Origin: Elusimicrobiota bacterium
Lineage (GTDB): Bacteria; Elusimicrobiota; Elusimicrobia; UBA1565
Reading direction: 5' to 3'
Length of the DNA stretch: 64,000 nucleotides
NCBI GenBank assembly: GCA_043827405.1
Contig: JBDRPD010000083.1
Location: 212,025-276,024, forward strand
Shown: in pieces, positions 1 to 64,000 of the stretch
Numbering within the stretch: position 1 is the first letter of the stretch
Layout: each line of letters starts with the position of its first letter
Translations under genes and position numbers: made by a program
The notes under the pieces: generated by a model
What the model was told of the DNA's origin: nothing
Seen by the model: the letters and a program-made list of their open reading frames with translations, nothing else
The model's database searches: none

Positions 1-260
1 GCGCGCGGGAAGCGAAGGCCTGCCGCCCGCAGAGCATGCATGCCTATCATATCGACGGCATCGTCGAGCTCGCGCAGGTGCAGTCGGGACGCGCCGAGCG
101 TCTGACGAACGCCCAGGCCGCGCTCGACCGGGGCTTGCAGCTGGATCCGCTCAACGCGGCGCTGCTGCGCGCGCGCGGGAAGGCGGCGTATTTCGGCGGA
201 GATATGCAGGCCGCGCAGCTCTTCGCGCGGCGTGCGCAGCGCCTCGAGACCCTGCGCTAG
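1..260 (+). CDS. C-terminal part of a TPR-like helical repeat protein (gene starts before the window)
   Basis: Frame is open from position 3 to TAG at 258-260; TPR-like pattern (ALDRGLQLDPLNAALLRARG). Confidence 0.55.
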   Translation, partial: AREAKACRPQSMHAYHIDGIVELAQVQSGRAERLTNAQAALDRGLQLDPLNAALLRARGKAAYFGGDMQAAQLFARRAQRLETLR

Positions 261-556
261 CCGAGCTTCTTTTGTACGCTCGCGACCTTATCCTGCATGG
301 ACTGCGCGCGGTCGGTGCGGGTGCCGAATTTCAGCGTCGAAGAGATGCGCGGCGCGCCCAGCTCGTGGACCTTCTCGTGGCAGCGCTTGACCGCGGCGAA
401 GACGGCGTCCCAGTCGCCCTCGATATTGGTGCCGTAGGAATGCAGCTGATATTTGAGCCCCGCCTCAGCGAGCACTTTCTGGCAGGCCGCGACGTATTTG
501 GATACCGATACGCCCACGCCCATGGGGACGACGCATAGATCGGCGATAACCTTCAT
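257..556 (-). CDS. MTH1187/YkoF family thiamine-binding protein (UPF0045)
   Basis: 99 aa, MKVIADLCVVPMG...SVSKYVA...LHSYGTNIEG...GAPRI signature; GGAGG RBS upstream. Confidence 0.9.
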   Translation of the reverse strand: MKVIADLCVVPMGVGVSVSKYVAACQKVLAEAGLKYQLHSYGTNIEGDWDAVFAAVKRCHEKVHELGAPRISSTLKFGTRTDRAQSMQDKVASVQKKLG

Positions 557-636
557 TGGAGAACCTCCACCCGCAAAGCATACGATATAAAAACCGCCCC
601 CGCGCTGACGCGCGAGGGCAATGAAAATGCAAGCGC

Positions 637-665
637 TTGACAGGGGGCGCGGTATTCTGGATAAT
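637..665 (+). promoter_or_regulatory. sigma70-type promoter for the lipoprotein gene at 707
   Basis: TTGACA (637-642) - 17 nt - GATAAT (660-665); AGGAG RBS before ATG 707. Confidence 0.6.
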
Positions 666-706
666 CGAATGGTCGGGTTTCCCGTTATCTCCCCTTAGGA
701 GTTATT

Positions 707-1060
707 ATGATCAAAAAGAAGTTCATGCCGTTCATCGGCCTGGTAGCCGTGGCCGCGTTCCTGGCGTCCTGCACCACCATGCCCGTATCGCTGTCGCCGT
801 CCTCGACCTATATCGCGCCCAACGATACGGTGACCGAGGTCGGACCGGTTTCCGGCTCCGCCTTTACCGTTTTCATCTTCGGCCTGCCGATCGGCGAGCA
901 GGAGCAGATCGCTCCCGCGTTGAAGAGGGCGCTGAAGAGCTCCGGCTCGGATGCGATCATCGAGGTGAAGACGGAGTTCAAGACCTACAACTTCATGCTT
1001 TTCCACGTGTTCCGCACCCGGGTCTACGGTACCGGCGTAAAGATTCAGAAAGGCGGCTGA
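707..1060 (+). CDS. Small lipoprotein (TRL/Bor-like)
   Basis: Signal peptide with lipobox FLASC; C-terminal TRVYGTGVK typical of TRL-like lipoproteins. Confidence 0.6.
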   Translation: MIKKKFMPFIGLVAVAAFLASCTTMPVSLSPSSTYIAPNDTVTEVGPVSGSAFTVFIFGLPIGEQEQIAPALKRALKSSGSDAIIEVKTEFKTYNFMLFHVFRTRVYGTGVKIQKGG

Positions 1061-1087
1061 GGCCGGTCTGAGCCGTTTCGCCGCCGC

Positions 1088-1117
1088 GCCCGCACAACGC
1101 GTCAGCGTTGTGCGGGC
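1088..1117. terminator. Perfect 13-bp intergenic hairpin (terminator or RNA-stability element)
   Basis: GCCCGCACAACGC-gtca-GCGTTGTGCGGGC between co-oriented genes; no strong U-tract. Confidence 0.5.
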
Positions 1118-1145
1118 CGGTGTCGTTTAAGTGGAGGGGGGAGCC

Positions 1146-2597
1146 ATGCGTACGCACCTGCGATATATCGCCGTTCTATCCGCCGTCATGGTTTCGGCCG
1201 GCTGTACCGCGGCCCTGCGGCCGCTGATGATCGCCGAGCCCCCCGCGTCGGTTAAGCGTGTGGAGCCGCTGGACGAGAAGATTCCCCTGCCGGTGGACGT
1301 CGTGATCAAGGCGCCGGAGAGCATGCCCATCGTGGGGGGCAAGTACACCTATTCCCTCAAGCATGTGCTGGAGAAATCCTTCAAAAACGCGGCGGGGGCG
1401 ATCTTCGATGGCGCCGGCGGCACCGGAGAGTACAGCTACCGGCTCGAGGTCACCGCGCGCTCGTCGCAGCTGCAGGCGCTCGGCCTGGCCAAGGATCAGG
1501 CCGAGTTCAGCGCCGTTATCGTCAGCAAGCTGATTAACCCCGACGATAAGGTGCTGGAGAACAAGACCTATTCCGGCAGGAAGCAAAGCTCCTTCGATAA
1601 GGCCAATACTCCGGACGCCGTATGGGAAGTCTGCTATACCGCCGCCGGCGAGCTCGCCGACAGCATTCGCCAGGCCCGGTGGCTGCGCAAGGCGCGGACC
1701 CAGGTTTACGGCGCGGCGCCGACCTCGGCGGCGCAGATGCAGGCCATGATCAACGCGGCCGCAAAAAGCGCGGCGGCCAACCAGCCGGCGGCGAAAAAGA
1801 AAGAGCGCGTCTACAAGTCCGACATCGACAACCCGACATACAAGAGCGCGGAGCGCCCGGACGACTTCGCGCTGGTCATCGGCATCACCCAGTACTCCTC
1901 TATTCCCGAGGCCTCATTCGCCGAGCGCGACGCCGAGGCGATGAAGAAGCACCTGATTGCGCAGGGCTTTCCGGAGCGCAATGTGGTGCATCTGGTCGGC
2001 AGCAAGGCCACCCGGACCGGCATCAAGAAGTACCTGGAAGAGTGGCTGCCGCGCAACGTCACGGATAAGAGCCGCGTCTTCTTCTACTTCTCCGGCCACG
2101 GGGCGCCGGATACCGACAGCAAGGAAGCCTTCATGGTGCCGTGGGACGGCGACCCGAACTTCCTCAAGAGCACCGCCTACTCGATGAACGACCTCTACGC
2201 CCGGCTCTCCGAGCTCAAGGCCAAGGAGGTCGTGGTGGCGCTCGACGCCTGCTTCTCCGGGTCGGGCGGCCGCTCGGTGCTGGCCAAAGGGGCGCGGCCG
2301 CTGGTGATGAATGTGGACACGGGCAAGATCCTCGACGACAAGCTCACGGTGTTCGCGGCGGCCGGGGACACGCAGATCACCAGCGCCCTCGACGACCAGG
2401 GCCACGGCATCTTCTCCTACTACTTCATGAAGGGGCTGGCCGGGGACGCCAAGGACTCCTCGGGGAAGGTCACGGCGCAGGGGCTCTTCGACTACCTGCA
2501 GCCGAAGGTCGCCGACGCGGCGCGCCGGCAGAACCGCGAGCAGACGCCGGCGCTGCGGGGCGGCGATAAGGGCCGCGTGCTGGGCTCTTTTAAGTAG
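1146..2597 (+). CDS. Caspase-family (peptidase C14) domain lipoprotein, catalytic dyad intact
   Basis: Lipobox VSAGC; FALVIGI, FYFSGHG (His), ALDACFSG (Cys), HGIFSYYF, EQTP; ATG 1146 preceded by GGAGGGGGAG. Confidence 0.88.
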   Translation: MRTHLRYIAVLSAVMVSAGCTAALRPLMIAEPPASVKRVEPLDEKIPLPVDVVIKAPESMPIVGGKYTYSLKHVLEKSFKNAAGAIFDGAGGTGEYSYRLEVTARSSQLQALGLAKDQAEFSAVIVSKLINPDDKVLENKTYSGRKQSSFDKANTPDAVWEVCYTAAGELADSIRQARWLRKARTQVYGAAPTSAAQMQAMINAAAKSAAANQPAAKKKERVYKSDIDNPTYKSAERPDDFALVIGITQYSSIPEASFAERDAEAMKKHLIAQGFPERNVVHLVGSKATRTGIKKYLEEWLPRNVTDKSRVFFYFSGHGAPDTDSKEAFMVPWDGDPNFLKSTAYSMNDLYARLSELKAKEVVVALDACFSGSGGRSVLAKGARPLVMNVDTGKILDDKLTVFAAAGDTQITSALDDQGHGIFSYYFMKGLAGDAKDSSGKVTAQGLFDYLQPKVADAARRQNREQTPALRGGDKGRVLGSFK

Positions 2598-3330
2598 CCG
2601 CCGGATTTTTCGTCAGGTGGGCGGCGAACAGGCGCCGCAGCTGCTTGAGCTCCCTCGACTTAAGCGCCAGCGAGGTGATGCCGGCGAAGCAGTCGAGCAG
2701 CACCATGGCGTTGAGCACCGCGTCTTTTTTGCAGACCCGCTGCAGCCGGCCGACGAAGTGCTGGTTGACGTCCCGGATGTTCTCCATTAGGGCGGCCAGT
2801 CCGTGCATCTCCCAGTCGGGCGTCTCGCCGTCGCGCAGATGAAAATACTGCGCCAGCATATACATCGACAGCACCCGGTACATGGTCTCCTCGTGCGTGG
2901 CGAAAGGCAGGTGGGTGCGCGCCATGGGGCGCAGCTTATCGAGCACGGGGCAGCCGCTCGATACCATGTAGAGGCCGAGCAGCGCGCTGATGCCGTCGGA
3001 GACCGGCGCCCGCTTGGCGAACTTGCGGGTCGCCGTCGAGATGTTGATCTGGGCGAGAGCGGTGGACGGCACCTCCTTGAAGTAGTCGACGATGTCGACG
3101 ATGCTTTCCGCTACCGGGCAGCGCGGGCGCTGGGTTTTGGTCAAGGCGCAGCTGGGGCACTGGCTGTTGTCGAGTAAAGTCCACTCGGGGTATTTTCCGC
3201 GCGGTTCGCGCAGCAGCTCCAGAGAATGCTCGTCGAGGCGGATGACGAAGTCTTTCTTTTTTCCGCCCGCGAACTTGAAGCTGTAGCGGAATTCCAGCTC
3301 GTCGATGTCCGAGATGTCGTGTTTGGGCAT
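2590..3330 (-). CDS. Conserved hypothetical protein (DUF6901-like, Cys-containing)
   Basis: PEWTLL..QCPSCAL...CPVA, SGCPVL.KLRPMARTHLPFA motifs; start placed at ATG 3330, 5 nt after a TACAAT -10. Confidence 0.7.
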   Translation of the reverse strand: MPKHDISDIDELEFRYSFKFAGGKKKDFVIRLDEHSLELLREPRGKYPEWTLLDNSQCPSCALTKTQRPRCPVAESIVDIVDYFKEVPSTALAQINISTATRKFAKRAPVSDGISALLGLYMVSSGCPVLDKLRPMARTHLPFATHEETMYRVLSMYMLAQYFHLRDGETPDWEMHGLAALMENIRDVNQHFVGRLQRVCKKDAVLNAMVLLDCFAGITSLALKSRELKQLRRLFAAHLTKNPAAT

Positions 3331-3373
3331 GGCCCATTGTAGCTGGCAGGGGAGGGGGCTGGCAAGCGCCCCG

Positions 3374-4024
3374 TTAACGAGCGATCGCGTCCCAGATCGG
3401 TTTGCCGAGGAACGAGGCGAGCGTTTGCGCGTCCTCGCGCAGACGCTCGCGATCACCGTGGTCGGCGACGTTGACGCGGCTCGCGTCGTCGAGAATGAGG
3501 TTCAGTTCGTAGCTGTAGTAGGAGGAATTTTTTCCGGTGCAGCGTTCGGAGATCAGCTGCAGGGCGTGGATGCGGCTCAGCTCGATATAGTCCTTCGGCG
3601 GCGCCGCGCCCGCGGCTCCGCGATAGAACAGCGAGCGCGTGCGGTCGAAGACGAGCGGTTTCGCGTTCGCATGGAGCATGCCGCCTCCGACCGCGGCAAA
3701 GACCGCGCCTACCAGGACGGGGATGAGCGCGCCCCAATCGTGGCCGGGAGCCTCCACGAAGAAGAAGAGGTTGATGCCCAGAGTGACGGCGCCCAGGCCC
3801 ATGAGCAGAAAGACCATGGCGAACAGCTTCATCCCGATCGTCGGCCGGAATTCGAACCGGCCGGGCCCGGCTTCGTGCAGCTTGCTGGTGCAGAAATTGG
3901 CGCCGCCGCCCTTGGCGGGAGTCCATTGGGTCCGCTCGGCGAGCGGGTCGTTGAAGCTTTTGGGATCTACCGGCGTCGGTGTGCGGACGAGCTTTTGCAG
4001 CTGCGCCATCAGTGCTTTGAGCAT
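3374..4024 (-). CDS. Hypothetical membrane protein (two TM helices, soluble C-terminal domain)
   Basis: Two hydrophobic segments; YYSYELNLIL..SRVNV.DHG tail; ATG 4024 lies 6 nt after a TTGACG-N17-CATCCT promoter. Confidence 0.7.
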   Translation of the reverse strand: MLKALMAQLQKLVRTPTPVDPKSFNDPLAERTQWTPAKGGGANFCTSKLHEAGPGRFEFRPTIGMKLFAMVFLLMGLGAVTLGINLFFFVEAPGHDWGALIPVLVGAVFAAVGGGMLHANAKPLVFDRTRSLFYRGAAGAAPPKDYIELSRIHALQLISERCTGKNSSYYSYELNLILDDASRVNVADHGDRERLREDAQTLASFLGKPIWDAIAR

Positions 4025-4030
4025 ATCCAC

Positions 4031-4059
4031 AGGATGGAAGAACGGCGGTGATCCGTCAA
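4031..4059 (-). promoter_or_regulatory. sigma70-type promoter, near-identical to the core of the repeats at 62105 and 63860
   Basis: TTGACG-gatcaccgccgttcttc-CATCCT on the minus strand. Confidence 0.6.
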
Positions 4060-4175
4060 GGGAGGGTAACTTGTCGGCAATTACAGAATTTCGATATAAC
4101 CGCTGGATGCCATGTGTCGCCGCCGGATTATTGCCTTCCTAATCCGGTTAAGCGGATATTTTGCAATAATGGCTG

Positions 4176-5603
4176 ATGAAAAAGAGTCTTTCACTGCTGA
4201 TCTCCGTCGTTCTCCTGCTCCCCGGCTGTGCCTCCACCCCGCTGCCGGTGGATCCTTTCGGCGGACTGGTTCCCGATTCTCCTTACAAGGACATGACCCT
4301 CGCCCTCATGATCTCCGAGAACACCAAGCAGGCCATCGAGTACGGCCGCATGGGCCGCAAGTGGGCCCGCAGGCTGGGCGGCTTTGATTTCGATCCGGAG
4401 GGACTCGCCGAAGACATCACCGGCATGCTCCAGCGAGACTTCAAGAAGGTCATCCGGGCCGAGCAGCTGGCGGATGCTGCTCCCGCGGGAGCCGACCTGG
4501 TCGCCGTCCTCGACATCAGGGCGCCGAAGTTCAAGGCCGACCTTCGCTACGCTTGGTGGCTCGCCTTTTTTCCCGCCTTCTGCCTCATCCTCGCGATCGG
4601 TCAACCCACGAAGATAACCGTGGACAACGGGGCCGTCTTCCTCACCCCTGACGGTCGGCAGGTGGAGTCCATCCGGGTCGTTCATCTTTATCGGCGGCTC
4701 GGCAAGATGGATGTTAAGATTCATAACGCCTACCTCCAGGCGCGCTACAACCTCGAGCGTGATATGCTGGCCTCCGAGACCCTGCGGAACTACGCTAAGT
4801 CGGTCCGCGCGCAGGGAGCGGCCGCCGCGGCCGCCGGGCTATCCGCAATCCACTCCGACGTGGACCGTCCCGCCTACCTGCACCCGGTGGACGAGAATCT
4901 CTTCGCCGTCGTTATCGGCGTGGACGCCTATGACCATGCGCCGCGGGCTGAATACGGCGAGCGCGACGCGCAAGCGGTGCGCGACCACCTTCTCGCTCTG
5001 GGTTACCCGCAGCGCAATATCGCCTTTGCCACCGGAACGCGTGCGGGTCGGGCGGCCATCGAGAAATACGTCGAGTCGTGGCTGCCCGAGCGTGCGGGAG
5101 CCGGCGCCAAGGTGCTGTTCTACTTCGCCGGCCATGGCGCCCCGGACGTCTCGACCGGGGAGGCTTACCTCCTGCCGCATGACGGCGATCCCAAATTCCT
5201 GGGAAATACCGGCTATCCGGTGAAGCGGTTGTATGAAAAGCTCTCGGCGCTGAAAGCCGGGCAGGTCGTCGTGGCCATGGACGCGGGCTTCTCGGGAACC
5301 GGGGGGCGCTCGGTGCTCCCCCAAGGCGCTCGTCCTCTTATCACCGAAGTGCGGGACCCCGTGCCCCAGAAGCTCGCAGTGCTTGAGGCCGCGTCTTCGT
5401 CGGAGATCGCCGGAGTCGCGCAGACGCAGGGTCACGGGCTGTGGACTTATCACTTTCTCAAGGCGCTGCAGGAGACCAAGGGGAAAGCAGGACTCGGCGA
5501 CCTGCATGAGCGGGCCGCCAAGGGAATAGCCGACGCGGCCCGGCGCGAAGGCCGCGATCAGACGCCGCGCCTGCTGCGGGGCCGCGGGGCAAGGTTGAGG
5601 TGA
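4176..5603 (+). CDS. Caspase-family domain lipoprotein with catalytic Cys replaced by Gly (probable pseudoprotease)
   Basis: Lipobox LLPGC; FYFAGHG present but AMDAGFSG (GGC at 5286-5288) where paralogs have DACFSG. Confidence 0.85.
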   Translation: MKKSLSLLISVVLLLPGCASTPLPVDPFGGLVPDSPYKDMTLALMISENTKQAIEYGRMGRKWARRLGGFDFDPEGLAEDITGMLQRDFKKVIRAEQLADAAPAGADLVAVLDIRAPKFKADLRYAWWLAFFPAFCLILAIGQPTKITVDNGAVFLTPDGRQVESIRVVHLYRRLGKMDVKIHNAYLQARYNLERDMLASETLRNYAKSVRAQGAAAAAAGLSAIHSDVDRPAYLHPVDENLFAVVIGVDAYDHAPRAEYGERDAQAVRDHLLALGYPQRNIAFATGTRAGRAAIEKYVESWLPERAGAGAKVLFYFAGHGAPDVSTGEAYLLPHDGDPKFLGNTGYPVKRLYEKLSALKAGQVVVAMDAGFSGTGGRSVLPQGARPLITEVRDPVPQKLAVLEAASSSEIAGVAQTQGHGLWTYHFLKALQETKGKAGLGDLHERAAKGIADAARREGRDQTPRLLRGRGARLR

Positions 5604-5607
5604 GTCG

Positions 5608-6495
5608 ATGAAATACTGGATTATTCTGGCTGCCGCGGCCCTAAGCGCCTGCTTCCCGCCGCCGGCCACTCGCGACCCGTTCGCCGGACTGGAGCTCGCC
5701 CCCGCCGCTCCCGGCGCCGCCGCTCCCAGGCGCAGCTACAGTTCGGATGCGGACGAGCCGAGCTACAAGCTTAAGGAGCAAGAGGACCGCTACGCCGTGG
5801 TAGTGGGGATCGAGGACTATGAGGGTCTGCCGAGCGCCGACTTTGCGGAGCGTGACGCGCGCTCGGTGAGGGCGCATCTCCTCGCTCTTGGCTACCCCGA
5901 GAGGAACGTCGTCCTCCTCACCGGGCGTGCGGCCGGCCGGGCGGCGATCGAAAAATACGTGGAGTCATGGCTCCCCGACCGGGTGAATGATCGCTCGAGA
6001 GTCCTGTTCTACTTTTCGGGCCACGGCGCTCCGGACATCAAGTCGGGCTCCTCTTATCTTCTGCCCTGGGACGGCGACCCGAAGTATCTCGGCAATACCG
6101 CCTATCCGCTCCGGCGCCTCTACAAGCAACTCGACTCCCTCCAGGCCCGGCAGGTGGTGGTGGCTCTCGACGCCTGCTTTTCGGGCGCCGGAGGCCGATC
6201 GGTCCTGCCGAAGGGAGCGCGGCCGCTGGTCATGAAAGTGGACGACGGATCGAAGGGTACCGGGCGGCTTGTCGTTCTGGCGGCTTCCCGCGGGGATGAA
6301 ATCACCGGGAGCGACGAGAAGCAGGGCCACGGCCTGTTCACCTACTATCTTCTTAGCGGGCTGAACAATCGCCGGACTTCGGTGCAGGCCCTGTACGAGT
6401 ATCTGACGCCCCTCGTTCGCGACGCCGCGCGCGCCGACAACCGTGATCAGACCCCGCAGCTTCTCGGCCCGGCGCAAGGCGTCGACCTCCGGTAG
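5608..6495 (+). CDS. Caspase-family (peptidase C14) lipoprotein, minimal form, dyad intact
   Basis: Lipobox LSAC; FYFSGHG and ALDACFSG; starts 4 nt after the upstream paralog's stop. Confidence 0.88.
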   Translation: MKYWIILAAAALSACFPPPATRDPFAGLELAPAAPGAAAPRRSYSSDADEPSYKLKEQEDRYAVVVGIEDYEGLPSADFAERDARSVRAHLLALGYPERNVVLLTGRAAGRAAIEKYVESWLPDRVNDRSRVLFYFSGHGAPDIKSGSSYLLPWDGDPKYLGNTAYPLRRLYKQLDSLQARQVVVALDACFSGAGGRSVLPKGARPLVMKVDDGSKGTGRLVVLAASRGDEITGSDEKQGHGLFTYYLLSGLNNRRTSVQALYEYLTPLVRDAARADNRDQTPQLLGPAQGVDLR

Positions 6496-6546
6496 GCCGA
6501 AGCGGCAAGTATTGCCCGGCGGCGAAAAAAACGATATATTCGCGGC

Positions 6547-7209
6547 ATGAGCGCGAGCCCGAACAAATGCCCCAAATGCGGCGGCCTACGCGGCCAGTGG
6601 GACCGCGAGTGCCGCGCCTGCGGCTTCGTCTACGCCGAGATCGAGAAGGTGAAAGAGGTCGAGGCGCGGAAAATACAGGAGCTGGCCGCCGGCTGTCCGG
6701 CCTGCAAGGCTCCGCGCAAGGAAGGGGATGTCGACTGCCCGCAGTGCGGCGTCGTCTACGCCAAGATCAAGGCCCGCGAGGACGCGGCGCGCAAGGCCGA
6801 TGAGGAGCGGGTCGCGGCCATCCGCGGCGAGGCCGAGAATAGGAGTTCGGTGGATGTCTCCTCTACTTTGCGAGAGCTGGGCCCCGGTCCGGAGGGGCCG
6901 CAGAAGCAGCGGCCGGGCTGCCTGACGGCGATCCTTTTCATGATGATCGTCGTCAACAGCCTCGGCGGCATCGGGGCCGTCATGATGGGCAAGCCCCTCT
7001 ATATCCTGTCGTCGGGGTCGCTGGTGCTCTTCGCGATCGCGGCGCTCATGTGGAAGCGCTGGGGCGTGATCGGCATCTACTTCCTCTACGTGATCGACAT
7101 GATCATGATTTTCGTGCTCGGGGTGCCCAAGTTCTTCATCGTCTGGGACATCGTCGGGCTCGCCGTTTTCATGAGCTTCGTCCGGCCCGTTCTGTATCAC
7201 TTCGAATAG
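6547..7209 (+). CDS. Double zinc-ribbon protein with C-terminal 4-TM domain
   Basis: Two CxxC-x(9-10)-CxxCG-xVYA units; RPGCLT followed by four hydrophobic helices; promoter TTGCCC-N17-TATATT 6 nt before ATG. Confidence 0.7.
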   Translation: MSASPNKCPKCGGLRGQWDRECRACGFVYAEIEKVKEVEARKIQELAAGCPACKAPRKEGDVDCPQCGVVYAKIKAREDAARKADEERVAAIRGEAENRSSVDVSSTLRELGPGPEGPQKQRPGCLTAILFMMIVVNSLGGIGAVMMGKPLYILSSGSLVLFAIAALMWKRWGVIGIYFLYVIDMIMIFVLGVPKFFIVWDIVGLAVFMSFVRPVLYHFE

Positions 7210-7223
7210 CGTCTTTGGGCCGC

Positions 7224-7257
7224 TTGACAGATAGGATTACATCTGTAATCCTATCTG
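7224..7257 (+). promoter_or_regulatory. lexA promoter overlapped by a perfect palindrome (candidate LexA operator)
   Basis: TTGACA at 7224-7229; CAGATAGGATTACA-tc-TGTAATCCTATCTG at 7228-7257, 4 nt before the lexA ATG. Confidence 0.75.
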
Positions 7258-7261
7258 GGAT

Positions 7262-7876
7262 ATGGCCAAAGACCTGACCGGACGCCAGCGCAGCATTCTC
7301 GACTTCATCGCCAAAAGCGTGCGCGAGGCCGGCGTGACGCCGACCTTGCGTGAGATCGCCCGGCATTTTTCGGTGACGGCCGGCGGGGTGCAGAAACAAA
7401 TCCGGGCGTTGGAGGCCAAGGGGGTCCTGCGGCGGACGCCGGGCGCGGCGCGAGGGCTGCGGGTCGCCGCGCGGCGGGAGACGGATATGCCGCCGCGCCT
7501 GCCGGTCCTCGGCTTCGTCCCGGCCGGCGTTCCGGCCGAAGCGATCGAGAACGTGGAAGGGTATCTGAGCCTCGACTCCGCGGTGGCCAAAAACGCCGAC
7601 TATCTGCTGCGCATCAAGGGCGACAGCATGGCCGACGAGTTCCTGCCCGGCGATCTGGTCTTCGTGCGCCAGACCGCGACCGCGGACAACGGCGACGCGG
7701 TCATCGCCCGCGTCGAGGGCGACGAGGCCACGGTCAAGCGCTTGCGCCGGAGCGGCCGGGAGAGTTGGCTTGAGCCGGCCAATCCCCGCTATCCGCCGCT
7801 GCGGGACAAGCCGTTTGCGATCATCGGCAAGGTCGTGGGACTGGTGCGGAGCTATGGGCGTCGAAAAGGTCGATGA
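7262..7876 (+). CDS. lexA: SOS transcriptional repressor LexA
   Basis: LTGRQ..ILDFI, PTLREIA winged HTH, VPAG Ala-Gly cleavage site, GDSM (Ser), ATVKR (Lys), LEPAN. Confidence 0.95.
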   Translation: MAKDLTGRQRSILDFIAKSVREAGVTPTLREIARHFSVTAGGVQKQIRALEAKGVLRRTPGAARGLRVAARRETDMPPRLPVLGFVPAGVPAEAIENVEGYLSLDSAVAKNADYLLRIKGDSMADEFLPGDLVFVRQTATADNGDAVIARVEGDEATVKRLRRSGRESWLEPANPRYPPLRDKPFAIIGKVVGLVRSYGRRKGR

Positions 7877-8102
7877 GCCGGTAAAGGTCGGCGCCGTCTT
7901 CAGCGGCAGCAGCATCCTGCCGAAGTGGTTCGTCTGGTCCCGCCGCAAGTACACGGTCGAGTCCGTGGATATGATGTGGAAAGGCCTGCTCGGTGATGTC
8001 CCGGTTCGCTATTTTTCCGTTTCGGACGGCGCCAATACCTATCAGCTGCGGCTCAACCAGAAGACGCTCGAATGGCGTCTCGAGCGGGTCCACTCCCGTT
8101 AG
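7854..8102 (+). CDS. Small beta-rich protein in the lexA-dinB cassette (DUF6504-like)
   Basis: 82 aa from ATG 7854 overlapping the lexA end; PKWFVW..RKYTV, YFSV.DG.NTYQL, EWRLERV. Confidence 0.7.
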   Translation: MGVEKVDEPVKVGAVFSGSSILPKWFVWSRRKYTVESVDMMWKGLLGDVPVRYFSVSDGANTYQLRLNQKTLEWRLERVHSR

Positions 8103-8113
8103 GCGGCGGATCG

Positions 8114-9331
8114 ATGCGGCCGCGCGTGATCCTGCATGCCGACATGAACGCCTACTTCGCCTCGGTGGAGCAGAAGGCGAACCCCCGGCTGCGCGGCCGG
8201 CCGATCGTCATTGTCGGCGACCTCCGGCGCCGCAGCGTGGTGCTCACCTCGAGCTATGAGGCCCGCGCCTATGGGGTGAAGACCGGGATGCTGTTCTGGG
8301 AGGCCAAGCGGCTCTGCCCGCAAGTGATCCCCGTCGTCGGCGATCCGGGCAAGTACCGCGCGCAGACCCGGGAGATCATCGCCCTTCTCGAGCGCTACAC
8401 CGACCGGCTTGAAGTGGCCTCGATCGACGAAGGCTACCTGGACGTGACGGGAAGCCTGCGGCTGTTTAAGACCGACGGCCGGGGAATAGCGCAGCTGATT
8501 CAAACGGAGATCCGGGATAAGCTGGAGCTGCCCTGCTCGATCGGCGTGGCGCCCAACAAGCTGCTGGCGAAGCTGGGCTCGAATATGAAAAAGCCCATGG
8601 GCATCGCGGTCATCCGGGCCGAGGATGTGGCGGGCCTGATGGAGAACCTTCCGGTCGAGGAGCTGTGCGGGATCGGCCCGCGGTTTAAAGAGCGCCTAAA
8701 CCGGATCGGCATCCGGACCTGCGGGCAGCTCGGCGCGGCTGCACGCTCTCTCCTGGAAGGCGAGTTCGGCTTCTGGGGCTACTGGATGGGGCGCTGGGGC
8801 CGGGGCGAAGACGACCGCCCGGTGGTGCGGGCCGACGAGGATGAAGCGGTCAAGAGCGTGGGGCACAGCACCACCCTGCCGCGCGATACCGTCGACCCCA
8901 AGATCATATACGCTTTTCTGCTGCTGCTGGCGGAGAAGGTCGGGGTTCGCCTGCGCCGCGCCGGGCTTAAGGGACGGACGGTGACGCTCACCATCCGTGA
9001 CGCTGATTTCCATACCCGCTCGATGAGCCGCACGGTCGGCGAGCATCTGGCGGACGGGCCGGCGATCGCGCAGACGGCGCGCCGGACCCTGCGCGATCTT
9101 TGGGCCGGGGAGCCGCTGCGCCTGCTGGGAATCGGCGTCTCGAAGCTCATCGCCCATGCGGATCAGGCCTACCTCCTGGGGGGGCTGGAGAAAGAGCGGC
9201 GTCTGGTGCGCGCTATGGACGCGATCAACGAGAAGTACGGGCGCCGGACTTTGCGCCGCGCCGCCGTACTGGATGCCGAAGACTTCGGCGTGCTCGAGCC
9301 TCCCATCCCGCCGCAGATGCGGGCCAGTTAA
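8114..9331 (+). CDS. dinB: DNA polymerase IV (Y-family)
   Basis: ILHADMNAYFASVEQ, SYEARAYGV, SIDEGYLD, SIGVAPNKLLAKL; C-terminal DAINEKYG extension. Confidence 0.93.
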   Translation: MRPRVILHADMNAYFASVEQKANPRLRGRPIVIVGDLRRRSVVLTSSYEARAYGVKTGMLFWEAKRLCPQVIPVVGDPGKYRAQTREIIALLERYTDRLEVASIDEGYLDVTGSLRLFKTDGRGIAQLIQTEIRDKLELPCSIGVAPNKLLAKLGSNMKKPMGIAVIRAEDVAGLMENLPVEELCGIGPRFKERLNRIGIRTCGQLGAAARSLLEGEFGFWGYWMGRWGRGEDDRPVVRADEDEAVKSVGHSTTLPRDTVDPKIIYAFLLLLAEKVGVRLRRAGLKGRTVTLTIRDADFHTRSMSRTVGEHLADGPAIAQTARRTLRDLWAGEPLRLLGIGVSKLIAHADQAYLLGGLEKERRLVRAMDAINEKYGRRTLRRAAVLDAEDFGVLEPPIPPQMRAS

Positions 9332-9382
9332 TACTTTTGATATGGCGCGGCCCGTGCCAACCGGGTATCCTATCAGGGGAAA

Positions 9383-10615
9383 ATGGCTGGTTATCTCGCG
9401 TTTATTTCGCGCCACAGCGGCGCCATCCTCGCGGCATTGGGAGGGCTGGCGGTTCTGGGCGGCATATTGTTTTTTTACGGCCGCCGCCGGTGGGCCCGCT
9501 ACGTGGAAGAGCGGGAGACGCTCTATCAGCCTTTGCTGCTGATGGCGATCGCCAACGAAGAGGGGGGCAAGCTCGGTCCGCCTTTCGACGATGCGCGCCG
9601 GCTCGGCGACTGGACGATCGTGGAGAATGCGCTGTTCAATTGGTCGGAGAGTTTGACCGGCTTCTCGCATAAGGGCTTTCGCCGCATCTTCGATCTCAAC
9701 GGCTTCGGCGAATACGAACGGGGACGTCTGGAGAGCCTGTTTCCCTCCGTTCGCGCCCAGGCCGCCCATCGGCTCGGCAAGATGATCTACTTCAAGGCCA
9801 TCCCGGACCTGCTGCCCATGCTGCGCGACCGCTCGGCGGAGGTGCGGCGCCGGGTTTCCTGGTCCCTGGCCAAGATGGGCCAGTCGGACGCGACCGGGCT
9901 GTTCGTAACCTCGTCGCGGCCCGATATCGTTGTTGAGGATGCGGGCAAGTCCACCGGCGCCATCACCGGGCGCTTTTTGTGGGAGGACGGGGAGCCGATC
10001 GTTATCGGCAATAAAGAAGAGACGGACTACCTCATCCACCGCGAGGGCGGGATGCACGGCGACGTGCGGAACATGCCGATTACGGGCTATGGGGGACGGG
10101 AGCTCAAGGGCGGCGCCTGGCAGACGTACACGAAGGAGTACCGGCTGCAGAATATCCCGCCGACCCGGCCCGCCGTCGTGAAGTCCGTCCTCAAGCAGGG
10201 GGTCGGCAAGTACTACGTCGTGCTGCACCGGCAGCGCGAGAGCATCACGGTCCGGGCGGGCAGCCTGACCCAGAACGTCGACTTCGTCTTCCCCCGCATC
10301 AAGGACCCGGACGACCGGGCTTCGGTCGTTGGTAAGCTTATTTATTCCGGAGTGCTCAAGCCCGGCTACAGCGACGGTTCTACCGGCGGCCGGGTGAAGG
10401 CCGTGGTCTACCTGCGCGGAGAGCGCTCGGGGTTCTACTCCGGCTACCTTTCTTTCTGGGAGCTGGACAGCTATCGCCTGCACGAGGTCCCGGGAGGGCG
10501 CTACCACATAAAAGCGACCGTCGCCGCCTACGAATACACCGGGATCGTAGTCATCCCCGACGCCCAGCCGCATACGCTGGATCTGACGCTCACTCTTGCT
10601 GCACGCCCTGGATAG
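9383..10615 (+). CDS. Membrane-anchored HEAT-repeat protein with beta-sandwich-like C-terminus
   Basis: N-terminal TM; VRAQAAHRLG / LRDRSAEVRRRVSWSLAKMG HEAT repeats; YRLHEVPGGRYHIKA resembles a carboxypeptidase-regulatory-like domain. Confidence 0.55.
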   Translation: MAGYLAFISRHSGAILAALGGLAVLGGILFFYGRRRWARYVEERETLYQPLLLMAIANEEGGKLGPPFDDARRLGDWTIVENALFNWSESLTGFSHKGFRRIFDLNGFGEYERGRLESLFPSVRAQAAHRLGKMIYFKAIPDLLPMLRDRSAEVRRRVSWSLAKMGQSDATGLFVTSSRPDIVVEDAGKSTGAITGRFLWEDGEPIVIGNKEETDYLIHREGGMHGDVRNMPITGYGGRELKGGAWQTYTKEYRLQNIPPTRPAVVKSVLKQGVGKYYVVLHRQRESITVRAGSLTQNVDFVFPRIKDPDDRASVVGKLIYSGVLKPGYSDGSTGGRVKAVVYLRGERSGFYSGYLSFWELDSYRLHEVPGGRYHIKATVAAYEYTGIVVIPDAQPHTLDLTLTLAARPG

Positions 10616-12221
10616 CTTCCAGGTCCCGGCGGATCTCCGGATTCCTCCGGTCGAGGAGGGCGGCGTTGCGCAGGGCGTGCAGCGTTTCCCGCTTGCCCTG
10701 CATCCGGAGATACTTGCTGAGCTCCCACCACAGGACGCCGTTGAGCCGGTCGAGTTGGATCGCGGCTTCCTGGTGCTCGACCGCCTGGTCGAGCCGCCAC
10801 GTGTCCCCGGCGGCCTCGAAACGCGCGTAGAGAACACGCGCTTGACCGCGCCGCGCTTCAGCCGACAGGGAATCAATCCCCGCCGCGCCGGCATAGGCGC
10901 TTAGCGCGGCGTCCAGGTCGCCGGCGCGCAGCCTTTCTCCGGCATAGACGCAGTTGCGGCTGGCGAAGAACGGCGACGCGATATAGGGGACGGCGCAGAC
11001 CGCCGCCAAGACCGCGGCGATGATGATTGTGCGGCGCGGCTTGAAGAGCGCGGAGGCCGCGGGCGCCGCCGCCGCCGCCAGGAAGACCCAAAACGCCGCC
11101 AGGTTGACCCAATACTCGACGCTCAGGCTGATAAGGCCGAAGAGCGCGAACAGCGCCAGCCCCGTTAGGTAGGGAAGGCGCTGCTCGAGAACCTCTCGGC
11201 AGCGGATGCGGCGCAGCCATAAGAGCAGAAACGCCGACAGCCCAAGCACCCCGGCCAGCCCGCTTTCGGCGAGCAGCGTCAGCGGGAAGCTGTGGGCGAA
11301 CAAGGTATGCTGGCCGCCGGCCTGGTAGGCGAGATAGGCGCTGGGAAAGTTGCCGAGCCCCACGCCCAGCCATGGATGGTCGAAAAACATCCGCATTCCG
11401 CTCCACCACCAGCCGAGACGGCGCAGATTTTCTCCCGGCTCGAGCGGGTAGCCGCCGAGATTCAGCGTGCCGAGAAACTTATAGCCGACGGCGGCGGCCA
11501 AGAGCAGCGGAATCGTCAGCAGGAGCGCGGTATGCCGTTTATTGCGGCGGTCGCGATAGCGGACCGCGGCGGCGGCGGCGGCGATGCCGACGCATACCAG
11601 CGCCCAGGTGCTGTAGACGAAGATCAGCGCGATCCCGGCCGCGGCGAGGCCGAGCCGCCAGACGTAGCGCAGCGGCTGCGCGCTGTTCCAGGTCGCATGC
11701 ACGCGTGCGGCCAGCGGGGGGAGCCAGAGGATGAGAAAAGCCGCCGCGATATTGGAGTTTACCAAGGTCCCCGCCGGCTGCTCGCGAAAAAACGAGCCGA
11801 CGCACTGCTGATACAGGATCATGGCCGCCTGCACGCACAATACGGGGACCATGCCGGCGAGAAAGATCTCCAGCGCGCGTCGGGTCCGCAGGACGTGCAG
11901 GGAAATCCAAAATAGCGCCATACAGGAAAGCCAGTCCAGCCAGCGCAGATAGGCTTCGCCCGGCCGCACCGCGTGCAGGAACGTCAGGGTCCATATGAGG
12001 GCCAGCACTCCCAGGTGGGGCGCGAAGTCGACGCGCAGGCCGCGTGAACGGGACGACCACGCGGAAACGAGCAGGAGGCCCGCCGCGAGGGCCAGCACGG
12101 CGATATAAACGATGGTCGCCGCCCATACATCATGCGCGCCGCGCGCCAGCGCGGCGCAGCTTAGCAGGAGCGCCAGCAGCAGCGCGAACATCTCATCGGC
12201 GGAGGTCTTTTCGCGGGGCAT
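10590..12221 (-). CDS. O-antigen ligase (Wzy_C) family membrane protein with C-terminal TPRs
   Basis: Many TMs; GTLVNSN, RLGWW..GMRMF.DHPWLGVGLGNF, AHS..L.LLAESG; TPR-like tail. Confidence 0.85.
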   Translation of the reverse strand: MPREKTSADEMFALLLALLLSCAALARGAHDVWAATIVYIAVLALAAGLLLVSAWSSRSRGLRVDFAPHLGVLALIWTLTFLHAVRPGEAYLRWLDWLSCMALFWISLHVLRTRRALEIFLAGMVPVLCVQAAMILYQQCVGSFFREQPAGTLVNSNIAAAFLILWLPPLAARVHATWNSAQPLRYVWRLGLAAAGIALIFVYSTWALVCVGIAAAAAAVRYRDRRNKRHTALLLTIPLLLAAAVGYKFLGTLNLGGYPLEPGENLRRLGWWWSGMRMFFDHPWLGVGLGNFPSAYLAYQAGGQHTLFAHSFPLTLLAESGLAGVLGLSAFLLLWLRRIRCREVLEQRLPYLTGLALFALFGLISLSVEYWVNLAAFWVFLAAAAAPAASALFKPRRTIIIAAVLAAVCAVPYIASPFFASRNCVYAGERLRAGDLDAALSAYAGAAGIDSLSAEARRGQARVLYARFEAAGDTWRLDQAVEHQEAAIQLDRLNGVLWWELSKYLRMQGKRETLHALRNAALLDRRNPEIRRDLEAIQGVQQE

Positions 12222-12242
12222 GTTCGCCCCAGAGGATACTAC

Positions 12243-12887
12243 TTACAGCTCGGCCGGATCGACAGAAAGCAGGCCCTGTTCGCGGCGCTGCCGGCGGTAG
12301 TCCCATGGGGGAACGGGATTGGGATCGGCCCACAGGCCCAGTCCCGCCGCACGCGCCGCACGCTCCAGTTCGCCGAGGCTCTCGTCGTCCGAGAAGTAGC
12401 GGTACCACCAGGCGAGCCCGGCTTTGAGCAGTTCGCGGTTCAGCGTGCGGCCGTCAGCGAAGCGGACGACGGAGACCCGGCGGCCGTAGGCGTCGATCGT
12501 GCGGACCTCGACGGTTACCGTCTTGCCGACCGCGAGCCGGCGCGTAAAAGCCCGTGCGGCGTCGCCGTAGGGTTGAGCCTTCTCCGGCGTGTCGACCTCG
12601 GCCAGGCGAATCTCCATAAAATCGCCGCCGTTGTCGATTACCAGGGAATCCCCGTCCTTGGCCTGTATGACCTTGCCGGTGAATTTCTGTCCTTCGCCGG
12701 CCGGGGTGATGCGTGCCGCCGCCGGCAGTACCGCGCCGGAACCGGCGATTGCGGGGACTTCGATTACGGAAACGTGGGGGAGAGCCAGGGGGCTGGCGTA
12801 AAGGGATGCGAAATCCGCGCCATGACAGATCGCGGCGCCAAGAAAGGCGGTGCAGAAGGAGAGAAAGTACGTTCGGCGCTTCAGCAC
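12243..12887 (-). CDS. Secreted thermonuclease (SNase family)
   Basis: DGDS, IRLAEVDTPE..QPYG, DAYGR, LNRELLKAGLAW, GLW.DPNPVPPWDYR; probable GTG start at 12887 with signal peptide and purine-rich RBS. Confidence 0.88.
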   Translation of the reverse strand: MLKRRTYFLSFCTAFLGAAICHGADFASLYASPLALPHVSVIEVPAIAGSGAVLPAAARITPAGEGQKFTGKVIQAKDGDSLVIDNGGDFMEIRLAEVDTPEKAQPYGDAARAFTRRLAVGKTVTVEVRTIDAYGRRVSVVRFADGRTLNRELLKAGLAWWYRYFSDDESLGELERAARAAGLGLWADPNPVPPWDYRRQRREQGLLSVDPAEL

Positions 12888-12975
12888 GAACCACCCACCC
12901 CTGGGTTGCGGCGTTCCGGGCCGACGGACTTCGTGGGCCCTTAGGCCTACATCATAGCTGGCGGCGGCTGTAAAG

Positions 12976-13278
12976 TCAAGCCGAATCGGCGGGGGGAGGA
13001 TCCTGCGGGGGGGCGGTCGGCGCCGCCGCCGAGGCTTGCTCAAGCTTCTTCAGCCTGCTCCTCAGCTCGACGATTTCGAGCTTCCCTCCTATCATGGTGG
13101 GAAGGCTTGCGAGCAGCGCGGTTACCGCGCCGATAGCGAACGAGGACAGCAGGATCAGCGCATGGGATGCTTCGTACTTGTAGGTCAGAAAAGTTACCGT
13201 TACCGGACTGGCGTTCTGCAGGGCGAACACGCAGGCAAGGACCGCGATGACCAGGGCGACGGCAAGCAAAGCCAGCAT
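12976..13278 (-). CDS. LapA family (lipopolysaccharide assembly protein A domain) membrane protein
   Basis: FALQNASPVTVTFL, second TM, coiled-coil tail. Confidence 0.8.
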   Translation of the reverse strand: MLALLAVALVIAVLACVFALQNASPVTVTFLTYKYEASHALILLSSFAIGAVTALLASLPTMIGGKLEIVELRSRLKKLEQASAAAPTAPPQDPPPADSA

Positions 13279-13320
13279 GCCTGTATTCTATAAATAAAAT
13301 AGGGCTTGCGGCCGGACATC

Positions 13321-13349
13321 TTGACGCCGGGCGGTTTCGCGTCTATAGT
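13321..13349 (+). promoter_or_regulatory. sigma70-type promoter
   Basis: TTGACG-N17-TATAGT. Confidence 0.65.
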
Positions 13350-13366
13350 TGTGGGGATTAGAGTAT

Positions 13367-13699
13367 ATGGCCAAACGCAAGACTCCCAAGAAAGCCCAAG
13401 CCCCCAAGACGGCGGCGCCGCCCGCGCCGCTGGACGCGCCGCCGGAAGACGAAGCCGATGTGGTGGACCTGCGGAAGATATTCGATGACGCCGCCAAGCT
13501 GGAAGAGGGCGGGTGGGGGCTGAAGACCGCGGATGTCGAATGCCCGCACTGCGGTGAAGAGTTCGAGCTCTCCTTCGAGCCGCAGGACGAAGGCCAAGAG
13601 CTGATTCAGGACTGTCAGGTCTGCTGCCGGCCGATCACCTTCGCGGTCGACGTCGACGTCGACGACGGCGAGGTCTCGATCTCCGCCTACCGCGATTAA
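13367..13699 (+). CDS. CPXCG-motif cysteine-rich protein
   Basis: CPHCGE...QELIQDCQVCCRPI. Confidence 0.85.
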   Translation: MAKRKTPKKAQAPKTAAPPAPLDAPPEDEADVVDLRKIFDDAAKLEEGGWGLKTADVECPHCGEEFELSFEPQDEGQELIQDCQVCCRPITFAVDVDVDDGEVSISAYRD

Positions 13700-13710
13700 G
13701 CGCGGCCGCC

Positions 13711-14220
13711 TTATTTCACTCTTTGAATCTGCGACAGGGTGAAGTGCGTGTTGAGCCGGGCTTTACGGCCGGCCCGGCGGACGGCGCGCAGCACGCTCTT
13801 GAAGTTCAGCAGGTGCCGGGGCCTGTTCTTGAGCTTGACGACCGCGAAGCGCAGGACGCCGTCCTCGAAGTCGAAGGAGGCGGAAGGGATATCCTTAAAC
13901 CTTTTGAGTTCCAGGACCACCGCCTCCGTGCACGAATTGTCGAGTATGCCGATAATTTTCGCTTCGTAGTTCCCCGGCACGAGATATTGGAGTTCCTCCA
14001 GAGGCGAGCGCTGCTTCCGGTACTCAGGAGTGTCGTCCTCGGCCTGGCCCCGGATGTAGGTTCGCGCCCCGGGGAGGACCTGGCGCGCTTCCCGGTCGCG
14101 TTCGCTGTTGCTGATTGTGTCGTCGACGAAATAGAACGGATCCGCATCTTCCGCGGCCGCGGGAGCACCGCTGCAGTACAGGGCAAAAGATATGAGAACA
14201 CCGAGTTTCGCTGTGGTCAT
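13711..14220 (-). CDS. Hypothetical exported protein
   Basis: Signal peptide from ATG 14220 (MTTAKLGVLISFALYCSGAPAAA); C-terminus loosely HMA/ferredoxin-like but without CxxC. Confidence 0.55.
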   Translation of the reverse strand: MTTAKLGVLISFALYCSGAPAAAEDADPFYFVDDTISNSERDREARQVLPGARTYIRGQAEDDTPEYRKQRSPLEELQYLVPGNYEAKIIGILDNSCTEAVVLELKRFKDIPSASFDFEDGVLRFAVVKLKNRPRHLLNFKSVLRAVRRAGRKARLNTHFTLSQIQRVK

Positions 14221-14306
14221 CGACGAAAAGCTAGCAAAATAGCCGTCCCATGAAAAGAGTATAAGGTATATGTTAAATATTTGCTGGCCCATGCCCAATA
14301 TCACCA

Positions 14307-14335
14307 TTGACAGGCTCATTATGTTGCAGTACACT
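14307..14335 (+). promoter_or_regulatory. sigma70-type promoter of the kinase operon
   Basis: TTGACA-N17-TACACT. Confidence 0.65.
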
Positions 14336-14378
14336 TGGCTCTGAACGTTTCTTTTTATTGTTTGTTTAGCGGACGAAA

Positions 14379-17300
14379 ATGAAATCACGACTGGTTGATG
14401 CATTCTTGGGGCTGATCCTGACTTTGGCCGTGGCGGCGTCCTATGTGACCCTGCGCGGCATCGAGAGTCTGGAGCTCAAGGTCTACGACCTGCGTGCCCA
14501 GATGAACGGCGATGTCGCGGTTCCGGATGACATCGTCATCATTGAGATCGACAATGATTCCATCGAGCGTCTCGGCCGCTGGCCGTGGCCGCGGACCCTT
14601 ATCGCCCGGATGCTGGAGAAGCTCGACAAGGCGGGTCCCCGGGTTATCGGCCTCGATGTTCTATTCACCGAGCCGGCCAAGAACCCGGCGTTCAAGGAGC
14701 TCGACGACCTCGAGAAAAAATATACCGATTTGGTCGCCGCGCGCCGCATTATTCAGCGGGGCGTGCAATTCGAGACGGAGTTCTCCTCGGCGGCCCATCG
14801 CCTCGACACCGACGCCCACCTGCTGGCCGCGCTGACTACGACGTATAATGTCGTGCTGCCGATGATGTTCAAGACCGCGGGCGCGACCGGCGGCCGGCCG
14901 GCCCCGGTGCCGGAAACGATGGCCAAGTCGGCGCTGTCGGTGCGGATAAAAAGCCTGCCGGAGGGGACGGTACCCCCGCTGGAGGCTTCCGGCGTCCTGT
15001 ATCCCCTGGAGCCCTTCATGCGGGCCAGTACGGGCACCGGGCATATCAGCATTATCCCGGACCCGGACGGGATTGTGCGGCGCGAGATGCCGGTTATTAA
15101 ATACGGTACGGACTACTACCCGTCCTTTTCGCTGCAGCTGGTCGCCAAATCGATGCGGCTGGCATCTGATGAGATCGAGGTGACGCCTGGCGAGTCCATT
15201 ACCGTGGGCAATATGCAAATCCCGCTGGATGAGACGCAGTCGATGCTCATTACCTACAACGGCGATGTGCGGACTTTCCGCTACTTCAAGTTCTACGAAG
15301 TCATGAAAGACGACTTCTCCATGGAGGTGTTCAAGGACAAGATCGTCATTATTGGGCCTTCCGCCTCCGGCATCGCGACGCTGTCGGTCACGCCGCTCTC
15401 GCGCGGGCTGCCTCCGGTCGAATATATCGCCAACGTCACCGAAAACTTTATCAACAGCAAGTACGTCAACCGTCCCGATTGGGCGCTGCAGGCGGAGCTC
15501 GGCGCGATCGCCTTCATCGGCCTCTTCGTCATGATCGTCCTGCCGCGGCTGGGCGTCGTCAGCGGGCTGTTTTTGACCTTGCTGTTTATGTCCGGTATTC
15601 TGGGCTCGGGCTTCTACCTGTTCAAGAAGGACGCGATATGGCTGAAGGTCACCTACCCCGCCTTCCTGCTGGCCGTGGGCTACGTCGTCATCATGGTGAA
15701 GAATTTCTTCACCACCGAACAGGATAAGGAGCGCGTCGAGGGCACTCAGGCCGACACCAACAAGCAGCTGGGCCTCCAATTCCAGAGCCAGGGCATGCTC
15801 GACATGGCCTTCGAGAAGCTGCGCACCTGTCCGGTCGACGATAACATGAAGGAGACCCTTTACGGCCTCGCTCTTGATTTCGAGCGCAAGCGCCAGTACT
15901 CCAAGGCCGTCTCGGTTTACCAGTACATCGAGAAGGAACAGGGGGATTACAAGGATATTCAGACGAAGATGAAGGCGCTGCAGGCCGCCGCCGAGGGCGC
16001 GGTGTTCGGCGGTATCGGCGGCGGACCATCCAAGGAAGGGACGATCTTCGCCGGCGGCGGGGCATCCAAGCCGACGCTGGGCCGTTACGAGATCGAGAAA
16101 GAGCTCGGCCGCGGCGCCATGGGCATCGTCTATCTCGGCAAGGACCCCAAGATCAACCGCATGGTGGCCATCAAGACCTTGATGATGGAGGGGGAGGACG
16201 ATCCCAAGGAGACCAAGGAGGTCAAGGAGCGCTTCTTCCGCGAGGCCGAGTCGGCCGGGACCCTCAACCATCCCAATATCGTTCGCATTTTCGATGCCGG
16301 CGAGGACAATGATCTGTGCTGGATCGCGATGGAGCTTCTGGACGGCCACGATTTCGTCGGCTACACCAAAAAGGACAAGCTGCTGCCGCCGGAGAAGGCC
16401 ATGGCGTACGTGGCCAATGTGGCCGAAGCGCTCGACTATGCCCATTCCCAGGGCATCGTCCACCGCGATATCAAGCCGGCCAATATCATGCTGCTCAAAG
16501 ACGGCAGCGCGCGCGTTACGGATTTCGGCATCGCCCGCATTACCGCGTCCTCGAAGACGGCGACCGGAACCGTTATGGGGACGCCGTCTTACATGAGCCC
16601 GGATCAGGTCGCCGGCAAGAAGGTCGACGGCCGCTCCGATCTGTTCAGCCTGGGCGTCACGCTCTATGAGCTGCTGTGCGGCGAGAAGCCGTTTAAGGGC
16701 GGCGAGGGCATCGGCACCTTGCTGTTCCAGATCGCCAACGATCCCGAGCCGGACATCCTGACGATTAATCCCAATTTGCCGTCCGCCGTTAAGTCCGTTA
16801 TCACCCGCGCGCTGATGAAGAACGCGGACGAGCGGTATCAGAACGGCGCGCAGATGGCCAAGGATATCAAGGCCTGCATCGAGGAAATAAAGGGCGGCGC
16901 CAAGGCGGAGGTGACGGGCGCTTCCGAGGCCGCGATCGCCGCGGGGCTGACTATTGAGGCGGCGGCGGCCCCCGCGGAAGAGGAGAAGGCCCCGCCCGTC
17001 GAAGGCGGGGCGGATCTGGCCGTCGATTTCGCGTCCGGGATGCCGCCGGTAGCGACGGGCGGAGCCGAAAGCGAAACGTCGCCCCCGAGCGAGGCTGAGC
17101 CGGCGGAAGAAGTCATCGTCGAAGCGGCAGCGCCCGCCAGCATCGATCTCTCTATCGATTTTGCGTCCGGCCCGCCGCCGGCCGCTGAACCAGCGCTCGA
17201 GCCTGCGCCCGAGCCGACGCCGGAGCCCGTGCTCGAGCCTGCGCCCGAGCCGCAGGACGACTTGCGTGCGCAGATGGAAGCGACGCTTGGCGCGCCGGCG

Positions 17301-18170
17301 GTTGAGCCGGAGCCCGCGCCGGCCGAGGAAAAGCCCGTCGAGATCGATCTCGAAAGCACGGGAAGCTTCTCGAAAGAGCTGTCAGCGATCGCGGGGGCCA
17401 GCCCGGACTTGGAGGAGACGGCGGAGAACACTCTGCCCCCGGGGAAAATCGCACCGGTTTCTGATGAGGCCGATTCCGCCGCCGAGGATATCGCGGGGTC
17501 TCTGATCATGCCTTCCGCGCCCGCGCCCGAAGCGGCGCCGGCCGCTATGGATGAAACCATCGTTCTGTCGCCCAGGGATAACTTGGGCGGCGCGGATATC
17601 CCGGTGGCGGATATCGAAGGGTCGAGCTCGGCCTCTTCGTTGTTGGGGGAGAAGATAGAGCTGGCCGCGGAGGATACCGCGGTAGACCATCATAGCCAGC
17701 CCTTGGAAATTTCCATAGACGCCGCCCCGGAGCCTGCTCCGGAGCCTGCGGGCGCCGATGAAACCGTCGTGCTGTCGGCGGCGGATGTGCTGAAGGTCGC
17801 GCCGGTCGCGAAGCCGGCGCCGTCTCCCATGCTGGAGCTGCCGCCGGAAGAGTTCAACGCCGATGAGACTTTGGTTATTTCGCCGCTCCGGGGCGGCTTC
17901 ACTCCCGAGCAGATCGCGCAGTCACTGCCGACGGTGGAAGAGCCGGCGCCTGAACCCGAACCCGCGCCGGAACCCGTCGCGCCTCCTCCCGCCGTCGGGG
18001 ATGATGAGAAGACCATCAAGATTGACGATATCAGCGCGTTTTTCCCGCAAGGCGTCTCCGGCGCAGCGCCGCCGGCCGACAGCACCGCCAGCCTCGATGA
18101 TGAGATCAGGAAGGCCGAGGCGCAGCTGTCCGACGGCATTCAACTGTCTGACCCGGATAAACCATCATGA
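14379..18170 (+). CDS. CHASE2-domain Hanks-type Ser/Thr protein kinase with long acidic Pro/Ala-rich tail
   Basis: CHASE2 (LGRWPWPR, IGLDVLF, PDPDGIVR), 3 TMs, kinase LGRGAMG, VAIK, HRDIKPAN, DFG, GTPSYMSP; ~430-aa low-complexity tail. Confidence 0.93.
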   Translation: MKSRLVDAFLGLILTLAVAASYVTLRGIESLELKVYDLRAQMNGDVAVPDDIVIIEIDNDSIERLGRWPWPRTLIARMLEKLDKAGPRVIGLDVLFTEPAKNPAFKELDDLEKKYTDLVAARRIIQRGVQFETEFSSAAHRLDTDAHLLAALTTTYNVVLPMMFKTAGATGGRPAPVPETMAKSALSVRIKSLPEGTVPPLEASGVLYPLEPFMRASTGTGHISIIPDPDGIVRREMPVIKYGTDYYPSFSLQLVAKSMRLASDEIEVTPGESITVGNMQIPLDETQSMLITYNGDVRTFRYFKFYEVMKDDFSMEVFKDKIVIIGPSASGIATLSVTPLSRGLPPVEYIANVTENFINSKYVNRPDWALQAELGAIAFIGLFVMIVLPRLGVVSGLFLTLLFMSGILGSGFYLFKKDAIWLKVTYPAFLLAVGYVVIMVKNFFTTEQDKERVEGTQADTNKQLGLQFQSQGMLDMAFEKLRTCPVDDNMKETLYGLALDFERKRQYSKAVSVYQYIEKEQGDYKDIQTKMKALQAAAEGAVFGGIGGGPSKEGTIFAGGGASKPTLGRYEIEKELGRGAMGIVYLGKDPKINRMVAIKTLMMEGEDDPKETKEVKERFFREAESAGTLNHPNIVRIFDAGEDNDLCWIAMELLDGHDFVGYTKKDKLLPPEKAMAYVANVAEALDYAHSQGIVHRDIKPANIMLLKDGSARVTDFGIARITASSKTATGTVMGTPSYMSPDQVAGKKVDGRSDLFSLGVTLYELLCGEKPFKGGEGIGTLLFQIANDPEPDILTINPNLPSAVKSVITRALMKNADERYQNGAQMAKDIKACIEEIKGGAKAEVTGASEAAIAAGLTIEAAAAPAEEEKAPPVEGGADLAVDFASGMPPVATGGAESETSPPSEAEPAEEVIVEAAAPASIDLSIDFASGPPPAAEPALEPAPEPTPEPVLEPAPEPQDDLRAQMEATLGAPAVEPEPAPAEEKPVEIDLESTGSFSKELSAIAGASPDLEETAENTLPPGKIAPVSDEADSAAEDIAGSLIMPSAPAPEAAPAAMDETIVLSPRDNLGGADIPVADIEGSSSASSLLGEKIELAAEDTAVDHHSQPLEISIDAAPEPAPEPAGADETVVLSAADVLKVAPVAKPAPSPMLELPPEEFNADETLVISPLRGGFTPEQIAQSLPTVEEPAPEPEPAPEPVAPPPAVGDDEKTIKIDDISAFFPQGVSGAAPPADSTASLDDEIRKAEAQLSDGIQLSDPDKPS

Positions 18171-18988
18171 GCATACGGCTGCTGGATGTTGCAGGAAAGA
18201 CGGATCCCGGCAAGGTGCGCGAGCGCAATGAGGACAGCATCGCTCTCGATCCCGAGCTCGGCCTTTATATCGTCGCCGACGGGATGGGCGGACACAACTC
18301 CGGCGAAGTCGCCAGCGGCTTGGCTACCGATACGATCCTGAAGTTCGGCCGGGAGATGCTGAGCAAGAGCCGGGAATTCGTGCCGCCCGAAACAGATGAG
18401 ACCTTGTCGGTGCGCGCGCGGCAGATCGTCTATCTCATCCAGAGCGCAAATACCATGATTTACGAGAAGTCCAAAGCGTTCGCCAAGAACCAAGGTATGG
18501 GGACGACGGTCGTCGTGGTGATCGGGGACACGAAGTCCATCACCGTCGGCCATGTCGGCGACAGCCGACTGTACCGCCTGCGCGGATCGAATTTTGAACA
18601 GCTGACCGAGGACCACTCTCTGGTGCAGGACCAGGTCAGGCACGGGTTGATCACCAAAGAGCAGGCGGATAAGTCGAACCTGCAGAATATCCTCACCCGC
18701 GCGCTCGGTACGGAGCCGAACGTCCTGGTTGATACTCAGGATATCGAGGTGCAGCCCGGCGACGCCTTCCTTATCTGCTCCGACGGTATGACCAAGATGG
18801 TGACCGACGACGAAGCGGGCAAGGTGATGTCCAATATGAAGGAACCGCTCGACGCGGTCGACAAGCTCATCGACATGTCCAATGCCGCCGGAGGCGTCGA
18901 CAATGTCACCATAATCGTCGCCGCCGCGCCGGGCGGCAAGCCCCAGGACAAGGGCTTATTCGCAAGACTTAAAGAAGCGCTCGAGTAA
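18167..18988 (+). CDS. PP2C-family (Stp1/PrpC) Ser/Thr phosphatase
   Basis: RERNED, VADGMGGH, GMGTT, HVGDSR, CSDG, GGVDN; ATGA overlap with kinase stop. Confidence 0.95.
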   Translation: MSIRLLDVAGKTDPGKVRERNEDSIALDPELGLYIVADGMGGHNSGEVASGLATDTILKFGREMLSKSREFVPPETDETLSVRARQIVYLIQSANTMIYEKSKAFAKNQGMGTTVVVVIGDTKSITVGHVGDSRLYRLRGSNFEQLTEDHSLVQDQVRHGLITKEQADKSNLQNILTRALGTEPNVLVDTQDIEVQPGDAFLICSDGMTKMVTDDEAGKVMSNMKEPLDAVDKLIDMSNAAGGVDNVTIIVAAAPGGKPQDKGLFARLKEALE

Positions 18989-18991
18989 ATT

Positions 18992-19714
18992 ATGGCAAAG
19001 CTCCTGCTTAAGCTGGATGATGCGGTGATTCGCGAGTTTACGCTCAAGGGCGAGACCGCGAAGATCGGGCGCAAATCCGAAAACGAAATCGTCATTAATA
19101 ATCCCGCGGTGTCGGGGTGCCATGCCGTGATCGAGGAGAAGGACGGCATATATACGATCGAGGACCTCGACTCCACCAACGGCACTTCCGTAAACGACGA
19201 GCGGATCAAGAAGCGCGAGCTGAAGAATAATGACGTCATCGGCATCGCCAAGCATCGGTTGGTCTTTTTGGCGGATGACTCGGCCGCCGCCGTCGCCGCC
19301 CATACCTCGGCCAAGATCAAGGAGAAGAAGGAGGAGGCCAGCGACGCCCATCTGGAGATGACGCCGGTCGCGGATGCGACGTCCGGACCGCATAAAGCGG
19401 ACGACGGCGCGTCGGTCGGTGTGCTGACGGTGCTTAAGGGCGGCGAGGTTGGTAAAAAATTCGACATTAAGGGCACCTCCGTCTATATCGGCAAATCCGA
19501 CCGCGCGCAGGTTCCGATTCAGGGCGGCGGGCTGTTCGGAGGCGCCCCGGACATGGCCGCTTCGGTGCGCCGCAAGCCGGAGGGCTTCTTCCTGACCGCG
19601 GTTGAGGACGGCTACCCGGTGGTTTCCGGCAATAAGGTCAGCGGCAGCGTGCGGCTCAATAACGGCGACATCATCGAGCTCGGCAGCACCACGCTGCAGT
19701 TCTCGATCAAGTAG
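18992..19714 (+). CDS. Tandem FHA-domain protein
   Basis: First FHA canonical (IGR, VSGCHA, STNGT); second FHA degenerate (IGK...LNNGDIIELG). Confidence 0.9.
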   Translation: MAKLLLKLDDAVIREFTLKGETAKIGRKSENEIVINNPAVSGCHAVIEEKDGIYTIEDLDSTNGTSVNDERIKKRELKNNDVIGIAKHRLVFLADDSAAAVAAHTSAKIKEKKEEASDAHLEMTPVADATSGPHKADDGASVGVLTVLKGGEVGKKFDIKGTSVYIGKSDRAQVPIQGGGLFGGAPDMAASVRRKPEGFFLTAVEDGYPVVSGNKVSGSVRLNNGDIIELGSTTLQFSIK

Positions 19715-19717
19715 CCG

Positions 19718-21619
19718 CTACTTTATCTCGCCTTTCGGAAAGCCCAGCTTCCACCATACGGGGACGGTCGCCGTGCCCGCGGCGAGCAGCAGCAGTATCC
19801 ACACCGCCCGCCAGGGGAACCAGGTCGGCGGGGCGCTGGCGCAAAGCCAGGAGCCGATTCCGGTGAGCAAACAGAAAAGCGAGAACCCCGCGACCAGGAC
19901 GGCCCCCAGGCCCTTCCCCAGCCGGCGGACGCTCTCCTCTCCGTCCTGGCCGAGTTCGGCGGCCACCGGCCGCCAGAAGCCCATGGGCTTTACCTGGTCG
20001 TAGAACTTCTTAAGCCGCTCCATCTCCTCCGGCCCGGTGACCAAAGAGACGACGATGCCCGCCGCCGTTGCGCCCGCGGCCATGAGGATCAGGCGCAGCG
20101 CCTCGCCCTCGATGTAGGCCAGCAGGATGGGCGCGAGGATCATGGAGGCGGCGATGGTCGCGATCTCGCCCCAGGCGTTGATCCGCCACCACAGCCAGCG
20201 CAGGACCAGAACGACCCCGAGCCCGGCGCCCAGCAGCAGGCTCGCCTGCCAGGCGGTCTGGATCGAGGAGAGCCGGGTCATGATGCCCAGGCCGATGAGC
20301 AGGATCAGGATATTCGATCCGCGCGCGACCCAGACCAGCGACCGCGGATCGGGATCTTTCTTGAGCCAGGACCGGCAAATGAAGCGCTTGTAGATGTCGT
20401 TGGTCCAGTAGGAAGATCCCCAGTTGAGGTGTGTGTCGACGGTGGAGGCCAGGGCCGCCAGCATGCCGGTCAGCATCAGGCCCTTCGCTCCGACCGGCAG
20501 CAGTTCGGCGATGCCGCGCACGAAGGTCGCTTCGCGTTCGGCCATGGCGAGTTCAACCGGGATCGAGAGATCGGGGGGAAATAGGACGAGCAGCCCCAGG
20601 CCGATGGGCAGCCACAGCAGGCTGCGCAGCAATATCTGCGCGATCGTGAATACCACCGCCGCCAAGCGGGCATCCTCATCGGTCCGGCAGGCCATGGAGC
20701 GCTGGGCCAGATACCCGGTCCCATCGGCGTTCATTTGCGCTATCCATTGGATGGCGAAGACGGCGAGGACGGCCAAGCCGGCGTCTTTGGCGCGCGACGG
20801 CGTGAAGGCCGTGATCTGCTCGGGTAGAATGCCGCCCGGGCCGCCGTCGGCGAACAGGGTCGTTATCTTGCCCGACAACGCGTCGAATCCGCCGACGGCA
20901 TGGATCACAATTCCGGCGTAGAACGCCGTCGCGGCCATGGCGATGCCGAACTGGACGACGTCGGTCTCCACCACGCTGCGCAGGCCGCCGGTCGTCGAGT
21001 AGAATGTGGTCACCAGCACGATGGCGCCGATGGATATCAGGTTGTTGGCGGAGAGCACCCAAACCTGGGGGCTGTTGATATCGACGGTCAGCGGGGTGCC
21101 GATGAACTTGACCAGGCCGATAAAGGGGTCGAAGATCGCGGCCGGCAGCCAGGCGTTCCACAGCAGAAAGGGCTCGGCGATGCGGGTGGCCGCGAGCAGC
21201 ACCATGGCCAGCACCGTGCAGTTGAATACCGTGCCGAGATAGATGGCTTTGACTCCGCGCAAAACAGCCGCCGGCGCATGGCCGTAGCGGAACTCGGTCA
21301 GCTCGGCGTCGGTGAGCACTCCGGCGCGCCGCCAGCTCGCCGCGAGCACGAAGCCCATCAGCAGGAAGGCCAAGGCGTATATCCATAGCCGCCAGAGGGA
21401 GAAGATGCCCGCCGTGGCGATCAGGCCGGTGACCAAGAGCGGCGTATCGGCGGCGAACTGGGTCGCGGCCATGCTGATTCCGGCTTTCCATCCGGGCAGG
21501 CTGCGGCCGGCGAGGAAATATTCTTCGAGGTTCTGCGATGCCTTGTCCTTGGCGCTAAAGCCGGAGTATATCGCGTAGACGATGAAGGCGAAGATGATCA
21601 GGATATCGATAATGGACAT
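19718..21619 (-). CDS. Sodium:solute symporter (SSS) family protein
   Basis: YFLAGRSLPGW, GGLRSVVETDVVQF, YLAQR, AALASTVDT; multiple TMs. Confidence 0.92.
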   Translation of the reverse strand: MSIIDILIIFAFIVYAIYSGFSAKDKASQNLEEYFLAGRSLPGWKAGISMAATQFAADTPLLVTGLIATAGIFSLWRLWIYALAFLLMGFVLAASWRRAGVLTDAELTEFRYGHAPAAVLRGVKAIYLGTVFNCTVLAMVLLAATRIAEPFLLWNAWLPAAIFDPFIGLVKFIGTPLTVDINSPQVWVLSANNLISIGAIVLVTTFYSTTGGLRSVVETDVVQFGIAMAATAFYAGIVIHAVGGFDALSGKITTLFADGGPGGILPEQITAFTPSRAKDAGLAVLAVFAIQWIAQMNADGTGYLAQRSMACRTDEDARLAAVVFTIAQILLRSLLWLPIGLGLLVLFPPDLSIPVELAMAEREATFVRGIAELLPVGAKGLMLTGMLAALASTVDTHLNWGSSYWTNDIYKRFICRSWLKKDPDPRSLVWVARGSNILILLIGLGIMTRLSSIQTAWQASLLLGAGLGVVLVLRWLWWRINAWGEIATIAASMILAPILLAYIEGEALRLILMAAGATAAGIVVSLVTGPEEMERLKKFYDQVKPMGFWRPVAAELGQDGEESVRRLGKGLGAVLVAGFSLFCLLTGIGSWLCASAPPTWFPWRAVWILLLLAAGTATVPVWWKLGFPKGEIK

Positions 21620-21788
21620 GAAGGCCTCCCTGCGTTACGAGCGTCATTATATACAGATATTCTTTATCTTTGCATGCTTATTTAATCATCATGAGCGCCG
21701 TTTCGATTGACGGGCGTTCTGGCGCGATCGTTGCTAATTATTGTATACCCTAGGTACTTGCGAAAACTCTTCATAGCACGGGAAACCT

Positions 21789-22367
21789 ATGCTGGAAATT
21801 AGATTCCATGGACGCGGCGGGCAGGGGACGGTACTGGCGGCAAAGATGCTGGCGGATATCGTTTTGCGCTCCGGAAAGGGCGAATGCATGGCCATTCCGG
21901 AATTCGGCGTAGAACGCCGGGGCGCCCCGGTTCTGGCCTATGCCCGGATATCTAAGGAACCGATACTCATACGGACCCGAATCTACGAACCCAACGTCGT
22001 GGTTGTGCTCGATACCAATGCTGCGCCCGGCGATACCATGGTCAAGGGGCTGAAAAAGGGCGGTGTCCTCCTTATTAATACCGAACATTCCCAGGAGGAG
22101 CTCGAAAAGCGTTGGCCTGACTTCAATACCGCCGCCATACCGGCCAAGAAGATCGCCCTCAAGCATAAGCTGGGAACCGCTGCCAGCCCGGTGCTCAATA
22201 CCGCCATTATCGGCGCCATGTGTGCGCAGCTGGACCTGGTAGCCCTGGGTGAACTCGAGGCTGCGATCCGTGACGCGGTGCCGGTCAAGCTGGACGAGAA
22301 CGTCGCCGCCGCCAAGGAGGCGTACGAATATATTTGCGCAAGGAGGAATGCCAATGCCGCGGCTTAA
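21789..22367 (+). CDS. porC: Pyruvate/2-oxoacid:ferredoxin oxidoreductase gamma subunit
   Basis: EIRFHGRGGQG, FGVERRGAPV.AYARIS. Confidence 0.92.
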   Translation: MLEIRFHGRGGQGTVLAAKMLADIVLRSGKGECMAIPEFGVERRGAPVLAYARISKEPILIRTRIYEPNVVVVLDTNAAPGDTMVKGLKKGGVLLINTEHSQEELEKRWPDFNTAAIPAKKIALKHKLGTAASPVLNTAIIGAMCAQLDLVALGELEAAIRDAVPVKLDENVAAAKEAYEYICARRNANAAA

Positions 22368-22641
22368 GATCGATCCCGAGACCGAACCGGCGCTCCTCAT
22401 TTCCGGCGAGTCCATCTCCGTCAATAAGACCGGGACTTGGCGCAATATCCGCCCCAAGGTCGATATGGAGAAATGCACCAAGTGCATGATCTGCTGGAAG
22501 TTCTGTCCCGAATCGTGTGTTACCATTGATTCCGGGGCGCCGGTCATCGAAATGGATTACTGCAAGGGCTGCTCGATCTGCGCCGATGTCTGCCCGGTGG
22601 GCTGCGTGGAGATGGTCGACGAGGAAGAGGGGGGGAAATGA
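22354..22641 (+). CDS. porD: Pyruvate/2-oxoacid:ferredoxin oxidoreductase delta subunit (2x[4Fe-4S])
   Basis: NKTGTWR..RP, CTKCMICWKFCP, YCKGCSICADVCP; AGGAGG 7 nt before ATG 22354. Confidence 0.92.
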   Translation: MPRLKIDPETEPALLISGESISVNKTGTWRNIRPKVDMEKCTKCMICWKFCPESCVTIDSGAPVIEMDYCKGCSICADVCPVGCVEMVDEEEGGK

Positions 22642-23792
22642 GAAAGGTGCTGATGGGCAATCATGCCGCCTCGATCGCCGTGGGGCTGGCACGCGCCGAC
22701 GTCGTCTCCGCCTACCCGATCACCCCGCAGACTCAGGTGATCGAGCTTCTTGACGAGCTGCAGACCACCGGGAAATGGAAGGGCACCTTTATCCGGGTAG
22801 AGTCCGAGCATTCCGCCATGGCCGCCTGTCTCGGCGCCGCGACCACGGGGGCTCGGACCTTTACCGCCTCCTCATCGCAGGGCCTGGCCTATATGCACGA
22901 GATGCTGCACTGGGTCGCCGGCGGCCGGCTGCCGATCGTCATGGCGGATGTCAATCGGGCTTTGGGCGCGCCGTGGATACTCTGGACCGACCAGACCGAT
23001 TCCCTGTCCCAGCGCGATACCGGCTGGATGCAGTTCTACTGCTCGAGCAATCAGGAAATCCTCGACAGCATTCTTATGGCTTACCGCGTGGCTGAAGCGG
23101 TTATGATTCCCGCCATGGTCGCCTATGACGGCTTCACCCTGTCGCATACCTACGAGCCGGTGGATGTGCCGGATCAGAAGCTGGTGGACAAGTTCCTGCC
23201 CCCCATTAAGTACCCGTATGCCTTGGACGTCAAGAAGGCGACGGCGTTCTCCTCGCTGGCGCTGCCCAAACCCTACATGCGGATGCGGGCGCGTATGGAC
23301 GCCGATATGCACCGCGCCCTCGATGTCTTCAAGGAAGCGGCCAAGGAGTTCGAGAGCATCTTCGGCCGGCGCTATCGTCTTATTGAGCCGGATCGCTGCG
23401 ACGACGCGGAGACCATCCTGGTCACCTCGGGCGCGGTAGCCTCGACCGCTCAGGCGGCGATCAATGAGCTGCGCGAGGAGGGGCATAAGGCCGGCAATCT
23501 TAAGATGCGGGCGTTCCGGCCCTTCCCGTCGGATGAGCTGCGCAAGACGCTCAAGCCGAAACAAAAGGTCGCGGTAGTCGACCGCAATTACTCGCAGGGA
23601 CATCACGGCATCTTTTGCGAGGAGATAAAATCCGCGCTTTATCCGCTCAAGGATCGTCCCGAAATCTACGGCTTCATCGCCGGCCTCGGCGGCGGCGATA
23701 TCACGGTGGAGCTCCTCAAGGAGATTTGGCACGAGACGCATGCGGGCCGCGCCGACGCGATCAACCCCGTCTGGATGGAGGACGCTCGATGA
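22638..23792 (+). CDS. porA: Pyruvate/2-oxoacid:ferredoxin oxidoreductase alpha subunit
   Basis: AYPITPQT, VESEHSAM, TASSSQGL, FRPFP, GLGG. Confidence 0.93.
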   Translation: MRKVLMGNHAASIAVGLARADVVSAYPITPQTQVIELLDELQTTGKWKGTFIRVESEHSAMAACLGAATTGARTFTASSSQGLAYMHEMLHWVAGGRLPIVMADVNRALGAPWILWTDQTDSLSQRDTGWMQFYCSSNQEILDSILMAYRVAEAVMIPAMVAYDGFTLSHTYEPVDVPDQKLVDKFLPPIKYPYALDVKKATAFSSLALPKPYMRMRARMDADMHRALDVFKEAAKEFESIFGRRYRLIEPDRCDDAETILVTSGAVASTAQAAINELREEGHKAGNLKMRAFRPFPSDELRKTLKPKQKVAVVDRNYSQGHHGIFCEEIKSALYPLKDRPEIYGFIAGLGGGDITVELLKEIWHETHAGRADAINPVWMEDAR

Positions 23793-24676
23793 CGCCCACG
23801 AAAGACAAGCCGGTCAAGACGTCGATCCCCCGGGAAGAGGGGCTGCGTTCGGGCCACCTGGCATGTCAGGGCTGCGGCGCGATGCTGGCCATGCGCTACG
23901 CGCAGAAAGGCCTGGGCCGGAAGACGGTGTTCGTGACCCCGGCCTGCTGCTGGACCATATTGGCCGGCCCGGCGCCCAAGCTGGCCATCGAGACCCCGAT
24001 CATTCACTGTCCTTTCGCCACCGCCGCGGCCACCGCCAGCGGCGTCAAGGCGGGCTTGATTGAGCGCGGCGACACCGAGACCCAGGTCTGCGTGTGGGCC
24101 GGCGACGGGGGGACCTACGACATCGGCCTGCAGGCGCTTTCCGGCGCCGCCGACCGCAACGAAGACATCATCTACGTCTGCTACGACAACGAAGCCTACA
24201 TGAACACCGGCATTCAGCGCAGCGGCGGTACCCCGGCGATGGCCTGGACCATGACCACCCAGGGCGGCAGCCGGCGTCCCAAGAAGGATCTCGACAAGAT
24301 CATGGAAGCGCACAGCATCCCTTATCAGGCGACCGTGACCCCGGGCTTTCCCGAGGATATGGTCAAGAAGTTCCAGAAGGTCCGGGGCATCAAGGGCTTC
24401 CGCTTTATTCGCGTGCTCTCGCCCTGCCCGCCGGGCTGGAAGCATGACTCGGCCGACACCGTGGCTCTTTCCAAGCTCGCGGTGCAGACCGGAGCGTTTC
24501 CGCTCTACGAGATCGAAAACGGCGTCTTCAAGCTCAATATGAAGGTGGCCAAGCGCAAGCCGATCGCGGATTACCTAAAGAGACAGGGCCGCTTTCGCAA
24601 GCTCAAGGATGAGAATATCCAGGCGATGCAGGCTTCCGTCGACGCGGCGTGGGAAAACTTCACCAATCGCAAGTAA
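23789..24676 (+). CDS. porB: Pyruvate/2-oxoacid:ferredoxin oxidoreductase beta subunit (TPP-binding)
   Basis: GHLACQGCG, GDGGTYDIG, DNEAYMNTG.Q, PCPPGW; ATG 23789 overlaps the porA stop. Confidence 0.93.
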   Translation: MTPTKDKPVKTSIPREEGLRSGHLACQGCGAMLAMRYAQKGLGRKTVFVTPACCWTILAGPAPKLAIETPIIHCPFATAAATASGVKAGLIERGDTETQVCVWAGDGGTYDIGLQALSGAADRNEDIIYVCYDNEAYMNTGIQRSGGTPAMAWTMTTQGGSRRPKKDLDKIMEAHSIPYQATVTPGFPEDMVKKFQKVRGIKGFRFIRVLSPCPPGWKHDSADTVALSKLAVQTGAFPLYEIENGVFKLNMKVAKRKPIADYLKRQGRFRKLKDENIQAMQASVDAAWENFTNRK

Positions 24677-24735
24677 ACTGTAACCGCCGGCCGCCGGCGT
24701 ATAGTTAAGCTCTCCACTCTGAGGGGTTTTTAGGC

Positions 24736-27231
24736 ATGAAAAAGAAAGGAACGATGTTTTTGACCGACGCGCAGCTTAAGGAAGAGATCGCCAAGTGCGA
24801 GTACTGCGCCGAGAAACCGTGCAAGGAGGCCTGCCCGGTCGACTGTTCGCCCGCGGACTTTATTATGGCCGCCAAAGGGGGGCGCAAGTCCGACTACAAG
24901 CGAGCCGCGGCCGTTATTATGGGCTCCAACCCGCTCGGCGGGGTATGCGGCGCGGTATGCCCGGACTGGCATTGCATGAAGGCCTGCGTACACAAGAAGT
25001 TCAACGGCGCGGTGAATATCCCGCCGGTACAGGCGACCATCGTCCAGAAGGCCAAGGATCTGAAAGTCATGCCCAAGTTCCGCCGGGCCAAGCCCAACGG
25101 TAAAAGGGTGGCCGTCGTCGGCGGCGGAGCGGCGGGCTGCGGCGCCGCCGGCGTGCTGGCGCAGAAGGGTTACCGGGTCGACATCTACGACGCCGGCAAG
25201 AAGCCCGGCGGCATGATCGGCCTTATCCCGCCCGACCGTCTGGACCCGCAGGTGTTCAAGACCGATCTGGATTTCATGCAGACGCTGGGCGCGATCTCTC
25301 TTAAGTCCGGCAAGAAGGTCGCGGCTCCGGAAAAGCTGCTGCGCCAAGGCTATAAAGCGGTTGTCGTCTCCACCGGGCTCGACGTCGCCTATCAGCTCGG
25401 CATCCCGGGAGAGGAAGCCGCGATCAGCTGGATCGACTACCTGAAGACTCCAGCGCGCTTTAAGCTTAAGGGCAAGCGCGTGGCCGTGATCGGCGGCGGC
25501 GCGGTGGCGGCGGACTGCGCCGAGACCGCGGCGCACGGCGGGGCGGCGCATGTGGAGATGTTCGCTCTCGAGAAACTCAGCGAGATGCCGCTCACCGCCA
25601 AGGAGCTCGCGGGCATTATGGACGCCGGCGTGCATGTCTCGGGTCGCGTGTCGGTGCTTAAGCTCAAGCATAAGGGCGGCAAGGTCTACTGCGTGCGTAC
25701 GCAGCGCATGGAGCTGCCCAAGGGCAAGAAGTTCCATCCCCGGTCGATCAAGCCGGTCGAAGGTTCGGAGCTCTGCCGCCGGGACCTGGAGGTCGTGATC
25801 ATCGCCATCGGCAGCCGGCCCGGGCTCAAGATCCCCGGCTGCCGGGGCGTATTCGCCGCCGGCGACGTCGCCAACGGACCCACGACCGTCGTTGAGGCCG
25901 TGGCCGCGGGCAAGAACGCCGCGCTCGAGGTCGACGCCTACAACTACGGCCGCCGCAAGCCGTCGATCCCCAAGAAGGTCAAGAGCCGCAGCCCGCTGGA
26001 CGGCCGCGTGCTCGAGCCGGTATCCCTGGAGACCGACTTCTTCGGCAAGAAGATCCGCTCGCCTTTCCTGCTCTCGGCGGCGCCGCCTTCGGACGGCTAC
26101 GCCCAGATGAAGCTGGCCTATGAGGCCGGCTGGGCCGGCGGCGTCATGAAGACGGCCTTCGACAATGTGCCGATTCATATCCCGGGCGAGTACATGTTCG
26201 CCTTCAACCAGGACACCTACGCCAACTGCGATAATGTTTCCGGACATCCGCTGCGGCGCGTCTGCCGCGAGATCAAGAAGCTTATCAAGGAGTATCCGGA
26301 CCGTCTGACCATGGCCTCCACCGGCGGCCCGGTCACCGGAGACGACGAGAACGACCGCAAGGGCTGGCAGCATAATACCCGGCTGCTGGAAGCCGCCGGC
26401 GTTCACGGCATCGAGTACAGCCTTTCCTGCCCCCAGGGCGGCGACGGTACCAAGGGCGATATTGTGTCCCAGGATCCGGAGCTTACCGCCAAGATTGTAG
26501 GCTGGATCATGGAAGCGGGTGATCCCGATATCCCGAAGCTGTTCAAGCTCACGGGCGCAGTGACCGCGATCTATCCGATCATGGCGGCGATCAAGGAGGT
26601 TCTGGACCAGTACCCGAAGAAGAAGGCCGGGGTGACACTGGCCAATACCTTCCCGACGCTGGCCTTCCGCGCCGGCGGGAAGAAGTCTTGGGAAGACGGC
26701 ATTGTCGTCGGCATGAGCGGCGACGGCGTGGCGCCGATCAGCAACTTGACCTTGGCCAACGCCGCCCGGCTCGACATGCACGTATCCGGCAACGGCGGCC
26801 CCATGGACTACAAGGCGGCGGCCGACTTCCTGGCTTTGGGCACCAAGACCGTGCAGTTCTGCACCATCGTCATGAAGTACGGCTACGGCATTATCGACGA
26901 CCTGCACGCGGGGGTGAGCCATCTTATGGAGGAGCGCGGCTATCGCTCGATGCGCGAGCTCATCGGCTGCGCCCTGCCCAATCCCATCCGGGGCTTTATG
27001 GACCTCACGCCGGTCAAGAAAATATCGGCCGTGCGTCCGGAGCTGTGCGAGCACTGCGGCAACTGCACGCGGTGCCCGTACCTGGCCATTCGGCTGGACA
27101 AGAACGGAATACCGGCTACCGATCCGTCCCGCTGCATCGGCTGCTCCATCTGCGTTCAAAAGTGCTTCGCCGGCGCTCTGTACATGCGGCAGCGCTCCAA
27201 GCGCGAGCTCGCGGTGCTTAAGGAAGACTGA
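24736..27231 (+). CDS. Fused PreT-PreA-type dihydropyrimidine-dehydrogenase-like Fe-S flavoenzyme
   Basis: N-terminal CEYC..KPC..ACP / NPLGGVCGAVCP Fe-S domain, two Rossmann GGG motifs, DHOD-type barrel (SPFLLSAAPPSDG, SLSCP), C-terminal 2x[4Fe-4S]. Confidence 0.85.
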   Translation: MKKKGTMFLTDAQLKEEIAKCEYCAEKPCKEACPVDCSPADFIMAAKGGRKSDYKRAAAVIMGSNPLGGVCGAVCPDWHCMKACVHKKFNGAVNIPPVQATIVQKAKDLKVMPKFRRAKPNGKRVAVVGGGAAGCGAAGVLAQKGYRVDIYDAGKKPGGMIGLIPPDRLDPQVFKTDLDFMQTLGAISLKSGKKVAAPEKLLRQGYKAVVVSTGLDVAYQLGIPGEEAAISWIDYLKTPARFKLKGKRVAVIGGGAVAADCAETAAHGGAAHVEMFALEKLSEMPLTAKELAGIMDAGVHVSGRVSVLKLKHKGGKVYCVRTQRMELPKGKKFHPRSIKPVEGSELCRRDLEVVIIAIGSRPGLKIPGCRGVFAAGDVANGPTTVVEAVAAGKNAALEVDAYNYGRRKPSIPKKVKSRSPLDGRVLEPVSLETDFFGKKIRSPFLLSAAPPSDGYAQMKLAYEAGWAGGVMKTAFDNVPIHIPGEYMFAFNQDTYANCDNVSGHPLRRVCREIKKLIKEYPDRLTMASTGGPVTGDDENDRKGWQHNTRLLEAAGVHGIEYSLSCPQGGDGTKGDIVSQDPELTAKIVGWIMEAGDPDIPKLFKLTGAVTAIYPIMAAIKEVLDQYPKKKAGVTLANTFPTLAFRAGGKKSWEDGIVVGMSGDGVAPISNLTLANAARLDMHVSGNGGPMDYKAAADFLALGTKTVQFCTIVMKYGYGIIDDLHAGVSHLMEERGYRSMRELIGCALPNPIRGFMDLTPVKKISAVRPELCEHCGNCTRCPYLAIRLDKNGIPATDPSRCIGCSICVQKCFAGALYMRQRSKRELAVLKED

Positions 27232-27245
27232 TCCAGGAGAACAAT

Positions 27246-28577
27246 ATGGCTGAAACGCTGCTTATTAAGAACGGCATCATCGTAACCTTGGGGGACGATA
27301 ATAAGGTCCTTTACGGCCACAACGTGCTGTGCGAAGGCGGCCGCATCAAAAAGATCGCCCCGGCCTCCGAGCTCGACGGCAAGTACAACGAGGTCATCGA
27401 CGCGCACGGCAAGGTCGTGATGCCGGGCTTCATCAACGCGCATATGCATTTCTACAGCACCATGGTGCGCGGCCTGGGCAAGGCGAAGCCGTCGAAGAAC
27501 TTCAAGGAAGTGCTCGACAACCTGTGGTGGCGGCTCGACAAGAAGCTTAAGCTCGACGACTGCTACTACAGCGCGCTCCTGCCCCTAGTCGACGCGGTCA
27601 AGCGCGGAACGACCACTCTGATCGACCATCATGCCAGCCCGTTCGCGGCGCGGGGCTCGCTTAACCGCATCGCTGAGGCGGTCAAGGAGGTCGGCCTGCG
27701 GGCTTCGCTGTGCTACGAGCTCTCGGACCGTGACGGCAAGAAGATCGCGCAGGAAGGCATCGACGAGAACGTGGACTTCATCAAGCGCTGCGACAAGAAA
27801 AAAGACGGCCAGCTTAAGGCGCTCTTCGGCCTGCATGCTTCCTTTACCATCGGGGAGAAGACCATGGCGAAGGCCGCCGAGGCCGGCAATGAGCTGGGCG
27901 CGGGCTTTCACGTCCATACGGCGGAGGCGCAGTCGGACCAGGACTACAATGAGAAGCACTTCGGCCTGCGCGTCGTCGAGCGCCTGCACCGCTTCGGCAT
28001 CCTCGGCCCCAAGACCATCGCCGCGCACTGCGTGCACGTCAACGACAAGGAGATCGAGCTCCTCAAAGAGACCGCTACCGCGGTGGTGCATAACCCGCAG
28101 TCCAATATGAACAATGCGGTGGGCGTGGCGGATATTATTAAAATGGCGGAAGCCGGCGTGCTCGTGGGCCTGGGCACCGACGCCATGACCGTCAATATGC
28201 TCGAGGAGGTCCGCGTCGCCCAGTGGGCCCAGCACCTGTCGCACGACAATCCCAGCTGCGGCTTCATGGAGTCGGTGACGCCGCTGGTGTTCAACAACGC
28301 CAAGATCGCCGGCCGCTACTGGGACTGCGGTTTGGGCGTCCTGGCGGAAGGCAACGCCGCCGATATCATTCTCATGGACTACTACCCGCCGACGCCGTTT
28401 GACGGGAATACCTTCCTCGGACATTTGGTCTTCGGGCTGTCGCAGTCCTTTGTCGACACCACGATCGCCGGCGGCAAGGTTCTCATGCAGAACAAGCAGC
28501 TGAAGATCGACGTTGACGAGGAGGAGATCGCCGCCAAGTCCCTGGAGCTCTCGACCAAGCTCTGGGATCGGTTCTAG
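27246..28577 (+). CDS. ssnA: SsnA-family amidohydrolase
   Basis: PGFINAHMHFYS, LWWRLDK, GTTTLIDHHASP, FGLHASFT, HNPQSNMNNAVG, GLGTD. Confidence 0.88.
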   Translation: MAETLLIKNGIIVTLGDDNKVLYGHNVLCEGGRIKKIAPASELDGKYNEVIDAHGKVVMPGFINAHMHFYSTMVRGLGKAKPSKNFKEVLDNLWWRLDKKLKLDDCYYSALLPLVDAVKRGTTTLIDHHASPFAARGSLNRIAEAVKEVGLRASLCYELSDRDGKKIAQEGIDENVDFIKRCDKKKDGQLKALFGLHASFTIGEKTMAKAAEAGNELGAGFHVHTAEAQSDQDYNEKHFGLRVVERLHRFGILGPKTIAAHCVHVNDKEIELLKETATAVVHNPQSNMNNAVGVADIIKMAEAGVLVGLGTDAMTVNMLEEVRVAQWAQHLSHDNPSCGFMESVTPLVFNNAKIAGRYWDCGLGVLAEGNAADIILMDYYPPTPFDGNTFLGHLVFGLSQSFVDTTIAGGKVLMQNKQLKIDVDEEEIAAKSLELSTKLWDRF

Positions 28578-28586
28578 GCGGCGAGG

Positions 28587-29966
28587 ATGCAGCGGACAAT
28601 CTCGCCGATTGACGGCAAGGTCTGCGTCGAGCGCCCGCAGGCCTCGGCGCCGGAGATCGCGGCCGCCGTCGCTGCCGCCGAGGCGGCGCGCCCGGCCTGG
28701 CGCAGGGTTCCCATCGCTGAGAAGCAGGAGCAGCTCCGCGCCTTTGTCGGCGAGGTGCTCAAGCGCAAGGACGCCGTCGCCGAGGAGCTTACCCGGCAAA
28801 TGGGCCGCCCGATCCGCTACTCTCCCAAAGAGCTCGACGGCTTCGCCGACCGCGCCCGCCATATGATCGACATCGCGCCGCGGGCGCTGGCCGATATCCA
28901 GCTCGAAGAGAAAGCGGGCTTTACCCGCTTTATCCGCCGCGAGCCGCTGGGTACGGTGTTCGTCATCGCGCCCTGGAATTATCCGTTTCTCTGCTCGGTC
29001 AACTCGGTGGTGCCGGCGCTGATGGCCGGCAGTCCGGTGCTGCTCAAGCTCTCATCCCAGACCCCGCTGGTCGCCGAACGCTACAGCGAAGCCGCCGCAG
29101 CGGCTGGGCTGCCCAAGGGCGTGCTGCAGCACCTGCATTTAGGCCACGAGGACGTTTCGCGCCTGATCCAGGATCCCGCCGTCGGCTATGTGGCCTTCAC
29201 CGGTTCGGTGGAAGGCGGGCGCTCGGTGCACCGCGCCGCCGCCGAGCGCTTTATCGCCGCCGGGCTGGAGCTGGGCGGCAAGGACCCGGCCTATGTGCGG
29301 CCGGACGCCGATCTCGACCTCGCGGTGGAGACTTTGGTCGACGGCGCCTACTTCAACTCCGGACAGTCATGCTGCGGCATCGAGCGCATCTACGCGCACC
29401 GGGACGTCTATGACCGCTTTATCGACGGCTTCGTCGCGCTGACCAAGAAGTACGTGCTCGACGATCCCTTAAAACCCGAAGTCACGCTGGGGCCCATGGT
29501 GCGCGCCTCCGCCGCCAAGTTCGTGCGCGGGCAGGTGCGCGACGCGCTCGCCGCCGGCGCCAAGGCGCTCATCGACGAGAAGACTTTCCCCCGCAGCGAG
29601 GAAGGAACCGCCTATCTGGCGCCGCAGGTCCTGACCGGCGTCGACCATTCGATGGCGGTTATGTCGGAAGAGACCTTTGGACCGGTGGTCGGCATTATGC
29701 CGGTCGACTCGGATGAGGAAGCGGTGCGTCTGATGAACGACAGCCGGTACGGGCTGACCGCGGCGATCTTCACGCGCGACCAGGACAAGGCGGTCGAGAT
29801 CGGCGACCAGGTCGAGACCGGCACCTGGTTTATGAACCGCTGCGATTACCTGGACCCGGCTTTGGCCTGGACCGGAGTCAAGGATTCCGGGCGGGGCTGC
29901 ACCCTGTCGGCGGTCGGCTACGAACACCTGACGCGCCCCAAATCCTTCCACCTGAAGCGCGCCTAA
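28587..29966 (+). CDS. Aldehyde dehydrogenase family protein
   Basis: PWNYP, FTGS, LELGGKDP, FNSGQSCC, EETFGPV. Confidence 0.93.
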   Translation: MQRTISPIDGKVCVERPQASAPEIAAAVAAAEAARPAWRRVPIAEKQEQLRAFVGEVLKRKDAVAEELTRQMGRPIRYSPKELDGFADRARHMIDIAPRALADIQLEEKAGFTRFIRREPLGTVFVIAPWNYPFLCSVNSVVPALMAGSPVLLKLSSQTPLVAERYSEAAAAAGLPKGVLQHLHLGHEDVSRLIQDPAVGYVAFTGSVEGGRSVHRAAAERFIAAGLELGGKDPAYVRPDADLDLAVETLVDGAYFNSGQSCCGIERIYAHRDVYDRFIDGFVALTKKYVLDDPLKPEVTLGPMVRASAAKFVRGQVRDALAAGAKALIDEKTFPRSEEGTAYLAPQVLTGVDHSMAVMSEETFGPVVGIMPVDSDEEAVRLMNDSRYGLTAAIFTRDQDKAVEIGDQVETGTWFMNRCDYLDPALAWTGVKDSGRGCTLSAVGYEHLTRPKSFHLKRA

Positions 29967-29978
29967 GTCCCTCTAGTA

Positions 29979-30048
29979 AAGGTGCCAGGCAGGTTTACTA
30001 AAGCTGACGCAACCAGGCCGTTTGTTTAGTAAACCTGCCTGGCACCTT
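29979..30048. repeat. Perfect 24-bp inverted repeat with 22-nt spacer between convergent genes (REP/MITE-like or bidirectional terminator)
   Basis: AAGGTGCCAGGCAGGTTTACTAAA (29979-30002) and its exact reverse complement (30025-30048). Confidence 0.85.
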
Positions 30049-30057
30049 ATCTGAAGG

Positions 30058-31239
30058 TTATTCGTTGCTCATGTCGGCGCCCAGGTCTTCGAGCAGGTTG
30101 TTGACGTTGGCGCGCGGCTTGAAGGCTCCCTGCGAAAACTCTTCCAGCGCCTGCTGCGCCGTTTTCCGCACTCGCTGGTCTTTTTCATTTTTAAGCAGCT
30201 TCTCTATTTCCGCTTTGGCGTTGTGGTCGCCTATCGCGCCCAGCGCCTGCGCCGATACCGCGCGCACCAGCGGTTCTTTGTCGGTCAATAGGACGATCAG
30301 CGGTTCGACCGCGTCGGTGATGCCGAGGCGGCCCAGCGAGTGGGCGGCCGTGGCCCGCACCTTGGGGGCCGGGTCTTTGAGCGCCCGGAGAAGGTAGGGG
30401 ATGCTGGCGCGGTTAAAATCATCGCCCAGCTTGCGGGCGGCGAGGACCCGCTCTTCGGTGTCCTTGGACTTAAGCTGGAGCAGCCATTTGCGCGTATGTT
30501 TCGGGTGCTGCCTTTTGGGCGGCGTCGGTGCGTCGTCGCGGACGCGGTGTACCGGCATCGATTTGCAGGGTTCGGCGTTCTCGGGCCGCCGGAGCGCATT
30601 GCTGAAGAAGACGTCGAAAACGGAGAACTCCCGCATGACCTCCCGTCCGATATCCGTTTCGTATGCCTTGGGCCGCGAGCCGAGCATGGAAACGCTGTGG
30701 CTCAGCGACGCGCGCCAGACGGGCTTGCCGGTGTCGCTGGCGAACATTTGGGCTTCGGCGCTGCGCGCGAATTTTCCTTCCGTCGGCCAATAGCCGGAGA
30801 TGATCAGAGGGTCGCGCGACTTGAGCATCTGCGCTTCCATCTCTTTGCTGGCTTTGTGCAGGCGCTGATAGGTTCCTGTCCAGCCGGTCACCCCGTAAAC
30901 CAGGATGCCCAGCCGCGCTTGAGGTTTGGGCAGGTTCTCCAGCAGCCTTGTTATGCCGCGGCCGTCAGGGTAAACAATGCCGGAAGTGATGGTCTTGAGA
31001 GCCTGGTTGTGGCCCATTATCTCCCAGCAGCGGTAGTTCTGCCAGTTCTTTTCAAGCTCTTTAAGCAGCAGTTCCTGCTCCGTGGGGAAATCCGTGGGCG
31101 CGGCGATGATCATAATATGCGTTATCTTGGAGAAGGCGTTGTTGTCGAGTATTTTGCCCGGGATTTCCTCGATGTTCTTGCGGGCCGAAGCGGGGGCGGG
31201 GAGGGACAGCAGTAAAATTATTAGCCATGAGGACAGCAT
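30058..31239 (-). CDS. Exported protein with C-terminal HEAT (PBS lyase-like) repeats
   Basis: Signal peptide from ATG 31239; LKDPAPKVRATAAHSLG, LTDKEPLVRAVSAQALG. Confidence 0.75.
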   Translation of the reverse strand: MLSSWLIILLLSLPAPASARKNIEEIPGKILDNNAFSKITHIMIIAAPTDFPTEQELLLKELEKNWQNYRCWEIMGHNQALKTITSGIVYPDGRGITRLLENLPKPQARLGILVYGVTGWTGTYQRLHKASKEMEAQMLKSRDPLIISGYWPTEGKFARSAEAQMFASDTGKPVWRASLSHSVSMLGSRPKAYETDIGREVMREFSVFDVFFSNALRRPENAEPCKSMPVHRVRDDAPTPPKRQHPKHTRKWLLQLKSKDTEERVLAARKLGDDFNRASIPYLLRALKDPAPKVRATAAHSLGRLGITDAVEPLIVLLTDKEPLVRAVSAQALGAIGDHNAKAEIEKLLKNEKDQRVRKTAQQALEEFSQGAFKPRANVNNLLEDLGADMSNE

Positions 31240-31306
31240 AGGGGACAGTCTAGATAATTTGCGCGGCTGATAATTAGCTAGCCTATACCCGCGGCGCAGA
31301 ACCGAG

Positions 31307-32098
31307 GTGATGACTATGAGCTGTGAGACGATCCGCGTGGAACAGGACGGCAGGACGGCTGTGGTCTGGCTCAACCGGCCCAAGGTCCACAACGCTTTTA
31401 ACGATGTCATGATCCGCGAGCTGCGGGAGGCCTTTATCGGCTTCGCCGCCGACGCGAGCGTCCGTTCGGTTTTGCTTACCGGCGAGGGCAAGTCCTTTTG
31501 CGCGGGGGTGGACCTCAAGTGGCTCGGCGGCGGCCGGGAAGCTCCGTTCGAGAAGCATTTCGCAGAAACCTTGGACCTCTCGCGTATGTTTCGGGCCATC
31601 TATGATCTCGACAAGCCGGTTATCGCGGCCGTCAACGGTACGGCTCTGGGCGGCGGGGTGGGATTTCTCGGGGTTGCGGACATCGTTTACGCCGCCGAGG
31701 ACGCCATGCTCGGCCTCAGCGAGGTGAAGATCGGCGTGGTCCCCGCCTGCATCTCGCCCTACCTCTTTATTAAAAGCTCACAGCGCTCGCGGCTCAAGGA
31801 GCATTTTATCAGCGGCCGGCGCTTCTCCGCCGCTGAAGGGGAGCGGGCCGGCCTAATCGACTACGTGGTCGCGCGGGACCGCCTGTTGGAATCGGCGCTG
31901 GAGAAGGCGGCGGCCTTGCGCAACGCCGCGCCCTTGGCGCAGGGAATGTGCAAGCAGCTGTTTCGTGATGTCCCCGGCATGAGCCTCGATGAAGCCATGC
32001 GCCATACCGCCGAGGTGCTCGCCAGGCTGCGGACCGGGGATGAGGCGCGCCAAGGGATCGATGCCTTCTTCGCCAAGCGGGAGATCGACTGGCGTTAA
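31307..32098 (+). CDS. Enoyl-CoA hydratase/crotonase family (methylglutaconyl-CoA hydratase-like)
   Basis: LNRPKVHNAFN, SFCAGVDL, ALGGGVG, LSEVKIGVVPACISPY; exact start (31307/31310/31316) uncertain. Confidence 0.88.
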   Translation: MMTMSCETIRVEQDGRTAVVWLNRPKVHNAFNDVMIRELREAFIGFAADASVRSVLLTGEGKSFCAGVDLKWLGGGREAPFEKHFAETLDLSRMFRAIYDLDKPVIAAVNGTALGGGVGFLGVADIVYAAEDAMLGLSEVKIGVVPACISPYLFIKSSQRSRLKEHFISGRRFSAAEGERAGLIDYVVARDRLLESALEKAAALRNAAPLAQGMCKQLFRDVPGMSLDEAMRHTAEVLARLRTGDEARQGIDAFFAKREIDWR

Positions 32099-32103
32099 CT
32101 GGG

Positions 32104-34284
32104 ATGCGCACGAGAGAAGAGTTCGGGCCCAAACTGCTGCTGGCGCATGCCGCCATCTGCTGTCTGCTGGGGCTGGCGGCGATCGCGGCGGTCAATGTGA
32201 ATCCGCCGCGGGTCCCGGCGCGCCATGAGGCGCCGGAGCATCCGCTGGCCAAGCGCCTGGTGATCGTGCACCTCGACGCCCTGCGGCCGGACTTTGCCGG
32301 CGACCCCGCACTCATGCCCGTATTCAACCGGCTGGCCCGTGAAGGGGTGACGGGCATCACGCTGGCGCCGGCGGGGACCACAACCGGGCCCTCGATGCAA
32401 AGCATCATGACCGGCGAGCCGATGGCGCCGCCGGAGCTGATCTGGAACTTCTATGCGCCGGTGCGCTCGCCGTCGCACCTGCTGCCGATAGCGCACCAAG
32501 CGGGACGAAAAATCCATGCGGTAGGACCGCTGGTTAGCGCCAGCTTCCGATCGTATAGCTCCGGCGACGATGGCACTTGGCCGCACCGCATCTATCCGGG
32601 CAGCATGGACAGCGACCGCAAGACGCTGGCGACGGATCTTGAAATACTGAGAAAAGGGGAGTACTCGCTGCTCGTCACTCTGCTCGACTCCGCCGATCAC
32701 AGCGGGCATATCTACTCCCCCGCTTCCGAGCAGTACGCGGCGGATGTCCGCTACTACGATCAGGCGCTGGGCGAGATCGCCAAGCTCATCGATCCCAAGG
32801 ACACGGCGCTGTTTGTCTACGGCGATCACGGGATGGACGATGGCGGTCAGCACACGACTCGTCTGCCGGAGGTGGCCGAGCCGCGCTACCTGCTATGGGG
32901 TAAAGGTATTCGTAAAGGCGTCCGCCACGACCTGCGGCAGAAAGATCTGGCCGTCACCTTCGCCGAGATGCTCGGCCTGTCCGCGCCCTACGCCTCGCGC
33001 GGGCGGCTGGCGGTCGAGGCCTTCGACGTCAAGCCGGCGGACCGCGCCGACATGATGATCCGCAGCATGCGCCAGCGCACCTGGGTGCTGGCGGGCGACG
33101 CCGCCGGGCGGGGCTTGGTTAATACTCTTTCCACCGGGGAGTGGCATCGCCTGCACGGCGACGAGGAGAAAGTGCGCACGATCTTCCGGGACTTCGACGC
33201 CCAGTTCGCCGCCGCCGAAGACAAGATTTTTCTATCCCGCGCGCTCTTTCGCCGGGGCGCGATCGCGCTGCTGACGGTCTGCGCGCTCGGCATACTGGCG
33301 CTCGCTCTGCGCGGTCGGCGCGGCCTGCTGCCGCTGCTGGGCGCGGCTGCGGTTCTGCCCTGGCTGGCCCCGCTGCATCAAGCCTGCGATGGGGCGGCCT
33401 CCTTGGCCCGCGGCATCGCATGGCATCCGATCGCTGCGGCGGGGGGGGGCGCTGTTTTGTTTATTCCTTTGCTTTATTATTGGCTGCAGCCGGCGGCGGA
33501 CCGGCCGGTGAGGAACCCGTATGCCTGGTTGGGCGTCGGCATCGTGTCGCTGACCTTGGTCAGTCGTATCTGTGTCGGGGTCGTTCCATGGCAGGCGTTC
33601 TTTCTCGGCTCCACGGTGTTTACTATTGCCGGTTTGGCCGCCGCGCTCCGAATCCGTTCACCCGGGCTGCATGACAAGACCGCTTTGATCGCAAGCGTTC
33701 TGGTTTCCAACCTGGTCTATTTTAATTTCCGGGCTGAGATATTCACCGGCCTGTTCTTCTGTCTGCTTGTTCTGCTGCTGCGCGGCACGCTTCGCCGGTC
33801 CGGCGAGCCGCGCATGGGGGCTGTCGTCGCGGTCTATCTGGGAATGCGCCTTATGATCTATCTTGGACTAGGCAACGACTTTTCCGGCCGGCTGCATGAT
33901 CTGACCAGCTGTTTTCTGCTTTACGGCGATGGAGCCTACGACGTTCACAGCATGTTCCTTTCTGTATCCTCGCGGCTTTCTTTCCCGGATATTCTGCTGG
34001 TGACCATGCTGGCCTCCGTCATGCTGGAGCGAGCGTCCGCCAAAGAGCGTTTCGGGGACCTCGTCTGGCGTATTATGGCGTTCTTTGCGACCGCAACCGC
34101 GGCGGCGTTGCTGCGCCTAGAGTTCAGCCGTACCCAGCTCGACATGCCGTGGAGCGACAGCTATTTCGCCGCGACCATGCTCGGCTTCACCTGTCTGTTC
34201 TTCTGGTCGGAGCTGACGGCCTACTTGGCCTTTCGGCCCTTCCGCGTCACGGCCTCCACGTCTTCCGGCCCGCGGATAAAGTAG
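32104..34284 (+). CDS. Alkaline-phosphatase-superfamily membrane phosphotransferase resembling GPI ethanolamine-phosphate transferases
   Basis: N-terminal TM, VIVHLDALRPDF, TTTGP..QSIMTG, DHSGH, GDHGMDDGGQH, QKDLAVT, then about 10 TMs. Confidence 0.7.
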   Translation: MRTREEFGPKLLLAHAAICCLLGLAAIAAVNVNPPRVPARHEAPEHPLAKRLVIVHLDALRPDFAGDPALMPVFNRLAREGVTGITLAPAGTTTGPSMQSIMTGEPMAPPELIWNFYAPVRSPSHLLPIAHQAGRKIHAVGPLVSASFRSYSSGDDGTWPHRIYPGSMDSDRKTLATDLEILRKGEYSLLVTLLDSADHSGHIYSPASEQYAADVRYYDQALGEIAKLIDPKDTALFVYGDHGMDDGGQHTTRLPEVAEPRYLLWGKGIRKGVRHDLRQKDLAVTFAEMLGLSAPYASRGRLAVEAFDVKPADRADMMIRSMRQRTWVLAGDAAGRGLVNTLSTGEWHRLHGDEEKVRTIFRDFDAQFAAAEDKIFLSRALFRRGAIALLTVCALGILALALRGRRGLLPLLGAAAVLPWLAPLHQACDGAASLARGIAWHPIAAAGGGAVLFIPLLYYWLQPAADRPVRNPYAWLGVGIVSLTLVSRICVGVVPWQAFFLGSTVFTIAGLAAALRIRSPGLHDKTALIASVLVSNLVYFNFRAEIFTGLFFCLLVLLLRGTLRRSGEPRMGAVVAVYLGMRLMIYLGLGNDFSGRLHDLTSCFLLYGDGAYDVHSMFLSVSSRLSFPDILLVTMLASVMLERASAKERFGDLVWRIMAFFATATAAALLRLEFSRTQLDMPWSDSYFAATMLGFTCLFFWSELTAYLAFRPFRVTASTSSGPRIK

Positions 34285-35450
34285 CGGTAGGGGCCCCAGT
34301 CCACCCGGCGCCGGCCCAGCGAGGCGACGAAATTTACCAGGAAAAGCAGCTGTAATAACGGCGCGACTGCCGCCGCGGCCAGCGGCAGCGGCCGGAGGCC
34401 GGGATGCAGGTCGGTGAAGCGGTCCGGCAGGCGGTCCTCCAGCAGAGCGAAGATGACCAGCAGCGCGGCGGCGTCCATGGCGAAAAGCAGGAGCAGCAGC
34501 GGGACCGCCCGGTGAACCAAGCCCCAAACCAGGACGTAGGCCTTGAAGCCGGTTACGATCCAGCCCAGTATCCAGGAGGCCGCGCCGTAGACGCGGCAGC
34601 TTAGGATCCACTTGTTGAACACCTGCACGGTCTCGCGCCAGGAGCTGTCGTCGGGGGCGATGGGGATCGCGTCGGCCACGAAGCGCACGCTCTTGCTCCA
34701 GCCCCGCACGTGCCGGGCCAAGGCGAGGTCTTCCAGGAAGCAGCGCGACCACAGGCCGGCGACGTCCAAGGCGTCGAAGTCTTCTTTGCGCATTGCCAGA
34801 GTCTGTCCGGTGACCCCGCTGACCAGTTCAAAAAACGGCATGCAGAAGCCCATGAAGGTCATGCGCAGCAGCGGCGGCAGGCGCAGGCTGGTCGGCACGT
34901 AGAGCATCAGCGCCGTGGCCACGCCGACCCGCGGATCGGCCAGGGCGCCGACCAGCGCCCCCAGCCAGCCTCGCCGGACCCGGACATCGGCATCGGCGAA
35001 GACCAGCACCTCGACACCCGCGGGCAGGCGCTCAAGCGCGTGGAGGACGTCGATATTCTTGCCGGTGGTGCGCCGCGGGATCGCGCCGGAGGCCAGCAGG
35101 GTCGTACGACGCGGCGACCGCGCCAACAGCCCCAGCAGCTCGTCGTAGGCGGGATCGCTTTCCCGGGGCGTCACGAAGAGATAGTCCGTCTCGCCGCGGT
35201 AATCCTGGTTCAAGATTGAGCCGATATTTTCAGCGAAACCGGGCGCCAGCCCGGCGCAGGGGATGATTACCGCCGCGTGCGGGCGGTAGTCCGGTGGCGG
35301 CGGGATCTCGCCTCGCCGGCGGATGCGGAGCCAGAACCTGAAAATAAAAAACAGCTGCAGGCCGGCCATGATCAGGCAGCCGAGCGTCAGGTCGAATTGA
35401 TTGGGCAGCGGCATCGGTTGTTTAGGGAAGTCCCTTGAAAAATATAGCAA
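34221..35450 (-). CDS. GT2/GT21 glycosyltransferase (ceramide glucosyltransferase/HpnI-like)
   Basis: N-terminal TM, ILNQDY, GKN, VFADAD, LEDLAL, C-terminal TMs and VDWGPYRY; true start may be ATG 35414. Confidence 0.8.
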   Translation of the reverse strand: MLYFSRDFPKQPMPLPNQFDLTLGCLIMAGLQLFFIFRFWLRIRRRGEIPPPPDYRPHAAVIIPCAGLAPGFAENIGSILNQDYRGETDYLFVTPRESDPAYDELLGLLARSPRRTTLLASGAIPRRTTGKNIDVLHALERLPAGVEVLVFADADVRVRRGWLGALVGALADPRVGVATALMLYVPTSLRLPPLLRMTFMGFCMPFFELVSGVTGQTLAMRKEDFDALDVAGLWSRCFLEDLALARHVRGWSKSVRFVADAIPIAPDDSSWRETVQVFNKWILSCRVYGAASWILGWIVTGFKAYVLVWGLVHRAVPLLLLLFAMDAAALLVIFALLEDRLPDRFTDLHPGLRPLPLAAAAVAPLLQLLFLVNFVASLGRRRVDWGPYRYFIRGPEDVEAVTRKGRKAK

Positions 35451-35469
35451 TACCTGTAAACTATTTCCG

Positions 35470-37530
35470 ATGCCCCTCTATCGCGCCTTGCTGCTTCTAT
35501 GCCTGGTGCCGGCGCTTGTTTTCGGCGCCGAGCCCCCGGCTGAGCAGCTCAAGAAGAGCGCCGATCTTTTCGCGCCGGCCACTACCGAAAGCTTCCAGGA
35601 TTTTTCCGCCTATCGCGACAGTTTCCGCCTGCTCGGCTATGCGGTCGACCCGGAATCGAAGCGCCTGCTGACGCCTGACGGCAAGGAGCTTACGGTCGGC
35701 AAGCTGCAGTCCTTCTTTCAGCCGTTTAGCATTAGCGAGGAAGGCTTCGACTCTTTGCAGCGTAATCAACTCTACGGTGCCGGCTACCGTATAGACGATG
35801 CCGCCGGGGTGGTGCTGTCCCCGCAGACCAAGAAACCTGTCACGCGCTTTGAGATGATGCTGCTGCGCCGGCAGATCCAGCTGGCGGTTAAGCACGCCGC
35901 TCTGGAGCGGCTGAATCATCTGCTGGCGGGTCAGGATCCGGACAAGCCATTGTCCAAGGACGCTATGTCGCAGGTCCGGCAATTGATCGCCGGCCGCGAA
36001 AAGGATTTGCCCAAGGCGTTGCTCGATGCGCTGCAGGGCGCGCGAACGCTCAAAGCCGCCGCCGTGCAGCAGGCGGCGGAGAGCGCCTATACCGATTCCA
36101 CCCGCTTCTTCGACGGCTTCACCAGCTTGACCAAGCAGGCCGGTGCGGCGCTGCCGGTTATGGGCGAATGGAATGCGCCGCAGAAGGTGCCGGGCTACTT
36201 CGATTCGGAGGAAGCCAAGCTCGGGCGCGCTTTCGGCAAGGATTTCAGCAAACTGCTCGACGGTAATTCTTTCGGCCGGGAGCTCTATCGCGGGCTGCGG
36301 GGCAATGAGGGCAAAACCAGGTTCCCCGGTTTTATAATCATCAATTCCAATGCCGGGGATGATTCGGGCTATGGCGGCGCCTATGCCACCTATAATCCGA
36401 GCAACGACAAAATCCAGTTTGAGCTGATGGTCCTGCGCAGCAAGCTGCTGCAGCTGACTCCGGAGAAGGATCATGCGAAGCTCGCCAAGCAGCTCGCGGG
36501 ACCGCGCCGGATGATGCGCTATCTCAACAACAACCCCCAGGTGCGCCGGGACCTCGCCGACGCGCTGATTGTTCCCACGGTGCATGAGCTGACCCATGCC
36601 CTGCAGCAGCGCCGTGACGCGCTGAGCGTGGAGATAAACCGCGGCAATGCCGCGGGCGCCATTCCCATTGAATGGGAGCATGAGGCGAACCTTTCCGAGG
36701 TGCGGTTCATGCACGCCGAGCTGCTGCGCAACCCCGGTGCCGCGGTCCGGCGCGAGGAGTTTTACGAGTACCTATCCACTCTCACCGATTTTGACGCCTA
36801 TCGCGACGGCATCACGCGTACCTATCTGACCCAGTTCCCGCAGTTCGCCGCGACCTTGCCGACTATGAAGAAGCTGCAGCAGCAGCGCCTGAGCGTCGCC
36901 GAACGGCTGATGGGGGAGGGGGCGTATCAGTATGTGGCGCAGACCCTCAAGCGCTGGGGGCTGGGGCGCGGGAGCGCCGCGGTGGAAGAGCAGAAGACGG
37001 CGCATGCCCGGCGCATGGAGAAATTCACCGACGAGGAGTACCCGCGGATGCGCCAGGACGGCTACGGCTCGCTGGCGGAGCATTACCGCAAGCAGGGGCG
37101 TCCCGACAAGGAAATGAAGATCCTGCACGGCTGGAGCGCGGCGCTGGGCGCCGGGGCGCCCCCGGATACGCCGCAGCGCATAGCCAGCGCCGCCAAGAGC
37201 ACCGTGGGCTGGCTGACCTCCCGGCGGACCCAGGATGAGGTTTCCGGCGCGGACCGCGCCTGGGCCGTACAGAACCTCAATGCGCATTATGGGGGAAGTA
37301 TCCCGTGGCCCGAGGGCGTCGACCAGAATGCCGTTTACAGCGATATCTATGGGGACGCCGCCGAGGAGTTTCTCGCCAAGGCGCGCACCGCGGTCAATGA
37401 GCTGTGGCGCCGGCACTATTTAGAGTCCGTTGAAGCGTATCTTAAAGGCGTCGGCGACATGCCGCGCGCCATGCAGATCAAAAAAGAGATCGCGGCCCTG
37501 CGCGGGGTCAAGGCGGGGGCCGCCAAGTGA
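35470..37530 (+). CDS. Large exported protein with HEXXH zinc-metalloprotease motif
   Basis: Signal peptide from ATG 35470; VHELTHALQ with downstream WEHEA; promoter TTGAAA-N17-TAAACT. Confidence 0.65.
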   Translation: MPLYRALLLLCLVPALVFGAEPPAEQLKKSADLFAPATTESFQDFSAYRDSFRLLGYAVDPESKRLLTPDGKELTVGKLQSFFQPFSISEEGFDSLQRNQLYGAGYRIDDAAGVVLSPQTKKPVTRFEMMLLRRQIQLAVKHAALERLNHLLAGQDPDKPLSKDAMSQVRQLIAGREKDLPKALLDALQGARTLKAAAVQQAAESAYTDSTRFFDGFTSLTKQAGAALPVMGEWNAPQKVPGYFDSEEAKLGRAFGKDFSKLLDGNSFGRELYRGLRGNEGKTRFPGFIIINSNAGDDSGYGGAYATYNPSNDKIQFELMVLRSKLLQLTPEKDHAKLAKQLAGPRRMMRYLNNNPQVRRDLADALIVPTVHELTHALQQRRDALSVEINRGNAAGAIPIEWEHEANLSEVRFMHAELLRNPGAAVRREEFYEYLSTLTDFDAYRDGITRTYLTQFPQFAATLPTMKKLQQQRLSVAERLMGEGAYQYVAQTLKRWGLGRGSAAVEEQKTAHARRMEKFTDEEYPRMRQDGYGSLAEHYRKQGRPDKEMKILHGWSAALGAGAPPDTPQRIASAAKSTVGWLTSRRTQDEVSGADRAWAVQNLNAHYGGSIPWPEGVDQNAVYSDIYGDAAEEFLAKARTAVNELWRRHYLESVEAYLKGVGDMPRAMQIKKEIAALRGVKAGAAK

Positions 37531-38051
37531 GGCGCGTTATTCCGCTGCTGCTCGTCTTGGCATTCTGCGCCTGCGCCAAAGGCGGCGACGATGCGGCGTT
37601 ATACCGCGATCCCGCGGGGGGATTCGCCTTGCGCGGACCGGATTCCTGGCGCGTGCTGGAAAACCAGGGCGGCGCCCAGCGCGTTTCATTTTTTGGCCCG
37701 GCCGGCGGGCAGCAGCCTTTCGCGGCCATGATTTCGGTTTACTATTACGCTAAAGAGGGGAAGGGCTATGCCCGCCCGCAGAATTTCGCCGCCGCCAAAC
37801 AGGTCCTGGCTTTGGAGTCGACGCCGCTGCGCAAGATCAAGGTCAACGGCGCCGAGGCGCTGGAGTTCACCGTCAAGCGTCTTGGTGCGGCCGGTCATGG
37901 GCGCCTGCCCATCCCTCTGGACGAGCGTTCGGCGCTGGTCCCGACGGACCAAGGCTTTTTCGCTATCGTTTACTCCGCTCCCAGCGTGGTATCCGCCGAG
38001 AGCCTGCCGGCATTCGAGCAGGTCCTGCGCAGCTTCGAAGTCCTCGAGTAG
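37527..38051 (+). CDS. PsbP/DcrB-like lipoprotein
   Basis: Lipobox-like FCAC; YRDPAGGFAL..PDSW start, FEQVLRSFEV end. Confidence 0.6.
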   Translation: MRRVIPLLLVLAFCACAKGGDDAALYRDPAGGFALRGPDSWRVLENQGGAQRVSFFGPAGGQQPFAAMISVYYYAKEGKGYARPQNFAAAKQVLALESTPLRKIKVNGAEALEFTVKRLGAAGHGRLPIPLDERSALVPTDQGFFAIVYSAPSVVSAESLPAFEQVLRSFEVLE

Positions 38052-38054
38052 GCG

Positions 38055-38960
38055 GTGAAGACTCTAGCGGCTCTCGCCCTTCTGTGCCTCCTCGCCGGGA
38101 GAGCGGCGGCGGGCTACGAGGAAGGCTGGCCGATGCGAACCTCCATGCATTATAGCGTCCGGCATGAGGCCGCGCCGCCGGCGGGATTTACGGGAAAGAT
38201 TGAGCGCATCCACCGCTCCCTGCGCAGGGAGTTTTGGTCCCTGAGCCGGTGGATGGACACCGAGAAGATCCATATCTACCTCTACCGCGATCTCAAGAGC
38301 TACCGTGCCGGATCATTCAGCCCGCCGTCCTGGTCCAACGGCCAGGCGCGCTATTCCTCGGCGCCCAATTCACCCAAGCAGCTGCTCATCCCGTCCGACG
38401 CCAGCGCCGACGTCATCGCCCATGAAACGGCGCATCTGCTTTTGGGCAGCTACTTCATGGAAACCAAGGCGGTGCCGCCCAACTGGCTCAACGAAGGTTT
38501 GGCCGTCATGATGGGCCGGGACGTGGAGAACCCGAAGAAAAAAGATTACCGCGGCCCGAAGCTGGCGTCGTATATTCCCCTGCGCCAGTTCTTTTCCACC
38601 AAGCCCGGGCGCGACGCGCATCAGGAGGGCGTCAATGCCTGGTATGGGCAGGCGGAATCTCTGGTGCGCTTCCTGAAGGCCACGCGGCCGCCCTTTAACT
38701 TCACCCGGCTATGCAAGCTGCTGCGCGAGGGAAGCTCCAGCGAGCGAGCCTTGTTTCAGGCCTATTCCTTTCGCAGCGTGGAGGAGATGCAGAAGGAGTG
38801 GCTGAAGTGGGCGGCGGAGGGCAGGGAAAAGCGGGTGCGTATTGAGTCCAGGCCGGAGCCGTCCAAGGCGCAGCCGCCCTCCGCGCGCCCTTCTTCAGGT
38901 GAAGAAGATGGGGGAGTTAATATCAGAGACGGCGAGGGCGGCGTCCCGCTTTTGCGATAA
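38055..38960 (+). CDS. Exported gluzincin (peptidase MA-like) metallopeptidase
   Basis: Signal peptide; IAHETAH...PNWLNEGLA; YGQAESLVRFL. Confidence 0.8.
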   Translation: MKTLAALALLCLLAGRAAAGYEEGWPMRTSMHYSVRHEAAPPAGFTGKIERIHRSLRREFWSLSRWMDTEKIHIYLYRDLKSYRAGSFSPPSWSNGQARYSSAPNSPKQLLIPSDASADVIAHETAHLLLGSYFMETKAVPPNWLNEGLAVMMGRDVENPKKKDYRGPKLASYIPLRQFFSTKPGRDAHQEGVNAWYGQAESLVRFLKATRPPFNFTRLCKLLREGSSSERALFQAYSFRSVEEMQKEWLKWAAEGREKRVRIESRPEPSKAQPPSARPSSGEEDGGVNIRDGEGGVPLLR

Positions 38961-38972
38961 TGGGACCTCTAT

Positions 38973-39626
38973 ATGAAAGGCAGTATTAAATTTGAGGAGA
39001 TCTGGAGCTCGGGGCTCTCGGCCCTGGGGGCATTGCTCGCCGTGCCGGCGACCTTCTTCCTGCTGGTGCCGTCTCTGCAGGCGGGCAAGGCCTGGCATGT
39101 CGCGGGCTTTATGATCTACGGGATCGGTCTATTCGTTATGTTTACGGCCAGCACCCTCTATCACGGCTATGAGGGTTCGGAGGCGGTAAAGCGCTTCCTG
39201 CACCGTCTCGACTACTGCGCGGTGGCGACGGCGATCTCCTCGGGCTTCACGCCCTTCTGCCTGATTCTGGAGCGTACCTACTACGGCTATATGGTGCTGA
39301 CTTTGATCTGGTTTTCGGCGCTGTCGGCGGTATACGTCAAGCTCACGCGGCCGCGCGCACCGAAATGGGTTTTCGTTCTCTTCTACCTGGGCATGGGCTG
39401 GGCGGGCCTGTTTTTGGTGCCGTCCCTGATCCGTCTGGGCTGGGGTCCGGTGCTGCTGATGTCGGGCGGGGGGCTGTCCTATTCGATCGGGGCGGTGTTC
39501 TTCAACTGGGGCTCGCATCCGACGCGGCGCTTTCGCTTCGGCAAGCATGAGATCTGGCATTTGTTCATCCTGGCCGGGGCGACGGCGCACTTTCTCGCCA
39601 TCTTCCTCTACCTCCTGCCGTATTAG
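38973..39626 (+). CDS. Hemolysin III / PAQR (TrhA-like) membrane protein
   Basis: ASTLYH, RLDY, YLGMGW, GGLSYSIG, HEIWHLF. Confidence 0.92.
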   Translation: MKGSIKFEEIWSSGLSALGALLAVPATFFLLVPSLQAGKAWHVAGFMIYGIGLFVMFTASTLYHGYEGSEAVKRFLHRLDYCAVATAISSGFTPFCLILERTYYGYMVLTLIWFSALSAVYVKLTRPRAPKWVFVLFYLGMGWAGLFLVPSLIRLGWGPVLLMSGGGLSYSIGAVFFNWGSHPTRRFRFGKHEIWHLFILAGATAHFLAIFLYLLPY

Positions 39627-39642
39627 CCGGCGGGGACCCGGG

Positions 39643-40032
39643 CTACTGCTCGTCGTCCTGAGGAGCGGCTTGCGGCTTCTTTTTACCGCCCTTCTTGCGG
39701 GGCTTCTTCGCCGGCATCACCCGGATATGCACCGTCAGCGCGGCCGCGCCGACGTACTCGACGCGGGCCTTGTCGCCCGGCTTCACATCCGGCGGTCCGA
39801 TCTTCTTGCGGTCGCCGCCTTTGGTGAACGCCGTTTCCTGCGTCAGCTTGAACTCCCGAGGGGCGCCCTTTCTCCCTTTGAGAACAAGCGTCCCGGCCTC
39901 GGCATCAATGCTTTGGATGCGGCCCGTAAAGCGCTTGGGTTTGTTCTTTGCCGCTCCGGCCGGCGCTGCCGCCAGCCAAAAAAGGACGCAGGCCGCGGCG
40001 CCGAATACGAGCGCGTATTTTCTATTGACCAT
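39643..40032 (-). CDS. Small basic exported protein (OB-fold/DUF5666-like)
   Basis: Signal peptide from ATG 40032; FTGRIQSID..GTLVL, DVKPGDKARVEY. Confidence 0.6.
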   Translation of the reverse strand: MVNRKYALVFGAAACVLFWLAAAPAGAAKNKPKRFTGRIQSIDAEAGTLVLKGRKGAPREFKLTQETAFTKGGDRKKIGPPDVKPGDKARVEYVGAAALTVHIRVMPAKKPRKKGGKKKPQAAPQDDEQ

Positions 40033-40168
40033 GAATGATACCGTTCCTCGCGGGATCCCGCCCCATGGACGTCCGGAGCGGTCACTAGTATTACGCGGCG
40101 GCGCGGAAAAAGTTCCCACGCGGAACTTAACGGGCGGCCGTGCGTAGTCATTACGCCATGCCTCAGCC

Positions 40169-41496
40169 ATGAATAAACCGCAGCCGGCCGACGGGGGGCG
40201 CTCACGAGCGCCAAGGGACTGGTAAAATCCAGCCTTCGCGCCTCCATCGTCGACGGACTGTTCTGGTCCGTCATGACGGGGTTCGTCGAGGGCTATATCG
40301 TCCCGTTCGCTCTGCTGCTGCGGGCCGGCGGCATGGAGATCGGGCTGCTGCGCTCGCTGCCCGCCCTGGTCGGCGCGCTCACGCAGGTTCGCGCCGCCGA
40401 TATCGTAAATTTCGTCGGCAGCCGGAAGGCCGTCGTCACCGCTTGCGCTTTGGTCCAAGTCGTCTGCCTGCTGCTGATGGCGGGCTGCGTCTTCCTGGAG
40501 CGGGACGCGGCGCTGTGGACGTTTGTTTTACTGGTCGTTCTGTTCACCACGGCCGGCACGCTGTCCGGTCCGCCGTGGACCAGCATGATGGGAGAATATC
40601 TCCCGCCGTCCAAGCGGGGGGAATTCCTGGGGTGGCGCAGCCGGCTTGTCGGCATCTCCCTGACGGGCTTCAGTCTGCTCGGCGGCTTCATCCTGGCATT
40701 CAGCGGCGACGGGCGGGGGCGGGGCTTCGCCCTGCTCTTTCTCGCCGCGGCCGGAGCCCGCCTCGCCTCGTGGATGCAGCTGCGCCGGATGCATGAGCCG
40801 TCCCGTTCCGCGTCGCCGCAGGAGGGTTTTTCCTTCTACCGCTTCCTGCGCAAGACGCCGAGCAGCAACTTCGCTCGCTTCACTCTCACCTGCGCGCTGC
40901 TGATGTTCGGGACGCACCTTTCCAGCCCGTTCTTCGCCCCCTATATGATCGAACAGCTGGGCCTGGGCTACATAAAGTATACCGTGGTGATCTCGGCGGG
41001 CACGTTCGCGCTTTACACGTCGATGAGCCGCTGGGGGCGATGGGCCGACTATTTGGGGGGGATCAGCGTGGTGCGTTCAGGGATGGTGATGATCCCCCTC
41101 ATTCCTCTGCTCTGGTGCGCGACGGCGAATCCGATATGGCTGGCGTTCTTCGAAGTGTTTTCCGGCTTCGCCTGGGCCGCCTACGGCATGGGGACCGGCA
41201 CCTTCCTGTACGACGCCGTATCCCCGGAGAAGCGTACGCGCTGCGCCGCCTACTTCGCCGCGACTATCGGGCTGGCGCAATGCCTCGGCGCGGTGACCGG
41301 CGGCTGGCTCTACGAGAACCTTCCCGCCGTCGGCGGCAGCTCGTTCTATCCGCTGCTCGTGCTCTCGGCCGCGGGCCGGCTGGCGGCGGCGCTGGTCTTT
41401 ATCTACAGCGTCAGCGAGGTGCGGCCGGTTCCGCGGCCGCGGCGGCGGCACCTGATGCTGGCGATCATCGGCTTCCGGCCGCTGTTCTACCGCTAG
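40169..41496 (+). CDS. MFS transporter, apparently frameshifted near its 5' end
   Basis: Multi-TM MFS (WTSMMGEYLPPSKRGEF, WGRWADYLG); frame of 40273 extends upstream (SLRASIVDGLFWSVM) without an ATG, and ATG 40169 joins it if the G6 run at 40193-40198 were G7. Confidence 0.8.
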
Positions 41497-41535
41497 ACGC
41501 CGGCTCCCGCCGGGCGTGCAGCGTCGGCGATTTCT

Positions 41536-41976
41536 TCACGGAATCAGCTCTTTGATTTTCTCAACGACGTCTTTCTCGGCGATGATGCGCTTGGTGTTGG
41601 TGTCCTGCCAGTCGAGGACATAGGCGCGGCGCGGTCCGAGCTGGCTTTCCTTGAGGTTGAGGAAGAGGACGAACTCTTTGCCTTTTTCGAGGGTTAGGGG
41701 GCCGACTTCGAACTCGATTTCTTCCGGGAACTGGAATTTAATGATCTTCCCTATTTTCGCGCGTACTTGGCTGCGGGACTGCAGCCATTCGCCGTTTTCG
41801 CCGCGGCGGGGCTCGGCGATTTGGCGGTTGTGGGTGATCTCGCCGGTGGCGATGAAGGCGGCGTTGTGTATCATGTGGGCCAGGGGAACGGTGGGTTTGG
41901 CGGCGGCGGCGCGGCCGGCGATGAAGGCGGCGCTCATAAGGGCGATTATGAATATGAGGTGTTTGGGCTTGGTCAT
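41536..41976 (-). CDS. Hypothetical exported protein
   Basis: Signal peptide ending RAAAA; lower GC; LEKGKEFVLFL. Confidence 0.6.
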   Translation of the reverse strand: MTKPKHLIFIIALMSAAFIAGRAAAAKPTVPLAHMIHNAAFIATGEITHNRQIAEPRRGENGEWLQSRSQVRAKIGKIIKFQFPEEIEFEVGPLTLEKGKEFVLFLNLKESQLGPRRAYVLDWQDTNTKRIIAEKDVVEKIKELIP

Positions 41977-42090
41977 GGGGCCATGGTAGCTAATATGAGG
42001 AAGGACCCGAAATCTCTACCTAAGCGGCTTTCGCGGAGTTCTCCTAATTTGCTATTGAATGAAATCTAACGCCAATAGGAGTGGCCAATA

Positions 42091-42753
42091 ATGTTCGGCG
42101 ATAAGCTGGTTTGGGATAGTCATAGCACGCGATACGCGGAGAAGATCTTCCGTGAGATGCCGGAAGATCTGTTCCTGAAGAAAACCATAATTTCCGTCGG
42201 CGGCATTTCGGGAACAAGGAAGTCGGAAACGGCTTTTTGCCTGGCGGATTTGCTGATCAAGCGGGGCAAGGAAGCGCATATCATCTCGAGCGACGATTAC
42301 TACAAAACGCGCTGGAACGATAGAAGCGCGGTCAGGATAAAGACGAATCTCAAGGATGTGGGACCGGAGGAGCTCGACTGGCAAAGACTTTTATGGACTT
42401 TTGAGACGTTTAAAAACCCCTTGTATCAGCAGATGCATTTTTTCCAGATGTCCAAGTACTCCACCGCCATCATCCAGGCGTTTATCGACAAGGCGCGCTG
42501 CGACATCCTGATCTTTGAAGGCCTCTATGCCTGCGATCCGAGAATAGACGCCGATCTGAAGGTGCATCTCGGCCCCTGCGATCCGCAGGAGACCTTCGAC
42601 TTCAGGCAGCAGCGCGGCAAGGAAAATGAGGTCAGCGATCTCCGCAGGCAGATAGTGGAAAAGGAATGTGCCGCCGTGAAGCGGCTGAAAAAGCACGCGG
42701 ATCTCGTCCTGCTCCCCGAGAAGCCGGAGAGCGGAGAGCCGCCGGCGGACTAA
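42091..42753 (+). CDS. Uridine-kinase-like P-loop protein
   Basis: ISVGGISGTRKSETA (Walker A variant), SSDDYY, LIFEGLYA. Confidence 0.7.
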   Translation: MFGDKLVWDSHSTRYAEKIFREMPEDLFLKKTIISVGGISGTRKSETAFCLADLLIKRGKEAHIISSDDYYKTRWNDRSAVRIKTNLKDVGPEELDWQRLLWTFETFKNPLYQQMHFFQMSKYSTAIIQAFIDKARCDILIFEGLYACDPRIDADLKVHLGPCDPQETFDFRQQRGKENEVSDLRRQIVEKECAAVKRLKKHADLVLLPEKPESGEPPAD

Positions 42754-42793
42754 ACGCAGGCACCGGACGAATTCGAACCGGGGAGAGGATAAG

Positions 42794-43372
42794 ATGGCCG
42801 AAAGCATCAAAGGCACGCAAACGGAAAAAAACCTGCTGCTGGCGTTCGCGGGCGAATCGCAGGCGAGAAATAGATACACCTATTTCGCTGGTGCCGCCAG
42901 AAAGGAAGGCCTGATGCAGATGGCCGATATATTCGAAGAAACGGCGAACCAGGAAAAAGAGCATGCCAAGAGATTCTTCACGTTTCTCGAAGGGGGCGAC
43001 GTTGAAATAACGGGAGCATTCCCCGCCGGGAAAGTCGGGACAACACTGGAGAATTTGCGTGCCGCCGCCGCCGGCGAGGAGCACGAATGGACGGAAATGT
43101 ATCCCGCCTTCGCCGAGGTCGCCAGGAAGGAGGGTTTTAGCCAGGTCGCGGCGGCATTTAAGACGATCGCGATCGCTGAAAAGCAGCACGGCAAGCGCTA
43201 CCAAGAGCTCGCGGACAACCTCGCGGCGGGAAAAGTCTTCAAAAGAAACGGAAAGGTTGTTTGGCGATGCCGGAATTGCGGCTATCTGCACGAGTCGGAA
43301 GAGGCGCCCAAGGCATGTCCCGCATGCCTGCACCCGCAAGCCTATTTCGAGCTGCTGGGCGAAAATTGGTGA
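42794..43372 (+). CDS. rbr: Rubrerythrin
   Basis: AFAGESQARNRY, EKEHAK, EKQH, WRCRNCGY...CPAC.HP. Confidence 0.96.
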   Translation: MAESIKGTQTEKNLLLAFAGESQARNRYTYFAGAARKEGLMQMADIFEETANQEKEHAKRFFTFLEGGDVEITGAFPAGKVGTTLENLRAAAAGEEHEWTEMYPAFAEVARKEGFSQVAAAFKTIAIAEKQHGKRYQELADNLAAGKVFKRNGKVVWRCRNCGYLHESEEAPKACPACLHPQAYFELLGENW

Positions 43373-43460
43373 TCGCCGCCCGGGCGCGAATTACGGCGGT
43401 TGAATAGGCCCGGACGTGGTGTACAATGAGGGGGATGAGTTTCGCCGCCTGGAGCGCGCC

Positions 43461-44108
43461 ATGAAAAAACTGCTTTTTCTCTGCCTCGCGTCATCTCTCT
43501 TCCTTGGTGTGCCGAGCCCCGGTTCGGCAGTCACGAACGCCGTCCCCGATATCGGCGCGGGAAACGCGGTCGAACCGGAAGGATATGAGGAAAACGACCT
43601 AAGCCAAAGCCTGTTCTCGGCCTGCGGACCCATGGGCGTGCTCTGCCCCACCCGCCGCACCGGCACATTAAACGTTCTGCCGGAAGGCGCCCCCGCCATC
43701 AACGGCTTCAGCGATCTCGGACCGGCCGGCGTCAAGGGCGATATCGACGGCCCGATGTCGCGGGGCAACGGCGGCTATCAGGTGCGCAAGAACGAGGACT
43801 ATTTACTGTCGGTCGCGCTCAAGACCGGCTATATGGATTTCGTCTTCACCCTCAAGCGCGTCCGCGAGACCGGCGCCGATACGGTCAATATCGTCGGCCG
43901 GATGTGGAAGCAGGACAAGTGGATAGACGTCGACGGCACAAACGACGTCACCGTGGCCTACGATGTAAAAAAGGACACGGGCCGGTTAAGCTGGGTGGAG
44001 CGCGGCCAGAAGAAGAGCGAGCGCTTCTGGCGCGGGGAAAACCGCGACGGCCGCATGACCATAGAGTTCGGCGGCGGCTACGACCACGAATTCAAGCGCG
44101 GGAAGTAG
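43461..44108 (+). CDS. Hypothetical exported beta-rich protein
   Basis: Signal peptide MKKLLFLCLASSLFLG from ATG 43461. Confidence 0.6.
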   Translation: MKKLLFLCLASSLFLGVPSPGSAVTNAVPDIGAGNAVEPEGYEENDLSQSLFSACGPMGVLCPTRRTGTLNVLPEGAPAINGFSDLGPAGVKGDIDGPMSRGNGGYQVRKNEDYLLSVALKTGYMDFVFTLKRVRETGADTVNIVGRMWKQDKWIDVDGTNDVTVAYDVKKDTGRLSWVERGQKKSERFWRGENRDGRMTIEFGGGYDHEFKRGK

Positions 44109-44117
44109 CCGCCCCGC

Positions 44118-44306
44118 CTACTGCGACGGACAAGAGCCGCCGTCGCAGGGACGGCCGCAGGGACCGAGCGGCGGCCCGGATGAGGCCTTCGAAGCCACCC
44201 CCGGCACCTCGTCGGAAACCTTGACGATCTCCCCCAGCTCCTTGTCGTAGACGTAGCGGCCTGTTATCCCCGCCGGCTTCTGGTCTTTCTTTTTCTTCTT
44301 CGCCAT
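44118..44306 (-). CDS. Small 62-aa protein with Cys-rich C-terminus at the end of the catabolic operon
   Basis: ATG 44306, 2 nt after the upstream stop; MAKKKKK...GRYVYDKELGEIVKVSD...CGRPCDGGSCP. Confidence 0.65.
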   Translation of the reverse strand: MAKKKKKDQKPAGITGRYVYDKELGEIVKVSDEVPGVASKASSGPPLGPCGRPCDGGSCPSQ

Positions 44307-44308
44307 GC

Positions 44309-45322
44309 TCAGGGACGGCCGCCCATCGTCAGCGCCATCAGCGACTTCACCGTGTGCAGGCGGTTTTCGGCCTGGTCGAAGACGATGCTCTGCGGCCCGT
44401 CGATCACCGCGTCCTCGACTTCGGCGCCGCGGTCGGCCGGCAGCGGATGCATGTAGACCGCGTCCTTCTTGGCCCGCTTCATCAGCTTCTCGGTGCAGAC
44501 CCACTTCTTGTACTTGTTGAGAATCTCCATGCCGACCTTCTGGCGGTCCTTTTCCGGGATCTTTTTGTCTTCGAGGTGCTGGTGGCAGCCCCAGGACTTG
44601 GGGTAGAGCACGGTCGCGCCCTTGAAGGCGTCTTCCATGTTGTGGGTGACGGTGAGCTTCGAGCCCGCCTCCTTGGCGAACTTCTTGGCCGATTCCATCT
44701 GGTCCGGCCGGAGGTTGAACTCCTTGGGATAGGCCAAGGTCACGTCCATGCCGAAGCGCGGCATGAGGTTGATGAGGCCCTGCGGGATGGACATGGGCCG
44801 CGCGTAGGCCGGGGCGTAGGTCCAGGAGATGACGAACTTGTGGCCCTTGAGGTTGTCGCCGAACTTCTCGCGGATGGTCATGAGGTCGGCGATATGCTGG
44901 CACGGGTGGTCTACGTCGCACTGCAGGTTGATGACCGGGATGTCGGCGTAGTGCGCCACCTCGCGCAGGTACTTGTTGCCGATGCCGTAGAAGCAGTTGC
45001 GGATGGCGATGCCGTGGCCGTAGCGTGACAGTACCTTGCCGGTGTCCTTGGGCGTTTCGCCGTGCGAGATCTGCATCTTGTCGGGCGTCAGGTCGTGAGC
45101 ATGGCCGCCAAGCTGGGTCATGCCCGCTTCGGTGGAGTTGCGCGTGCGGGTGCTCTGCTCGAAGAACATCATGAACAGCGTCTTGTCCTGCAGCAGGCGG
45201 TGCGGCTGGCCGAGGGCGAAGCGGCGTTTCAGGTCCTTGGCGACGTCTAAAACGGTTTCAAGTTCGTCCTTGGTCCAGTCGGCGGCTTCGATCCAGTCTT
45301 TTCCTCTGAGCATGCTTTGCAT
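44309..45322 (-). CDS. YgeW-like carbamoyltransferase (ATCase/OTCase family)
   Basis: STRT, HPCQ, HPLPAD; WTYAPAYARPMSIPQG and LYPKSWG segments resemble YgeW rather than ArgF. Confidence 0.8.
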   Translation of the reverse strand: MQSMLRGKDWIEAADWTKDELETVLDVAKDLKRRFALGQPHRLLQDKTLFMMFFEQSTRTRNSTEAGMTQLGGHAHDLTPDKMQISHGETPKDTGKVLSRYGHGIAIRNCFYGIGNKYLREVAHYADIPVINLQCDVDHPCQHIADLMTIREKFGDNLKGHKFVISWTYAPAYARPMSIPQGLINLMPRFGMDVTLAYPKEFNLRPDQMESAKKFAKEAGSKLTVTHNMEDAFKGATVLYPKSWGCHQHLEDKKIPEKDRQKVGMEILNKYKKWVCTEKLMKRAKKDAVYMHPLPADRGAEVEDAVIDGPQSIVFDQAENRLHTVKSLMALTMGGRP

Positions 45323-45334
45323 AGCGGTTTCTCC

Positions 45335-46531
45335 TTACTTGGTCAGGTATTGGGGTATAGCGGCGTAGAAAACGGCGGCCTTGAGCAGGTCGTCGACCTT
45401 CATCTTCTCTTTGACGGTATGGGCCAGCACTTCGTCGGCGGGTCCGAAGCCGATGGTGGGGATCTTCAGGCGCCCGGAAGACGCCACCCCGTTGGTGGAA
45501 AAAACCCACTTGTCGACGATGGGCGGCTTGCCGAGCGCGGTATGCCCCGCCTGCTCGGCGGCTTTGACCAGCTTGTGGTTGCGCGGCGTCACCCAGGTCG
45601 GGAAGTACTTCTCCTGGCCGACCTTGAGCCCGGTCCAGGCCTTGGTCTCATAGTCGAGCACCGAGACCTTGCCCTGGTACTTCTTGACCGACTTAAGCTT
45701 CTTGATCTCGGCCACCGAGCTCTTGCGGGTCTCGCCCACGGTGAGCCGGCGGTCCAGATAGATGGTGCACTCATCGGGTACGGCGTTGAGCGAAGGAGTC
45801 TCGCATTCGATTTTAGTCACCGCGACGGTGCCCTTGCCGATGAAGGGATCCGTCTTCAGCTTCTTGTTGAGCTCCGTGATCTCCTGGATGATATGCGACA
45901 TATGGGCCACGGCGTTGATCCCGCGCTCGGGGGCCGAGGCATGGCATGAACGTCCCTTGACCACGACCTTCATCTCCATGCGCCCGCGGTGGCCGCGGTA
46001 GACCCGCAGGCAGGTGGGCTCGGTGATGACGACATAGTCGGGCTTGAGCTTCTCTTTATTGACGATGTGCAGGATGGGCAGCCCGTCGCAGTCCTCTTCC
46101 AGGCAGGAGCCGACGGCGTAATAGGTATAGTCGCCCTGCATCTTCAGGTCCTTGATCAGCTTGCCGCCGTAGACCATAGAGACCATGGACAGCTTCTGGT
46201 CGGTGGCGCCGCGGCCGTAGATGACGCCGTTTTCGTACTTGCCCTTGAAGGGATCCCATTTCCAGGCGCTTTTGTCGCCGATGCCGACGGTGTCGATATG
46301 GGCGTCGACCATGATCTTCTTCCTGCCGCTGCCGATGCGGCCGATGATATTGCCCATCTTGTCGATCTTGACGGCGTCGAAGCCGACCTTGCGCATCTCC
46401 TTGGCGATGAGCTTGACGAGCGGGCCTTCCTGGCCGGAAAAGCTCGGCGTCGCGATGATGTCGCGGGCGAACTTGACCATGGCCGGGCGGTATTTCTTGA
46501 TCGTTTTGTTGAGCAGCTTCCTGTCCACCAT
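45335..46531 (-). CDS. ygeY: YgeY-family M20 metallo-hydrolase
   Basis: DAHIDTVG, GRGATDQK, EEDCDGL, GHRGRME, CHASAPERG.NA, KWVFSTNGV. Confidence 0.85.
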   Translation of the reverse strand: MVDRKLLNKTIKKYRPAMVKFARDIIATPSFSGQEGPLVKLIAKEMRKVGFDAVKIDKMGNIIGRIGSGRKKIMVDAHIDTVGIGDKSAWKWDPFKGKYENGVIYGRGATDQKLSMVSMVYGGKLIKDLKMQGDYTYYAVGSCLEEDCDGLPILHIVNKEKLKPDYVVITEPTCLRVYRGHRGRMEMKVVVKGRSCHASAPERGINAVAHMSHIIQEITELNKKLKTDPFIGKGTVAVTKIECETPSLNAVPDECTIYLDRRLTVGETRKSSVAEIKKLKSVKKYQGKVSVLDYETKAWTGLKVGQEKYFPTWVTPRNHKLVKAAEQAGHTALGKPPIVDKWVFSTNGVASSGRLKIPTIGFGPADEVLAHTVKEKMKVDDLLKAAVFYAAIPQYLTK

Positions 46532-46547
46532 AAATCCTCCGCGTCGG

Positions 46548-47489
46548 TTATAAGAAAATGTGCGTACCGGTCTCGCCCGCGATCGCGCGCTCGAGGTTCG
46601 GCGGATCGGTGATCAGCGCTTCCTTGCCGCCGCCTTCCAGGAACTCGATGCAGGCCCGTACCTTGGGCAGCATGCTGCCGGGCTTGAAGTGGCCTTCTTC
46701 GATGTAGCGCTTGGCCTCGGCGACCGTGATCTTGTCGAGGCCCTGCTGGCCGGGCTGGCCGAAATTAAGATAGACCTTCTCCACCGCGGTGGAGATCACC
46801 AGAAGATCCGCCTTGAGCTTGCGCGCCAGCAGGCTGGAGGCCAAATCCTTGTCGATGACCGCGGCCGCGCCTTCCAGCTCGCCTTGGTCGTTCTCGATTA
46901 CCGGGATGCCGCCGCCGCCGGCGGCGATGACGGTAAAGCCGGCGCGGATGAGCTCATTGATGGCGTCGAACTCGAGGATCTCGAGCGGCGCCGGCGAGGC
47001 CACCACCCGGCGCCAGCCGCGTCCGGAATCCTCGACCATATCCCAGCCGTTCTGGGCGCGGCGCTGGTCCGCCTCCTCCCGGCTCATGAAGGAGCCGATG
47101 GGCTTGGAGGGATTCTTGAAGGACGGGTCGTTCTTGTCGACCAGAACCTGGGTCACCACGGTGGCGGCCTTTTCCTGCATGCCCTTCTTTTTGAATTCGT
47201 TGCGCAGGGCGCGCTGGATGTGATAGCCGATGGCGCCCTGGGTATCGGCGCCGCAGGAGTCCAGCGGCACCATATGCAGTTCCTTCTGCGCCAGCTCGGC
47301 GCGGCGCAGGATAAAGCCGACCTGCGGGCCGTTGCCGTGGGTGATCACCACGTCGTATTCATGCCGGATCATGGCGGCGATATGGGCGCAGGTCGCGGCG
47401 CAGGCTTGGTACTGGTCCGGCACCGTCTTGTGTTCCTTATCGGTGATCAGTGAGTTCCCGCCGATGGCGACGACCGCGATTTTGCTCAT
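46548..47489 (-). CDS. arcC: Carbamate kinase
   Basis: AIGGNSL, THGNGPQVG, GWRRVVASP, GGGGIPV, AVIDKD, GSMLPKV. Confidence 0.95.
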   Translation of the reverse strand: MSKIAVVAIGGNSLITDKEHKTVPDQYQACAATCAHIAAMIRHEYDVVITHGNGPQVGFILRRAELAQKELHMVPLDSCGADTQGAIGYHIQRALRNEFKKKGMQEKAATVVTQVLVDKNDPSFKNPSKPIGSFMSREEADQRRAQNGWDMVEDSGRGWRRVVASPAPLEILEFDAINELIRAGFTVIAAGGGGIPVIENDQGELEGAAAVIDKDLASSLLARKLKADLLVISTAVEKVYLNFGQPGQQGLDKITVAEAKRYIEEGHFKPGSMLPKVRACIEFLEGGGKEALITDPPNLERAIAGETGTHIFL

Positions 47490-47491
47490 TT

Positions 47492-48955
47492 TTAGATTCT
47501 ACCACCTTTGAGCAGGCCGGTCTTGGCGTTGAAGGCCGTGATCAGCCGGTCGTAGACCGCCGCCTGGGCGAAGGTTTCGTCCCAGAAGGCCGGATCCCAG
47601 AGAGCGTTGAGCTCATCAATGGTCTTGCCCTGCTGCTCGACCCAGGTGAAGTACTTGAGGTTGTGCAGGGCCTTGCGGTCATGGTAGCCGAGCTCGCGCA
47701 TATTGTCGGTGCGCTCGCCGCGCAGCCGGCCCTCGAGGTCGGCGACGGCCTGGGCCTCGGTATAGGCGCCGCGTTCGGCTTTGAGCTCCTTGAGCCGCGA
47801 GCGGTAGAGCGCCGACGAGTCGGTAAACATGGTGAAGATGATGTCGTCTTCGCCGAGCTCGAAGAACTTGGCGGTCTTGATGGCGGCCAGCATATTGCAG
47901 ATGCCCGAGATGCCCAAGAGCGGCAGGTCTTTGATGACGCGGGCCGGGATGCCCGCTTTCTTCAGCAGCTTCTGCCCGGCCGGCTCATTGAACAGCCGCA
48001 GCAGGGTCACCGAGCTCTCGTCGTCGACGGCGACTACGGCGTCGGTGCTGCGTACGTTGTGAATCCACGGGATATGCTTGTCGCCGATGCCTTCGATGCG
48101 GTGGCCGCCGAAGCCGTTAAGCAGCATGGTCGGGCACTGCAGGGCCTCCACCGCGGAGATGCGCAGGCCGGGGTGCCTCTTCTTGAGGCGGTCGCCGGCG
48201 GCGATGGTCCCCGCCGAGCCGGTGGCCGAGATATAGGCGGCGAGGCGGCTCTTCGGTCCGCGCACGGCCGCGAAGACCTCCTCGATGGCCGCGCCGGTCA
48301 CATGGTAGTGCCAGGTCGGATTGCCGAACTCCTCGAACTGGTTGAAGATCACGCAGTCCTTGCGGTTCTTGCGGATATCCCAGCAGGCGTCGTAGATTTC
48401 CTTGACGTTGCTCTCGCAGCCGTGGGTGGCGATAACTTCGGCGCCGATCTCGCGCAGCCAGTCGAAGCGTTCCTTGCTCATCTCCTCGGGCAGGATGGCG
48501 ATCGGGGTGGAGGCGAGCAGCGCGCTGTCGAAGGCGCCGCCGCGGCAGTAGTTGCCGGTGGATGGCCACACCGCTTTCTGCGTCGTCGGGTCGAACTGTC
48601 CGGTCACCAGCCGGGGCACCAGGCAGCCGAAGGCCGCGCCGACTTTGTGCGCCCCGGTGGGGAAGCGGCTGCCCACCAGGCCGATGACCCGGGCGCGGAT
48701 GCCGGTCAGCGCGCGCGGGATTTCCAGGTAGTTGACGCCGCCGAAGAGGCCGGTCTTGATATCGTTCTTCCAGGTGATGCGAAACAGGTTGACCGGGTCC
48801 ACGTCGTTGAGTTTGGTCTTTTTCAGGCGCCGGGTTACCGCGGCGGGCCGCTTGCTGGGGTCGGCCTGCTGCGCGAAGGTCGGGATAATGATGCCGCGCT
48901 CACGGCACAGCTGTACGGTTTTCCGCAATACCTTGTTGTTGACGGGGATGGTCAT
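47492..48955 (-). CDS. Fold-type II PLP-dependent enzyme (cysteine synthase/Trp synthase beta superfamily), substrate unknown
   Basis: FPTGAHKVG (PLP Lys), PSTGNYCRG, TGSAGT, HRIEGIG. Confidence 0.82.
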   Translation of the reverse strand: MTIPVNNKVLRKTVQLCRERGIIIPTFAQQADPSKRPAAVTRRLKKTKLNDVDPVNLFRITWKNDIKTGLFGGVNYLEIPRALTGIRARVIGLVGSRFPTGAHKVGAAFGCLVPRLVTGQFDPTTQKAVWPSTGNYCRGGAFDSALLASTPIAILPEEMSKERFDWLREIGAEVIATHGCESNVKEIYDACWDIRKNRKDCVIFNQFEEFGNPTWHYHVTGAAIEEVFAAVRGPKSRLAAYISATGSAGTIAAGDRLKKRHPGLRISAVEALQCPTMLLNGFGGHRIEGIGDKHIPWIHNVRSTDAVVAVDDESSVTLLRLFNEPAGQKLLKKAGIPARVIKDLPLLGISGICNMLAAIKTAKFFELGEDDIIFTMFTDSSALYRSRLKELKAERGAYTEAQAVADLEGRLRGERTDNMRELGYHDRKALHNLKYFTWVEQQGKTIDELNALWDPAFWDETFAQAAVYDRLITAFNAKTGLLKGGRI

Positions 48956-50214
48956 AGCTTGTCTCCTCGGTTCAGGCGCTTAACGAGCCGCTTTAAATCG
49001 GCGATGTCGGGGCGGATGAGATGCGGCTTGCCGGCGGCGCGCCGCGCCGAGTCGGTGTCCTTGAGGCCGTTGCCGGTGGCGAGGACGACGATCTTCTCGT
49101 TGGGCTTGACCAGTTTCCGGGCGGCCGCCTTGCGCAGGCCGGCGGCGGCGGCGGCTCCGGCCGGCTCGGCGAATACGCCTTCCATGCGCGCCATATCCTT
49201 CATCGCCTGCAAAATCTCGCGGTCGGTGACCTTGACCGCGAAGCCCTCGGACTCGCGCAGCGCTTGTACCGCGGCCTCGCCGTCGCGCGGCAGGCTCACC
49301 GAGATGCTGTCGGCGATGGTCTTGCCGGATACCGGCCGCAGGGCGCCGTCGCCGTCGAAGGCGCGAGCGATAGCGTCGCTCTTGGCGGCCTGCACCGCGA
49401 CCAGGCGCGGCAGGCTGTCGATCAGCCCCAGGGCGAAGAAATCGCGAAAGCCCTTCCATATGCCGGAGATGATATTGCCGTCGCCCACCGGCACGAAGAC
49501 CAGGTCGGGGACGTTCCAGTGCAGCTGCTCCACGATCTCGAATGAGCAGGTCTTCTTGCCTTCCCGCGTGAAGGCGTTGTAGCCGGTATTGCGGTTGTAC
49601 CAGCCGAACTCGGCAGCCGCCTTCAGGCAGAGGTCGAAAGCGTCGTCGTAGGTGCCCTTGACGGCGACGACGACGGCGCCGAAGATCAGGAGCTGGGCGA
49701 GCTTGGCCGCGGGCGCGGTCTCGGGCACGAAGACGATGGTTTTTAGATTGGTTCCGGCCGCCATGCAGGCCAAAGACGAGGCGGCATTGCCCGTCGAGGC
49801 GCCGGCGACCACGCGCCGTCCCATGTCGAGCGCCCGCGCTACGGCCACGGCGCTGGCGCGGTCTTTAAATGAGGCGCTTGGATTGCGCCCGTCGTCCTTG
49901 ATGAATACGTTCTTCAGGCCCAAGGCCCGGCCGAGGCGCTCGGCTTTATACAGTGGGGTGCGGATGATGCGGGGCCGGGGCCGGTGACAGATCGCCGGGG
50001 TCGGCAGCAGATCGGCATAGCGCCAGATGGAGCGGTCGGAGCTGCGTTGCAGCCGCTTGCGCGTGACGCGCTTCTTGAGCTCGGGGTAGTCGTAAATGAC
50101 CTGCAGGTTGCCGCCGCAGCCGCAGACATAGCCGGGCTCGGCAAGCTCCTGCTCGCTGCTGCAGCGCAGGCAGCGCAGTCCGAGGACGCCCCAGAGGTTC
50201 TTGGCGGCGGGCAT
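48952..50214 (-). CDS. Threonine-synthase-like PLP enzyme with N-terminal zinc ribbon
   Basis: CLRC...CGCG, IWRY, NPSASFKDR, ASTGNAASS, EGKKT, VPVGDGN, TGNGLKD. Confidence 0.85.
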   Translation of the reverse strand: MPAAKNLWGVLGLRCLRCSSEQELAEPGYVCGCGGNLQVIYDYPELKKRVTRKRLQRSSDRSIWRYADLLPTPAICHRPRPRIIRTPLYKAERLGRALGLKNVFIKDDGRNPSASFKDRASAVAVARALDMGRRVVAGASTGNAASSLACMAAGTNLKTIVFVPETAPAAKLAQLLIFGAVVVAVKGTYDDAFDLCLKAAAEFGWYNRNTGYNAFTREGKKTCSFEIVEQLHWNVPDLVFVPVGDGNIISGIWKGFRDFFALGLIDSLPRLVAVQAAKSDAIARAFDGDGALRPVSGKTIADSISVSLPRDGEAAVQALRESEGFAVKVTDREILQAMKDMARMEGVFAEPAGAAAAAGLRKAAARKLVKPNEKIVVLATGNGLKDTDSARRAAGKPHLIRPDIADLKRLVKRLNRGDKL

Positions 50215-50277
50215 AGTGCATATTAAAGCAAATGGGCGTCGGGCTGATGATGAGTGAAAAGGCAGGCTGAAGCGGAA

Positions 50278-51771
50278 CTATTTGCGCAGCTTGAGCATTT
50301 CCAGCCGCTTGCAGACTTGCGTGATCATCGGGCGCCGGAGCTTATAGGCCTGATCGAACATCTGCTCTTCGATTACCCGCTTGTAGTTGCTCTCGATAAA
50401 GCCGCGCTGATCCTGGATCACCGAATAGAAGAAGCGGTTGAATATCTTCTGGTCATCGAGATCCTGCCCGTACTTCTGCCGGATGCGGGCATGATAGCCG
50501 TCCTGCTGGAACTTGAGGAAGAACTCGTCGCTGGTCTTCCAGGTCTCATACATCATTCGCTCCCGCTCCCGCATCGCGGGATAAATCTCGCGGCCCCGTA
50601 CCCAGACGCTGGGGATATAGGGCTCGCCCCGCTTGGCTCCCGCGACGACTTCCTTTTCTACCAGGTCGCTGACCTTTTCGTAGGCGGGATGAAGCTCCAG
50701 GTCGCGCACCCAGTTCTCGATCACCGCTTTGCCCGCCGTCTTGGCGGCGTCGAGCAGGGCTTTGTACTGGCCGGCGACCGGGACCAGGTAGCCGATTACC
50801 CCGTCGGCGGCGGTGCCGGCGGCTTTTTCGTATTCGCCCTTGAAGATATCCTCCACGACGCTGATCGCCTTATACACCATGGAGGGCCCCAGGTTGAATG
50901 CCTTGCCTTTGGGCGAGAGTATCTCCACCGTTCCGAACTCGTCGCCGATCGAATCACGCAGCAGCTTGCCGATCTCGATAAGGGCCTTGTCCTCGTCGGC
51001 GATTCCGGTCTTGGGGCCCCATTGGGTGCAGCGGACATACTCATCGACCACGGGGGGCAGCCGCGCGCGCTCATTGGCGACATCGTCCGCGCTCATTTTC
51101 AGCGCCGCGAGCAGCGCCATGGATGCGGCCTTGCTGTGCTTGTCCTCTTTGGGCAGCAGGCTCATCGAGGTTCGCTTCACCGGCGGAGATTTGTAAGTCC
51201 TCTCCCAGAGCAGCTCGCCGCGATAGTAGAGCCCCGCGCGGAGGGAGACCTCCACGGTTACCTTGGGGCTGATCATTCCGGAGAAGCGGTAGCTGTATTC
51301 GTTTATCTCCAGGGCGATATGCACCGGCGTCTTGTCGGCGTCGCCGAGCCGGCTCGTTGTTTTGAGGTCGTTGAAAAGCTGTGAATACATCATGGTTCCC
51401 GCGGGCTCCAGAGCCTGCCCGAGGGGCACGGTGGCCGTACGCAGAAATCCCTGCTTGCTCTTGGGCTTGCCTTTATAAACATAAGCTCGGGCGGCGTCGG
51501 TGATGAGCAAGGCGGCCGGGATGTCTAGGGGCTCGGCTTCGAGCTGGAGCCCGGAATCCGGGCTGAAGCGGACATTGTCTTTAAGGGGCGCCGAGAGCGA
51601 AATCCCGGATTTACGAATTTGGCGTCTCGCGGCGCGCGAGACATCGGGATCATTGATACCCTTTTGGTCGAGCTCTTGTTCGAGGGCTTCTCCTACGGTA
51701 TCCTGCGCCGCCAGCGGCGCGGCCAGCGGCAGCGCGATTGCGAACGCGCAAAGCAGGGAAATGGATGTCAT
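50278..51771 (-). CDS. Hypothetical exported protein
   Basis: Signal peptide ending PLAA; 497 aa; start overlaps the upstream ankyrin gene stop. Confidence 0.6.
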   Translation of the reverse strand: MTSISLLCAFAIALPLAAPLAAQDTVGEALEQELDQKGINDPDVSRAARRQIRKSGISLSAPLKDNVRFSPDSGLQLEAEPLDIPAALLITDAARAYVYKGKPKSKQGFLRTATVPLGQALEPAGTMMYSQLFNDLKTTSRLGDADKTPVHIALEINEYSYRFSGMISPKVTVEVSLRAGLYYRGELLWERTYKSPPVKRTSMSLLPKEDKHSKAASMALLAALKMSADDVANERARLPPVVDEYVRCTQWGPKTGIADEDKALIEIGKLLRDSIGDEFGTVEILSPKGKAFNLGPSMVYKAISVVEDIFKGEYEKAAGTAADGVIGYLVPVAGQYKALLDAAKTAGKAVIENWVRDLELHPAYEKVSDLVEKEVVAGAKRGEPYIPSVWVRGREIYPAMRERERMMYETWKTSDEFFLKFQQDGYHARIRQKYGQDLDDQKIFNRFFYSVIQDQRGFIESNYKRVIEEQMFDQAYKLRRPMITQVCKRLEMLKLRK

Positions 51772-52667
51772 GTCTCCTCCAGCAATTCGGCCGCCGCCTC
51801 ATGCCCCGCGGCTTTGGCCTGGCTGAGCGCGTTCTCGCCCCGGATATCCTTGGCCTGAATGTCGGCGCCGTTTTCCAGCAGCAGGCGGACGGTATTCGTA
51901 TGGCCGGCGCGCGCGGCCAGGATCAGGGGCGTCTGGTCGGCGCCGTTTTTGGGATCGATCCGCGCGCCGCGCTCCAGGAGCACCTTTACGATCCGCGTCC
52001 GGCCCAGCGCCGCCGCCCAGTGCAGAGGGGTCTCGTCGCCCAGCCGCCCGTCGACATCCTTGCCCGCGTCAAGCAGCCGGCGGACGAGGAATACATTATT
52101 GGACTCGATCGCCGACATCAGGGACGCGCGGGTGAGCAGGAAGATGGTGATAGCGCGTACTCCTTGATACAGGATCAGCACCAGCAGGGCATAGGGGATG
52201 AGTATAAGCAGCATGCCGATAACCGGCAGGCAGAGAAATATCCGCCAGGTTCCCGGCGAGCCCGGACCGAGCAGCAGCCAGGCAGCAAGGAGCAGCCCCG
52301 CGGTGAGCAGGGCCAGGCGCGCGCGGGACATGACCTTAAAGCAGAGGGGAACGAGGAAGAAACCCAAGGTGAGCAGGGCTGTTCCCGAGGCGGTCCGGAA
52401 TCCCGTAAACGGCAGCCACCAGAGCGGCGCCAGCGCCGCGGCAAAATAGACCGCGGCCTTCCACTGCGGTCCGTCGATGCGGTCCCAGAACTTTTGCATC
52501 AGCCGATGGACATCGCCGCCGCGGGCGGCGCAGGCCGCCGTCGCCGCGGCCAACAGCACCGGTACCGACCAGGGGGTAAGGAGCGCGAGATAGGGCGTGA
52601 GGATGAGCAGGGCGTAGCCGCAGATCACGACCTGAAAGGCGAAGCGCTCGACCCAGCCCAAACTCAT
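51768..52667 (-). CDS. Membrane protein with C-terminal ankyrin repeats
   Basis: Hydrophobic N-terminal half; ETPLHWAA, QTPLILAA, LLENGAD. Confidence 0.82.
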   Translation of the reverse strand: MSLGWVERFAFQVVICGYALLILTPYLALLTPWSVPVLLAAATAACAARGGDVHRLMQKFWDRIDGPQWKAAVYFAAALAPLWWLPFTGFRTASGTALLTLGFFLVPLCFKVMSRARLALLTAGLLLAAWLLLGPGSPGTWRIFLCLPVIGMLLILIPYALLVLILYQGVRAITIFLLTRASLMSAIESNNVFLVRRLLDAGKDVDGRLGDETPLHWAAALGRTRIVKVLLERGARIDPKNGADQTPLILAARAGHTNTVRLLLENGADIQAKDIRGENALSQAKAAGHEAAAELLEET

Positions 52668-52724
52668 GCGTTAATCATGCCGTATCGTACGCGATCACGC
52701 AAGAGGCGGAAACCGGAGAAGGGA

Positions 52725-54179
52725 TCAGCGGCGGTGCTTGCGGCGGCCGTGCTTGTTGCGGCGGTTCTTTTGCTTCTTGGGGGTGCGGGCGGATTGTTCA
52801 TAGACCGCGTGGGTGGAGGATGTCGCGGGGGCCTGCGCTATTTGGGTGTTGCGCCTTCCGCCTTCCATAAGGAAACCCTCGACGCCGACGCGGTCGGCCA
52901 GGGTATGGTCGTCGACGAAGGGGTTGCGGTTGCCTTGGTACTCTTCGACCAGATCATTGCGCCGCAGCTCGAAGGCGTCCGGGGGAAATTCGCGGTTCCA
53001 GCGCAGCATCAGCTCGATGCGGCTGTTCCAGAAGTGCTGGACGGCGTCGCCCGGCAGGATGGCGCGGTCGCTGTAGCGCATGAAGAAATAGAGCATGCTG
53101 CGCGCTACCCGGCCCTTCACGGTGTTGGGCGGTTCGAAGTAGCCGCCGCCGAGCTTGGCGCCGGCGTTGTTTTTGTACTCGATAAGGTGGTCGGGCACCT
53201 CGCCGAAGGGGTAGCGGCTGCGCGATGAGTTGGGATGGGCGAAGGTCGCCATCAGGTGGTGCAGGTCGGAGCGCATGGGGATGCGCTGCTTGAAATAGGA
53301 CTGAGGCCAGAGGTGCTCGACGTTCATGCCGTCGCGGTCGACATGGCCGTCGCCGTTGGCGTCCTCGCGCGAGTTGTAGCGCGAGCCGTCGCCGCTGGTG
53401 CCGGGGACGAAGACATTCGAGTAGGCGGCGACCACGCCGCGCACCCCGTTTCTCTTGAAATTGTCGGTATTGGAAAAGAGCTCCTTCTTGGCCTCTTTGT
53501 AGCCGTGCTCGCGATAGCCGCGGCCGCTGATCTCATGCAGCTTGCGGGTGAGCTCCCGGCCCGAAAGATCCTGGACCGGCGCCAGGTAGTCGCGCTTGGG
53601 GGCGGTCTTGGCGGCAATCGCCGCGAGGTCCTGCTCGGTGCGGACGGCGAATGTGCCCTGCTTGTGAACGGCGCCGTCGAAAATATTGTTAAGGCTGCCG
53701 ATGCGGCTGCGGCTGTTGTCGTGGCGGTTGAGGTGCTCGGTCGCTTCACGCAGCTTGTCCAGTTCCGCGGCCTTGGCGTCTTCTTCCTTCTTCTGCGTCT
53801 CGGCGTTCGCGGGCTGGCCCTCGACCGTGGGGGCGTCGGCCACCACGCTGGCCGCGAAATCGGGGACATCCTTCACCTTTTTCGCATGGTCCCGGATCCC
53901 GACCTGCGCGCTCTCGCTGCGGACGGCCCGCATGGAGCGCGTATGCGCCTGGATATTCGGGTTCTTAAGAGCGGGCAAGGTCGGCAGGACCGAGGGGCTG
54001 AAGCTGACGGGAACGAGTCCCTTGATCTTGACCGCCCCGCCTACCGCCGCCCCTGAGGCCCCGGTGGTTACCGGCGCCGCCTGGACTTTGATCGGCGCGA
54101 CCCGGATGGCCGCGTCGGCGCCTTGGGAGAGGAATGCTCCGAGGCAGACGGTCAGCCAGATCCGGGTTCGGTTCGTCAT
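52725..54179 (-). CDS. Secreted endonuclease I (EndA/Bsn family) with long low-complexity N-terminal extension
   Basis: NVEHLWPQS, SDLHHL, NSSRSRYPF, FEP..VKGRVAR..YF, QGNRNPFVD; signal peptide from ATG 54179. Confidence 0.88.
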   Translation of the reverse strand: MTNRTRIWLTVCLGAFLSQGADAAIRVAPIKVQAAPVTTGASGAAVGGAVKIKGLVPVSFSPSVLPTLPALKNPNIQAHTRSMRAVRSESAQVGIRDHAKKVKDVPDFAASVVADAPTVEGQPANAETQKKEEDAKAAELDKLREATEHLNRHDNSRSRIGSLNNIFDGAVHKQGTFAVRTEQDLAAIAAKTAPKRDYLAPVQDLSGRELTRKLHEISGRGYREHGYKEAKKELFSNTDNFKRNGVRGVVAAYSNVFVPGTSGDGSRYNSREDANGDGHVDRDGMNVEHLWPQSYFKQRIPMRSDLHHLMATFAHPNSSRSRYPFGEVPDHLIEYKNNAGAKLGGGYFEPPNTVKGRVARSMLYFFMRYSDRAILPGDAVQHFWNSRIELMLRWNREFPPDAFELRRNDLVEEYQGNRNPFVDDHTLADRVGVEGFLMEGGRRNTQIAQAPATSSTHAVYEQSARTPKKQKNRRNKHGRRKHRR

Positions 54180-54336
54180 CTCTATTAGTGTATAGGGGAA
54201 TGGCCGCCCCGCCCTGAGCAATAGGTCCTTAAATAATCTAGGTCCAATGACCGGTCGGGATTCTTGACATACTGGGCGTCCCATCATAAAGTATCGGGAT
54301 GCGCGTCGTTTTGTCTGTTTTTTCAGCCTTATCGCT

Positions 54337-57300
54337 ATGACGGGAAGCTCCGGAGTGCTGATGCGGGCGCGCTATTTGCTGCTGTTCGGCATCGCCGGAG
54401 GCTTTTCCCAGGTGGTGCAGGCGCTGCTGGGGCGCGAGCTCCTCGTCGTCTTCTACGGCAACGAGCTCAGCCTCGGCCTGTTCTACGGCTTCTGGCTGCT
54501 GTGGATCGCGGTCGGGAGCCGGCTGGCCGGACCGGCGGCGGGCAGGACGGAGCGTCCCGGGACGCTGCTGGCGCTATGCGCCGCCTCGCTGCCGGCGGCG
54601 GCGGCGGGCGCTGTTTTGCTGCTGCGCTTATGCCGGCGCTTTATCGACGTCTCGCCGACCCAGTTTGTGCCGCTGGATCAGCTGGCGCTGTGGAGCCTGC
54701 TGGCCACCTTGCCCGTCGGCCTGCTGATCGGGGCCGCCTTCCCCCTGATCTGCCGCGCGCTCGGCCGCGAGAAAGATGTCTCCGCCGCCTATATCTGGGA
54801 CGCCATCGGCGGTTTGGCCGGCGGCGCCTTGTTTACCTTCCTGCTCGTCGACGCGCTGAGCGTGGTGCGGACATGGGGTTTGCTGAGCGCGGCGCTGGGC
54901 GCGGGGCTGCTCCTGCTGCCGCGGGCCGGCCGCGCCGCCGGGGCCCTGTGGCTTGTCGCCGGGCTTGCCGCCGCCTTGTCGCCGCTGGGCGGGGCGCTGC
55001 AAAAGCGGGCCGATACCCTGCGCTGGAATTCGCTGTTTCCCAGGCTCGAGCTGGTGGAAACCTTCGACACGCCGTATCAGAATATTTCAATTGCCCGGCT
55101 GGGCGCGCAAACCAGCGTTATCGCCGACGGCAAGGTGGCGGCCAGCTTCCCGGCCGGCGTGGTGCCTGCGGTGGAGGCGTCTTTGCTCTATGCCCAGGTT
55201 CCGCGGGCGCGGCGCGTCCTGCTCATCGCCGGCGCGGCCGGCGGGCTGATCCCCGAGCTCCTGGAATATCCGGTCGAGCGCATCGACTGCGTGGAGCCGG
55301 ACCGCGGCGCCTATGAGCGCATCCGCAAGCACCTGCCGCAAGACTGGCGGCGGGCGCTGGCGGATGACAGGGTGCGGGTCCGTTTCGCCGACGGCCGGGT
55401 CTTTATGCGGGAGGCCGTCGGGGAGCGCTACGACCTTATCGTCGCCTTGGTCGGCGACCCGGCGAGCGCGCAGCTCAACCGCTATTTCACCCGTGAGTTC
55501 TATGCCGATGCGAAAGCGGCGCTCGCCCCCGGCGGGGTCTTCGTCACCAAAGTGACTTCGGCCTCGAATTATCTCGGCAAGGAAGTAAAAGGCTACGGCG
55601 CGTCGGTTTACCGGACGCTGGGCGAGGTGTTCGGCGAGGTGCGGGCAACGCCGGGCGACGTCAACTATTTCTTCGCCGCGCGCGGCGCCGGCGTCGTTAC
55701 TCTGGACCCCGGACAGCTGGCGCGCCGCTATATGGGCGTGCGCATGCGGCGGCGCAAGGTGCCGCCCCAGGCCTTCGCCTCGATCCTGCCGCCCGACCGC
55801 GTCGTCTTCGTGGAACAAGCGCTGACGGAAAAAGGCGGCGAGCTCAATACCGACCTGCGGCCCGTCACCTACTACCTCAATATGCTGCTGTGGGGGCGCT
55901 TCTCGGGCTCCGAGTGGGTCGGCGCCTTGGAGGCGATTCGCCGGGCCGGGGTCGGGTTCTTTCTCCTGCCGGCCGTCCTGCTGGTGCTGCTGCGGCTGGG
56001 CTGCGGCCTGACCGAGGAAGATGCGGGGCGCGAAGCGAGATTCTCGGCCGGGCTGGCGCTCGCCGCGCTGGGGTTTTCCGCCATGGCGCTCGAGCTTGTT
56101 CTGCTGTTTACTTATCAGGGCCGGTTCGGATACGTCTACCAAAAGATCGGTCTGCTCAACGGCCTGTTTATGGCGGGGCTGGCGGCGGGCGCGTTCCTGG
56201 CGTCGCGCCGCGGCGGACATGATCCCGGGAAGACCCTCATCGCTGCGGCGGCGGCCGCCGCCGGCTTCGCCTTGCTGCTGCCGGAGCTCCTGGCCGCGGC
56301 GAAGCTGGAAACGGCGTATTGGGCTTTGGTGTTCGCGGCGGGAGCGCTGCCGGGCGCCGGTTTTCCGCCGGCGATTCGGCTCTACAACCGGGACTTGGGC
56401 GATGTGGGCCGGGCCTCCGGGTCGCTTGATGCCGCCGACCATGCGGGCGGAATGTTCGGCGCGCTCATCACCGGCGCCTGCCTGGTGCCGCTCTTCGGGG
56501 TGACGAGCGCCTGCCGCCTGGCGGCCGCGGCGCTCGTCCTGGCCTGTCTGCCGCTGGCGCAGTATGAGGTGCGGCGCGCGGGGCCGGCGCGTGCGCTGCC
56601 GGAGCGTCTGCGTCCCTCGTTCCCCTACCGGCGGACGAGCTGGCTGCTGGCGGCGGCGGTCATGGTGGTGTTCGCCTTGAGCGCCTTGGTGCGCGGCCGG
56701 GCGGCGCCGCCGCTGACCGAGTTTTCGGACGCTGAGCTTATCGCGGTAACCGGCCGCCAGCAGTTTAAGTACGAGCGGGATCCCTTCCCCTACTACCGCG
56801 TATTCGCGGCCGGACAGGTTAAGGACGGAGCGGTATTCAGCACTTTCCCGCATGCGGCCGATATCAAGGGCTTCGCCGGGCCGCTCAACCTCATGCTGAG
56901 TTTGTCGGAGCGCGGTACGGTGCGCGGGCTGCGGCTGCTGGAAAGCGAAGAGACGCCGTCCTATATCGAAGGGATCGGCGACTGGCTCGCGCGCTTTAAC
57001 GGGCTCGACGCCACGCGCGTCCTGCGCTTGGGACGGGAGGTCGATGCGCTCTCCGGCGCTACGGTGACCAGCCGGGCGGTCGTCGACATCGTCAATAAGT
57101 CGGCGCGCTCCGCCGGGAAGCCCGTTTTGGGTCTGGATTTTGCGCGCGTGCCGGCGCGGTCGTGGAGCGCCGGAATGGGGACAATCAAGTTCGGGGTCAT
57201 TGCGGTCTTTCTCGCCCTCTTCTTCCCGGTATTCCTGCGCGGCGGCGAATGGGCGCGGCGGATTTATCTGGCGGCGGCGGTCGGGGTGATGGGGCTGGCC

Positions 57301-57924
57301 TATAATACTTTGTTCTCGCTGATCGATATCGCCAATCTTTCCATGGGGCGCCTGCCCGGCGGCGGAAACCCGGCCTGGTATATGCTGGCCGCCTTTATCG
57401 TTATTACCTCGCTGCTCTGGGGGCAGGTCTACTGCGGCTATATCTGTCCCTTCGGAGCGCTGCAGGAGCTCATCGGAGACTTGGGCCGGCGCCTGGGCTG
57501 GAAGGATAGCGCCATGAGTTGGCTCGACCGTGCCGCGCGCTATATGAAGTATGTGCTGCTGAGCGCGGCGCTATGCGCCTACTGGATTACGCAGGAAACA
57601 GCCTGGATTTCCTTTAATCCCATGCAGCATTTTTTCGCGTTCAAATTTTCCCAAGTGATGGCGGTCCTTGTCATGGTCGTGCTGATCGGGTCGGCTTTCT
57701 ACTTCCGCTTCTGGTGCCGCTACTTCTGTCCCGCCGGCGCTTTCTTCTCGCTGTTCAATAAGCTCGCGCTGGCGCGCCGTTGGGCGCCGGAGCGGCTGGC
57801 GAGCTTATGCGATATCGGCGTGCGCGGGGAATACGACATCGACTGCATCCAGTGCCGGCGCTGCACTTTCCATACGGCGTATGAACGAAAAAGAAAAGAA
57901 AAAAATACGGCCGCGCGACCTTAA
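54337..57924 (+). CDS. Fusion: multi-TM spermidine-synthase-like SAM-fold protein + FMN-binding (flavinylation) domain + NosR/NapH-type 4Fe-4S membrane domain
   Basis: FYGNELS, TPYQNI, ADGRVF, NRYFTREFY, NTDLRP; GFAGP, ETPSY, DALSGATVTS; YCGYICPFGALQE, FWCRYFCPAGA, DCIQCRRC. Confidence 0.85.
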   Translation: MTGSSGVLMRARYLLLFGIAGGFSQVVQALLGRELLVVFYGNELSLGLFYGFWLLWIAVGSRLAGPAAGRTERPGTLLALCAASLPAAAAGAVLLLRLCRRFIDVSPTQFVPLDQLALWSLLATLPVGLLIGAAFPLICRALGREKDVSAAYIWDAIGGLAGGALFTFLLVDALSVVRTWGLLSAALGAGLLLLPRAGRAAGALWLVAGLAAALSPLGGALQKRADTLRWNSLFPRLELVETFDTPYQNISIARLGAQTSVIADGKVAASFPAGVVPAVEASLLYAQVPRARRVLLIAGAAGGLIPELLEYPVERIDCVEPDRGAYERIRKHLPQDWRRALADDRVRVRFADGRVFMREAVGERYDLIVALVGDPASAQLNRYFTREFYADAKAALAPGGVFVTKVTSASNYLGKEVKGYGASVYRTLGEVFGEVRATPGDVNYFFAARGAGVVTLDPGQLARRYMGVRMRRRKVPPQAFASILPPDRVVFVEQALTEKGGELNTDLRPVTYYLNMLLWGRFSGSEWVGALEAIRRAGVGFFLLPAVLLVLLRLGCGLTEEDAGREARFSAGLALAALGFSAMALELVLLFTYQGRFGYVYQKIGLLNGLFMAGLAAGAFLASRRGGHDPGKTLIAAAAAAAGFALLLPELLAAAKLETAYWALVFAAGALPGAGFPPAIRLYNRDLGDVGRASGSLDAADHAGGMFGALITGACLVPLFGVTSACRLAAAALVLACLPLAQYEVRRAGPARALPERLRPSFPYRRTSWLLAAAVMVVFALSALVRGRAAPPLTEFSDAELIAVTGRQQFKYERDPFPYYRVFAAGQVKDGAVFSTFPHAADIKGFAGPLNLMLSLSERGTVRGLRLLESEETPSYIEGIGDWLARFNGLDATRVLRLGREVDALSGATVTSRAVVDIVNKSARSAGKPVLGLDFARVPARSWSAGMGTIKFGVIAVFLALFFPVFLRGGEWARRIYLAAAVGVMGLAYNTLFSLIDIANLSMGRLPGGGNPAWYMLAAFIVITSLLWGQVYCGYICPFGALQELIGDLGRRLGWKDSAMSWLDRAARYMKYVLLSAALCAYWITQETAWISFNPMQHFFAFKFSQVMAVLVMVVLIGSAFYFRFWCRYFCPAGAFFSLFNKLALARRWAPERLASLCDIGVRGEYDIDCIQCRRCTFHTAYERKRKEKNTAARP

Positions 57925-58111
57925 GCTCATCGCGCTGTGCGCCGCGGCTTTGGCTTTGAGCGGAGCCTATATCCATGAATCGCGCGAGCGCGTCGAGCGC
58001 GCCGGCGGCGGCTATCGCCGCGTCGACCTGCGCGCGGTGCAGCGGCTGATCCGCCAAGGCGAGCTCGTCGACCGCGAGGCCATGTATTACCGGACGGAGG
58101 CCCGCCCATGA
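57881..58111 (+). CDS. Small single-TM protein ending in REAMYY (may be the frameshifted tail of the upstream fusion)
   Basis: 76 aa; one TM; RVDLRAVQRLIRQGELVDREAMYY; stop overlaps the radical SAM start (ATGA). Confidence 0.65.
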   Translation: MNEKEKKKIRPRDLKLIALCAAALALSGAYIHESRERVERAGGGYRRVDLRAVQRLIRQGELVDREAMYYRTEARP

Positions 58112-59091
58112 AGCTGGATGTGATCTGCGAGCTTTGTCCCAAGCTCTGCCGCATCCCGGACGGCGCGGCCGGCGACTGCCGGGTGCGCGTCAATATCGGC
58201 GGCAAGCTGCGGACCACGATCTACGGCCGGCCGAGCTCGGTGCATATCGATCCGATCGAGAAGAAGCCGCTGGCGCATTTCCTGCCGCGCTCGCGGACCT
58301 TTTCCATCGCCACCGCCGGCTGCAACCTGCACTGCCGCAACTGCCAGAACTGGCAGCTCTCGCAGCGCGACGGCGCCGAGATGGAGGTGCGCTTCAAGGC
58401 CGAGCCCGAGCGCGTGGTGGCCGAGGCGGTGCGGACCGGATGCTTGTCTATCGCCTATACCTATTCGGACCCGGTCGTTTTCTACGAGTACGTCTACGAC
58501 ACCGCGCGCCTGGCGGCCGAGCGCGGCATCAAGAACGTGCTGGTGACCGCCGGCTATATCAACCGCCAGCCGCTCAAGCGGCTGCTCAAGCATATCGATG
58601 CCAGCAATACCGACCTGAAGTACTTCGACGACGCGCTTTACAAGAAGTACAGCGACGCGGGCCTGCGGCCCGTGCTCGACGCTTTGGTGCTGCAGAAGGA
58701 GGAGAACGTCTGGCTTGAGGTTACGAACCTCGTCATCCCGACCCTCAACGACGATATGGCTGTGGTGCGGCGCATGGCCAAGTGGATGGCGGCCAACCTC
58801 GGCGCTGATACGCCGCTGCACTTCAGCCGTTTTTTCCCGCAGTACCAGATGCAGAATCTCCCGCCCACGCCGGCGGCGACCTTGCTCAATGCCCGGCGCG
58901 AAGCCATGGACGCGGGGCTCAAATACGTCTATGTCGGCAACCTGCACGGCCATGATGCCGAGTCCACGATCTGTCCGACCGACGGCAAGATCCTGGTGCG
59001 GCGGATCGGTTATCTCGTTCCCGAAATTCATATCAAGAACGGCCGCTGCGAATACTGCCGGACCCCCATTGCGGGGAGGTGGAGCTTATGA
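58108..59091 (+). CDS. amrS: AmmeMemoRadiSam system radical SAM enzyme
   Basis: CELCPKLC, DPIEKKPL.HFLP, GCNLHCRNCQNW.LSQ, IAYTYSDP, PLHFSRFFP.Y, YVYVGN. Confidence 0.93.
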   Translation: MKLDVICELCPKLCRIPDGAAGDCRVRVNIGGKLRTTIYGRPSSVHIDPIEKKPLAHFLPRSRTFSIATAGCNLHCRNCQNWQLSQRDGAEMEVRFKAEPERVVAEAVRTGCLSIAYTYSDPVVFYEYVYDTARLAAERGIKNVLVTAGYINRQPLKRLLKHIDASNTDLKYFDDALYKKYSDAGLRPVLDALVLQKEENVWLEVTNLVIPTLNDDMAVVRRMAKWMAANLGADTPLHFSRFFPQYQMQNLPPTPAATLLNARREAMDAGLKYVYVGNLHGHDAESTICPTDGKILVRRIGYLVPEIHIKNGRCEYCRTPIAGRWSL

Positions 59092-59246
59092 AGCAGGACA
59101 AAAATGAAAGAGTGTCGCGCCGGGGCTTTCTGGCCGGCTTGGCGGCGGCGCTCGCCGCCGCCTTCGGCGGCGGGAAACCGGACGCCGGCAAGGAGCGCGA
59201 TCTGCATGAAGCCGATTACTATAAACGTCATGACCTGGCGGGCTAA
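59088..59246 (+). CDS. Unannotated 52-aa twin-arginine (Tat) signal peptide protein
   Basis: Manual translation MKQDKNERVSRRGFLAGLAAALAAAFGGGKPDAGKERDLHEADYYKRHDLAG; GGAGG RBS, ATGA overlap with amrS, stop 4 nt before the next ATG. Confidence 0.8.
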   Translation: MKQDKNERVSRRGFLAGLAAALAAAFGGGKPDAGKERDLHEADYYKRHDLAG

Positions 59247-59250
59247 GGCG

Positions 59251-60759
59251 ATGCGCAGCTGCCTCGCCGCGTTATGGCTTTTGGTCTCGCCCGCCTGCGC
59301 CGGGCCGCAGGACGACGCCGGGGTGCGGCCCAGCGCTCTGGCCGGCTCCTGGTATTTGGGCGACGCGGCGCAGTTGAGAAACCGTCTCGAGCTCTATCTG
59401 GAGCGCGCCGGCACGCCCGAGCTCGACGGCCGTCCGCTGGCGCTGATCTCGCCGCATGCCGGCTACCGCTATTCGGGTCAGGCGGCCGCCTACGGCTTCA
59501 AGGCGCTGCGGGGCCGCGGGATCAAGCGGGTGGTGATCATGGGCTTGAGCCACAGCGAGGGCTATGACGGCGCCTCGGTCCCCGGCTTCACCCACTACGA
59601 GACGCCGCTGGGCAAGGTTAAAGTGGACCGCGCGGCGATCGATAAGCTGCGCAAGCATCCGCTGTTTAGCACCCGGCCGAGCGTACACCGCCGGGAGCAT
59701 TCGCTGGAGATTCAGTTGCCTTTCCTGCAGGTGGTGCTGGATAAGGGCTTCTCGATCGTGCCGGTGGCCTTTGGGAACTTGGCGCCGAAGGACTACCCCG
59801 AGGCGGCGCGGGCGATCAGGGAAATTCTCGATGATGAGACGGTCATCGTCGCGAGCTCGGACTTCATGCACTATGGTTCCCGCTTCGGCTATATGCCGTT
59901 CAAGAAAGAGGCGGCGAAAAATATCGCGGCCTATGACATGCAGGCCGTGGACGCCATCCTGGCCAAGGACTTTAAGGCTTTCTATGCCCGGCAGCAAAAG
60001 ACCGGCAATACCATATGCGGCCGGGTGCCGATCGGGGTGCTGCTGCATCTGTTGGGCGAGGACGCGCATGGGACGCTGGCGCGCTACTACCGCTCGGGCG
60101 AGCTTACGGGCCAATGGGACGGCTCGGTGAGCTATGTCTCGGCGGTCTTTACAGCGGGCAAAAAAGACGCCAAGTTCGCCGGCGCGGAAAGAGACGAGCG
60201 GGAGAAAGCGATGCTCTCGCCCGCCGAGCAGGAGCGCTTGCTGATTTTGGCGCGCTCGACGGTGGACTCCTACGTGCGGCGCAAGCAGGTCCCCGATACC
60301 AAGGTCCTGTCGGCCAAGGTCAAGGCCGGGCTGGAGAAGACCCGGGGGGTTTTCGTGACGCTGAAAAAGCATGGCCAGCTGCGCGGCTGCATCGGCAGCA
60401 TCGTGGGCCGCGAGCCGCTGGTCGACGGAGTGGTGCGCAATGCGGTCAATGCCTGCTCCTTCGACCATCGCTTCCAGCCGGTCACGCCCGATGAGCTCAA
60501 GGATATCGAGCTTGAGGTTTCGGTGCTCAGCCCGTTGCGGAAAGTATCGGGCTATGACCGCATCATCCCGGGCTGGCATGGGGTGCTTTTGACCAAGGGC
60601 CGGCGGCAGGCGGTTTTTCTGCCGCAGGTGGCGATGGAGTTCAACTGGGAAATCGAGGAGACCTTGACCCAGCTGGCGCGCAAGGCGGGGCTGCCGTCCG
60701 ACGGCTGGAAAGAGGGGGCGGAGTTCGAGGTCTTCGAGGCGCAGATTATCCCGGAGTAG
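59251..60759 (+). CDS. Fused AmmeMemoRadiSam protein B (MEMO1-like) + protein A (AMMECR1-like) with N-terminal signal peptide
   Basis: VRPSALAGSWY, PHAGYRYSG, EHSLEIQLPFLQ, SSDFMHYG, TICG; then GVFVTL, LRGCIG, D.RF.PV, EVSVLS, FLPQVA; ATG 59251 gives MRSCLAALWLLVSPACA. Confidence 0.92.
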   Translation: MRSCLAALWLLVSPACAGPQDDAGVRPSALAGSWYLGDAAQLRNRLELYLERAGTPELDGRPLALISPHAGYRYSGQAAAYGFKALRGRGIKRVVIMGLSHSEGYDGASVPGFTHYETPLGKVKVDRAAIDKLRKHPLFSTRPSVHRREHSLEIQLPFLQVVLDKGFSIVPVAFGNLAPKDYPEAARAIREILDDETVIVASSDFMHYGSRFGYMPFKKEAAKNIAAYDMQAVDAILAKDFKAFYARQQKTGNTICGRVPIGVLLHLLGEDAHGTLARYYRSGELTGQWDGSVSYVSAVFTAGKKDAKFAGAERDEREKAMLSPAEQERLLILARSTVDSYVRRKQVPDTKVLSAKVKAGLEKTRGVFVTLKKHGQLRGCIGSIVGREPLVDGVVRNAVNACSFDHRFQPVTPDELKDIELEVSVLSPLRKVSGYDRIIPGWHGVLLTKGRRQAVFLPQVAMEFNWEIEETLTQLARKAGLPSDGWKEGAEFEVFEAQIIPE

Positions 60760-60769
60760 GCGTTAAGCT

Positions 60770-60853
60770 GCTGCTGGGAAGCTGCTTGTGAAAAGCGGCG
60801 CTTCCTTCCCGTAGAGAGCTTAGCCCGTCCGGCGGGAATGCGCCGGGGGCGGG
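60770..60853. repeat. Repeat copy 1 (internally deleted)
   Basis: GGAAGCTGCTTGTGAAAAGCGGCGCTTCCTT joined directly to AGAGAGCTTAGCCCG..GGCGGGAATGCGCC; lacks the central promoter segment. Confidence 0.85.
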
Positions 60854-60870
60854 CGGCTTGGGGCGGAAAC

Positions 60871-62061
60871 TCAGCGCGCCTTGAAGACCCGGCGGAATTT
60901 CCGCCAAGGAAGAGCGCGCACGCAGGAATCGAGCGGCCCCTCGTCATCCGAGAAACTCAGGAGAAAGGCGCGCTCGCTTCCCAGAGCCCTCGCGGCGCGA
61001 GAGAGCGTACGCGCGTGCTCACGGCGCAGGGTCTTGGAGCGCTTGATCTCCACCGGAACAAGACCTTTCGCCCGGCCGAAATCCAAGACCAGGTCGACCT
61101 CGTTGCCGTTGGTGTCTCGATAGAAATAGAGCTCGTAAGGCGCTGCGCGATTGAGCTTCTCCTTCAGGAACTCCAGCAGCATCATGTTCTCGAAGAACGC
61201 CCCGGCCATCGGCCCGGCGCTTAAAGTCTCCGGGGCGGAGTACTTGAGCAGGTACGCCAGCAGGCCGGTATCCGTGAAATACAGTTTCGGACTCTTGACC
61301 ACCCGCTTGCTCAAGTTCCGGGAATAGGGCCGCAGGAGATAGACGATGCGCGTCGTCTCCAAGAGGGAGAGCCAGCGCCGGGCGTTGCTGTGGCTGATGC
61401 CCGCCTCCCGCGATATGCCGTTGAGATTGAGGAGCCCCCCGGCGCGCGCGGCCAAGAGTTCCAGGAAGTCCTGAAACATCGAAAGGTCCTGGACCGAGCG
61501 AATTCGGCGGATATCCCTCTCGAGATAGGTCTGCAGGTAGGATCCATAGTAGTCCGCGGCGTGCACGCCGTGAACGGCGGGGTCCGGATAGAATCCCCGG
61601 AGCATCTGGGCAAAGCAGCCGCTCACCGAACGTTCATGCGGCCCGGGCAGCTCTTCCCAAGAGAAGCCCAGCAGCTCGAAGACCGCCGCCCTCCCGGCAA
61701 GGCTCTCCGTAAGCCCCTGCATAAGCGGGAAGGACTGCGAACCGGTAAGCAGAAAGCGTCCGCAATCGTCGCGGTCGCGGTCGACGGCCGTCTTGATATA
61801 GGACAGGAGTTCCGGCGCGTACTGGATCTCGTCGATGATGGCGCGGCGCCCCGCTTTTTCCAAGAACAGACCGGGGTCCTCCTTGGCGAGTCCCCGGTTG
61901 AGAGCGTCGTCGAGCGACAGCACCTTGTGGCGGGGAAAGGTTTTGGCCAACAGCGTGGATTTTCCGGTCTGCCGCGGTCCCGTCAGGACCACGACCGGGA
62001 ACTGGCTCGCCGCCCGCCTGAGGCGGCTCGCCAGGACGCGGGGAAGGAAGCGCTTGCGCAT
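60871..62061 (-). CDS. AAA_14 ATPase with DUF4143 domain
   Basis: LTGPRQTGKST, IIDEIQYAP, LTGSQ, ESLAGR, TYLERD, KSPKLYFTDTG, EVDLV, EIK; promoter TTGACC-N17-CATAAT 6 nt before ATG 62061. Confidence 0.92.
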   Translation of the reverse strand: MRKRFLPRVLASRLRRAASQFPVVVLTGPRQTGKSTLLAKTFPRHKVLSLDDALNRGLAKEDPGLFLEKAGRRAIIDEIQYAPELLSYIKTAVDRDRDDCGRFLLTGSQSFPLMQGLTESLAGRAAVFELLGFSWEELPGPHERSVSGCFAQMLRGFYPDPAVHGVHAADYYGSYLQTYLERDIRRIRSVQDLSMFQDFLELLAARAGGLLNLNGISREAGISHSNARRWLSLLETTRIVYLLRPYSRNLSKRVVKSPKLYFTDTGLLAYLLKYSAPETLSAGPMAGAFFENMMLLEFLKEKLNRAAPYELYFYRDTNGNEVDLVLDFGRAKGLVPVEIKRSKTLRREHARTLSRAARALGSERAFLLSFSDDEGPLDSCVRALPWRKFRRVFKAR

Positions 62062-62104
62062 GTTGATATTATGCAAATTCGCCTTTGAAAGGTCAAATTA
62101 CATT

Positions 62105-62243
62105 GCTGATAGGAAGCTGCTTGTGAAAAGCGGCGCTTCCTTTCCTGAATTCGCTCTCTCGACGGATCATCAACGGCCTTCCATTCTGTAGAGCTTCGCT
62201 CGCGCGGCGGTAATGCGCCAGGGGAGGGGAGAAATCTGGGGAA
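62105..62243. repeat. Repeat copy 2 (~140 bp)
   Basis: GCTGATAGGAAGCTGCTTGTGAAAAGCGGCGCTTCCTTTCCTGAATTCGCTCTC...GAGAAATCTGGGGAA. Confidence 0.92.
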
Positions 62244-62424
62244 AGGGGCGGCGGTGGTGAGACCAAGATATATAATAAGGGATTATCATTAATCTTGACC
62301 CGATCCTATTATTGGACACTATGGTCAAGACAGCTTCGACAAGTCGGACGTTCTGGAGCGTGGGAAAGGAAAAGAAGGACACGCGACCACCACTTTCGCA
62401 ATCATATCTTCGACCCCGTTCAAG

Positions 62425-63573
62425 TCAGAACTTGAGAGTGCTCATCTGGGCGAGCGGCAGGGCTGAGATCCTCTTGGCAAGTTCGAACGTTCGGGTCCCG
62501 GGATAGACGACCCACAAGTGCTTCAACCGCAAGTCCTTCATGACCACATGCATGGACTTGGTCGTTGTGGGAGAGTCGACGTATTTCATCTCGAAGCCGT
62601 AGCGCCGTCCGCCGCGCACGACAAGCAGGTCGAGCTCGGCCCCTCCGTGGGTCTTGTAGAAGTAGGCGTCCCGGTCCGCGTCCAGATGCCGGATGACCTC
62701 CTCGAGCGCGAACCCCTCCCACGAGAACCCCAGCGCCGGATGGGATTGAAGCTCGCGCGCGGTCCTCAAGCGCAGGAGCGCGTGCAGGAGCCCGGTGTCT
62801 CGGAAGTACAGCTTCGGCGCCTTGACCAGTCTCTTGCCCAGGTTCTCGAACCAAGGCTGGAGCTGGCGGATCATGTAGGAGCCCGTGAGGATGTCGAGGT
62901 AGCGCTGGGCCGTGGCCTCCTGGGTTTTCATGGATCTTGCCAGCGCCGCGGCATTCCACGTCTGGCCCTGGAGATGCGCCGCCATCATCCAGAAGCGTCT
63001 CAGCGCGGTTGCCGGCACCCGCACGCCTAGGGCCGGGAGGTCCCGCTCCAGGTGGGTCCGGATGAAGTCCAGCCGCCAGCGATAGCTGTCCTCCTCGCTG
63101 CGCGCCAGGTAGGAGTTGGGAAGCCCCCCACGCCGCCATAGGCGGGCGTCGTTTCGGACACCAACCTCCTCCGACGTGAAGCCCTCCATCTCGACATGGG
63201 TCACCCGCCCGGCTAGGGACTCCGACACGCCTCGGACCAGTTCCGGGGAGGCGCTCCCCAGCAGGAGGAACCTCGCAGGCAGAGGCTTGCGATCGGCCAG
63301 GACGCGCAGGAAGGGAAAGAGCGCGGGCTCGCGCTGGCACTCGTCGATGACCACGAGCCCCCTCTTGTCCCGCAGGTTCAAGGCCAGCGTCTCTCGGTCC
63401 AGCGGCGTTTCGGGGTCCTCGAGATCAAAATACGCGGTGCGCGCACGCCGAGCCAAGCGCCTGGCCAGGGAGGTCTTCCCGCACTGCCGCGGCCCGAGCA
63501 GAAGCGTGACGGGGGCGCGCTTGAGAGCTCTTTCCAGCCGGTTCTCCAAGGTCTTTCGGGGAATCCATCCCAT
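62425..63573 (-). CDS. AAA_14 ATPase with DUF4143 domain (divergent second member)
   Basis: LGPRQCGKTS, VIDECQ, LGSAS, ESLAGR, LERD, KAPKLYFRDTG, ELDL, FEMK; promoter TTGAAA-N17-TAAAAT 7 nt before ATG 63573. Confidence 0.92.
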   Translation of the reverse strand: MGWIPRKTLENRLERALKRAPVTLLLGPRQCGKTSLARRLARRARTAYFDLEDPETPLDRETLALNLRDKRGLVVIDECQREPALFPFLRVLADRKPLPARFLLLGSASPELVRGVSESLAGRVTHVEMEGFTSEEVGVRNDARLWRRGGLPNSYLARSEEDSYRWRLDFIRTHLERDLPALGVRVPATALRRFWMMAAHLQGQTWNAAALARSMKTQEATAQRYLDILTGSYMIRQLQPWFENLGKRLVKAPKLYFRDTGLLHALLRLRTARELQSHPALGFSWEGFALEEVIRHLDADRDAYFYKTHGGAELDLLVVRGGRRYGFEMKYVDSPTTTKSMHVVMKDLRLKHLWVVYPGTRTFELAKRISALPLAQMSTLKF

Positions 63574-63859
63574 ACCTTGAATTTTACCATGCAGACTGGT
63601 AATTTTCAAGAATATATTCTATCCGATCTCGCCCCACGGATAGCGGCCCAATGAGAAGCCAACCGGCAAGATGCTGCCGTTCGGCAAGCTAATCGGCGAC
63701 ATGATGCCGTTCAGGAAATAGACCGCCCTGGCATCATGACCATTCCCCTCAATCCCTTCCGCCCTCGGACCGATACGAAATCGCTCTCATCCATGAAAAG
63801 AACAGGAAGCCATTTGACCCAGCGAGCCAAATGGCTTTCTCCATTCTGGAATTAGCTTG

Positions 63860-64000
63860 GCTGATAGGAAGCTGCTTGTGAAAAGCGGCGCTTCCTTTCC
63901 TGAATTCGCTCTCTTGACGGATCATCAACGGCCTTCCATCCTGAAGAGAGCTTAGCCCGCGCGGCGGGAATGCGCCAGGGGCGGGGAGAAATCTGGGGAA
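63860..64000. repeat. Repeat copy 3 (~140 bp, runs to window edge)
   Basis: Near-identical to 62105-62243; contains TTGACG-N17-CATCCT on the + strand. Confidence 0.92.

Follow-up and report, generated by a model that had tools for sequence, protein, structure and literature searches.

A split AmmeMemoRadiSam locus of an Elusimicrobiota bacterium, with a candidate Tat escort and a candidate membrane docking tail for its radical SAM enzyme

The window analysed here is a 64,000-nucleotide stretch of an Elusimicrobiota genome (assembly GCA_043827405.1, contig JBDRPD010000083.1). It contains an operon in which a 1195-aa membrane protein, a 76-aa ORF, amrS, a 52-aa twin-arginine (Tat) peptide and an amrB-amrA fusion follow one another in that order (Table 1). 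ATGA overlaps were found at both junctions flanking amrS, which is preceded by GGAGG, as the Tat ORF is by GGAG. The window's AmrS scored 376.5 bits against TIGR04337 (cut-off 220) over profile positions 12-333 of 349, and the AmrB-AmrA fusion scored 222 bits against TIGR04336 and 164.3 bits against TIGR04335, both above the cut-off; a Sec-like hydrophobic stretch at the N-terminus of the fusion was recognised by eye and from hydropathy, with no predictor. Divergent from the operon lie an endonuclease I with a long N-terminal extension and an ankyrin-repeat membrane protein (52725-54287 and 51768-52667 (-), respectively). Near-identical translated stretches are common to three short ORFs (60746-60907, 62093-62266, 63749-63928 (-)); an intergenic DNA element appears to be repeated around a pair of similar P-loop ATPase genes (60871-62076 and 62425-63609), which probably belong to the AAA/DUF4143 family.

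Table 1. Features of the amrS operon, with positions counted from the first nucleotide of the window.
Feature	Positions	Strand	Basis
1195-aa membrane protein, candidate electron donor	54337..57924	+	Pfam PF01564, PF04205 and PF12801 over cut-off
76-aa tail protein ORF	57881..58111	+	one TM helix, conserved helix and EAMYY
REAMYYR motif of the tail protein	58073..58093	+	sequence
Headless amrS, 327 aa	58108..59091	+	TIGR04337; no signal peptide
52-aa twin-arginine peptide ORF, candidate export escort	59088..59246	+	TIGR01409
HEADYYK motif of the Tat peptide	59205..59225	+	sequence
AmrB (Memo)-AmrA (AMMECR1) fusion, 502 aa	59251..60759	+	TIGR04336 and TIGR04335

The first-pass annotation had reported that the two small ORFs flanking amrS share an EAxYY motif near their ends and that AmrS itself starts abruptly. 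Both motifs were confirmed in the sequence, and the first CxxC of AmrS lies 6 residues in, in line with the late start of its profile match. EAx[FY][YW] occurs 38 times in the 8.67 million six-frame residues of the genome, and just two of the 9,949 Met-started ORFs of 45-100 aa carry it within their last 20 residues, namely the pair flanking amrS; its presence at the end of both is not due to chance. A frameshift or assembly error was rejected as the source of this layout, since it was found again in three family relatives and in other phyla, with variable spacing and frame, and since a second-strain contig from another study, spanning 57500-58871, shows 37 substitutions, zero gaps and the same frames. 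The split arrangement is real and conserved.

AmrS sequences were collected from 41 relatives, 80 genome loci, 80 metagenome loci and phylum samples, giving 229 distinct proteins, 76 of them headless; 11 duplicate or truncated loci and 8 partial sequences and exact duplicates were left out before counting. The first-pass annotation had supposed that AmrS proteins usually begin with an EAx[FY][YW] segment, and the alignment of N-termini bears this out. The strict motif EAx[FYWH][YW] was found 13-16 residues ahead of the first Cys in 82 of 152 AmrS of the ordinary, cis-type form, and an aromatic pair at the same position in 140 of them, while none of the 76 headless proteins has the strict motif in frame ahead of the first Cys. 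Tat or hydrophobic leaders are common on cis-type AmrS, and the active-site residues are common to both forms; the radical SAM CxxxCxxC cysteines (C72, C76 and C79) were invariant in 60 headless sequences. AmrA and AmrB adjoin headless amrS in 30 of the 31 loci with wide flanks. The window's genome also encodes a second AmrS (L018, G000:C53:142610-143653), a canonical cis-type protein that fits TIGR04337 far better, at 617.5 bits.

Two kinds of cis-type head deserve separate description. Four proteins (L019, L253, L262 and L275) carry a CxxCH-like motif between the leader and the first CxxC, which resembles a heme c site and suggests attachment of heme c in the periplasm; such leaders would fit a periplasmic enzyme. 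In L175, L185 and L218 (also L176, L181 and L217) the head consists of a membrane helix, a further helix and LSLxxAxYW. The amrS genes of L175, L185 and L218 sit directly after an FMN and/or Fe-S membrane gene and represent an unsplit counterpart of the window's layout, although the tree does not place them as sister to the headless AmrS.

Three lineages of headless AmrS were distinguished. Lineage A comprises the window, Chromatiales-like Gammaproteobacteria, a myxobacterium and others, and has the tail ORF upstream of amrS and a Tat peptide that mostly carries EAx[FY]Y; the nearest named relative of the window is the Elusimicrobiota MAG L031, at 80% identity. Lineage B (Planctomycetota and Lentisphaerota) has no upstream ORF, and its Tat peptide is motif-less and ends in W-x-Gly. 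Lineage C was met at 5 metagenome loci, where the Tat peptide ends in xA[ML]FW plus basic residues, the only motif copy seen, and no tail was found within the available flanks (0-7 kb). Two motif-bearing donors, tail and Tat peptide, were found in lineage A only. Headless AmrS of the other two lineages scored 381.4 and 374.9 bits against TIGR04337 (cut-off 220). In the tree all headless AmrS lie on one side of a weakly supported branch (FastTree 0.59; SH-aLRT 55), and lineages A and B group together with an SH-aLRT of 97; the IQ-TREE run comprised 76 of the 229 rows. A single origin of all headless AmrS is allowed by this topology.

The 1195-aa protein combines a spermidine-synthase-like domain with an FMN-binding domain and has 16 hydrophobic segments, a flavinylation motif DxxSGAT at 903, CX3CP at 1033 and 1127, and a C-terminal CxxCxxC. 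It thus has every feature of the NosR/RdhC type (an FMN-binding domain with the flavinylation Thr motif, two CX3CP and several TM helices), and the genome encodes ApbE. Against the NosR equivalog NF046105 it scored 78.7 bits, with a cut-off of 1000; it would work like NosR, but is not NosR. Homologues, mostly of the spermidine-synthase-like part, lie close to amrS at 49 of 76 headless loci and at 51 of 153 cis-type ones; that the protein might help to supply SAM or to remove products is speculation.

The 76-aa tail protein, with a helix conserved among aligned tail ORFs (R46, D49, G60, L62) and with EAMYY, bears no cofactor motif. At Planctomycetota-type loci the tail is the C-terminus of a NosR/RdhC-like FMN/Fe-S protein and is kept at a distance from the amrS start because that protein lies downstream of amrBA. 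Among 8 lineage-B genomes examined, the tail was fused in five and a separate ORF in one; in another the big protein is interrupted by an assembly gap, and in G232 the tail is absent. The tail profile matched 147 longer database proteins. Among the 120 matches listed, 119 end in the motif, nearly all have Fer4_5 plus FMN_bind or Spermine_synth, and radical SAM proteins are absent; a search of the ESM Atlas with the tail gave no named family. On the N-termini of cis-type AmrS the profile reached at least 8 bits in 16 of 151 real and 1 of 3,020 shuffled sequences, each match being weak individually, and hhalign of the tail with six cis-type heads gave a probability of 91.1, which we discount, the six having been picked by eye. 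Where the first-pass annotation had envisaged a membrane anchor/electron donor, the 76-aa ORF is the split-off tail of the candidate electron donor, with which other lineages have it fused.

Tail and headless AmrS coincide genome by genome. In the Chromatiales-like sample the tail was found in 24 of 201 genomes and an AmrS of at least 60% identity in the same 24, all headless (15 of these N-termini being new to the AmrS set); the next-best AmrS had at most 49% identity, and the six that were read are all cis-type. In the Planctomycetota sample strong tail matches occurred in 5 of 201 genomes, 4 of them outside the profile's own sequences, and these are the same 5 that have a headless AmrS. N-termini were read there for 75 of 171 AmrS (9 of the 55 fetched being unreadable), and the other 70 are cis-type; three weak tail matches in this sample (E 0.005-0.008) were chance on inspection. 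Within the window's own phylum the tail was found in 2 of 201 genomes, the window's (G000) and G049, the same two with headless AmrS, G049 being the sole other headless case among the 30 loci and 5 extra regions read. The tail profile matched 0 of 153 cis-type loci, though 51 of these have a big-protein homologue nearby. The expected relation between loss of the cis motif and a motif-bearing ORF in trans is thus upheld (24 of 24, 5 of 5 and 2 of 2 genomes), with G232 and L276 as exceptions. These counts describe a tight linkage and overstate independence, because these organisms are relatives of one another and the genes are passed on together as an operon.

The exceptions bear directly on the proposal that AmrS receives its segment in trans, and they argue against it, in that both have a headless AmrS with no detectable donor. 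L276 shows no donor gene within its flanks, and G232 (locus L145) has a motif-less Tat peptide and no tail match. At about 3720-3855 of L145 the big protein stops after the first tail residues and lacks the FMN and Fe-S parts; decay of the system, or an incomplete assembly, is possible. A donor-less Planctomycetota-type headless AmrS was also considered and rejected, its tail having been located beyond the 5-kb flank. In a sample of 120 genomes from the phylum around G440 the tail-less lineage was not found, and the only other strong AmrS match was cis-type.

Sequence and fold searches of the PDB yielded no AmrS structure, the nearest solved fold being that of the PFL activating enzyme (TM 0.61 by query). 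Modelled as a complex, AmrS and tail residues 31-76 reached a score of 0.85, the best of 3 controls reaching 0.01, a result to be read with the caveat that the two halves of a split gene may pass because they resemble the unsplit protein. At least 88% of contacts were reproduced between runs, and partner pLDDT was at least 70; the mark for such models, which solved complexes reached in 116 of 157 cases and mismatched pairs in 2 of 215, is roughly valid with our own alignments. In the model, tail E66 and A67 contact AmrS 34-36 and E127, and Y69 and Y70 contact AmrS 6-9 and P155, these four tail residues making the contacts of lowest error. The contacts agree in register with the two short strands (K10-E11 and Y15-K17) formed by the cis segment in a model of cis-type AmrS (pLDDT 96.6). 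All aligned AmrS have E127 and 85-100% have P155, so that the predicted pocket is family-wide. An acidic residue at interface position 23 was found in 99% of 68 tail-lineage AmrS, 10% of 153 cis-type AmrS and none of 6 from the tail-less lineage; a partner for this residue could be the near-invariant R46 of the tail. Columns specific to the tail lineage were only weakly enriched at the interface (4 of 12, p = 0.056).

The first-pass annotation had supposed that both small ORFs supply the missing segment to AmrS as a docking strand. For the upstream ORF this is well supported by the distribution, the complex model and the conserved pocket, and we hold with good confidence that the tail would dock on AmrS; for the Tat peptide the evidence is homology. 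The single strand did not survive, the docking element in the models being a helix with two short strands. A point against supply in trans is the model of headless AmrS by itself, in which the monomer is already well folded (pLDDT 90.1).

Taken together, we estimate a probability of about 0.6 that the operon encodes a split, exported form of AmmeMemoRadiSam whose AmrS would be escorted by the Tat peptide and then docked at the outer membrane face, with export, hand-over and electron supply as the parts that we infer. An ancestral exported AmrS would have carried a targeting sequence (a Tat signal or a membrane helix) and EAx[FY][YW] at its own N-terminus, and this head would have become separate genes in the window's lineage. 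Headless AmrS would then fold with its Fe-S clusters in the cytoplasm and bind the EADYY segment of the Tat peptide, and probably its hydrophobic-x-Gly end as well, before being exported as a Tat hitchhiker. On the outer face, the tail helix with EAMYY would fill the AmrS groove that the cis segment occupies in ordinary AmrS. So docked, AmrS would have the FMN domain of the big protein beside it as reductant of its radical SAM cluster, with the secreted AmrB-AmrA close by.

AmrS is without a signal and would therefore need a carrier to reach the tail. The locus presents the pattern of a hitchhiker pair, with a twin-arginine signal on one partner, none on AmrS, and TatC encoded in the genome; Tat hitchhiking is established for heterodimers (PMC10924467, in the part available). 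The sequence of the 52-aa Tat peptide ends in EADYY and a hydrophobic-x-Gly C-terminus, and its motif matched that of the tail in a profile comparison with hhalign (probability 85.7, 19 columns). The ESM Atlas returned Tat-signal look-alikes for the peptide. It is probable that the Tat peptide binds and carries AmrS. In lineage C it seems plainly to be the detached AmrS head. Tat peptides were recovered from 67 headless loci; 9 of the 76 gave none by pattern, some lying at contig ends and one being read through into amrB. At L035:1459-3252 the Tat peptide is continuous in one frame with amrB-amrA, either a natural fusion or a sequence error.

How the Tat peptide would hold AmrS bears on the choice between exchange and simple docking. 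Both the motif and the hydrophobic-x-Gly end were found in 24 of the 67 peptides, the end only in 26, the motif only in 15 and a near variant of the motif only in 2. The end is thus present in 50; all 17 peptides without it have the motif or its near variant, and none lacks both, where 6.6 would be expected if the two were independent, a difference inflated by kinship. Among 120 listed database homologues 114 are without the motif and 118 end in Gly, and several peptides of the window's lineage have kept HxLAG where the motif has decayed. These patterns suggest two partly redundant grips on AmrS. An alternative is that the tail sits permanently in the groove while the Tat peptide carries or anchors AmrS at a second site through its hydrophobic-x-Gly end, its EAxFY being a leftover or a weak extra contact, so that both peptides may sit on AmrS together. 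The 26 peptides with that end only, the Gly-terminal database homologues and the retained HxLAG all favour such docking without exchange; the absence of any peptide without both features and the lineage-C peptides, in which only the motif follows the signal, speak against it, and we regard it as unlikely.

Returning to the escort-and-docking reading, a swap of AmrS between membrane anchor and Tat carrier, as had been proposed, does not stand as a general rule, 26 of the 67 Tat peptides being motif-less; the lineage-B peptide cannot compete for the groove through EAx[FY][YW] because it has no such motif. Where both donors exist, they are predicted to meet AmrS on opposite sides of the membrane, which points instead to a one-way hand-over. 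This is the simplest course because a lineage-A peptide would have to be bound ahead of export and the tail only afterwards, and we favour it only tentatively over a reversible switch. That tail and Tat peptide displace each other in one groove in the window's lineage is likewise conceivable, at somewhat less than even odds. A stronger version is slightly more doubtful again: the Tat peptide would complete the AmrS fold for export and then be displaced in the same groove by the tail of the flavinylated donor. SAM or its products may then be dealt with by the spermidine-synthase-like and transporter-like parts of that donor, and the whole would amount to donor-strand exchange as a means of enzyme trafficking and to radical SAM chemistry in the periplasm.

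It could also be that AmrS is not exported at all and stays at the inner face, both peptides being alternative membrane anchors or regulators. SAM and low-potential electrons, on which radical SAM enzymes depend, are normally cytoplasmic, and the supply of SAM outside the cytoplasm is a difficulty for an export model. Furthermore, the Tat peptide stayed below the cut-off of Pfam TAT_signal, although it scored 20.3 bits against TIGR01409 (cut-off 16.7), and the Fe-S end of the big protein is presumably cytoplasmic, by analogy with NosR. On the other side, no part of the peptide is better conserved in the alignment than the twin-arginine motif, AmrB-AmrA has a signal-like start, and four cis-type AmrS have the CxxCH-like motif in their leaders. 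Charge bias also places the tail outside: in 115 of 119 fused tails, with none reversed, and in 27 of 35 stand-alone tails, with 4 reversed and 4 even, more Lys and Arg precede the last helix than follow it. The tail motif is accordingly predicted from sequence to lie on the outer membrane face; the FMN domains of PceC and NosR face outward (PMC5928378, in the part available). We consider retention of AmrS in the cytoplasm improbable.

Less likely still is that the Tat peptide is a substrate, with AmrS recognising EAxYY as a leader and modifying the C-terminal Gly. The PFL activating enzyme acts on a Gly in a peptide, and a terminal Gly is frequent in Tat peptides; however, an invariant target Gly was not found (17 of the 67 peptides lack a terminal one), no such peptide follows amrS at 30 sampled loci or at further cis-type loci, and the active-site residues are the same in cis-type AmrS. 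Finally, the small ORFs could scarcely be functionless debris of a frameshifted or duplicated amrS start, even though the upstream ORF abuts amrS directly, as after a frameshift, and cis-type AmrS with helix-motif heads follow FMN/Fe-S genes at some loci, since the ORFs are conserved across several phyla with variable spacing and frame, the tail is retained even when moved to the end of a downstream protein, amrS has its own ribosome-binding site, and the second strain agrees.

If the escort-and-docking reading is true, the addition of a peptide tag in trans would offer a minimal and transplantable means of exporting and positioning an Fe-S enzyme, and an AmmeMemoRadiSam system would gain a probable reductant and a probable location. 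AmmeMemoRadiSam is a widespread family of putative function, and the human relatives of AmrA and AmrB are AMMECR1 and MEMO1. No reaction of AmrS was found in the literature searched. Nor was a description of split or exported AmrS found in a search of literature with few subscription journals, which included the accessible parts of PMC10924467, PMC4075521, PMC5928378, PMC9431212, PMC8238504 and bioRxiv 2024.03.13.584918; the main text of the flavinylation papers does not mention radical SAM, spermidine, AMMECR or Memo.

The locus resembles AmmeMemoRadiSam as defined by TIGR04337 (AmrS), TIGR04336 (AmrB/Memo) and TIGR04335 (AmrA/AMMECR1), which are adjacent and all over their cut-offs. It differs in that the window's AmrS lacks profile positions 1-11, that AmrB and AmrA are fused behind a signal-like start, and that the set is extended by two small donor genes and a NosR/RdhC-like protein. 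A role in RNA modification has been proposed for archaeal AMMECR1 (PMC4075521, in the part available), which fits a periplasmic form poorly. The Tat hitchhikers, of which NiFe hydrogenases and formate dehydrogenases are examples, likewise have a signal-less, cofactor-bearing protein beside a twin-arginine partner (PMC10924467, same portion). Unlike theirs, the carrier here is a peptide of 45-70 aa with no folded domain or cofactor, and it seems to be the passenger's own detached N-terminus. The small subunit of the Desulfovibrio FeFe hydrogenase may be a parallel to such a small Tat carrier.

As regards the proposed electron route, PceA/PceB/PceC and NosZ/NosR would share with our locus an Fe-S enzyme at the outer face, a small membrane anchor and a covalent-FMN membrane protein with two CX3CP, for which a role in electron transfer has been proposed (PMC5928378, same portion). 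In contrast to the PceB-type anchor, the one at our locus duplicates part of the enzyme itself and in many cases forms the end of the donor, and the donor, unlike PceC and NosR, has an extra spermidine-synthase-like domain. Donor-strand complementation and exchange are known from chaperone-usher pili. There is no Ig fold and no polymer here, and headless AmrS is predicted to fold alone, but in both cases a fold-incomplete protein would receive an element from one partner and perhaps later from another, and the filling of the groove by the tail is supported by the model. AmmeMemoRadiSam genes, hitchhiking, anchors with flavinylated donors and donor-strand exchange are thus each known elsewhere, separately; what this analysis adds is the fusion of the tail to a candidate donor, the genome-level co-occurrence, the three lineages, the complex model and the counter-examples.
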